Shown: piece after piece, positions 1-64,000 of the stretch | Layout: the number at the start of each line of letters is the position of its first letter | How positions within the stretch are numbered: the stretch's first letter is position 1 | Notes under the pieces: generated by a model | Databases searched by the model: none | What the model saw: only the letters and a program-made list of their open reading frames with translations | Told to the model about the DNA's origin: nothing | Position numbers and translations under genes: made by a program | Origin: the human T2T-CHM13v2.0 reference genome, Homo sapiens | NCBI GenBank assembly: GCA_009914755.4 | Contig: CP086569.2 | Coordinates: 4,928,001 to 4,992,000, forward strand | Direction of reading: 5' to 3' | DNA: 64,000 bases

Positions 1-2316
1 ACCAATGACTAAAACCACATGATTATTTCAACAGATGCAGAAAAGGCCTTTGATAAAATTCAACATTCCTTCATGATAAAAACTCTCAATAAACTAGGTA
101 TTAATAGAACATATTTCAAAATAATAAGAGCTATTTATGACAAATACACAGCCAATATCATACTCAATGGGCAAAAGCTGGAAGCATTCCCTTTGAAAAC
201 CAGCATAAGACAAGGATGCCCTCTCTCACCACTCCTATTCAACATGGTGTTGGAAGTTCCAGCTGGAGAAATCAGGCAAGATAAATAAATAACGGTATTC
301 AAATAGGAAGAGAGAAAGTCAACTTGTCTCTGTTTGCAGACAACATGATTCTATATTTAGAAAACACCATCGTCTCAGCCCCAAAACTACTTAAGCTGGT
401 AAGCAATTTCAGCAAAGTCTCAGGATACAAAATCAATGTGCAAAAATCACAAGCATTCCTATACACCAACAACAGACAAGCAGAGAGCCAAATCATGAAT
501 GAACTCCCATTCACAATTGCTATGAAGAGAATAAAACACCTAGGAATGCAGCTAACAAGGGATATGAAGGATCTCTTCAAGGAGAACTGCAAACCATTGC
601 TCGAGAAATAACAGAGGACACAAACAAAAGGAAAAACATTCCAGACTCATAGATAGGAAGAATCAATATCGTGAAAACGGCCATACTGCCCAAAGTAATC
701 TATAGATTCAATTCTGTTCCCATTAAACTACCATTGACATTCTTTACAAAATTAGCAAAAACTACTTTAAATTTCATATGGAACCAAAAAAGAGCCCTTA
801 TAGCCAAGACAATCTTAAGCAAAAACAAACAAACAAAAAACAAAAAACAAAAAAAACAAAGCTGGAGGCATCATGCTACCTGACTTCAAACTATACTACA
901 AGGCTACAATAAGCAAAACTTCGTGGTACTGACATACAATGGAATAGAATAGAGACCTCAGAAATACCACCACACATCTACAACCATCTGATCTTTGATG
1001 AACCTGACAAAAATAGGAATTGGGAAAAGGATTCCCTATTTAACAAATGGTGCTGGGAAAACTGGCTAGCCATATGCAGAAAAGTCTTGATTAAAGACTT
1101 AAATATAAAACTCAAAATCATAAAAAACCCAAAAAGAAATCTTAGGCAATACCATTCAGGACATAGGCATGGGCAAGGACTTCATGATGAAAACGCCAAA
1201 AGCAATTGCAACAAAAGCCAAAATTGACAAATGGGATCTAATTAAGCTAAAGAGCTTCTGCACAGCAAAAAAAAAACTATCATCAGAGTGAACAGGCAAC
1301 CCATTGAATGGGAGAAAATTTCTGCAATCTACCCATCTGACAAAGGTCTAATATCCAGAATCTGCAAGGGACTCACACAAATTTACAAGAAAAAAACCAA
1401 ACAACCCCATCAAAAAGTGGACAAAGGATATGAATCTGCAAGGAACTCACACATATTTACAAGAAAAAAAAACAAACAACCCCATCAAAAAGTGGACAAA
1501 AGATATGAACAGACACTTCTCAAAAGAAGACATTTATGCAGCCAACAACCTTATGAAAAAAAGATCAACATTGCTGATTGTTAGAGAAATACAAATCAAA
1601 ACCACAATGAAATACCATCTCACACCAGTCAGAATGGCGATTATTAAACAGTCAACAAACAATAGATGCTGGAGGCTGTGGAGAAATAGGAATGCTTTGA
1701 CACTGTTGGTGGGAATGTAAATTAGTTCAACCATTGTGTAAGACAGTGTGGCGATTCTTCAAGGATCTAGATCTAGAAATACCATTTGATCCAGCAATCC
1801 CAATACTGGGTATATACCCAAAGGAATATAAATCATTCTACTATAAAGACACAAGCACACATATGTTTATTGCAGCACTGTTTACAATAGCAAAGACATG
1901 GAACCAACCAAAATGCCCATTGATGATAGACTGGATAAAGAAAATGTGGTACATATACACCATGGAATGCTATGCAACCATAAAAAAGAAGGAGCTCATG
2001 CAGGAATATAGATGAAGCTGGGGGCCATTACTTTAGCAAACTAATACAGGAACAGCAAACCAAATATCGTGTGTTCTCACCTGTAAGTGAGAGCTAAACA
2101 AGGAGAACTTCTGGACACATAGAGGGGAACAAGAGACACTGGGGCCTACTGGAAGGTGGAGGGTGGGAGGAGGGAGAGGATCAGCAAAAATAACTAATAG
2201 GTACTAAGCATAATTCCCGGGTGATAAAATAATCTGTACAACAAACACCCATGACACAAGTTTACCTATATAACAAACCTCCACATGTACCTCTGAACTT
2301 AAAAGTTAAGAAAAAA
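1..2316 (+). mobile_element. L1 (LINE-1, L1PA-like) 3' portion: ORF2 RT/C-terminal half and 3'UTR, cut by the window edge. ORF2 is disrupted by stops and frameshifts.
   Basis: Frames translate to recognisable L1 ORF2 peptides ([28 protein letters not shown]..., ...[18 protein letters not shown]...WIKKMWYIYTMEYYA). The canonical L1 3'UTR end ...acctctgaacttaaaagttaagaaaaaa lies at ~2300-2316. An A-rich (CAAAA)n expansion sits at ~826-866. Confidence 0.9.
1361..1509 (+). repeat. Internal tandem duplication (2 x ~74 bp) within the L1 ORF2 remnant
   Basis: Unit 1 (1361-1434) and unit 2 (1435-1509) are near-identical (tctgcaagg[g/a]actcacaca[a/t]atttacaagaaaaaaa..ccccatcaaaaagtggacaaa[g/a]gatatgaa). 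The L1 consensus has a single copy here (…[21 protein letters not shown]…). Confidence 0.8.
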
Positions 2317-3195
2317 TCAAAAGAAGGACAATGTTTTGTGATATGTGAAAATTAAGTGAAATTTCAGTGTCCATAAATGAAGTTTTATTAGAACAAAGCC
2401 ACAGCCATTCATTTATGTAATGCCTATTGCTGCTTTCACACTACAGTGGCAGGATGACTACTTGCAATAGAAACCATATGGTTCAACAATCATAAATTAT
2501 TTACTATCTGCCTTTTTACAGAAAAAAAAAGCCAACTCCTGCTGTAGATCACTCACACTGGAGGAATGTGTGGCTAAAAGAGGGGATACATTTCCCATAA
2601 GACTCAAGGAACACTCATTATCCATTCTTAAGAGAAAATGATAGGGGTTTAACAAGTGATGTGAATGAAACAAAATAGTATCTATGGATTCCCTTTTGGA
2701 ATTTGGAGGAAGAATAATTTTCCAATTTTAGGCATTAAATCCCTGTGAGCATGTGTTTCTGAGTACTATGGTTCTTATGTCAAACATTGCATAAGGGTAG
2801 GGCACAGGTAGAAAGGAGAAAAGAAAACTTTTACTCTATTACCTGTTTTCTTCTCCATGTGTCATGTGAGAATAGAAGCTATATCTCCTTCAAGATGAAC
2901 ATAGTTATTACCTGGGGGTTCTATTCCCTGTTCCCTGATTAGAAGGTAAATGCTGGGAGGAAAATTGCTACTCTGATGCCATAAAGGGACGCTTCTAGAC
3001 TAAAAGGAAAGAATTGTATCCACTTGCAATTTAGCCTATCTTTCTTCATCTTTTGCCCTGTCTTCTTTGGGAATGTGAATGTGATGACTGTTTATTCTAC
3101 ACAATCATAAGGGATACATATTGCCATTTTAGTGGCTATGTTTTGCATTTTGTTAAGGTACACGTTTTAAATTTCTTCCTTGTGCTAAAATATCC

Positions 3196-3256
3196 AGTAT
3201 TTGTGTGTATGTGTATATATACACACACACACAGCACCCACACACATAGTGTATGA
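3196..3256. repeat. (TG)n/(CA)n dinucleotide microsatellite, imperfect
   Basis: gtgtgtgtatgtgtatatatacacacacacacagcacccacacacatag. Confidence 0.85.
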
Positions 3257-4539
3257 CACATATAATGTGCCTTATTTGCATATTATATTTATGTATGAAT
3301 GTGTCTCAATGATAGTGTCATTTTTATAATAATATGATAATATATTGGTATGATCTAATAATTTAGCTTCCTTATTTCATTGGAATACAATTACCAAGGG
3401 GCTTATTGGCCTGTAAAAGAAAACTCCTAGTCGGGATCTAAATGCATTTACAGTAGCCAAATTTACATCTACCAGCTATCTAGACGTCAAATAATATAGA
3501 ACATAGGGGGCCGAAGCAATTTTTACTGATTGTTTCTTAACTGAAGGATAGGACATATGCAGAACAGTTAAATAGCCCTAGGGTCCATGTTTATTATGGC
3601 CAAGAAAGAGAAACGGTAGTCATAAATTAAGTTTATTACATCTTATATATAGCATAGCAAGAGAAGCATGAAAGTAATACCGTATCACTCTCCTTTTCAC
3701 CAATGCATGAATATTAGATTTATGAATTATGCTTAGTAGTTAGTCCATGCATAAAAAAGCATTATAAAATACATATAATATTGCAATATAGCTGCAAAAA
3801 TATAGTTAAGTATCTGAAATTCACTTATATAAACAAAACTATAATAATCCAGTGGGAACTGACTTAATATTCAATGTTTCAGCCAGGACACGAGATCTAA
3901 GTTATTGTTACAAATGTGTACATGACCATTGTCATGTCATTGAATTGCAAGAAAATTCAATTTATTATGTCATTTTCTTTCCATCTGAATTAGGCATATT
4001 TTATATTTGATGTTTTCTTGCTAAAAAGCATTTATAGGCTTTCTCCATTTGACTTTATTTTCTTTCTTTCAATTTGTCATAGATGAGTCCATACTGTGAA
4101 CTTTTTAATTAAATTTTTTAATGATGCTTGTCCCAGCTTTCTAAATATCTAATCTTACCCTTAAGAGTTTAACTTACCATTTAAGTTTAGAGTTTTCTAA
4201 ATATTATTATTTAATTGTCTTATAGTGGCAAGTGTAATGCTCCCTGCATAGTCAGTGTCATCAAAAGCTTATTAACTAAGAGAAACAAAGGTAAGTGTTA
4301 AAATTTAAAGATCACACAGTGAGGGAAGTCTTGGAAAATTGGCAGAAACCTCTCCAAAGTATATCTGTGGGTAATATTACATACTTCATATTCTGTAAGA
4401 TGGTGACAGTAAGGATTAGGACAGATTTGAAGGTTTGATCCTTATTTATAAGCTTCTTGCTTGTGAATAGAAGTCAGACCTACAATTTATTAACTTACCT
4501 TCTTCACTATTTCTACACTGGTCCAAGTCACCATTATCT

Positions 4540-4830
4540 TTCACCTGAATTATTCCAATAGTCTCTATAATTGTCTCCTGTTTTCACATCTTCTTTATCA
4601 CACTGTCTTCTCAATATAGCTGGGAGAGGTTCTATTAAAGGAAGTCAGCTAATTCCTCTTTTCAAATCTCCAAAGTCTGCTTCTCATTTAGAGTAAAACC
4701 CAAGGTCCTTACAGTGGTCTACAAGGCCCTACGAGATCTTCCTTCAGGTCTACCATTTCTTTTCCTACTACTTTCTCCCTCACTCAAACTAGCTTCTTTG
4801 CTCTTCTCTATGAATTGCCATTTATAAGTG
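4540..4830 (+). mobile_element. Probable ancient L2/MIR-family LINE 3'-end remnant
   Basis: Segment ...catttagagtaaaacccaaggtccttacagtggtctacaaggccctacgagatcttccttcaggtctaccatttcttttcctactactttctccctcactc... resembles the L2 3' region (…cttagagtaaaagccaaagtccttacaatggcctacaaggccctacatgatctggcccc…ctcatctcctaccactctcc…). Recalled from memory, not aligned. Confidence 0.4.
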
Positions 4831-6042
4831 ATTATCACATTTCATTTTTAAAATACCATGAAGCCCAGATACTCATGAATTACTCTCTACTTGTTTGCCC
4901 TCTGAATACTTTCTCTAGGACTCACCAGGTACAAACATTGGTACAAAGGAGGCCAAAAACACAGCAATAACAGAAACAGCAAAGACAAGCTCTCTTTGTT
5001 CTCCTTCTGAGATTTTTTGCTAAAACTGCAAATTGTGCCAGGTTGGAAGGAAGAATCAATGACCCATCATGAGCAATGTACACACACTCTTGGTTTTGCC
5101 ATTTTCTTGTCTTTTTGTTGGGCCAGAAGGATACCATTGAAAATTACTGCTTCAGTGCTTTAAAGAGTTAATGTAGCTTCCAGAAAGGCTTATTACACTC
5201 CCCAGGAGTAGCTTATGCATTATGAGAATGTGACTCAGTTTGTTGGCAAAATGCACATCTGCTACAGGACAGGGACAACTGCTGATTAAAGGAGACTTCA
5301 GTGGCCCTAGTCTTTAAGAGCAAGTTGACTGATGGCAAAGTTTTCGAAGATTATATCTAAAGTCCAGTGTCCCTTTTATCACCACCTCCCGTGGGTAATG
5401 ATTGAACATAATTAGCATTATTTTATATGCTCGAATCCTTCTCCCATTACTGTTAACTGTCTTTCTATCGCAGTTTATTGGATTGCCACTGAACTCAATT
5501 TCACTTTGGGCATTCAAGTGAGGCTGAAATTTCTCCCTCTTTCTAGTTAAAATATGTGACATCATCAGAAGTTGGAGGAAATCAGGCATTTATAATGAAT
5601 ATGAGATTGTAGAGCTCCCAATGTAATTAAGATTCTTTTGTCAAAATTTATCTAAATTCACCAGATATGAAAGACTACCACACACACTTCCTTTAGTTTA
5701 CCAATATAATCCTAGTACAGGTGAGTTGTTGTTTAGGCTTATAGTAGCATATGCTGTTTTAGGAAACTTTTTGCAAAGAAATGGGGGAGAGGGAGTACAT
5801 TTCAAAATTGTTTTGAACATTAGGTAGTACAAAATATTTCTAAAAATAAAGAGAAGCTTTTTGGATTTTAGAAATGTTGCTTAATGAACATTGCATTTGA
5901 ACATAATTTTTCATAATTTAAAACCTTATTATATCACCTATTACATAAAGAGAAATCTTAATTGATTTGTCCATTTCAGATGGGGGTGTTGATTGATATT
6001 AGAAATTCAGGCCAATAAGACGCAAAGAGAAACAATAAGTAG

Positions 6043-6383
<341 letters not shown>

Positions 6384-6427
6384 TGAGTGGTTTTACAATA
6401 TTATAATATTTTCTGGTTGGGCAAAGA

Positions 6428-9400
6428 TTTTTTATTTTAGTTTTTTTTTAATTTTTAATTTTTGTGGGTATATATTAGGTATATATATTTATGAGGTAGA
6501 TGAGATACTTTGATACAGGTGTGCAATGCATAATAATTACATCAAAATAGGGCATCTATCCCCTCAAGCACTTATGCTTTGTGTTACAAACAATCCAGTT
6601 TCACTTTACGTTATTTTAAAATGTACTATTTAATTATTATTGACTATAGTCACCCTGCTGTGCTAGAAAATACTAGGTCTTATTCATTCTTTCTATTTTA
6701 TTTTTTACCCATTACCCATCCCCATCTCCCCCAACCCTCGAACTACTCTCCCCAGCCTCTGGTAACCATCTGTCTACTCTCAATGTCCATGAGTTCAATT
6801 GTTTTCATTTATAGATCCCACAAAGAAGTGAAAACATGAAAAGTTTGTCTTTCTGTGCCTGGCTTATTTCACTTAACCCAATGATCTTCATTTCCATCCA
6901 TGCTGTTGCAAATGACAGGATCTCAGCCTTTCTATGATTGAATATCATTGTGTATATGTATGACTTTCTTTTATCCATTCGTCTGTTGATGGACACTTAG
7001 ATTGCTTTCAAGTCTTGGCTATGGTGAACAGTGCTGCAACAAACATGGGGGTGCAGATATCACTTCATTATACTGGTTTCCTTTCTTTGGGGTATATATG
7101 CAGCAGTGGGATGGCGGGATTGTATGGTAGCTTTATATCTAGTTTTTTGAGGAACCTCCAAACTTTTCTCCATAGTGATTGTACTAATTTACATTCCCAC
7201 TAACAGGGTACAAGAGTTCCCTATACTCCACATCCTAACCAACATTTGTTATTGCCTGACTTTAGATATTTCATTTTAATTGGGGTGACATTATATCTCA
7301 TTGTAGTTTTGATTTACATTTGTCTAACAATCAACGTTGAGCAACTTTTCATATACCTGTTTGCTATTTATATTTCTGGTTTTTAGAAATATCTATTGAA
7401 ATCTTTTGCCCATTTTTAATCAGATTATTAGATTTTTTTTCCTATAGAGTTGTTTAACCTCCTCATATGTTCTGGTTATTAATCCTTTATCAGATGTGTA
7501 GCTTTTAAATATTTTCTCCCATTCTGTGTGATGTCTCTTCACTTGGCAAAATGTTTTCTTTGCTGCATAGAAGCTTTTTAACTTGATATGATGCCATTTG
7601 TCCATTTTTGCTTTGGTTGCCTTGGCTTGTAGGGTATGACTCAAGAAATTTTTGCCCAGACCAATGTCCTGGAGCATATCTTCAATGTTTTCTTGTGTTC
7701 ATTTCATAATTTCATGTCTTAGATTTAAGCCTAATTCATTGTGATTTGACTTTTTTGTATATGGTGAGAGACAGGGATCTAGTTTCATTCTTCTGCACAT
7801 GGATATCCAGTTTTCCCAACATCAGTTACTGAAGCGACTGTCTTTGCCCCAGAGTATGTTCTTGGCACCTTTGTTGAAAACGAGTTCACTGTAGGTGTAT
7901 GGATTTATTTCTCGGTTCTCTATTCTGTTCCACTGATCTATGTGTCTGTTTTTAATGTCAGTGCATGCCATTTTTGTTACTATAGCTTTGTAGTAAAATT
8001 TAAAGTCATGTAATGTTATTCCTCCGGTTTTATTCTTTTTTCTCAAGATAGCTTTGTTTACTCTGGGTGTTTGGTGTTCGCATATAAATTTTAAGATTTT
8101 TAAAAATTATTTCTGTGAAGAATGTCATTGGTATTCTTTTAGGGATTTCGTTGAATCTGGAGATTGCATTGAGTAGTGTGGCCATTTTAACAATATTCGT
8201 TCTTCCAATTCATTAACATGGAATGTCTTTCCATTTTTGTGTCCTCTACAGTTTTTTCCAGCACTGTTTTATAATGTTCATTGTCTTGATTTTTCAGTTC
8301 TTCGGTTAGGTTAATTCCTCGGTATTCACTTTTATTTGTGGCTATTGTAAATGGGCTTACTTTTTTTTCCTTTTTACATTGGTCACTGCTAGCATATAGA
8401 AATGCTACTGATTTTTCCATGTTTATTTTCTATCCTGCAATTTTACTAAATTTGTTTACCAGTTGTACGAGTGTTCTTGTGGGGTCCTTAGGTTTTTCCA
8501 AGTATAAGATCATATCATCAGCAAACCAAGATAATTTTACTTCTTCCTTTCCAATTTGGATGCCCTTTATTTCTTTCTCTTGTTTAATTGCCCTAGCTAG
8601 GACTTTCAGTGCTATGTTGAATAACAATGGTTAAAGTGGGTATCCTTGTTGTGTTCCAGATGTTGGAGGAAAGGCTTTCAGTTTTTTTCCCATTCAGTAT
8701 GATACTCAATGTGGGCCTGTTGTATATGCCTTTTATTATATTGAGGTATGTTTCTTCTATCTCTAGTTTTTTCAGGGTTTTTATCATGAAGGGATGTTGA
8801 ATTTTATCAAATACTTTTCTGGGATCAGTTGAAATGATCATATAGTTTTGTCCTTCATTCTGTTGCTATGATGTACCACATCAATTGATTTGCATATGTT
8901 GAATAATTCTTGAATCCCTATGATAAATCCCACTTGACCATGATAAATGATTTTTTTTTTTGAGGCTAATGCAATGACGGCTCACTGCTGTCTCAACTTC
9001 CTGGGCTCATGTGATTCTCCCATCTCAGCCTCCCAAGGAACTGGGACTACAGGTGTTCGCCACCATGCCTGGCTACATTTTTGTAGCTATAGGGTTTCTC
9101 CATGTTGCCCAGGCTGGTCTTGAACTCCTGGGCTCAAGCGATCTGCTCACCTCAGCCTCCCAAAGTACTGGGATTTTAGGCATAAGTCACTGGGCCCAGC
9201 AAATGATCAGTTTAAATGTATTGTTGGATTAAGTTTGCTAGTATTTTATTGAGGATTTTTGCATCAATATTCATCAGAGGTATTGGCTTGTAGTTTTCTT
9301 TCTTCACATGTCTTTGCTTTTGGTATGAGAGTAATACTGGCCTCATAGAATGAATTTGGAAGTATTCCCTTCTGCTTTATTCTTTGGAGTAGTTTGAGTA

Positions 9401-12397
9401 GGATTGGCATTAGTTCTTCTATAAATGTTTGGTAGAATTCAACAGTGAAGCCATTGGGTCCCAGGCCTTTTTTTTTTTTTTCTAGAAACTTCATATTATT
9501 GTTTTGTTCTTATTACTTGTTAGTGGTCTTTTCAGGTTTTGGATTTCTGCGTGCTTCAATGTTTGTAGGTTGTATGTGTCTATGAATTAATTTGTTTCTT
9601 CTAGGTTTTCCTTTATAGACACAGAGTAGCTCATAATCCTTTAAATTAGTCCTTTAAATAATCCTTTAAATTACTGTGGTTTCAGTCATAATGTCTCCTT
9701 TTTCATCTCTGATTTTGTATATTTGTGTCTTCTCTCTTTCTTCTCAGTTTGCCTAAAAGTTTGTCAATTATGTCTTCAAAAAGCCAACTTTTCATTTCTT
9801 TGATCTTGTGTATCATTTCCTTATTTCAATTTCATTTATTTCTCCTCCAATCTTTATTATTTATTTTCTTCTACTAATGTTGAGTTTGGTTTGCTCTTGT
9901 TTTTCCAGTTTTTTAAGATGCATAGTTAGGTTATGTATTTGAAGTTTTTCTTTTTCTTTTTTTTTTTAAATGTAAGCACTTACAGCTATAAACTTTCCAC
10001 TTAGGAGTACTTTTGCTGTTCCCATAGGTTTTGATATGTTGTGTTTTTATTATCATTTGTTTTAAAACATCTTTCAATTTTCTTCTTAATTTCTTCATTG
10101 ACTCACTGGTAATTCAGCATTTTATTTAATTTCCCTGTGTTTGTATAGTTCCCAAATACCTCTTGTTATTGATTTCTAGGCTTATCAAATGGTGTTTTTA
10201 GAAGATGCTTGATATGATTTCAACTTTTTGGATGTTTAAAGACCCATTTTGTGACTTAAGGTATGGTCTATCCTTGAGAATGATCCATGTGCTGAAGAAA
10301 AGGATGCGTATTATGCAGCTGTTGGATGAAATGTTCTGTAAATATCTATTAGGTCCACTTGCTCTATAGTGCAGATTAAGTCAGATGTTTAATTTGCTGC
10401 CTGAAAGATCTGTCCAGTGCTAAAAGTGGGGTGCTGAAGTCTCCAGCTATTATTGTGTTGGGGTCTATTACTCTCTTTAACTCTAATATTTTTTATATAT
10501 ATTTGGGTGCTCCAGCATTGGGTGAATATTTATTTACTATTGTTATATCCTCTTTCTGAATTGACTACTTTATCATTATACTATAACCTTCTTTGTCTCT
10601 TTTTTCAGTTTTTGCCTTGAAATCCATTTTGTCTGATATCAGTATAGCTACTCCTGCTCTTTTTTGGTTTCCGTTGACACAGAATATCTTTTTTCATTTT
10701 GTAAATTTTCAGTCTGTGTGTACGTTTATAGATGAACTATGTTTATTGTAATCAACACATCATTGGGAATTGCTTTTTTTATCCATTCAGCTGTTTTATG
10801 CCTTTTGAATGGAGAGTTTAGTCTATTTATATTCAATGTAATTATTGATAAGTAAAGACTTACTCCTTCCTTTTTGTTATTGGTTTTCTGTTTGTTTTGT
10901 GGTCTTTTCTTCCTTTTCTTCATCCTTCCTGTCTTACTTTTACTGAAGGTGATTTTCTCTGGTGGCAAGATTTAATTTCTTGGTCTTTAATTTTTGTATA
11001 TCCATTTTAGTGTTGTTTTTTGAGATTACCATGAGGCTTGCAAATATCATCTTATAACCCATTATTTTAAGCTGATAACACCTTAACATTGTTTGCATAA
11101 ACAAACAAGCAAAAATAAAACTAATAAAAACTTTACACCTTAACTTTGTTTCCCTAGTTTTTAACTTTTTTGTTTCTGTTTATATCTTATTATACTGTCT
11201 TGTAATTATTATTTTTGAGTGGTTAATTGTTTAGACTTTCTACTTAGGATAACAGTAGTTTATACACCACAGTTACAGTGTTATATTATTCTGTGTTTTT
11301 CTGTGTGCTTACTGTCACCAGTGAGTTTTATACCTTAGGATGATTTCTTCCTGCTCATTAATGTCCTTTTCTTTCAGGTTGAAGCATTCCCTTTAGCATT
11401 TCTTGTAGCACGTATCTGGTGTTTATGAAATTCCTCAGCTTTTGTTTCTCTGGGAAAATATTTATTTCTCCTTCATGCTCCAGGGATATTTTTGCCAATT
11501 TTTGCTATTATCTGGTAAAAGTTTTTTCCTTCAGCACTTTAAATATGTCCTGACTATCTCTTCTGGCCTGTAAGGTTTCGACTGAAAAGTTTGCTGCCAG
11601 ATGTAATGGAGCTTTGTTGTATGTTATTTGTTTCTTCTCTCTTGCTGCTTTTAGGTTCTTTTCCTTAGAATTGACCTTTGGGAAGTTGATTATTAAATGC
11701 CTTGAGGTAGTCTTCTTTAGGTTAAATCTGCTTGGTGTTCTATAACTTTCTTGTACTTGAATGTTGATATCACTCTCTAGGTTTGAGAAATTTCCTGATA
11801 TTATCCATTTAAATATACTTTCTACCCCTATCTGTTTCTCTACCTCCTTTTGAAGGCCAATAACTCTTATATGTGCCCTTTCGAGGTTATTACCTAGATA
11901 GCAATAGCTTTCAAGTGTGCTTTATGCTTTCATATTCTTTTTTCTTTTATCTACGTTGACTTTTCAAATAGCCTGTCTTTACGTTCACTAATTATTTCTT
12001 CTGCTTGATTAATTCTGCTGTTAAAAGAGTCGATGCATTCTTTAGTATGCCAATTTCAATTTTCAACTCCATAATTTCTGCTTGATACTTTTAAATTATT
12101 GCTATCTCTTTGTAAGTTTATCTGATAGAATTCTAAATTCATACTCTGTGCTATCTTGAATCTCTTTGAGTTTTCTCAAAGCAGATATTTTGAATTATCT
12201 GTCTCAAAGGGCATATATCTCTGTTTCTTCAGGATTGATCTGTGATGTTTTATTTAGTTCCTTTGGTGAGAATATGTTTTCCTGGAGGTTACTGATGCTC
12301 GTAGATGTTTGTTTATGTCTGTGTATTGAGGAGTTAGGTGTTTATTGTACTCTTCACAGTCTGGGATTCTGTTTCCCATCTTTCTTCTGATGGTCTT
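6428..12397 (-). mobile_element. Old full-length L1 ('L1 no.1', L1PB/older L1PA-type), 3' end through ORF2 and ORF1 into the start of the 5'UTR. Interrupted at 12398 by a THE1 insertion and resumes at 15117.
   Basis: Plus strand shows the antisense L1 3' terminus (T-tail ~6440-6449, then aatttttaatttttgtgggtatatatt…ttacccattacccatccccatctccccc…). Minus-strand frames give L1 ORF2 peptides: RT ([29 protein letters not shown]…; …[16 protein letters not shown]…), endonuclease N-terminus (…LSIITLNINRLNSPFKRHKTAEWIKK…) and …[17 protein letters not shown]…. Confidence 0.88.
8951..9200 (-). mobile_element. Alu SINE (old, AluJ/FLAM-like, 5'-truncated) nested inside L1 no.1
   Basis: tttttttttttgaggctaatgcaatgacggctcactgc…cagcctcccaaggaactgggactacaggtg…cctgggctcaagcgatc…cccaaagtactgggattttaggcataagtcactgggcccagc. 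Flanked by an aaatgat TSD (8945-8951 and 9201-9207). Confidence 0.8.
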
Positions 12398-15116
12398 TGA
12401 TATGGTTTGGCTTTGTCTCCACCAAAACCTCATCTTGAATTGTAACTCCTACAATTGCCACTTGTCATGGGAGGAACGCGGTGGGAGGTGATTGAATTAT
12501 GGGGGCAGGTCTTTCCTGCACTGTTCTCATGATTGTGAATAGTCTTACCAGATTCGATGGTTTTAAAAATGGGAGTTTGCCTGCACAATCTCTCTTCTCT
12601 TGTCTGCTGCCGTGTGAGATATGCCCTTCACCTTCCACCATGATTGTGAGGCCTCCCCAGCCTCGTGGAATTGTAAGTCCAATAAACCTCTTTCCTGTAT
12701 AAATTGTGCAGTCTTGGGTATGTCTTTATCATACCCAAGCATGAAAATGGACTAATACAGTAAATTGGAACCAGTAGAGAGGTGCGCTGCTGAAAAGATA
12801 CCCGAAAATGTGGAAGCAAGTTTGGAACTGGTTGGCAGAGGTTGGAACAGTTTGGAGGGCTCAGAAGAAGACAGGACAATTTGAGAAAGTTTGGAATTTC
12901 CTAGCGACTTGTTAAATGGCTTTGCCCAAGATTCTGATAGTGATAAGGACAATAAAGTCCAGGCTGACGTGGTCTCAGATGAAGATGAGGAACTTGTTGG
13001 GAACTGGAGCAAAGGTGATTCTTGTTATATTTTAGCAAAGGGACTGGAGGCATTTTGCCCATGCCCTAGAAATTTCTGAAACTTTGAACTTGAGAGATAT
13101 GATTTAGGGTATCTGGTAGAAGAGATTTATTTTATTTTATTTCATTTTATTTTATTTTAAATTCTGGGATATATGTGCAGAAAATGCAGATTCATTACAT
13201 AGGTATACGTGTTTCATGGTGGTTTGCTGCACCTATCTACTCATCATCTAGGTTCTAAGCCTCGCATGCATTAGCTATTTGTCCTGATGCTGTCGCTCCC
13301 CTCACCCCCTACCTCCCAACCGGCCCCAGTGTGTGATGTTACCCTCCCTGTGTCCATGTGTTCTCATTGTTCAACTCCCACTTATGAGTGGGAACATGTG
13401 GTTTTTGGTTTTCGGTTCCTGTGTTAGTTTGCTGAGGATGTTGGCATCCAGCTTCATCCATGTCCCTGCAAAGGACAAGATCTCATTCCTTTTTACGGCT
13501 GCATAGTATTCCATGGTGTATATGTACCACATTTTCTTTATCCAGTCTATCACTGATGGGCATTTGGGTTGGTTCCATGTTTTTGCTATTGTAAATAGTG
13601 CTGCAATAAACATAGTGTGCATGTATCTTTATAGTAAAATGATTTATATTCCTTTGGGATTCCTTTGGTTGGTCAAATGGTATTTCTGGTCCTAGATCCT
13701 TGAAGAGTTGCCACACTATCTTCCACAATGGTTGAACTAATTTACATTCCCACCAACAGTGTCAAAGCATTCCTATTTGTTCACAGCCTCCAGCATCTAT
13801 TGTTTCTTGACTTTTTAATAATCATCATTCTGACTGGCATGAGATGGTATCTCATTGTGGTTTTGATTTGTATTTCTCTAATGATCAGTGATGTTGAGGT
13901 TTTTTTTTTGTATGTTTGTTGGCCACATAAATGTCTTCTTCTGAGAAGTGTCTGTTCATATCCTTTGCCCCCTTTTTGATGGGGTTGTTTGTGGGGTTTT
14001 TTTTTTTTTTTTTTTTTTTGTAACTTTGTGTGAGTTCCTTGTAGATTCTGGATATTAGACCTTTGTCCAGTGGGTAGATTGCAAAAATTTTCTCCTATTC
14101 TGTAGGTTGCCTGGTGGAAGAAATTTCTAAGCAGCAAATCATTCAAGATGTGACTTGGGTGCTGTTAAAGGCATTCAGTTTTATAAGGGAAGGAGAGCAT
14201 AAAAGTTCAGAAAATTCAGAGCCTGACAATGTAATGGAAAAGAAAATCTCATTTTCTGAGGAGAAATTCAAGCGGGCTGAAGAAATTTGCACAAGTAACA
14301 AGGAGCCCAATGTTAATCCCCAAGACAAAGGGGTCCAGGGCATGTTAGAGGTCTTCATGGCAGCCCCTCTAATCACAGGCTCAGAGGCCTAGGAGGATAA
14401 CATGGTTTTGTGGGCCAGGCTCAAGGTCCCCATGCTGTGTACAGCCCAGGGACTTGGTGCCCTAAGTCCCAGGAGCTCCAGCCATGGCTGAAAAGGGCCA
14501 ACATGGAACTCAGGCCATGGCTTCAGAGGGTGCAAGCCTCAAGCTTTGGCAGTATCCACGTGGTATAGAGCCTGCAATTGCACAGAAGTCAAGAATTGCG
14601 GTTTGGGAACCTCTGACTAGATTTCAGAGGATGTATGGAAATGCCTGGATGTCCAGGCAGAAGTTTGCTGCAGGGGCAGCGTTCTCAAGAAGAACCTCTG
14701 CCAGCACAGTTTGAAAGCAATGTGAGAACATGAGATTTGGGAAGGGCCAGGGGTGGAATGATATGGTTTGGCTGAGTCCCCACCCAAACCTCATCTTGAA
14801 TTGTAACACCCACAATTGCCATGTGTCGTGGGAGGAACCCAGAGGGAGGTGATTGAAATGGGGACGGGTCTTTCCTATGCTGTTCTTGTGAAAGTGAATG
14901 AGTCTCAGGAGATCTGATGGTTTTAAAAATGAGAGTTTGCCTGCACAAGCTCTCTTCTCTTGTCTGCTGCCATGTGAGACTTGCCTTTCCCCTTCTGTTA
15001 TGATTATGAGGCCTCTCCAGCCACCTGGAACTGTAAATCCAATAAACCTCTTTCCTGTATAAGTTGCCCAGTCTTGGATAAATCTTTATCAGCAGTGTGA
15101 AAATGGACTAATACCA
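12398..15116 (+). mobile_element. THE1-family MaLR (ERVL-MaLR) element with LTR-internal-LTR structure. 5' LTR 12398-12759, 3' LTR 14759-15116, internal region partly deleted. Inserted into the 5'UTR of L1 no.1.
   Basis: Both LTRs begin tgatatggtttggct…ccaccaaaacctcatcttgaattgtaac…gtgggaggtgattgaa…gattgtgaggcctccccagcc…ggaattgtaagtccaataaacctctttcctgtataa…ggactaataca. Internal sequence matches THE1-int (gtaaattggaaccagtagagaggtgcgctgctgaaaagatacccgaaaatgtggaagcaagtttggaactgg…, …aaatttctaagcagcaaatcattcaagatgtgacttgggtgctgttaaaggcattcagttttataaggga…). The two LTRs differ by roughly 15-20%, so the element is ancient. A short CTTT(C) duplication flanks it in the host L1. Confidence 0.85.
13126..14111 (-). 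mobile_element. L1PA-type 3' fragment (ORF2 C-terminus and 3'UTR) inserted into the THE1 internal region
   Basis: Minus-strand ORFs [59 protein letters not shown]… and …[20 protein letters not shown]…. The L1 3'UTR antisense is at 13140-13330 with a T-rich tail at 13126-13175. 13-bp TSD ctggtagaagaga (13113-13125) and ctggtggaagaaa (14111-14123). Confidence 0.88.
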
Positions 15117-16800
15117 CTTTCCAGGTCCTAAAAGAGACTTGAACCCCAAGCCCAATACTACTGTCATCCATGGAGACTCATAGAAGCACTGCCTTCGTGG
15201 TCTTGTAAAAGATTTGGAAGAATTAAAGTTGGAGGCACCAACACTGTGACTGTGCTTGGGCAGACCTGAAACCAGCACAGCACTGGGTCTCACCCAAGGC
15301 CCACTGTAACCACTACCAGGCTCCTTTCTATGTTAACTCAAGGCCCTAGGGCTCTACAATCAGCAGGTGGGAAATCCAGCCATGTTTGTGACCTCTTCTT
15401 CAGGGCAGCAAGTTTTCCAGGCCCTGTGCAGGTCCAGAGATGCTATCTGGGAACTAAGAATTAGAGTCAAATACCTTAAAAATCTACCTGGTATTCTATT
15501 GTACTATGGCTAAGCTGGTTCTTGAACCACAAGACAAAGTCCTTCTCCTCTTCTCTCCCCTTTTCACAGGCAGAGGAGCCTCTCCCAGTGGACACCACCA
15601 CCACCAGCCCACAGGGATTTCTGCCAGGCCACTGCTAATGTTCACTTAAAGCCCAAGGGCTGCTCAGTCAGCTTGTGGTAAATGCTGCCAGGCCTGGGAC
15701 TCACCCTTCAGGGAAGTGGGCTCCCCTCTGGCCCAGGGCACGTTCATAAATGTTATCCAAGAGGCTAGGCCTGGACTTAGGGACCCCAAGAGCCTGCTTT
15801 ATGCTGTACCCCACTGTGGCTAAGCTGATACCTAAGGTGTAAGAAAAGTTCCCTTTGCTTTTCCCTCTGCTTTTCTGAAGCAGTAGGAGTCTTTCATCAC
15901 AGCCACCACAGCTGGGAATGTGCTGGGTGTCACCTGAAGCCAGCATGTCTCACAATCTCACTGAAGTCCCACCATGTACTATCTGGTTATCACTGATGGT
16001 TACTCAGAGCCTATTGAATTATGCCACAATTGTGTCCTTCCCTTCAAATCAGCAGATTACTTTCTGGCCCAGGGTATGTCTAGCATGTCATCCAACATCC
16101 AGGGCCTAGAAATAGGGACCTCACAACTCTGCCTAGTGCCCTATCCTATTTTGGCTGAGCTGGTATCCAAGATGCAAGGCAAAGTCCTCTTTACTCTTTG
16201 CTCTCCTCTCCTCAAGCACTGCCTGGGGCTGGGGGGATTGGAGGGGGAAGTTGACACAAGCACTCCCTTAGTTTCCCCGGTTGATGTCTCCCTAGGTCAC
16301 ATGTTGCTCTGGTCCCCTGGCTCTAGGCCCAGCCCAGCACTAGGACATGCTTAGGAATTTTAGTCTTTGTGCTTTTGACTGCCTTTCAAATTTACCCAGG
16401 ATCTCAGAGCGCTTTACCCCATGGTGGCAAGGCTTGATGAGAAACTCAAGTTCCAACCACTGGGATGGGGAATTCCCCTCTGGCTAGGGCTGGTCCAAAT
16501 GTTCATTCTGTGGGTGGGTGATGGCTGAGCCCAGCAAGACTTTGCTCACCACTGTGACAGGGCAGCACTGAGTCCAATGCCAAGTCCTCCAGTCGCTGTT
16601 GTTTCTCTCTCCCAAGTGCAAAGATTCTCTCCTTGCATACAGCCACTGCCAGCGATATGGGAGGGGTGACATCCATGATACACGACTGTCTTTCCTAGCC
16701 TTCTCAGTGCCTCTTTTGGTGATATGAAGTTAAAACCAAGTAATGTGATTGCTAACCTGATTTTTGACCTTATGACATTGCTTTTTTTGTGTGTGTAGTT
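15117..16800 (-). mobile_element. Remainder of the long 5'UTR of L1 no.1, downstream of the THE1 insertion, up to the L1 5' terminus
   Basis: Collinear with the 5'UTR of L1 no.2 (47700-49432), e.g. …cacaggcagaggagcctctccc…, …ccccactgtggc[t/c]aagctg[a/g]ta[c/t]c…caaagtcc…. Both copies end at the same point (…ttt[c/t]tgtgtgtag) next to unrelated flanks. Contains three to four ~300-bp internally repeated subunits. Confidence 0.65.
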
Positions 16801-17793
16801 AGTTGTTAGACTTTTATGTTCCTGTCAAGTGGACAATCAGTGGAGGCTTCTGGTTGGCCATTTTTCTCTGGGGTGGGACAGAGATTTTACCAAAGACTAA
16901 TTAATGCATTTTGAAAATTGGATAAATATTTCCTCATTCAATAGTTTCAGAATTTCATTATTAAGACAAAACTATTGCTACATGTTTTGAATGTTTTAGA
17001 AATTGCTGATTATGTTATTGATTATATCTAAAATCTCAATATATCTGCACATGAAAAAAAGAGAAATAATGCTACTTTTTTATTTACCTAAGACATAATA
17101 TTTTACATATTTATGGGATACTTGTGAGTATTTGTCACATGTATAGAATGAGTAATGATCAAGTCAGTGTATTTGAAGCATCCATCACCTTGACTATTTA
17201 TCATTTGTATGGGTTGGTAACATTTCATGTCCTCTTTTCCACCTACTTTGAATTATACAATATATTTTTACCAACTATAGTCACTTTAGAATGCTACTTA
17301 TTCTTAATTTTGCCACTCCTCCTTCAACAAAGTATAGAATTATGGTGACTTTTAAAACATTACGTTTTGAAAAGTATGCATATTCATATACTTGACTACA
17401 AATTATAAAACCTAATTAAAATTATTTTCTTATACAATCACCAAATCTATACTGTTCTGTATTGTATTGTTCTACGGTAAGAGAGTTTTTGTGTTTCAGT
17501 CTTGATACTTTGCTCACGATAATCCAATGCAAATCAGTACAACACAAACTGACTATTCAAACATGTAGTGTTTTGAAATCACAGCCCAAGATATATGCTT
17601 CTTCCTAAATTTTCACATTAAAAACGTCAATGTAAGGTGACATGTATTGGTAGTTAGATCAGAAAAGAAGTAAATAATTCTGAGTTCTATTCCTTGAACT
17701 TCTAATGATTTTAATACACCATGTATATGTTTAGCAGGTGCAAAAAAATGTATGAGTACCACACAAATATTACAGTTTAAAAAATAGCCTCTA

Positions 17794-18110
<317 letters not shown>

Positions 18111-18736
18111 TTATAGTGAGACATGGGATTATTGATAAATCAATTTTAATAAATAGTATAAAATCCTAAAACAACTAAAGTATCTAAATGTAATTTAACT
18201 TTTAATTACAGTATTATGTGATAAGAATACGAGTGTGAATATTTCCCATGCAATCCATTAAAATTTAATATTTTATTAAATTAAGAAACACCATAAATAG
18301 CTTGATATCTTAAAATATTATATTATTAAATTAAAATATATCATGAAAGATAATGTCACATTCTTCAGTGAACAATCAGAAATCCTTGTCTTGAATGAAT
18401 TATCAACTAAATATATTTACTTTTATTAAATACATGCATAAATGTTAATAGAAAATTAATCTGTGTTAAATGAATGTGTCTTTCTGAAGATTTCTGTACA
18501 TCATATTATATGGCTCAGATTAAGACACACACTTTACAAAATCTAGCATTTCTGAGTATAAAATCTTCTGACAAAATTTTTTTTCTTATGAGCACCTACC
18601 ATGTGATTTTAGAGTAACATACATGCATTAATTTTCTCTCAATGAACTACATTTAGCTATTTATTGGCTACTTCCAAATACACACAAATAATTATTTGAA
18701 TAAAGATTATAGCTCAGGAAGCTATAAAGTTGTTGC

Positions 18737-19045
18737 TTTTTTTTTTTTTTTTTTTTTTTTTTTGAGAGGGAGTCTTACTCTGTTGCCCAGGCTGGAGTGT
18801 AGTGGGGTGATCTCAGCTCATGCAACCTACACCTCCCGGGTTCAAGCGATTCTCTGCCTTGGCCTCCTGAGTAGCTGGGATTGCAGGCTCCCGCCCCCAC
18901 ACCCAGCTAATTTTTTTTGTATTTTTTAGTAAAGACGGGGTTTTGCCATCTTGGCCAGGCTGGTCTTGAACTCCTGACCTCGTCATCCACCCGCCTCAGC
19001 CTCCCAAAGTACTGGGATTACAGACGTGAGCCACCGCGCCCGGCC
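18737..19045 (-). mobile_element. Alu SINE (young AluS/Y-like, CpGs retained)
   Basis: A 33-nt poly-T, then gagagggagtcttactctgttgcccaggctggagtgtagtgg… ending gattacagacgtgagccaccgcgcccggcc. Short gttgc(t) TSD. Confidence 0.92.
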
Positions 19046-21765
19046 GTTGCTCATTTTTTAGGAACACATTTCTGTGATTTTCAGTTTATTATACCGTTGT
19101 AGGTAACCTAAAAATAGCTGTGCATTTTCGATATATTAGATATTTTTATGTTGTTATTGAAGGAAAAAAACCTAGCTTTCTACTTGAAAGAGATGATACT
19201 TGTTCATTAATATTTATGTGTTTTAAAAGTGAGGGAGAATATTTTTTCAAAAATTAAATATTGCCTCTTTTGGCATATTGGCACATAAGCAAGCCAGCAC
19301 TTAATAATACAAATAATTTCTTTAACATATTTTACTTTTCTTGACTTCATTTCAGTTGAAATTACATTGCAATTTCTGCAATTAGTGATCTTAGCTTTAC
19401 TGTTTTCCCTGTCAGTTCAATGAAGTAGTGATTGGACAAAATGTGGAGGATTGGGCTACAAAACATTTAATCTATGCATAACTGAAAGCCTAAAAGATCT
19501 CTAGCAGATTTCCTGGGTTGTTATCCCATAAGGCTCATAATTTCTAAAATACACCAAAGTTTATGTTTAGGAATACACATTTTTTACAAAATAAATACAC
19601 TGATATTCTCTTAGTCTTTCATCAAAGTACTAAATGATCTTTGCCTTTCTAACTTCCATGGGCCACTGGTCCTTGGTGATGGAGCCATGACCTGGAGCTA
19701 AAAAACAAAATGAACATATCCAGAAATATAATGTCTTGGCTGCTGTAACTTACAAGGAAATGTTCACTGTATGAAAAACAGCTTCACAGAAATACTAAGT
19801 TGTCAATTTATCAGTCAAAATTATGTGTAACCGCCAGTGTACGATCATATACAAATCCTAATATAAAATTTTAATTTGCCTTTAAATAGCTTGAATTTCA
19901 TTGACAAACATCCTACCACAGGCATAACTTTCTTGAAGTTTAAAATAGCAGCATTAATGTATTAATTATAATCTTGCATTTTTAGATGATTGATAGAGTT
20001 AAAAAGAGATATTCCAACTCATTTATAATCTTGCGAGGCTGAAATACTAAGTAAACTATTAGTTCAACTTGTCACTTTAATATAAGTACACTGTTGAAAT
20101 TCCTAAGGATATAGTCTAGCTGCTTGGCAATGGATTGCAGTGAAATTCATTGAGAGTTCATTGAACATGGAAAGGATGTAATTTATTTAAATCCTTCACT
20201 TATTAAATCAGGATTTGAATTTTTTTAATATTTTATTTTTTTCCAACTAATGAAATGGACTTGAAAAGAATTAGCAAAATCTTTGTAGAGTTGTGACAAA
20301 GTAATTCTGATGACTATGTTGTCTACTAAAGTTTTTACTGATAAGCGCTGAAGGCTGAATTGAGATGAATACATTCACTGTTGTTTAGAGGATTTGTTTT
20401 TATTTTGATTTGTTTTACAGAAAGATATTCAGTTTTAAATACCTTATAGAATAGTCTTGCCCATATCTCCCTTTCCATATAAATAATAAGATCGTATTCT
20501 TGCATATTTAATGAGCATATAGATTAACAAAAAGTTTACAAAGGAACTCCTGTGTTTCTTAATAAATAATCATATAAGTAACAGAAGGTAAAATTTTTCC
20601 ACAGCTTTATTAAATTGATTAGTAAGTACAGACTTTTGAAGCATAAAGTTTTAAATATGTAAAAATTTAGCTTCTGATTTTGTGTCTTTGTCTCTACCTC
20701 CCTCATACTTTTTGATTTCATGGGGTTTTTTGTTGTTGTTCTTTGCATTTAAGTTATGCATTTGCTCTCAGCCGTGCTTTCATCTATTCTTTTGAGATTT
20801 CAAATATTAAAACCTTAAGTGTGATCTTTGCAGGTGTATTGTCAAGATAAAATTCATGAATTCTCTCTAAGAGAAATGTCTTTAGACTTAGTAAAGGGTT
20901 ACTACTATAGTGTTTTCTGATTGATGCAAGTACTGTGGAGCTTAAAAGTCAAAATGGTAGATATGAAAATGAGTTTTTTGGGGAATACTTTATTTGCATC
21001 AAATAATGTGTAAGATATATTGGCACATCTGTATGATTATGTGTCCTCAGCCCTGTCATACCCATCATTTCTTTCACTGAATTACAGAAGGGATTCCTAA
21101 GGAGAAAACCACATAATTCCTAAGTTTGTAATTGGCAATTATAAGGAAAGACAAGCTTTAAATTAAATCTTGATAAAAACTGATCATGCTCTTTCTAAAA
21201 TGACAACATAGACTTTTTCTCTCCTCCTCTGCTCTAATAAATGAATTAGGCACAACTGTAGATTTCAAGACGTTCATGATGTTTTAGAAGCTTAGGGAGA
21301 TAGAAAGATCAATTACACCTGGTACCTGCCCTTAGGGAGCTTGTAGTCAAATTAGTGCAGATAAGAAACAAAGGCATATAATTATAAACTCAGGAAAAAA
21401 CTGATTCCAGAATGAAGATAAAGTCTGGACCACAGGATACCAGAGGAAGGAGAGATCTATTTAGACAGAAGGATTACAGTGCAGGTGGTTCTTAAGCAGG
21501 TTGTTGAAAGATCAAATTTAGATATGTGGGTCATCAGGAAAAAAAGGTGTTTCAGAAATAAGAACAGGACTATTAAAGGCACTAACACAGGAAATCTCTG
21601 GTGTACACTGATACAAATCAAATAGTTCAGTTTCATCGGGTTAATGTAGGAAACAGAGTTGTTACAAGGAAATTTGAAATGTTTGATTTGGATCTTGGAT
21701 GCCAGGTCAAAGAGTTCAGTTGACATTTACAATTTTGGGGATTGAGAGTCAGAACAACACTTTCA

Positions 21766-22063
<298 letters not shown>

Positions 22064-25000
22064 GGAACAACACTTTCAGAAGTTTATTTTGGCAGGGATT
22101 CCAGTAAAAAATCTGTCTCTAATATGTTTCACTGTATTTCTAACCATTGCTACTAAAAATACACCAACGATGGTGTGCTGCAGCCAACAAGTACCCGCTT
22201 GTGAGAGCCAATTGTGCATCTCTTTCCAATTCTATCTAGTGATATCATGTTGTTAGCTTGAAACAGGAAATAGTGGGAGTATTTATGCCGCATAAATTGG
22301 CAAATCCTACAACAGGGTGTTTTTCACCTCTTTTGAGAATTGGTCATTAAATTTTTGACCAATATACCACTGGATGGACACAACACTCTCTATGTTAGTG
22401 TCTACTGGTGATTTTTAAGCATGTAGGTTTTATTTCTCATCAGACCTTTCAAATTGGTAATAGACTCTCTATGAAAAATAGGAGTATTATCACTGTGGCT
22501 TTAATATAAAAGGGAAATGATAATCTACCAAACGCAAAATTATAGTTTGATCCTCCAAGGATTTAAAGACCTTCCAAAATATAATCTTTGGAAAGTACCA
22601 TCTATTTCTTGGAGCAAATTAACTAAAAACTAAAAACATGTGTTGTTTGTTTTACATTGATATTGGCACTGTTGTAAATTCTTTTTGTTTTTTGCTCCAC
22701 ATAGTGTGTGTTGGCTGATCCAAAAATAAAAAAAGCAAGACAGGGGTGCCAAGGAAAATAGTACTATTTTTTTTTTTATCTGAGAAGATCAAATGAGCAA
22801 CATAAATGCCTAAAAAATTACTAGAAAGACAATGCAAATACTTTATTAAACTGAGTAAAATAGCACCATATTTATAGATGATCCACATTATAGTCAATTT
22901 TAGCAAAACATATCCTTCATTACTATTAGAAATACAAAAACTTTTACAAAAATCTTGACTCAAGGCTCTTCTCAAATATAGTTGTCTCCAACATACTTTC
23001 CCATGGGATTAAGTGGTGTTACCTTTGTATTTAAAACATTGTATAATCTGTATAGATTTCCCTTTGAGCTCACAAAATTCAATTAAGAAAAAACATTAAC
23101 AAAGGGGAAACCAAATATCCACCTATGCATACACATGCTTACATGAAAAAATAAAATCTAAAATACAAAAGGGGCAAAGAGCAATGGTTTATTTTCTCTT
23201 CTTTAGGATATATCTTGAGAGGAGTAAGATATTTTTGTAATAATACCGTACATTTTAATGGTGTTTAAACACACACTATCTCCTTTGCATAATATATTAA
23301 TGTGAAGTATAAAGATTTAGAAAATATACACAATTGATTATCGTATTAATACTGTATCATTTATATTTGGCAATAATTTATATTTCACATTTCTCCATTT
23401 ATATTATTTGAAATGTAAATATTTTTGTTCCCTGTTTTCTATGGGTGTAACCAGTAAAAACTAGGGTTCTACTGCAGTGATTCTTTTTATGCCTTGATAG
23501 ACCTTGTTTTATAGGGAGGAACTGAGTCAGGAGCAGTGAAATTGATAGAGCCTCCAGCTCTTTTTGCCAATCAAAACATTTAAGATGATTCTGTTATTTA
23601 TGTACTTTAGCTTTGAGCCTTTGCTTAGCTATATTTAAACTTTAGGATGTGATGCTATTGGGCTATTTATTGAAAGCTGACATATGGCACAGTGAAACCT
23701 AAACAGAAAATATTTATGGCTTAAATTTCCAGGTTAGGTATAGAAAGGTGAACAGCATTTTCTACTTTTTGTTGTTGTTGTTTCTAAGAAGTCAGAGTAA
23801 ATAGTTTCCCCATCTTCTCATCTTTCAGTCAGAAATTTGAAATCCATTGTGGAAGGAATACAGAGGCATATTTTTGGAAGTCTAATTTAGGAACATGCAC
23901 ACAATGTATTTTCCAGCAGTGAGAAGGTTTTAGCACCCCAGAAAAAAAGCAAGCCTTATCCAGCTCAATGAATTGTCAAAATCAAAGTAGCTATATGCAC
24001 AGGAGCCACTTTGGATTACCCATTCCTTTTATGGATGAGCTTTAAGTGCACAATGGAAAGCTGCCTGGGAGGGAAAAGAATATTTGCATTCTGATGTCTG
24101 GGAGGTAAAATAATACTTGCTGATGACTTTTTTCAGGTCAGGCTAAAGTAATGACATTTGTATCAGCATTAGAAGTAGAAGTACTTAGTAATATACCATG
24201 TTTGTGGATGCCTTAAAATGAAGGAATTTCATGGTTTAGAAGAAATGACCAGTAGTCTAACTTACTGAGGTTTGGAGAAGACATGATCTTCCAGGAACAC
24301 ATCATTTCAAAATACAAATAATTCTTGATTACCTATTGATATAAAGCTTTTCTTTTGAAAAAAAAAAAACCGACTTTCTCTCTCTTCCTCAACATTTATC
24401 TTCTCAGTTTGGTTATGTTCAAAGTGTCCCTTCTCTCAAATACTCATTATTTAAAACTTTGAGACGAAAGAACTTCCATTTTGTAAGATATGGCTCAAAG
24501 TAAATGAAACAAAAAAGCTTTTATTTAAAGAATAAGCTATCTAGTTTCAATGAGTAAATGCAAGGCACCTAACATTGATAAGCCAGATAACGAATTACCA
24601 AACAATTCAAAACTTAGTTATATTAATTACTGAAAAAGAATATACTTCGTTCTTTTTACATAGCTACTTATCAAAAGAAGCTAAATGTGGCAAAAAGTCT
24701 GAATTTTAATAAATGATTTAGAGGAAAGTAACACTCTTTGGTTGAAAGTGCTACGTGTTAAATGTCTATTAGAAAAATAAATTCATTCTGTGGCATAGGT
24801 AGCTCATGATTTCTCATCAAATACAGTTGTTGATGAAAAGACTTAAACTCCGTATTTGAAGAGATTTATTCTGAGCCAAATATGAGTGACCATGGCCCGT
24901 GACACAGCCCTCAGGAGGTCCTGAGAACATGTGCCCCAGGTGGATGGGGCACAGCTTCGTTTTATATATTTTAGGAAGACATAAGACATCAATCAAATAC

Positions 25001-25884
25001 ATTTAAGAAATACATTTGTTTGGTTCAGAAAGGTGGGAAAACTCTAAATGAAGGCTTCCAGGCTAATGGTAAATTTAAACATTTTCTGGTTGACAATTGG
25101 TTGAGTTTATCTGAAGACCTGGGATCAATAGAAAGGAAATGTTTAGGTTAGGATAAAGGATTGTGGAGACCACGTTTTACAGTGCAGAGGAAGCTCTCAG
25201 ATAGCCAACTTCAGAGAGAGCAGGTTGTAAAATGTTTCTTATTGGACCTAAAAGGTTGCCTATCTCTTAGCTGATTATCTCCTGGATCTGGAAAGGAAGG
25301 AAGGAAAGCAAAGGGGAAAGGGGATTCTCTGTAGAATGTGGATTTTTCCCACAAGAGACATTGCAGGATAATTTCAAGGTATGCAAGGAAATATATTTTG
25401 GGGTAAAACATTTTGTTTTTTTCTCTTGTTATGCTTGTTATGCCAGAGTCAGATTGGAAAGTAAGTCAGTCATGATATACAAGGTTAAAGGTTAACTAAA
25501 ACCCATCTGATAAGAATTTATGGTTTGTAGGGCATGACTCCCCTGACCCCTTAGAAGGAAATTTGGGCAATATAAAAAAAAATCACAGCTTAGTCCTCAC
25601 AGTTTTAGAGGATCTCCTGTGGAACTTAAGGAGAGTCACATCCTTTCTTGAAAAATTAATTGGAATTTTAATTTTAGTAAGATTGAATTTAGCCTTTGAA
25701 AGATTAAAATTGTATTTATGGATAGAAAAAAATAGTATCTGTAGATAAACAGGTATTTTAATTAAAAATAAATATTCTGTAAATATTTTATACTAAGGTA
25801 ATTCTCCCTTGTCTAGTTAGTATATTTTTATACTTTATTATTACAAAATTAAGTTTTTCTTAGCACCAATGATTGTCAGCGTTG

Positions 25885-26183
25885 TTTTTTGTTTGTTTGT
25901 TTTTTCTTGACATGGAGTCTCGCTTTGCTGTCCAGTCTGGAGTGCAGTGGCACAATCTCTGCTCACTGCAGCCTCTGCCTCTCAGTGATTCTCCTGCCTC
26001 AGCCTCCCGAGTAGCTGGGGTTACAGGCACCCACCACAATGCTGGGCTAATTTTTTGTATTTTTAGCAGAGACGGGGTTTCGCCACGTTGGGCAGGCTGG
26101 TCTCGAACTCCTGACCTCAGGTGATCTGCCTGCCTCGGGCTCCCAAGGTGCTGGGATTACAGGCATGAGCCACCAGGCCCAGC
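25885..26183 (-). mobile_element. Alu SINE
   Basis: A T-rich tail, then gacatggagtctcgctttgctgtccagtctggagtgcagtggcacaatctctgctcactgcagcc… ending gctgggattacaggcatgagccaccaggcccagc. TSD tgtcag[c/t]gt. Confidence 0.9.
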
Positions 26184-26584
26184 TGTCAGTGTGTTTTAAT
26201 TTCCAAATGTAACAAAATATTTGGCTTAAAAATAGAGGTATTATTGACATATACATACCAATATTTTGGTGACCCTGAAACCCACATTGATTCATTTTCT
26301 GCTTTCGGTTAGCGGTACAAGCTTGTATTACATGAAAATAAAATTACCTTTACTTCTTAGAAAAGCTGGCATTCATACTTCAAGAAAAATATTTTCAGAA
26401 GATAAGTTAGGTATTGATGTAAATTGAAGGTTTTTTGTTGTATTTCATATCATCTTATTGGTATGAATATAAAGGATAGTAGAATGATTTTCCATCATGA
26501 AATTCATAATTTACTGGAAGCATGTTTTGATGCTGTCCATTTATTTAGTATTCACTAAAGATTGCAGTATATGTACAGTACACT

Positions 26585-26880
26585 TTTTAAGAGTATGGAT
26601 TCTGGAGCTAGACCGTCTGGGTTCAAAGTCTTACACTTTGACACTCTCTAACTGTGTGACCTTGGACAAGTTAACTAATCATTCTGTGCCTGTTTCTGTA
26701 TCTTCTAAAATGGAGACATTCATCATGAGCTTTTCATATAAGATAGTTAACCTAAGTACCAGCAAAGTAGGTTGTAAACTCTTTAAGTGTAACATATACT
26801 TTGTGGCATACACACCTTTATATTCCGAGTACCTAGGATAGTTTCTAGCAGACAGAGTTAACGAATAATACATATTTTTA
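26585..26880 (+). mobile_element. MIR SINE (ancient, degenerate)
   Basis: …ctggagctagaccgtctgggttcaaagtcttacactttgacactctctaactgtgtgaccttggacaagttaactaatcattctgtgcctgtttctgtatcttctaaaatggaga… matches the MIR core (ctgggttcgaatcccggctctgccacttactagctgtgtgaccttgggcaagttacttaacctctctgtgcctcagtttcctcatctgtaaaatgggga). Confidence 0.65.
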
Positions 26881-29567
26881 ATAAAACTAAATGTTCCAAT
26901 GCATGTTGAAAATTGATTATAATTCCCTTGCAAGTTTTGGTTCTGATTGCACTGGAACCCCATGTAGCTCCAAGTTGGACAAAGTCAGCTGGTTTACATC
27001 TCAATGTAATAAATATTTGTTGAAAGAACTGTATGGCATGATGCCCCCTTTGTGTCTACTCACATTGACTTCAATAAATGATATTCTCTTTCTTGATACA
27101 AAAATCTACAAAAGTTTATTCATATAAATTTCTATACTATGAAAATTAGCATTCCACAAATTCTATAAACCAAATCATGAGTTACAGGATTGATAGATTG
27201 AGGGATAGAGGGATAGATGAACAAGTGCATCAAATGAAATATAGTTCGAAAGCACTATTACCCATTCAATTCCAAGCACTAAACCATTAAGAAACTTCTT
27301 GCGGTTCTCTTCCTTTCCTTAGTCGGCATATGATAAATCTTTTTGTCCTAATGTCTCTTTCATGTTTAATTTCCCAGTGTTGGTTTACAAGTGTTACTCT
27401 TTCTCTTCACTATTGGAAATTGGATGATTCAATTTATTTTTAAACTTTTAATGTTAAAAGGCATTGGCACTTCAAAAGAGAAAATGTATCTCCTAGGTTT
27501 GTGATATGAGCAGTGATATAGCAATGATTTCAAATACAGCATGCTTTAAATTCCAAGCTGGTGGAAATGTACCTGTATATTAATTAGGTGTTTACTATTT
27601 ATGGCCAGAAACAAAATATCATGAATTGTTGAGATACATGTACATGGAGAGATTATATTCTTATTTCTACAGTACTAGTAACAATATAGTGAAAAATATA
27701 CAAAACTACATTCCTTTATCTTTGTACATGGGAAGATTTGAGAGTGCATAGAGTTTCATCACTAAGATTGTATGATATTAGTCTCAATATATCTTCAAAG
27801 AATCAAATGGGTGTGAAGTATATTAAAATTTGGTAAAGTGTTAGTGAGAGCCTGGGTAAATAACTCTAGGCATTCAGGTTAATAATAAAAAGAAAATTTT
27901 TGATAGTTTTAATGGTTGTACAACTGTCTGAATATACTGCAAACTAATGAATTTCATGTTTTAAAAGGTGGACAGTATGACACTTAAATTATATTTCAAT
28001 AAAGCTGGTAAAATGCTCATACAAATAGTTTTTGAAATGTAAATACCATTGTGAACACTTTCAACTCAGTTATCATACAGTATATTTTCTTTAGTCTCCA
28101 TCCAGTTCCAGCAAATGCTACTACATGCACACTGAGAAGTAACAAAAAGGTAAAACTCTGTTTTCATTATTCTCCCTAATTTGCTCCTCAAATCATTCTT
28201 ATCCCCATAGCAACTCAGAGGAGTTGGAATGAATGTCCCATCCCCATTTCTTCTGCTTTAGTAAACTTGAATATTTAACTAGTATGATCTGACCCTTGGT
28301 TTGAAATTTAGATGCCTTATGACTACAGAAACTATAATAGGCACAATATTTGTCAAAAATGTTGAATACTGCAGGAAAAACAAATGCAATCCCAATAAAG
28401 TCCAGTTTTAAAATTAGCTTTACATGTAAGTGAGTTTTGTGGGAATGGGATCAGAATGGGTGATACTAAGTCATTAAAGTGCTTTGTTTTACAAAGAATG
28501 GATAAAGTTGTGCTGATTTTCAAGTCTGCATTGATTGACTTGCTCTTTTAATGCATTATAAATCACAGAGAAATAAAAATCATGGTGAAGAAAATTATTT
28601 AAAAATACCATAATAATAAGTATTGTCCAGTTATAATTATCTAATTCATTTTCTCTCTCTTTCTCTGTCTCTCAACTTACTTCTGCATTTATACTAAGAG
28701 AAGATACACAGAATAGACACTAACCTTGCAGACACAAACATTCTATAACATCCTAATTAATCTGGTAGGTGGGATTAATTTTTTTCTTTCCAAACCACAA
28801 GAAGCATTATATGTTAACATCATCAATTTTCAGATATATTCTATATACTTGTAATATAGTTGAACTTCATCATATGCATAATTTTTATTCTCTGAAAATA
28901 TAGCACTTTCCCTAGAATTCTTAGCATTTTCCTCTCTAATAAGGTTTCTTGAAGTAGACACTATCAAAACTTTATGAAGTAAGAAAATTGTATTATTTAC
29001 TATTGACTTCTTGTTTGAATTAAAGTCAAAAAATAAATTTCAAAATAAAGTCATTACATTTTTGTTGCTGGAAATTAGAAGCAGAAATATTTCCTCAGTA
29101 CGAAAAAAGATCTCTGCATATTTAGTTATTTAATAAATGTTCATTGAATGTAAAACACATCTTTTATTCACAGTTCTTATTTCATGTATTCTAATGTTAA
29201 TTATTAGTACTATTCATGTATTTACATATTTAAGTTATCATATAAATTTAGAAACTTATTAGAAACAATTTTATTACATTTCAGGTGTTTCTCCAATTGC
29301 CTGTGTGCTTTATTGCACTAGCAGAAGACAATTTTTATTTTACTGGCATACGAATACAGGCTTTACGTGTATCCTGAGGCACAGGGTCCCAAACTGCATT
29401 AGTTCAACAGACAGCAGCATGATAATAAACCCCAGGGTGTCAACCTATTAGTTTTAAAAATAGCTATAAAATTGACTTTAAATCTGATTTGTAATATTTT
29501 GCAGTCTTCATAGTAGTAATTCATAACTACCTATCTATACTTTCTTTAATTATTTAAAAATTCATAA

Positions 29568-29988
<421 letters not shown>

Positions 29989-30061
29989 AAGTCTGGTATT
30001 TTTTAAATGTCAGGCTGAGTGTTGTCATCTGCTCTTGACATGTCATTTAATTTTCAACATG

Positions 30062-30200
30062 GTTGTTCTCAGAACTGTTATCCCCATTTTTCAAATGAGG
30101 AAATGAAGGCTAAGAAATAATAATAAACGTGGCCAAGATCACAGAACTCATGCTTAGTAGAACCTCAGCCCATGCTCATGTATTCCTGATTCCATTTCAC
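30062..30200 (-). mobile_element. MIR SINE fragment
   Basis: tgttatccccatttttcaaatgaggaaatgaaggctaagaaa…gtggccaagatcacagaactcatgcttagtagaacctcagccc matches the reverse complement of MIR (tattatccccattttacagatgaggaaactgaggcacagagaggttaagtaacttgcccaaggtcacacagctagtaagtggcagagcc). Confidence 0.6.
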
Positions 30201-30658
30201 AATCATTTAACTGAAGATACTAACATTTCAACACCCAACATTGCCATGGGGATAATCTGAAGTGTGCCAAGAGCTTATATAAATGCCTCATTAATTGCTA
30301 AATCACTTACAAATTGTAAATTTGGCTTAAGTTTATCTCTTTATGTCTACTTGGGACCTAGAAGCAAAGCAGGGTAAATTTAGCAAGGAATGGACAAGAT
30401 CAATGTTCTTGTCATTTCCCAATTGTGTAACCTTTTTAAAATCACTTTACTTATTTAAGTTGACCATGGAAATGATATATTTCCAACTCACAGTTTTGTC
30501 AGAATCCAACAAGATATTTTATGTGAAAATTTTTACTTCATTGGTCAAAACCTGATAAATAAGAAATTTTTACAGGATTCCATGTTTAATAGAGTCATTG
30601 CTTCTTCACCAGAAGTTCAAGGAAGAACTTCTTGGAATTAAAAAGTAACCACAGTGTG

Positions 30659-31003
<345 letters not shown>

Positions 31004-31682
31004 TTAATTTAGCCTTTGAAACTGAAAACACATGTGACAATCGTTGAAGGAAACCAGTTGCTCAAAAGAAGTTATAAAACTATAAATATATACTTTAGAG
31101 AAAAGGAGTTTGCTGTTCAATGAATATGGAATACCCATTATGTGGATATCTAGAGTACCTGGTACCCTAATGCCTGAACTTCCTATTCCAGGAAAGGCAG
31201 AGTGGAATTCTTAAAATACTCTTCACTTTAACTTCTCCTAAAGGAAAGTAGACATGAAGAGCAAGTAGGCATACTGGGATATGTGGCCATGAGATGTCCT
31301 GGATAATGTGCCTGAATAAAATTTGAACTGAGTTCCTTTATTTTACTTTCCTTTATACTGCTACTTGATACATAGTAGTTTACAGGTTGCAGGATTATTT
31401 CATTACTATGTTTCTCTTAGAAAAAGAGCAATTTAAGAACCATCCAATGGCATTCGATTTATAATTGTATTAATAAACAGAAAGTCACTATTGAAACAAA
31501 CCAGACACTGGGCAAAGTTGCCTGTAGGAGAAACCTGGAATGAAAGAGAGACTATGAATCTTCTTTTAAAGCTCATATATGCTACTTGAAATACTAGCAA
31601 ATATCATATTTCGTTGCTATATATATTCATATGACATGTGTTTGGGGCTTTACATAAGAGCCATATTAGATTTATTTACTTA

Positions 31683-32830
31683 TTTTTTTTAACTTTTAAA
31701 TTCAGGGTACATGTGCAGGTTTGTAACATAGGTAAACTTATGTCATAGGGGTTTGTTGTACAGATTATTTCATCACCCAGATAGTAAGCCTAGTAGCCAT
31801 TTCTCTGGATCCTTTCCCTCCTCCCACCCTTCACCGTCTGATAGGCCCCAGTGTGTGTTGTCCCCGCTATGTGTCAGTGTGTTCTCATCATTTAGCTCCC
31901 AATTATAAGCCAGACCATGCAGTATTTGGTTTTCTGTTCGTTTGTTAGTTTGCTAAGGATAATGACTTCCAGTTCCCTCCATGTCCCTGCAAAGGACATG
32001 ACCTTTTTTATGACTGCATAGTATTCCATGGTATATATGTACCACATTTTCTTTACCCAGTTTATCATTGATGGGCATTTAGGTTGATTTCATGTCTTTG
32101 CTATTGTAGTGAACATATGTGTACACATGTCTTTATAATAGAATGATTTATATTCCTTTTGGTATATACTTAGTAATGGGATTTCTGTGTCGAATGGTAT
32201 TTCTGTCTTTAGGTCTTTGAGGAATCACCACACTGTCTGCTGCAATGGTTGAATTAATTTACTCTCCCACCAACAGTATATAAGAATTCCTTTTTCTCCA
32301 CAACCTCATCAGCATTTGTTATTTTTTGACTTTTTAAAAATAGGCACTCTGGTGTGAGATGGTATTTCACTGTGGTTTGGATTGGCATTTCTCTAATGAT
32401 CAGTGATTTTGATCATTTTTTTCATGATGGTTGGCTGCATGTATGTCTTCTTTTGAAAAGTATCTGTTCATGTCCTTTGCTCACTTTTTAATAAAATTGT
32501 TTGTGTGGTTTTTTTTTGTAAATTTAAGTTCCTTATACATGCTGTATATTACACCTTTGTTGGATACATAGTTGGCAAGAATTTTCTCCCATTCTGTAGG
32601 TTGTCTGTTAACTCTTTGATTGTTTCTTTTGCTGTGTAAGAGCTCTTTCATTTCCTTAGATCCCAGTTGTCAATTTTTGCTTTTGTTGCAATTACTTTTG
32701 ACATCTTTGTCATGCAATCTTTGCCCATGTCTATGTCCTGAATGGTATTGCCTAGGTTGTCTTCCGAGATTCTTATAGTTTTGGACTTTACATTTAAGTC
32801 TTTTACCCAACTAGAGTTAATTTTTTACAC
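31683..32830 (-). mobile_element. L1 (L1PA-like) 5'-truncated 3' fragment, ~1.15 kb
   Basis: Antisense L1 3'UTR and ORF2 C-terminus (ttttaaattcagggtacatgtgcaggtttgtaacataggtaaacttatgtcataggggtttgttgtacag…catgtccctgcaaaggacatgacc…tgcatagtattccatggtatatatgtaccacattttctttacccag…). Short ttattt(a) TSD. Confidence 0.88.
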
Positions 32831-35800
32831 TTATTTAAAATTATATTTATGTATTTAGACTTAACTTTTAAAATTTATATCTTATTCTAAATTTTAATCA
32901 ACTTAAAATCTGTTTTTTACTTAAAAAGAAATAGCACATACACACACATGCAGGAATTTAATATTCTTCACTTATATGTAAAAAACATTATTTGATGTTT
33001 TCCGTTTCAAGATATAACAATTTATTTTCACTTTTATGTGCATTTATATTATTATATAGGTTTTTAATTTGTGACCTAACTCTTCATTCTGGACAAAGAT
33101 AACTAGTTGCATCTTTAGATGTAAAGTTACACTCAAGTGCAATAAAGTGAGTCCTCAAAATGACAAAACAAACAAACAAAAAACAACAAAGCAGACACTG
33201 AAGTGAGGAGAAGGGAAACGTAATAGCCTATTATGCAAAAATAACTTCATTTAAGAAATCAACCAAGATTAGAGAAAAATATGAGTATCCACATGGGGAT
33301 TATATGGGTATATTGGCATCTATAATTTTAAAGATGGTTTATGAATCATTGTTTTGAATCAGATTGGAGGACCAATCTCTACTCTTTATAATGAGGCTTC
33401 TTTCTGTCCTAGCTAAGTGGGAGCTATAATTGATAGTGTATATGGCCACGAAGTGGAACAGAATGCTGTCATAGGAGTTTTCTACGTAATGTGATTAAAG
33501 CTAACATGCAGTACATCAAAAACACTGTAGTCCGTCTGACAGTCTTTAGCAGTGGGCATCTAATATTGAAGTTTGATTTACTTCAACATTTGAAAACTCT
33601 GTTACCTTAATATCTTTCAAGGACTTCAAATACTTTTTGATTTATTCCAAGCTTTCATTTTATTATTGAACTGGAACTAAAACTTCCAAAATGCAAATGA
33701 AATAAATGAAATAAAGATCATTAATGGTGCTTAATTCAGTTATCAGAATATCAGCATAGTGTGAGTTTTGCAAATTGGTTTCTCAATTCTGAATTTACAT
33801 TCTGTTTGCCATGTGTTCAACTTGAACTTACACAGGATGACTCATTTTTATAAACTTATACCATTCATATAACTTGAGGAAAAGATTTATTGCTTATCTT
33901 TATAGACAAGTAACTTGAGTATACAGTCACTCTTTAGATAATAGACATTTTACTCATTATGTTGTGGATTCAATTCTGAAGCCAGTTATTTTGCTATTAG
34001 AATTGAAATTATTCATTTTAATCACGATGATAATAGATTCACAGCCACGTATAATAAAATTGCAAAGTCTACTTGATTTGCCTTTAATTTCTTCCCTTTC
34101 TATGTTGCTCTTCTCACTTTATTGTCCATCTTGGTTACTCAAGTCTTGGGACAAAACCTCCCAGTGATCTCTCCTCACTTCTCTCAGGCCTATTTTAACT
34201 CAGTCCTCTAGAGCCTCATGGTTGATGGAGACAGTCACATGGCTGGATATATTAAAATTATCTAAGATATCTACCTTTCTGTTTTTATTAGTGCAACTAA
34301 TACCTAAAAGAGGAAGGACTGGTGGTGCAAGATGACATAGTTTCTGGAAACTATTTCTGTGCAGACTCCAAAAAGGGGAAGGATGGAAGGGGATTGAGGA
34401 GTGAGAAATTACCTGTTGGATACAATGTTCACTATTTAGGTTGTGGGCTCACTAAAAGCCAAAACCTCACCATAATTTTCAGCATATCCATGTAACAAAC
34501 CTGCACATGTACCTTCTGAATCTAAAATAAAATCGAATAACAAAAAACCGATTTTTGGACTATATTTCATAAACCTACCAATATGGTCCATAAGAAGTTG
34601 CAAATGCTATGAATAAAATAAATTATATAAATGTAAAATCGTATCTGCTTGTATGTATTTGTTTAATCCTCATAGTATGTGTAATTCATTTCTATATACA
34701 AGTACATGCCATGGTATTTACACAATACATATGGTCAAATAGTTATGTGCTCATAAAATATTAAAAATTTTGGATGAAGAAAGAGATATTGTACTTAGTC
34801 ATTGATATTGACATTGTATTTCATAATTCCAGTGCAGTAATGCATGTGTGTTTATGTTGATAAATGCTGATCAGAATTCAGATTTACAGTAAAAAAACAG
34901 AACCGAATAAATATTCAGATTCAAAATATTGATATTATTTCAATGCTGTATTTTTCTGTGATTTATATTCTCAGAAATTGTGGTGGGAAATTGAATTTGA
35001 TATTGTGGTTCAAGGTGCATAGATTCCTCTCTTGTCAATGGTTTACATTGGTCATTAACAGTGGCAGGTTGTTGCAGAGGTGAGGAAATTACATGTTCCC
35101 AAGTGTTTCTAAAATATAAAAACCCAAAGAGTTGAATTAGGTTTTGCATCTAAGTTAAACTGAAGCTTGTGATATGATGCTTCCACAGAGCTATTAAAAG
35201 TTATTAAAATCCTGATTCTGTGTGTCTAATAAATTTTGGCTGTATGATATGAATGCATTAATTTTGTGCTTAAAAGCAAAAGGGCTGATAAAAAGTTCCA
35301 GTTAATATATAAACATAGTAGAAATTTGATACATACTTCTTGATGATACATATTGTGTGACAGAAAACCTAACTATAATAATGATACCAACTCATATTGT
35401 ACAGGACTCTTTCATATATTACATTATTTGATCCTCACAATCCCATCAGCTAGGAAAGGCAGACTTTATGAATTTCTATTTAAAGATGAGAAAATGGAAA
35501 TTCAAGGAGGTATTTGAGTTTTCTAGGATTCAGACATAGGTCTAGTAATATTTTTCAGTATACCATATTGCTTCTGAGTACTCAGAATCTCATTTTCAAT
35601 TGTAACAGTTGTAAAAGGCCTGTATATGCTTACAATATGTGTGCAGAGTGTAGATATGAAGCCTCAATGGTGAGAACAACCTTACATATATCAAATGGAT
35701 TCTAAACCAAAGAAATTCCAGCAACTAAATATCCTACCTTGGTTCCTTATATTTTTAACGTGTAAAAATTCACATAAATATCACATTTGGAAAATAATGC

Positions 35801-36443
35801 AGATTTATATCATACCTGCATAGAAGAAAATATGGCACACTGATTTTTATGACGGGGAACAAAGCCGGGCTTTTGATCCTAGAATTACAGTCCTGTAATT
35901 TAGACCTCCTTAATGTAATAGTTTTATGATAACTCTGCAAGCCTAGGCATCACTGCTACTTAATCTTTCTGCTTACCTATTTCACAGGTATTTAATGCCC
36001 ATTTAGTCATCATTTGAAAAACTTATATATATATTAACCAAAGCTAAATTTATCTACTCTGCTTATATATGCAGCTTGACACACACAACTAATTTAATAT
36101 GTAGGTGCTTTCCTTGATCCAATTAGGTTCTTCTGTTTTATTCATAGGTATAGATTGTTGCAAGCACTAAAATTATACCCATAAAAAAAAGTTTGCATCT
36201 AAAAACAGGATTAGCTAATTGCTTGGCACTTTGAGAAAATTCCATCCACAATCTGATGAACTCCCAATTTAAAAATACAGGAAAATGATTTAAAATAAAC
36301 ATTTCTGCTTTTATTCTGTTCTGTGTGTCATAAATGTAACATAAAATAATTCCATAGGAAACGGGATGGTTTCTCTAAGTTTCAGATGACTTTATAAGTA
36401 ATTTTGTTTTATTTTGTTTCTTTCTTTGATTCCTGGGGAATTA

Positions 36444-38650
36444 ATTTTTTTGCAAACTTTTATTTTAGGTTCATGGGTACAGGTGCAGGTTTGTTATAAA
36501 GGCAAATTGCATGTTACAGGAGTTTGCTATATGAATTGTTTTGTCACTCAGGTAATAAGCATAGTACCTGACAGACAGATTTTCAATCCTCAGCCTCTGC
36601 ACACCCTCCACCCTGAAGTAGATCCTGGGGTGTCTGTTCTTCTCTTCTTTGTGTCCATGTGTACTCAATGTTTAGCTTCTACTTATAACATGCAGTATTT
36701 GGTTTTCTGTTCCTGCATAAGTTCACTTAGGATAATGACCTCCAGCTCCATTTATGTTGCTTCAAAGGACATGATCTCATTCTCTCTTATGGCTACATAG
36801 TATTCCATGGTGAATGTGTACAACATTTTCTTTACCTAGTTTAACATTGATGGGCGTTTAGGTTGGTTCCATGCCTTTGCTACTGTGAATGGTGCTATGA
36901 TGAACATACATGTGCATGAGTCCTTATGGTAGAACAATTTCTATTCCTTTGCGTATATACCCAATCATGAGATTGCTGGGTTAAATGGTAATTTTGTATT
37001 AAGTTCTTTGAGAAATCGCCAAACCACTTTCCAAAATTGTTGAATTAATTTGCATTCCCATCAGCAGTGTAAAAGTATTGCCTTTTCTCCACAACCTTGC
37101 CGGCATTTATTATTTTTTGACTTATTAATAATAGCCATTCTTACTGGCATGCAATAGTATCTCATTGTAGTTTTCATTTGCATTTCTCTAATAATTAGTG
37201 ATACTGAACATTTTTTCATATGCCTGTTGGCCACATGTATGTACACTTTTGGAAAGTATATGTTCATGTCCTTTGCCTACTTTTTAATGGGATTGTTTGA
37301 TTTTTGCTCATTAATTTGTTTAAGTACTTTGTAGATTCTGGATATAAGACCTTTGTCAGATGCATACTTTGAAAATATTTTCTCCCATACTGTAGGTTGT
37401 CTGTTTATTCTGTTGATAGTTTCTTTTTGCTGTGTAGAAGCTCTTGAGTTTAATTAGCTCTCATGTGTCAACTTTTGATTTATTTCATTTCCTGTTGGCG
37501 AATTGTAATAAAATCTTTGCCAGAGCCTATGTGCAGAATTGTATTGCCTCAATTGTCTTCCAGAGTTTTCATATGTTAGGTGTTACATTTAAGTCTTTAA
37601 TTCATCTTAAGTAGATTTTTATATATGGTGAGAGGAATGGGTCCAGTTCCGGCACCATTTATTGAATAGGGAGTCCTTTCTCCATTGCTTGTTTTTGTCA
37701 ATTTCTGGAAGATCAAGTTATTGTAGGTGTGTTGCGTTATCTGGGGGCTCTGTCTTCTGTTCCATTGGTCAGTGAGTCTTTTTTGATGCCAGTACCATGA
37801 TGTTTTAGTTACTGTAGCCATATAGTATAGTTTGAGGTTGAGTAATGTGATGCCTCCAACTTTGTTTTTTTTACTTAGGATTGCCTTGGCTATTTGGGTT
37901 GATTTTTTTGTTTGTTTGTTTGTTTTTTGGTTTCATATAAATTTAAAGATAGCATCTTCTAATTTGCTGAAGAATGTCATTGGTAGTTTGATAGGAATAG
38001 CACTGAATCTGTAAATTGCTTTGGGCAGTATGGCCATTTAACAATATTCATCCTTCTTATCCATGAGCATGGAATGTTTTTGCATTTGTTTGTGTCATCT
38101 CTGATTTCTTTGAGCAGTGTTTTGTAATTCTCATAGTAGAGATATTTCATTTCTCTGGTTAGTTCTATTCCTAGGTATTTCATTCTTTTTATGCCTATTA
38201 TAAATAGGATTGTGTTCTTGATATGGCTCTTGGTTTGGATGTTGTTGGTGTATAGAAATACTACTGACTTTTGGACATGATTTTTGTATTATGAAATTTT
38301 GCTGAAGTTGTTTATCAGATCTAGGAGCTTTGGGGCAAAGACTATGGGGCTTCCTAGGTATAGAATGATATCACCTACAAACAGAGATAGTTTGACTTCC
38401 TCTCTTTTTATTAAGATGCCTTTTATCTTTTATTTATTTCTATTGTCTGATTTTTCTTCCTAGGACTTCCAGTACTATGTTCATTAGGAGTATTAGAGTG
38501 GTCATCTTTGTCTTGTTTCTGTTCTGAAGAGGAATGCTTCTAGCTTTTGCTCATTCAATATGATGTTGGCTGTGGGAATGTCATAGATAGCTCTTACTAT
38601 TTTGAGGTATGCTCCTTCAGAGCCTAGTTTGTTCAGGATTTTTAACGTGA
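36444..38650 (-). mobile_element. Older L1 (minus), 3' end through mid-ORF2 (RT). Host of the L1PA insertion at 38651.
   Basis: Antisense L1 3'UTR (ttttttgcaaacttttattttaggttcatgggtacaggtgcaggtttgttataaaggcaaattgcatgt…). Minus-strand ORF2 peptides …SLIIREMQMKTTMRYYCMPVRMAIINKSKNNKC…, …[51 protein letters not shown]…, …[38 protein letters not shown]…. Confidence 0.85.
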
Positions 38651-39510
38651 AAGGATATGAACAGACACTTCTCAAAAGAAGACATTTATGCAGCCAACAA
38701 GCATATGAAGAAGAGCTCATCATCACTGGTCATTAGAGAAATGCAAATCAAAACCACAATGAGATACCATCTCATGCCAGTTAGAATGGCGATCCTTACA
38801 AAGTCAGAAAACAACAGATGCTGGAGAGGATGCAGAGAAATAGGAACGCTTTTACACTATTGGTGGGAGTGTAAATTAGTTCAACCATTGTGGAAGACAG
38901 TGTGGCAATTCCTCAAGGATCTAGAGCCAGAAATAACATTTAACTCAGCAATCCCATTATTGAGTATATAACCAAAGGATTATAAATCATTCTACTAAAA
39001 AGACACATGCACAAGTATGTGTGTTGCAGCACTGTTCACAATAGCAAACCCTTGGAACCAACCCAAATGCCCATCAATGATACACTGAATAAAATGTGGC
39101 ACATATATGCCATGGAATACTATGCAGCCATAAGAAAGGATGAGTTCATGTCCTTTGCAGGGACATGGATGAAGCTGGAAACCGTCATTCTCAGCAAACT
39201 AACACAAGAACAGAAAACCAAACACCGCATGTTCTCACTCATAAGTGGGAGTTGAACAATGAGAACACATGGACACAGGGAGGGGAACATCACACACCAG
39301 GCCTGTCGGTGGGTAGGGGGCTAGGGGAGGGATAGCATTAGGAGAAATACCTAATGTAGATGATGGGTTGATTGGTGCAGCAAACTACCATGGCACGTTT
39401 ATACCTATGTAACAAAGCTGCACATTCTGCATATGTATCCCAGAACTTAAAGTGTTAAAAAAAAAAAAAGCTATGCATTCAAAATTTTTAAAAAAATAAA
39501 AATTAAAAAA
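38651..39510 (+). mobile_element. L1PA-type 3' fragment (ORF2 C-terminus, 3'UTR and A-rich tail) inserted into the older minus-strand L1
   Basis: Plus-strand ORF2 peptides [92 protein letters not shown]… and …EPTQMPINDTLNKMWHIYAMEYYAAIRKDEFMSFAGTWMKLETVILSKLTQEQKTKHRMFSLISGS. Canonical 3'UTR …gtatcccagaacttaaagtgttaaaaaaaaaaaaa. TSD ttaa[c/a]gtga (38642-38650 and 39515-39523). Confidence 0.88.
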
Positions 39511-39900
39511 ATTCTTAAAGTGAGTTTTTAGCTCTATCTGATCAGCTTGGTTCTTTCTTAAAACAGACATTTCATGTATCTCCTGGGTTATTTTATTGTA
39601 TTCCTTAGATTTCTTGGATTGCATTTCAAGTTTCTCCTGAATCTTGATGGTCTTCATTTATATCCACACTCTGAATTCTATTTCTGTCGTTTTAGCCATA
39701 TCAGCCTGGTTAAGAACCATTTCTGGGGAACTAGAGCAGTTATTTGGAGGTGAGAAAACACTCTGGTTTTTGAGTTGCCATAGTTCTCACACTAGTTCTT
39801 TCTCATCTGTGTTGGCTGTTTCTTCTATCTTTGGAATTGCTATCCTTTGGATGAGAATTTACTTGTTTCTTCTTTGATGCCTTTGGGGGTTTGATTGTGA
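39511..39900 (-). mobile_element. Continuation of the older minus-strand L1 on the far side of the L1PA insertion (ORF2 EN-RT linker region). About 0.8 kb of the host L1 appears to be missing at the junction. The right boundary is uncertain.
   Basis: Sequence just past the TSD (gagtttttagctctatctgatcagcttggttc…) continues L1 ORF2 antisense. The minus-strand peptide …TIKIQEKLEMQSKKSKEYNKITQEIHE… loosely resembles ORF2 …[22 protein letters not shown]…. Confidence 0.5.
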
Positions 39901-40444
39901 TATAAGGTTGATTCAGTTGACTGGCTTTGTTTCTGGACGATTTTGGGGCACCAAGGCTCAGCTCAGCACTCTTGGGCTGTGTGCTCTAATTCTGGGAGGC
40001 AGGTATTGGGCCCCCAGCTTTGTTTTCTGGCCTCTGCAAATTAGGAATCTGCTGTGCTGGAGGGACTGAAACATTCCCTGTCTGCAGCCACAACACTCTG
40101 ATGGGTTGTACTGGCTAAAACACTTTCTTGGGGTGGTGACAGCAGAATTCATGCTTGCTCATGTGTACCAGTAGCCATGGCAGCACAGCATGTGTATTTG
40201 TATTTGTGCATGTGTATTTGCTGGGGTTGGGTACTGGTAGGAGTGGGACATTGGTGTTCTTGGGTGAACTTGTGTAGGTGGTGTGGTGGGGGTGGGGGAC
40301 TGGCAGGGGTAGGGTTGCCTGTGTCCATGCTTGCACTTGTACCAGCAGTGATGGCAGCATGGGTGGGTCACTGGTGGTTTCAAGGATGCTGCCCTCCATG
40401 CACACATTTGCATTGGCAGCAGTGATGGCCTCATTTTAGTTATA

Positions 40445-40830
40445 AACTTTTTTAAGGACATATTAACATACATTTTATTTTTTGTTCTTCTAAAAATCTA
40501 ACTTTATAGTTTACATACAATACAATGCACCAATTTTGATTGTACAGTTCAACATGTTCAGAAAAATGTATACACCCATGTAACTACCACCACAATCAAG
40601 GTATGGAACATTTCTATCAAATCCACACAAATGAAAAATAAATAAATAATAAATAAATAAATAAATAAATAGTTTTGTCATGTTACTATGTGGTCAGTCT
40701 TTCCTCTTCCCTGTTCCAGGCAACTACTACTTTGTTTTCTGCCATGACATGATAGGTAAGTTTGCTTATTCCAGAATTTCATTTAAATGAAATCACAAGG
40801 TAATTATAGATTTATGATTTTATTATAATT
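40445..40830 (+). mobile_element. Ancient L1M-type 3'-end fragment containing an (AAAT)n microsatellite (40633-40670)
   Basis: …tttacatacaatacaatgcaccaattttgattgtacagttcaacatgtt…cacccatgtaactaccaccacaatcaaggtatggaacatttctatcaaatccacac… and …ctgttccaggcaactactactttgttttctgccatgacatgataggtaagtttgcttattccagaatttcatttaaatgaaatcaca… resemble L1MB/MC/MD 3' ends (…caccacaatcaagatatagaacatttccatcacccc…cctctggcaaccaccaatctgttctctgtatctatgag…ttagattccacatataagtgagatcat…). Confidence 0.55.
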
Positions 40831-41081
40831 GAGAAACTTATTAGTTCTAAATTGGACAGTGCAATAAATTTTTTGTTGTTTTTTGTTTTTCTCCCCGGGA
40901 GAGGCAGTTTAATGAGCTCGGGGCCAATACAAAAGATCAAATTTCTCTCCATGGGGAAATGCAGGAACCCACAGAACACTACGCTTGCTGGGAAAGCGGG
41001 TAGCTTCTCATTTAGTTGCAGGAGGAGGAGATAGCTCCCAGGGCTTTCAGAGGAAAGCATGGCCTTCAGCATCAGGGACAT

Positions 41082-41288
41082 TGGGGGTGCACTCCAGGAT
41101 CTGAGGGGTAAACTTCAGGAGGCTGAGGGTGGACCCAAGGAGCTGCAGGATGGATTCCAGAAGCTTACAGGTGGTCTCTGGGAGGCTGGGCATTGAACCC
41201 CATTGCCTGAGGGTGGATCCCTGGGGCTCGTGGGTATGCTCCTGGGGCCTGGGGGTAAACTACAGGGGCTGATGGATGCACACCATCC
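41082..41288. repeat. Unclassified G-rich minisatellite-like block, ~9 degenerate units of ~21-22 bp (consensus roughly GGTGGAYCCCAGGRGCTGAG)
   Basis: gggggtgcactccaggatctgag | gggtaaacttcaggaggctgag | ggtggacccaaggagctgcag | gatggattccagaagcttacag | gtggtctctgggaggctgggcattgaaccccattgcctgag | ggtggatccctggggctcgtg | ggtatgctcctggggcctgg | gggtaaactacaggggctgatg. Confidence 0.6.
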
Positions 41289-42943
41289 ATGTTGTTGCAA
41301 ATGACTGGATGATCTCATTCTTTTTTTATGGCTGAATAGTACCCCATTGTGGATAAGTGTCACATTTTCCTTATTCATTCATCCCTTGATGGATACTTAG
41401 GTTGCTTCTAAATCTTGGCTATTGTGAATAGTGTTGCAACAAACATGGGAGTGCGGATATCACTTTGTTATACTGCGGATATCACTTTGATACACTTATA
41501 TATCCCTTTTGGATATATACCCAATAGTGAGATTGCTGGATTTTATGGTAACTTTATTTTTAGTTTTTTTGATGAACCTCCAAACTTTTCTTCATAGTAG
41601 TTGTACTAATTTACATTCCCACCAACAATGTACAAAGGTTTTCTTTTCTCCACATCCTTACCAGCATTTGTTATTGCCTGACTTTTGGATAAAACCCACT
41701 TAAATTGGGTGATGTCTCATTGTAGTTTTGATTTAAATTTCTCTGAGGATCAATGATGTTGAGCACTTTTTATATGCCTGTTTGCCATTTCTATTCAGAA
41801 ATGTCTATTCAAATCTTTTGCCCATTTTTAATTGGATTGTTAGATTTTTTTTCCTCTAGAGTTGTTTGAGCTCCTTATATATTCTGATTATGAATCTCTT
41901 GTCAGATGGATAGTTTCCAAATAGTTTCTCCCTTTCTCTGGGCTGTCTCCTCACTTAGTTGATAATATATTTTGCTGTGCAGAAGCTTTTTAACTTGATG
42001 TGATTCCATTTGTCCATTTTGCTTTGGTTGCCTGTGCTTCTGGGATATGACTGAAGAAGTTTTTGCCCAGAACAATGTCTTAGAGAGTTTCTCCAAAGTT
42101 TTCTTGTAGTACTTTCATAGTCTTAGATTTAAGTCTTTTCATTGATTTTGATTTGATATTTTTGTAAGGTGAGAGACAGAGATCAAGTTTCATTCTTCTG
42201 ACTACGAATATCCAGTTTTTCCAGCATCATCCATTGAAGAAACTGACTTTTCTCTAGTGTATGTTCTTGGTACCTTTGTCAAAAATGAATTCACTGCAGG
42301 TGTATGGATTTGTTTCTGAGTTGTCTGTGCTGTTCCATTGATCTGTGTGTCTTTTTATGCTGGTACCATGCTGTTTTGGTTATTATAGCTTCATAGTATA
42401 ATTTGAAGTCAAGTAATATGATTCCTGTAGTGTTGTTCCTTGTGATCAGGATGGGTTTGGCTATTATGAGTCACTTGTGATTCCATATACCTTTTAGAAT
42501 TATTTTTTTTTCCATTTGTGTGAAAAATGTCATTGGTATTTTGCATTGAATCTGTAAATTCCTTTGGGTAGCATGGACATTTTAACAATATTGGCTCTTG
42601 TGATTGATGAGCATGGAATATCTTGAATTTTTGTGTCCTCTTTGTTTCATCTGTGCTTCATGGTATTAATTATAAAGATCCTTCACTTCTTTGGATAAGT
42701 TAATTCCTAGGTATTTCATTTTATTTGTAGCCCTTGTAAATGGGATTACTTTTTTATTTCTTTTTCAAGTTGTTCACTGTTCGCATATAGAAATACTTCT
42801 GATTTTTTTGGCTTAATTTTGTATCCTGCAACTATACTGAATTTATTTATCAGTTCTAATTGTTATTCGGTGGCGTCTTTTGGTTTTTCCAACAGTAAGA
42901 TCGTTATCAACTGCAAAGATAAATAATTTCACTTCTTCCTTTA

Positions 42944-43268
<325 letters not shown>

Positions 43269-44632
43269 AAATTTGGATGTCCTTTATTTCCTTCTCTTTT
43301 CTGATTGCTCTAGCTAGCACTTCTCATGCTATGTTGAATAATAGTGGTGAAAGTGGGTATCCTTGTCATGTTCCAAATATAAGAAGTAAGGCTTTCAGTT
43401 TTTCCCCATTAACTATAATATTAGACTTAGGTCTGTCATTTATTGCTATTATTATGTTGAGATACGTTCCTTCTATACCTAGTTTTTGAGGGTTTTTATC
43501 AGGAAGAGGTGTTTAATTTTATCAAATGCTTTTTAGCATCAATTGAGATAACCATATGGTTTTTGTCCTTCATTCTGTCGATATGACATATCACATTGAT
43601 TTGTGTATGTGGAGTCATCTTTGCATCCTTGTGATAAATCCCACTTGGTTATGATGAATGCTCTATTTAATATATTGTCTAATTCAGTTTGTAGTATTTT
43701 ATTTAAGATTTTTGCATCAATATTCAGGAGAGATATTGGCCTGTAGTTTCCTTTTTTTGATACGTTTGTCTGGCATCTTCTTTTGGTATCAGGGTAATAC
43801 TGGCCACGTTGAATGAGTTTGGCAACAGTCCCTCTTCCTCTATTTTTTGAAAAGTTTGAGTAGAATTGGTACTAGCTCTTCTTTAAATGTCTGGTAGAAT
43901 TCAGCAGTGAAGCCAGCAGGTTTCAGGCTTTTCTTTCCTGGGAGACTTTTTCTTTAGAGCTTCGATCTTGTTACTTGTTATTGGTCTGTTCAGGTTTGGG
44001 ATTTCTTCATGATTCCATGTTGGTAGGTTGTATGTGTCTAGGAATTTATCTATTTCTTCTAGGTTTTCCAATTTAAAGGCATGTAGTTGCTCACAGTAAC
44101 CACTGATGATTCTTTGAATTTGTGGTATCCATTGTAATGTCTCCTTTTTCATCTCTGATTTTATTTATTTTTGTCTTTCCTTTTCTTAGTCGGGCTACAG
44201 ATTAGTAAATTTTGATTATATTTTCAAAGAAACCAACTTTTCGTTTCATTGATCTTCTATGTTGTTTTCCTCATTTCAAGTTCATTTAATTGTTCTGATC
44301 TTTATTAATTTCTTTTCTTCTATAATAAGTTTGTATTGAGTTTGTTCTTGCTTTTCTAGTTCTCTAAGATGCATCACTGAGTTATTTATTTGAAGGGTTT
44401 TTGTTTGTTTGTTTTTATGTAGGCATTTACAGTTATCAGTCTCCCCCTTAGTACTGCTTTTGCTGTATTCCAAAGATTTTGGTATATTGTGTTTCCATTT
44501 TCAGTTGTTTTGAGAAATTTTTAAATTTTCTTCTTAATTTCTTTATTGACCCACTGACTCACTGATCATTTAGGAACATATTGTTTAGTTTCCATGTGTT
44601 TTTATAGCTTCCACAATTCCTCTGGTTATTGA

Positions 44633-44980
<348 letters not shown>

Positions 44981-45810
44981 TGATATTGTTTCAATTTTTT
45001 GAATGTTTTAAGACTAGTTTTGTGACTTATTATATGGTCTGTCATTGAGAATGATCCATGTGCAGGGGAGAAAAAAATGTGCATTCTGTAGCTGTTTGAT
45101 GAAATGTTCTGTAAATATTAGTTCCATTTGTTCTACTATGCAGATTAAATCTGAAGTTTCTTTGTTGATTTTCTGTGTGGAATATCTGTCCAATCCTGAA
45201 AGCGGGGTGAAGTCTCTAACTATTATTGTATTAGGGTATATCACTCTCTTCAGCTCTAGTAATACTTGTTTTACATGTCTTGGTGTGCCAGTGTTGGGTG
45301 CATATATGTTTACAAATGTTAAATCTTCTTGTGGAATTGACCCCTTTATCATTGTATAATGACCATTATTGTGTTTTATACTTTTCGTCTTTAAATCTGT
45401 TTTGTCTAATGTCACTATACATACTCCTGCTCTTTTTTGGTTTATATTGGCATGGAATATCTTTTTCCATCTTTTTTTTTAGTGTGTGTTTATCTTTATA
45501 GGTGAAATGTGTTTCTTGTAGGCAACAGGTCATTGGGTCTTCTTTTGTTTAATCAGTTCAGCCACTCTGTCTTTTGATTGGAGAGTTTATTTTATTTACA
45601 TTCAATATTATTATTGATAAGTAGGTACCTACTCCTGCCATTTTGTTATTTATTTTCAATTATTTTGCGGTCTTTTTTTCTGCCTTACTGTCTTCCTTTT
45701 CTCTGGTGGTATTCTTTAACTTCTTGCTTTTTAGTTTTTGTGTATCCATTGTATGATTTTTGCTTTGAGATTACCATGAGGCTTGCAACTATTATCTTAA
45801 AACTGATATT

Positions 45811-46100
45811 ATTTTTTTGAGACAAAGTCTCGCTCTGTCACCCAGGCTGGAGTGCAGTGGCACGATTTTGACTCATTACAACCTCCACCTCCTGGGTTCA
45901 AGTGATTATTTTGCCTCAGCCCCGCAAGTAGCTGGGATTACAGACATGCACTACCATGCCCATCCAATTTTTGTATTTTTAGTAGAGACAGGGTTTTGTC
46001 ACGTTGGCCAGGCTGATCTCAAACTCCTGACCTCAGGTGATCTGCCTGCCTCGGCCTCCCAAAGCACTAGCCAGGATTACAGTCTTGAGCCACAGCAACC
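45811..46100 (-). mobile_element. Alu SINE nested in L1 no.2
   Basis: tttttttgagacaaagtctcgctctgtcacccaggctggagtgcagtggcacgattttgactcattacaacctccacctcctgggttcaagtgatt…ggattacagtcttgagccacagcaacc. TSD aac[t/c]tgat. Confidence 0.88.
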
Positions 46101-46922
46101 AACCTGATTTTTTAAATGGATAACAATAACACTGATTGCATAAACAAACATGCAAAAAAAAAAACTAATAAAAACTCTACACTTTAACTTCATCCCCCCA
46201 TTATTTTAACTTTTTATTGTTTTTCTTTATGTCTTATTTTGCTGTGTCTTGCAAAAATGTTGGAGTTATTATTTTTGATTGGTTCATAATTTATTCTTTC
46301 TATTTAGAGTAAGAGTAGTTCACACACCACCATTACAGTGTTATACTCGTCTGTGTTTTTCTCTGTACTTACTATTAATATTCCCCATGAGTTTTGTATC
46401 TTCAAGTGATTTCTCCTTGCTCATTATCATCCTTTTCTTTTAGATTGGAGATTTCCCTTTAGTATTTCTTATAGGACATGAAATCCCTCAGGTTTTGGTT
46501 GTGTGGGAAGGGCTTTATTTCTCCTTCATGCTTACAGAATATTTTCACAAGATATACTATTCTAGAATAAAAATTTTATTTCCTTCAACAGTGTAAATAT
46601 GTCATTCCACTCTCTCTTGTCCTGTAAGGTTTCTACTGAAAAGTTTGATGCAAGATGTATTGGAGCTTCAATGTATGTTATTTGTTTCTTTTCTCTTGCT
46701 GCTTTTAGGATCCTTTCTTTATCCTTAACCTTTTGGAGTTTGATTATTAAATGCCTTGAGGTGATCTCCTTCAGGTTAAATCTGCTTGGTATTCTGTAAC
46801 TTTCTTGTACTTGAGTGTTAATATCTTTCTCTAGGTTTGGAAAGTTTTCTAATATTATCCATTTGAATATACTTTCTACCCCTGTTTCTTTTTCTACCTC
46901 CTCTTTAAGGCCAGTAACTCTT

Positions 46923-47236
<314 letters not shown>

Positions 47237-50200
47237 TTATATGTGCCCTTTTTAGGCTATTTCCTAGATCTTGTAGGCATGCTTCATAGTTTTTTATTCT
47301 TTTTTCTTTTGTCTCCTCTGACTGTGTATTTTTAAATAACCTGTCTTCAAGCTCACTAATTCTTTGTCTGCTTGATCACGTGTGCTATTAAGAGAATCTG
47401 ATGCATTATTCAGCATGTCAGTTGCATCTTTCCACTCTAGAATTGTTGGATTTATCTGATAAAATTCTGAATTCCTTCTCTGTGTTATCTTGAATTTCTT
47501 TGATTTTCCTCAAAACAGCTTTTTTGAATTATCTCTCTGAAACATCATATATCTCTCTTTCTCCAGGATTGGTCCCTGGTGCCTCATTTAGTTCATATGA
47601 TGATGTCACATTTTCCTGGATGGTATTGATATTTGTAAGTGTTCATCGGTGTCTGGGCATTAAAGAGAGTTAGATATTTATTGTAGTTTTCAGTGTCTGG
47701 GCTTGTTTTTCCCTATCCTTATAGGGAAGACTTTCTAGGAATTTGAAGGGACCTGGGCTCCAAGTCTAATAATGCTGTGGTTCTTGCAGACTCATAGAGG
47801 TACCTCTTTGGTAGTCTTGGATAATATCTGGAAGAATTCTTGGAATCACCAGGCAGAGAGTATGCTCTTTTCTCTTGCTTTCTCTCAAACAAATGAAGTC
47901 TCTTTTCCTGTGCTGAGCTGTCTGCAACTGGGGGTGTGGTGATGCAAGCACCTCTGTGGCCACTACCACTGGGACTTTGCTAGGTCATTCCTGAAGCCAG
48001 CACAGTTCTGGCCCTTGCCCATGGCCTTCTCTTCAGGGTGGCAAGTTCCTATAAGCCCAGTGATGCTTTCTTAGAGCCAGGGATTATTCTATTCTACTGC
48101 GGCTAAGCTTGCCCTCAAACCACAATACAAAGTCCTTCCCACTGTTCTCTTCCCTTTCCACAGGCAGAGGAGCCTCTCCCTGTGGCCAGCAGTACACCAG
48201 TCCATGGGGGATTTCTTCCAGGCCACCGCTTATGTTCCCTTAAAGCCCAAGACCTCTTGCATCAGCCTGTGGTGAATGCAGCCAGGCTTGAACTCACCCT
48301 TTATGGCAATGGACTCCCTCTGGCCAAGGGCATGTCTAGAAATGCTGTCCAAGAGCCTAGGCGTGAACTCAGGAACCCCAAAAGACTGCTTGTTGCTCTA
48401 CCCCACTGTGGCCAAGCTGGTATCTAGGGTGCAAAACAAAGTCCCTTTTGCAGTTCCCACTGCTTTTCTCAAGCAGAAGGAGTTTTGCCCTATAACCACC
48501 ACTGCTGATAGTGCGCTGAGTTTCCCTGAAGCCATCACATCTCAGAGGCTCACTAAGACCTTCGTGTAGTACCTGGGTATCACTGCTGATTATTCAGAGC
48601 CCAAGGGCTCTTCAGTTAACAGGTGATAAATGCTGACAGGACTGCATCCTTTCCTTCAAGGCAGAAGGTTCCCTTTTGACCCAGGATGTGTCTAGAAATA
48701 CCATGTCGGAGCTAAGGCTTGGAATGAGACCTTCTTGAATGTGCCCAGTGCCCTGTCCTACTGTGGCTGAGCTGGTATCTATGATGCAATACAAAGTCTT
48801 CTTTATTCTTCATTCTCCTCTTGTTAAACAGAAAGTAGGAGTCCCTTTCATTGTTATGAGCCACACTGCCTGGGGTAGGGGGTGGCATGGTGCAAGCACT
48901 CCCATAGCCTCACCAGCTAGTGTCTCCTTAGGACACATGCCACTCTGTTCACTGGCTCTAGGTCGAGCCTAGCACAAGGAGTTCCCTAGGAATTGCAGAC
49001 CTTGTTTCCTAGACTGCTTTTCAAGTATATCAAAGATCCTAGAGTACATTAGCTTGTGGTGGCAAGGCTTGATGGGAAACCCAAGTTCCAACAACTGGGA
49101 TGGCAGATTCCCCTCTGACTAGGGCTGGTCCAAATGCTCCTTCTGTGCATGAGTGCTGGCTGAGTTCGGCATTTATTTATTTACTGTGACAGGGTAGCAC
49201 TGAGTTCAATGTAAAGTCTCCCAGTCACTGCTCTCTGTCTTCCCAAAATGCACATATTCTTTCTCCATACCTCGTGGCCACAACCAGGGGCTGGGGGAAG
49301 GGTGGCATCAGTGATTCAAGACTGTCTCTTCTGCCCTCCTCAATGCTTCTTTCCAGGTTATGAAGTTAAAGCCGTGTACTATGATTGCTTACCTGATTTT
49401 TAGTTCTTGTGATGGTGCTTTTCTGTGTGTAGATAAAATTTGGTGTTGCAGCGGGGGAAATGGTAAGTATAGGCTTCTATTCCATCATCTTGCTCTGCCT
49501 TCTCTTTACAACTGTGGCAATATTCGTTGCAGAAGAGTGTGTATTGTCCTTTTACTTTAAGCCTACGCTGAAAATGAGAGAGACAATTCTCATTCCATAT
49601 CTAATACAATGAGTGGAAACTGGAAAGCTAACTGGTAAAAGGAGTGAGAATAAGATAAGATATCTTACCATGTTTCATCCACCTTACCTAATTTATAGTC
49701 TCTAAATATCTGCAGAGCATTTATACAGGAACCTGGAGGCAATGGAAGAGCAATATACTTGTATGTATGAATATATGCAGGATAGATTTTCAGATGAATA
49801 GGTAACTGATGGTCATTGTTGAATGGGTCAGTTCTTTAGGGGTAGTAGGAGTCTAAATGAGGCAAGTAGCACCTTTAATGATGAGACAGTTAATCCGGAT
49901 ATTTCAACAAAGATGGGGGTGGTTTGTTTTGTACAGAAAAATAGTTAAATGACTAGAATACTGGGAGGCCGTACCCATTTTGGAATTGTAACAGGAGAAT
50001 CTGATTTAGACTCATCCAGGTAGGATAAAAGCTGGCTATAAACATGTGTAGGACAATGTCAAGGTGCTGTTTGCAAGTGTTTCATGTGTGCATGATAGAA
50101 TACAATTTGATGCTCACCAAGTTCATTTATTTTCTTTTCTTATGATGCATCATTTACACGTGGTCATTCAAAGATGCTTTGTTTCCATTAGATATGTTTA

Positions 50201-51934
50201 TAAAAGCATGATTTTATAATAATCTGAATTAGAATGACCTGGGGAGCATGTTAAAAGTAAAATGTTCCTTTAGGTGGCTCTTGGATCCACAATAAGAAAT
50301 ATCTATCTCTTTAATTCCTTTTTGCCAATATGCTACTTTGTACATAATACTTCTGTAATGAAAGACATTTTTAGACCAAACTGTCATTGGGCATTGGAAA
50401 AGTACAAAAACGATGGCAGTTTTTCTATATTCTGATAAAGTGAAGTTAAAGTGAGACCAGATTAAAAGATACGATTCAGTTTCATATAGAAAATAAGGCT
50501 TGTGGTAGTAAAGTTAGACATTTTCAGAAAATGCAAATGAATTTATTTATGTCTGAAAATGAAGAGGAAAAACAAACCTCCATGTTTCCTATTTTACACA
50601 TTCATCTAGTTTTAAAAGCTATAAATATACTAGTGCATCTTTAATCATACAATTTTTTTCTTAGTGTGCTTCAATACTCATTTTTATGTTATGTGAAAAA
50701 AAAATTTGTTCTATTCATTCACCTATTGACCACTCAATTTAGCTTATAGGAAAATATAGATATTTGTGTGAAACTATAGTTATAGAGACAGAAATCAGAG
50801 ATGGAAACAATGCAACAGATCATTTCATTTTTTAACAGTCAATATTTTTTCACATAATACACTTAGAGAATTTTTCTTACCCAATATTTAATTTCATGAG
50901 TAATGAATCATTTATTAATTTGTAAAGTGTTAATTCCAGCTGAAATTGTCATTTTATTTTCTCTATTTAGATAAATTACTTTTCTTTTTTTTTGTTTTCC
51001 TTTCTTAATATTATTCCATCGCTCAAAATTCTATCTATCCTGGGGTTAAATGCAATGTGTGTGCTATATCACATACAGAGAATTTACCGACAATAGCAGC
51101 CTTTCCAAGCCCTGTCTCTGTAACTAACCACTCCATGGGTATAGAGCTCACAGGTAAAAATTGATATAAGGAATGAAGCAAAACAAAGTTGCACAATATT
51201 TGCATGGGGATACTTTTATTCTTAGTGGTAATTACACAGAGGGATTGTGTTCTCCTTCTTGCAATACTGGATTCTAGATTCAAAAATACTTGAAATGCTT
51301 TTTCTGGTTTCTACCTGCATCTCACGAGGCCTCTATTGGAATTCTATAATAACCAGCCATGGTATTTCCGTAGGTCAGTGGGTCTCTGAAACTTTTAGTG
51401 TTCAGGAAACTCATCTGAGGCTCTTGAAAGCATGTTGATTTCAAGGTTCCACAGCTAGAAACAGCAATTTGGCAGGTCAGAAGTAAAGTTCAGGAAACTA
51501 CGTTGTTAACAGGTACCTCAGCACCTTTGAATGCAGGTGGCTTTTGAACTTAGCTTTGAGAAACACTGATTTCAGCTATGCCTACCCTGAGCAAATACCT
51601 AGTATGGGATTTTTATTTGAATGAACAAATCATATTCACCTTTGTGGCATACAGTGTGTTGAATTGAAACAAAGAAGCAAAATGAGCTTTCATAAAGTGA
51701 CTCAGACTAGGTATTATTTTAATGACTTTTTACAAATTATGTGAGCAATCTTCAGTTTGTTCAAGGGTATTTTAGTTTTCTTGGACTTAAATAAAGTTTC
51801 TATTTCAGAATCATTCTGCTTCTTTAAAAGAAAAACTATCCAGATCCACAAAATTTACTCGTAAGAACTGAACAAGTTTCAATCACCTTTTTAATCTGAT
51901 TAAATCCTCACAAAAATTCAGTGTGAATAACTAT

Positions 51935-52030
51935 CACCTTTTCATTTTACACATGGGGAAATTGAGCTCTATTATGATCAATTTCCCCAAGACATGCATT
52001 TAGTAAGCACAAATCCTGCCTCAAATATGT
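51935..52030 (-). mobile_element. Possible MIR fragment
   Basis: cattttacacatggggaaattgagctc…tttccccaagacatgcatttagtaagcacaaatcctgcctc matches the reverse complement of the MIR core (attttacagatgaggaaactgaggc…ttgcccaaggtcacacagctagtaagtggcagagccggg). Confidence 0.4.
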
Positions 52031-53737
52031 TTACTTCAGACCATAACTTGTTTTCTTTCCACTGTACTAGGCAGTAGTGTACAAAAACATCAAGCATAAT
52101 ACCTAGAGGCTGTGGAAAGGTACTTCTTGTTGGTATGCCATGCCTTAATAAGGAAATGAAGGTATAGTAAGACTTTGGTAAAATTAATTGCATTGGAAGA
52201 GATGCCTGAACTCTCCTTGTGATTGCAATTATTTATCTGAGTGGGCATGGGAGAGACAGAGAAATTGGTAGTAAAAGATAAAGAGAAAAAATTCCGTGTA
52301 AGGAAATATGTTAGCCGCTAGCCCAAACATTCTTTCAATGACAGCAGGTTTATGGTCTCTAAAAAAGGTCTTGCATCATTTTACTTGAATTCTTTTTATA
52401 ACATTTTGCATGTCTCTGAGAGAAAACCAATGAGAGACCACAGCAATTTTTTGTAATTGTTATGATCAAGTGAAGATGTGCCAAACTTCCTAGTGCAATG
52501 TAGTGAGAGGCCAATGTTTATCACCCAGAAAGGGAAGCAAAAGACTCAGCTATAGTTTGTTCAGAAATCCTTCCAGTAAGGTCTGTGATCGATTAAATAG
52601 TTTCTCTGTTGGGTTTTACTGAGATCAAACTTTGATGCTCACAATGTAGAATAGACGTGTTAAATGGGTTGGGACAGGATAAGAATCATAAAGGCATGAT
52701 TACACCAAAAGGGACAAATAACCAAAATTCCATAGCTTTTGTGGGACTGAGGGTACCCTCATCAAATATGTAAAATCTTTAAGTTATGTTATTTCAGTAA
52801 ATCCAAATTAAGTCATTTATTTTTAATGGCATTTGGCTTTTTTGTTTCCTGACAGTTAATACAATATTCTGAGTTGAATACATAAATACAATAAAATTGA
52901 CTTCTGCCCAGCTGGGTTTATTCAAAATTTCTAGATTCTCAATTTTTATTTTCTGGCACCAAAAATACATAAAAAATCTTTGTGTATTCAAATGATCTCT
53001 TAAACACTAATTTAGACCTAGCATGCTGGAAGTATGTGTTAAAATCATTTGTGAAGAATGTACTTATTTGATAAACAAAGCCTTCTTCACTTGAAATATT
53101 GGAAATAATTTCTGAGTTCCAAAACACTGACATTCAATGAACATTGCCTTTCATTACTTTTGTTAATACATCTTTTTATACACATCATTTGTACAACAAA
53201 ACTGTATAGCATCTATCATGGGCCAAGCATTGTGCTAGGTGCCAGGGAATAATGGTGAGCAAGACAAAAATGGTATTGGCCTTCACAGAGTTTATACTAA
53301 CTTTGAGGACAAAGAGGTAAGCCAGCCCCACAACCACAGTAAACTTTGAAGGTAACCTGATTTTTTTTTCATAGCCTTCACATGATACCCGGAAAGTAGT
53401 AGGCAATCAGTGTATACCTGTTGCATGAATAGAGGAAAACACAGTATAGCTGAAGGAACACCCGAGCAGACGTAAGGAAATATTAATCCTAGCTTTAACT
53501 CTATTGTTGAATGACCATGTAGTATATGCAAAATTGTTTCCACTTCATGAACTTCAGTTTGCTTTAATGTAGAATTAGAGTAGTCAACATTATGAAATTT
53601 ATTTCATGCTACTTCCAACAATATATAACCATATAATACTGAAAATATCATTTTAAATATTTGAATAAAGGCATTTATAATTGCTTGTACAGCAGGCCTC
53701 ATTCCTGTTATCTGCTTATATTAAATGTTTCAAAAAA

Positions 53738-53800
53738 GAAGGAAGGAAGGGAGGAAGGAAGGAAGGAAGGAAGGAAGGAAGGAAGGAAGGAAGGAAGGAA
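53738..53800. repeat. (GGAA)n tetranucleotide microsatellite, ~15 units with one GGGA variant
   Basis: gaaggaaggaagggaggaaggaaggaaggaaggaaggaaggaaggaaggaaggaaggaagc. Confidence 0.9.
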
Positions 53801-55571
53801 GCACAGACATCAATTGCAAACAAACTCATCACAAATCTCACTTCAATTATATAGTGTATAAACTTCTAAAAGTAAGAAACATATAGGAGTATTCCTAGAC
53901 TAGTTTCTTGAGGGAACTTAAACTAAAGCTCAGATCTAAATATTTCCAGTTTGGCAAATTCAGAAATACCTTTATTTCCATTAGTATTTTTGACCTCCCA
54001 AAACTTAAATGAATATTTCACAAATCTTTCATTATAGTAATGAAAAAGGTTAAGTTGTTATTTGTGATCAGATTTAGACTGTCATATTTTGAGTGTCTCG
54101 GTAGGGAAAATAAGTGCTTCATAAAGAATATTACTGTTATTATTAGCCCTATGCTTGTTCCTGGAAACAAAATGGAGTAGTGTTTCCCTGTGGACTCAAT
54201 AGACTATTAAAACTATTGTGGCCGTCTTCTGCATACCTGTTATCACCAGTTATAAAAAAAAATTGTCTCTTTATTGAAAGTTGAACTTCAGGGCTTTTTT
54301 TTTTCTTTTAAGATGAAGATACTGGAAGACTTGGCATCTTTACAATATTTCAGTTTAAACATTCCAAAGGAACTGCTCATGTTGCAAAATATTTATAAAA
54401 TGTTTTATCTAATGTAATTAAATCCCAATAGTACAGAAAGCTTAAATCTTTCTTCATTTTTCTTCTTCATTTTTTACTTTTACAGAGAATATATGCATTT
54501 TAGGCAACTTTTGCTCTACTTTTTGAAACTCAACATTAGATGTGTGTATACAAGTTTTGTTCATTTAGGTAAGTTTTCTTGAAACACGCTTATGATATTT
54601 GCAGGGATAACATCTTCAAGTCATTTTAAGAGTGCTAATCAGTGATTCTTAGGATTTTTGGCAGAATGAGGGTAGTTATAAAAAGGAGCAGCAACACTGT
54701 TTGTATAGCATGGTACCACTCTCTCGATTAACAGTACTTTACATTAAAATTTTGCTCAGCTGAGCAGCTGACTATGCTAATTCTTCAGAGTTGTGTTAAG
54801 CCTTACTCATTTTTTTTCTAAGCCTACTTGCCAGGAATAGCATGAGAAAATGAACATTTTCAAGGTCAGTGAAAATAGGATCACATGGCTGCTTCGTTGA
54901 TATTGTCACTCAGTGTATTTTTGCATGTTTATTTCTCTGGAGGTCTTGATCTGATTGTAGGTGTTTCATGATTTGCTATGCACACACATACTCTCTCACA
55001 CATGCCTATATAGAATTGTCATGAATATCCATTTATCATAATACTTGTTTATTGTTCAATTCCCTAAGTTATAAGAGCCCAAGGAATCTGCTTCTCTCCC
55101 CAGAAAATTAATAACAGCAAAAATTATCAACTTATGATTTGAAGACATCTGTATCTGCTTCCTGTTGCAAATGACAAATGTAGTCATTTGTAATAAATGG
55201 CTACAAACTTAGTGGTTTAAAACAACACAAATTTACAGTTCTGGAGGTTGGAGATCTATAGTGGGCCTCACTGGGATAAAATCAGTGTCAGCAGGCCTGC
55301 ATGGTGCATTGTACACAGTGGGTGCTTCACAGATAGAGTTGATTTTCACTATTTGAGGATTCTGTATTTGCAAATGCCGCTACTCTCTAAAATTTACTTG
55401 TAACCTCACAATCAATATTCATGAAGCTTTTCAGTCATTCACAGACATGGACAGAGCAGCAACAAATGTGATGTGCCTCATGCTCGGGTTTCCAGCTGAG
55501 CTCCAGCAAGGCCCTGCTCTGCCCTGTTCCAGCTCTAATACAGAAATGACCAGAAGATAGAGATGGCAGGA

Positions 55572-64000: not shown

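What the first reader, a model, noticed from the sequence alone, without database searches (positions are those of the whole stretch)
40850..41640. L1 no.2 lacks its terminal ~450 bp and abuts an unclassified G-rich ~21-bp-period minisatellite, suggesting a post-insertion rearrangement
In L1 no.1 the 3' end extends ~465 bp beyond the motif catccatg[c/t]tgttgcaaatgaca to a proper T-tail (on the plus strand). In L1 no.2 the same motif (41284) is preceded by a ~200-bp G-rich block of about nine degenerate 21-22-bp units (GGTGGAYCCCAGGRGCTGAG-like, 41082-41288). Before that lies ~230 bp of unclassified, CpG-containing sequence starting with a T-run (40850-41080). Retrotransposition does not produce 3'-truncated L1s, so a deletion, gene conversion or insertion of another element happened here. 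G-rich minisatellites are known recombination and instability hotspots and may be copy-number polymorphic. The block has G-runs (gggg, ggggg) that could support G-quadruplex formation.
Basis: seen in the sequence. Interest (0 to 1): 0.5.

Follow-up and report, generated by a model that had tools for sequence, protein, structure and literature searches.

The report
SF3A2 pseudogene fragment inside old L1
The "G-rich minisatellite" is the reverse complement of the repeat-coding 3' end of a splicing-factor (SF3A2) mRNA that was retro-copied into an ancient LINE-1, whose supposedly missing tail sits intact just beyond the insert; this is ordinary genomic debris.

Summary
Read on the minus strand, 41284->40869 is a 5'-truncated processed pseudogene of splicing factor SF3A2. 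It contains the last ~10 GVHPxAP heptad-repeat codons (hence the exact 21-nt period), the rest of the C-terminal coding sequence, the position of the stop codon, the complete 3'UTR, the parental ATTAAA signal and a 22-nt A-rich tail (the plus-strand "T-run"). It aligns colinearly with the last exon of orangutan SF3A2 (E=1e-61), and SF3A2 is its only match in the PDB (residues 378-456 of 464).

L1 no.2 is not 3'-truncated. Its last ~29 ORF2 codons and 3'UTR lie at 40868->~40490, directly beyond the tail and in the same orientation. That piece matches the 3' ends of independent L1 copies (z up to 17.8 with the bait motif masked), and in those copies the ORF2 end runs straight into this 3'UTR.

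So a retrocopy was inserted into a pre-existing full-length old L1. No deletion, gene conversion or in-situ minisatellite is needed. I proposed a template-switch L1-mRNA chimera midway and rejected it. No target-site duplication can be proved; there is only a TSD-sized length excess of 12-19 nt. The insert is old (non-CpG K2P ~0.27 to the parent). Interest is low.

The parts
41283..49505 (-). L1 no.2, 5' portion: 5'UTR through ORF2 up to codons ...SFATTWM. It is interrupted by Alu insertions at about 42955-43270, 44679-44972, 45807-46100 and 46920-47222. The 5' end is approximate.
   Evidence: It is colinear with L1 no.1 (6894->16801). Minus-strand ORFs 45014-45415 and 43901-44152 match human LINE-1 ORF2p residues 79-181 (E=9e-28) and 406-471 (E=1e-15). 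The 5'UTR-like end was read.
41283..41284 (-). Junction between L1 and SF3A2. The two bases GG are shared by both alignments (microhomology of 1-2 nt).
   Evidence: The L1 no.1/no.2 alignment ends at 41283. The SF3A2 alignment starts at 41284 <-> L001:8190.
41075..41284 (-). SF3A2-derived heptad-repeat coding region, about 10 units of GVHPxAP (21 nt each), now broken by a stop and frameshifts.
   Evidence: Translation. SF3A2 residues 378-456 are the only PDB hit, E=3.4e-17. DNA alignment to orangutan SF3A2. Lag-21 autocorrelation. The heptad is described in PMC2691831.
41011..41074 (-). SF3A2-derived non-repeat C-terminal coding remainder, homologous to ...MPPMLRPPLPSEGPGNIPPPPPTN. It is frameshifted.
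41008..41010 (-). TGA at the position homologous to the parental SF3A2 stop codon.
   Evidence: Alignment ...CAACTAAATGAGAAGCT vs ...CAACCAACTGAGAAGCT.
40891..41007 (-). SF3A2 3'UTR (117 nt), including the parental poly(A) signal ATTAAA at 40913->40908.
   Evidence: It is colinear with L001:8450-8557, including GCTCATTAAAC. It is also alignable to the goat and rat 3'UTRs.
40869..40890 (-). A-rich tail of the retrocopy (AAAAACAAAAAACAACAAAAAA).
   Evidence: The parent genomic sequence continues with CGCACTGATG... instead of A's.
40490..40868 (-). L1 no.2, 3' portion: the last ~29 ORF2 codons plus the old-type L1 3'UTR. It contains a secondary (AAAT)n microsatellite at 40636-40671. The first ~20 nt (about 40847-40868) may be a decayed target-site duplication.
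   Evidence: The composite is colinear with an independent L1 copy, L004. In bait-masked tests, z=17.8 (L009), 14.9 (L004), 7.5 (L005) and 6.2 (L014), against about -1 for non-L1 controls.
40440..40489 (-). Degenerate A-rich remnant of L1 no.2's own poly(A) tail. The limits are approximate.
   Evidence: Sequence read. It follows ...CTATAAAGTTAGATTTTT, which corresponds to the ...CTCAATAAAGCTG end of L004.

Best explanation
A full-length, old (L1M-like 3'UTR) LINE-1 was already present on the minus strand, spanning about 49505->40440. Later, the LINE-1 retrotransposition machinery reverse-transcribed a cellular SF3A2 mRNA from its poly(A) tail. Synthesis or integration stopped after about 395 nt, all within the last exon. 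The resulting 5'-truncated cDNA was integrated in the same orientation into ORF2 of that L1, 29 codons before its stop codon. The insert brought with it the 21-nt periodic coding sequence for the GVHPxAP heptads of SF3A2, the 3'UTR, the ATTAAA signal and an A-tail. Read on the plus strand, this looks like a T-run, then an unclassified block, then a G-rich 21-bp repeat. The insert has since decayed neutrally and has no function.

Shown directly: the identity of the insert, its exact end at the parental poly(A) site, the presence and orientation of the displaced L1 3' end, and the loss of the reading frame. Inferred: that L1 endonuclease/TPRT did it, because no TSD or EN motif can be proved, and the age.
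For: Identity of the insert. SF3A2 is the only PDB match, aligned in register to residues 378-456 of 464, E=3.4e-17. The query sequence was verified as human SF3A2. blastn to the orangutan SF3A2 locus (L001, with AMH downstream) gives 8190-8557, E=1e-61, running through the stop codon, the 3'UTR and ATTAAA. The heptad PPAPGVH is documented for SF3A2 (PMC2691831).

RNA origin. The A-rich tail starts 17 nt after ATTAAA, where the parent genome reads CGCACTG.

Not a splice product. The breakpoint L001:8190 is about 495 nt inside the last exon, which starts near 7696.

The L1 is split, not truncated. With the insert removed, L1 no.2 is colinear with independent L1 copies from other assemblies. The post-tail piece matches their 3' ends with the bait masked (z=6-18), while non-L1 controls give z about -1. 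The wrong orientation scores much lower (38 against 79, in the unmasked test).

Length budget. From GGATG to the GATTYC landmark there are 61-67 nt in intact copies and 79-80 nt in the split copy. The excess of 12-19 nt is TSD-sized.

L1 identity. ORF2p matches.

Pseudogene state and age. The frame contains stops and frameshifts. Non-CpG K2P is 0.27, C>T changes dominate, and GC has fallen from 0.66 to 0.56.
Against: No target-site duplication reaches significance: the L1 sequence before the insert against the sequence after the tail scores 10, against 13.1+-2.6 in shuffles. The first ~70 nt of the displaced L1 piece are so decayed that MAFFT and manual registers disagree, so the exact resumption base is unknown. 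No clear TT/AAAA endonuclease motif can be reconstructed. Absence of introns, the classic hallmark of a processed pseudogene, cannot be tested because the fragment lies within a single exon. The orangutan assembly has frameshifting indels in the repeat (P0015), which slightly inflates the divergence estimates.
Confidence: 0.93

Rival explanations
1. Single-event L1-mRNA chimera. L1 reverse transcriptase started on the poly(A) tail of SF3A2 mRNA, copied about 395 nt, then switched template to an L1 RNA inside ORF2 and copied it to its 5' end. This would give a genuinely 3'-truncated L1 fused to an mRNA tail, flanked as a whole by one TSD.
For: The two parts have the same orientation, the junction has 1-2 nt of microhomology, and the L1 part is full-length. 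I initially saw a TSD-like match, ACAGTGCAATA vs ACTGTGGCAATA, flanking the whole block.
Against: The L1 3' end that this model says was never copied lies directly after the tail. It is in the same orientation and in register with the breakpoint to within about 20 nt. The whole-block TSD candidate is at chance level, 14 against 13.2+-2.6. Described L1 chimeras carry the foreign RNA at the 5' side and end in the L1 3' end (bioRxiv 10.1101/2025.02.02.635956), which is the opposite order.
Confidence: 0.02
2. One reading: L1 no.2 lost its last ~450 bp through a post-insertion deletion or rearrangement next to an in-situ, recombination-prone G-rich minisatellite.
For: The 21-nt periodicity is real. 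Homology to L1 no.1 stops abruptly at 41283. G-runs are present.
Against: The L1 3' end is present. The repeat units align one for one, in order, with the parental SF3A2 heptad codons and continue into its 3'UTR and poly(A) site, so the periodicity was imported rather than generated in place. TRF finds only 2.1 copies, and unit identity is about 53%.
Confidence: 0.02
3. Same nested retrocopy, but integrated without L1 endonuclease, by capture of an SF3A2 cDNA at a pre-existing double-strand break inside the L1. In that case no true TSD would exist, and the 12-19 nt excess would be filler DNA.
For: No TSD and no EN motif can be demonstrated. The roughly 20 nt after the tail (TTTATTGCACTGTCCAATTTAG) do not align convincingly to the L1 sequence that precedes the insert.
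Against: An old TSD is expected to be unrecognisable at this level of divergence (about 25% per copy). The length excess is exactly in the usual TSD range. The insert has a proper A-tail at the poly(A) site, as in ordinary TPRT events. Endonuclease-independent events are rare (my own knowledge of the field, not tested here).
Confidence: 0.04

Closest known systems
5'-truncated processed pseudogene (retrocopy of a cellular mRNA made in trans by LINE-1)
   Same: It derives from the 3' end of an mRNA, ends at the parental poly(A) site 17 nt after the retained ATTAAA, carries an A-rich tail that the parent locus does not encode, lies at an unrelated locus, has lost its reading frame, and is 5'-truncated as most L1-mediated insertions are.
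   Different: Nothing essential differs. The fragment lies within one exon, so intron loss cannot be shown, and the TSDs are too decayed to prove.
Nested retroelement insertion (one retroposed sequence inside an older L1)
   Same: An older L1 is split into two colinear pieces by a younger retroposed sequence. Four Alus interrupt the same L1 in the same way.
   Different: The insert is an mRNA fragment rather than an Alu or L1. Its same-sense orientation and internal coding repeat make it look like a truncation plus a satellite.
L1 chimeric retrocopies (U6/L1, Alu/L1, mRNA/L1; template switching, RNA ligation or trans-splicing)
   Same: L1 sequence and non-L1 RNA-derived sequence are juxtaposed in the same orientation, with microhomology at the junction.
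   Different: In described chimeras the foreign RNA is 5' and the L1 supplies the 3' end and tail, with one TSD around the whole. Here the L1's own 3' end resumes after the foreign tail, so two separate events explain it.
G-rich minisatellite / VNTR
   Same: There are head-to-tail units with a 21-nt period, G-rich on one strand, and some relaxed G4 motifs.
   Different: The periodicity is inherited from a protein-coding heptad repeat. The units are only ~53% alike, and TRF calls just 2.1 copies. There is no evidence of in-situ expansion or polymorphism.

Membership tests
Processed pseudogene (L1-mediated mRNA retrocopy) | Sequence homologous to a known mRNA, colinear through the CDS end and 3'UTR | tested here: met
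   PDB: SF3A2 is the only hit, E=3.4e-17. blastn to the orangutan SF3A2 last exon gives E=1e-61 through the stop codon and 3'UTR. The goat and rat 3'UTRs are also alignable.
Processed pseudogene (L1-mediated mRNA retrocopy) | Ends at the parental polyadenylation site with an A-rich tail not encoded at the parent locus, with the poly(A) signal 10-30 nt upstream | tested here: met
   ATTAAA lies at 40913-40908 and the tail at 40890-40869 starts 17 nt later. The parent continues CGCACTGATG.
Processed pseudogene (L1-mediated mRNA retrocopy) | Lacks the parent's introns | tested here: inconclusive
   The whole fragment maps inside the last exon (L001 about 7696-8575), so no exon junction is covered.
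Processed pseudogene (L1-mediated mRNA retrocopy) | Flanked by target-site duplications at an L1 endonuclease-like site | tested here: inconclusive
   There is a length excess of 12-19 nt between fixed L1 landmarks, but sequence similarity of the putative copies is at chance. No EN motif can be reconstructed.
Processed pseudogene (L1-mediated mRNA retrocopy) | Located away from the parent gene and not coding | tested here: met
   The parent lies next to AMH, whereas this copy lies inside an L1. The frame is broken by stops and frameshifts, and non-CpG K2P is 0.27.
3'-truncated L1 | The L1 3' end (ORF2 terminus, 3'UTR, tail) is absent from the locus | tested here: not met
   The 3' end is present at 40868->~40440 on the minus strand. 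It is colinear with independent L1 copies and significant with the bait masked.
L1-RNA chimeric insertion (template switch / ligation / trans-splicing) | Both parts arrive in one event: one TSD flanks the whole, and the internal L1 end is truly missing | tested here: not met
   The whole-block TSD candidate is at chance, and the L1 3' end resumes after the tail. The breakpoint is not at an exon boundary, and the order is opposite to described chimeras.
Minisatellite / VNTR | Tandem array of 10-100 bp units detectable as such | tested here: inconclusive
   Lag-21 autocorrelation is significant, but TRF reports only 2.1 copies with score 57. The units are ~53% identical.
Minisatellite / VNTR | The array arose or varies by in-situ unit gain and loss (length polymorphism) | not testable with these tools
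   No population or orthologous assemblies were available. Unit-for-unit colinearity with the parental coding repeat argues against an in-situ origin.
LINE-1 (host element L1 no.2) | Encodes ORF2p endonuclease and reverse-transcriptase homologous sequence in the order of the element | tested here: met
   Human ORF2p residues 79-181 map to 45014-45415 and residues 406-471 to 43901-44152, both on the minus strand.

The most novel reading that the evidence does not exclude
The retrocopy is a dated molecular fossil of the SF3A2 heptad array. It has eleven heptads where human, orangutan and naked mole-rat SF3A2 have ten (the extra unit is RDHL*AS at about 41148-41168). The extra unit is no closer to its neighbours than background, so the ancestral mRNA may have carried a unit that the living gene later lost. 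This would give a time-stamped snapshot of how a coding proline-rich repeat array changes copy number.
Probability: 0.35. Interest if true: 0.15.

Novelty: already known. Interest (0 to 1): 0.07.

Why it matters
It matters mainly as a correction. An apparent exception to the rule that retrotransposition does not give 3'-truncated L1s disappears once the minus strand is read and the older-type L1 3'UTR beyond the insert is recognised. There are two practical lessons for the scan. First, a T-run followed by an unclassified block should be read in reverse as a poly(A) tail plus 3'UTR. Second, a repeat period that is a multiple of three (21 = 7 codons) suggests an imported coding repeat rather than a satellite. 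Biologically this is one more dead retrocopy. The only mild interest is that it preserves an old state of the SF3A2 heptad array.

Tried and rejected
1. Template-switch L1-mRNA chimera. This was my working model. I rejected it when the sequence left of the tail turned out to be the L1 3' end on the minus strand and the whole-block TSD proved to be at chance.

2. My initial reading of 40500-40865 as a plus-strand L1 3'UTR was wrong in orientation. I corrected it.

3. Splicing origin of the junction. Rejected because the breakpoint is about 495 nt inside the last SF3A2 exon.

4. TSD searches gave nothing significant. I tested the insert's flanks, the whole block, and L1 no.2's own ends.

5. The first two word-indexed protein searches failed. 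The decayed peptide shares no 5-mers, and the compositionally biased C-terminal query passed no hit at 1e-10. The full-length query worked.

6. The bait motif scanned in genome contigs and viral contigs gave only chance bacterial and phage hits.

7. Anchoring the L1 breakpoint on solved ORF2p or Pfam using the decayed C-terminal translation gave no hit. L1 no.1's intact reading frame was used instead.

8. My first significance test included the 22-mer used to fish the comparison loci, which was circular. I redid it with the bait masked and with non-L1 controls.

9. The tamarin SF3A2 locus (L022) diverges mid-UTR, probably an assembly or model problem, and was not used for dating.

10. A literature search for named SF3A2 pseudogenes found nothing.

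Full report
OBSERVATION. The region was read on both strands. The motif CATCCATG[C/T]TGTTGCAAATGAC occurs only at 6895 and 41284. In-window BLAST shows L1 no.1 and L1 no.2 colinear from 6894<->41283 rightward, and nothing else in the window resembles 40300-41282. L1 no.1 continues about 455-465 bp past the motif to an A-tail on the minus strand. TRF reports only 2.1 copies of a 21-nt unit at 41084-41129, score 57. A direct test nevertheless shows the periodicity is real: base identity at lags 21, 42 and 63 is 0.52-0.53, against 0.27+-0.03 in dinucleotide-preserving shuffles, and 0 of 1000 shuffles reach it. G-runs are present. There is no canonical G3+N1-7 quadruplex motif, only relaxed-loop versions, and the G4Hunter maximum is 1.84.

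WHAT THE BLOCK IS. On the minus strand the plus-strand T-run becomes an A-rich tail (40890->40869), preceded by ATTAAA (40913->40908). One minus-strand frame of the "G-rich repeat" reads GVHPSAP VVYPQAP GAYPRAP GIHPQA... GIHPAAP WVHPQPP EVYPSDP GVHPQCP*, a proline-rich heptad repeat. A phmmer search of this conceptual peptide against all PDB chains returns one protein only, human splicing factor 3A subunit 2 (SF3A2). The match is aligned in register to residues 378-456 of 464, E=3.4e-17. [quoted passage not shown]

I verified a full-length SF3A2 query against the PDB copy. I used it to obtain orthologue ids and fetched the orangutan gene with flanks (L001, with AMH immediately downstream). The window's minus strand 41284->40897 aligns colinearly with L001:8190-8557 (E=1e-61). 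The alignment covers the last heptads, the non-repeat C-terminal codons, the stop codon position (41010-41008), the entire 3'UTR and the same GCTCATTAAAC signal. Homology ends 17 nt after ATTAAA, where the window has the A-tail and the parent genome continues CGCACTGATG. That is the signature of an RNA-derived copy that ends at the poly(A) site. The 5' breakpoint (L001:8190) lies about 495 nt inside the last exon, whose acceptor is near L001:7696, so it is a 5' truncation and not a splice junction. The frame is broken by stops and frameshifts. The 21-nt period is simply seven codons, and the parent's heptad-coding region shows the same period (lag-21 identity 0.65).

IS L1 no.2 TRUNCATED? L1 no.2 is a long minus-strand element. 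It is colinear with L1 no.1 out to about 49,435, with a 5'UTR-like end near 49,505, and is interrupted by four Alus. Its minus-strand ORFs match human LINE-1 ORF2p residues 79-181 (E=9e-28) and 406-471 (E=1e-15). It stops at ...SFATTWM. In L1 no.1, which still reads in frame here, that point is 29 codons before the ORF2 stop.

My first model was a template-switch chimera, with reverse transcription starting on SF3A2 mRNA and then jumping to L1 RNA, and I thought I saw a TSD around the whole block. Re-reading 40440-40868 on the minus strand (after) suggested instead the sense strand of an old-type L1 3' end. I had at first mis-oriented it. To test this without relying on memory, I fished independent L1 copies from public metagenome assemblies (host contamination) with a 22-mer from that piece.

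Several loci (L004/L008/L010, L005, L006/L012, L007, L009, L013, L014) are L1 copies. In five of these distinct copies (L004, L006, L007, L009, L013) the ORF2 end (...ACA[AC]GGATGAATCT...) is visible about 61-67 nt upstream of the bait and runs straight into this 3'UTR type. With 40869-41282 removed, L1 no.2 is colinear with L004 over its whole length, down to ...CTTGATTGTGGTG.TACA..GGT.TATACAT...TTATTGTATGT...ATAAAG.

My first significance test contained the bait, so I repeated it with the bait masked and the (AAAT)n microsatellite removed. The post-tail piece matches the 3' ends of L009 (z=17.8), L004 (14.9), L005 (7.5) and L014 (6.2). Three non-L1 contigs that merely contain the bait give z about -1, and in the earlier unmasked test the wrong orientation scored much lower (38 against 79). 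L1 no.2 therefore still has its 3' end, at 40868->~40490, followed by a degenerate A-rich remnant to about 40440.

MECHANISM. The simplest account needs two ordinary events: an old full-length L1, followed by a nested, same-orientation insertion of a 5'-truncated SF3A2 retrocopy into its ORF2. The junction shares 1-2 nt (GG, 41283-41284) between the two alignments.

Between two fixed L1 landmarks (GGATG and GATTYC), intact copies have 61-67 nt (L013 61, L1 no.1 64, L004 and L007 67). The split L1 no.2 has 79-80 nt. The excess of 12-19 nt is the size of a typical target-site duplication. However, the putative duplicate is not recognisable above chance (score 10 against 13.1+-2.6). The first ~70 nt after the tail are too AT-decayed for base-exact registration, and no endonuclease motif can be reconstructed. 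Integration by L1 endonuclease/TPRT is therefore inferred, not shown. The whole-block TSD I had noticed is also at chance (14 against 13.2+-2.6), as is any TSD for L1 no.2 itself.

AGE. Against the orangutan parent the retrocopy shows non-CpG K2P of 0.27, with C>T the dominant change (28 of 84) and GC falling from 0.66 to 0.56. Over the unique 3' part, retro-orangutan distance is 0.31, retro-goat 0.35 and orangutan-goat 0.30. A three-point estimate puts about 0.18 on the retrocopy's own branch. This indicates a very old insertion, tens of millions of years, possibly near the base of or before the primate radiation. The estimate is rough: the parent is constrained, the orangutan assembly has indels in the repeat, and the tamarin locus was unusable.

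COMPARISON WITH KNOWN KINDS. This is a textbook 5'-truncated processed pseudogene nested in an older L1. It is not a member of the L1-chimera class. Those carry the foreign RNA at the 5' side, end in the L1 3' end, and are bounded by one TSD (bioRxiv 10.1101/2025.02.02.635956), and here each of those features was tested and not met. It is not a minisatellite in the usual sense. The units correspond one to one with the parental heptad codons, they are only ~53% alike, and TRF barely calls them. No paper names an SF3A2 pseudogene in the searched library, but the kind of object is entirely familiar.

SIDE OBSERVATION. The retrocopy has one more heptad (about 41148-41168) than human, orangutan and naked mole-rat SF3A2 in the same stretch. 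It is not a recent local duplication (57% identity to the neighbouring unit by manual comparison of the sequence, against the ~53% lag-21 background). So the parental array may have lost a unit since retroposition.

VERDICT. The truncation and the recombination-hotspot ideas are not supported. The finding is ordinary and its interest is low.

Noticed in passing
window 41452-41496: A 22-bp tandem duplication (TGCGGATATCACTTTGATACAC, 2.0 copies, 91% identical) lies inside the ORF2 region of L1 no.2. It was found by TRF and is probably a small replication-slippage duplication.
   Followed up: no
window 40636-40671: An (AAAT)n microsatellite (9.2 copies) is embedded in the displaced 3'UTR of L1 no.2. 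Independent L1 copies lack it at that position, so it arose secondarily.
   Followed up: partly
window 36629-39470: A minus-strand L1 segment (36629-38650) abuts a plus-strand L1 3' end (38650-39470, with its poly(A) at about 39450-39470) exactly at 38650. The two overlap by about 620 nt in L1 coordinates and are only ~75% identical. They therefore look like two different L1s rather than a twin-priming inversion.
   Followed up: partly
window 39520-40440: A GC-rich (up to 58%), strongly G-skewed stretch with no relative elsewhere in the window lies directly beyond L1 no.2's tail. By eye it resembles an old L1 5'UTR on the minus strand, but this was not tested.
   Followed up: no
window 41115-41378 (minus strand): A mechanical 87-aa ORF runs from L1 ORF2 sequence across the junction into the SF3A2-derived repeat in a non-native frame. 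There is no evidence that it is a gene.
   Followed up: no
window 41148-41168 (minus strand): The retrocopy has one extra heptad unit compared with human, orangutan and naked mole-rat SF3A2. This may be a remnant of an ancestral repeat-array state.
   Followed up: partly
L001 (orangutan GCA_002880775.3) 8030-8400; protein P0015: The deposited orangutan SF3A2 protein model goes out of frame within the heptad repeat (GGPPPSSRSPPSS...). This indicates indel errors in that assembly's copy of the GC-rich repeat.
   Followed up: no
L009 (human oral metagenome contig), L004/L008/L010, L006/L012, L013, L014: Public metagenome assemblies contain mammalian L1 sequence, presumably host contamination. Identical L1-bearing contigs recur in different samples.
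   Followed up: partly
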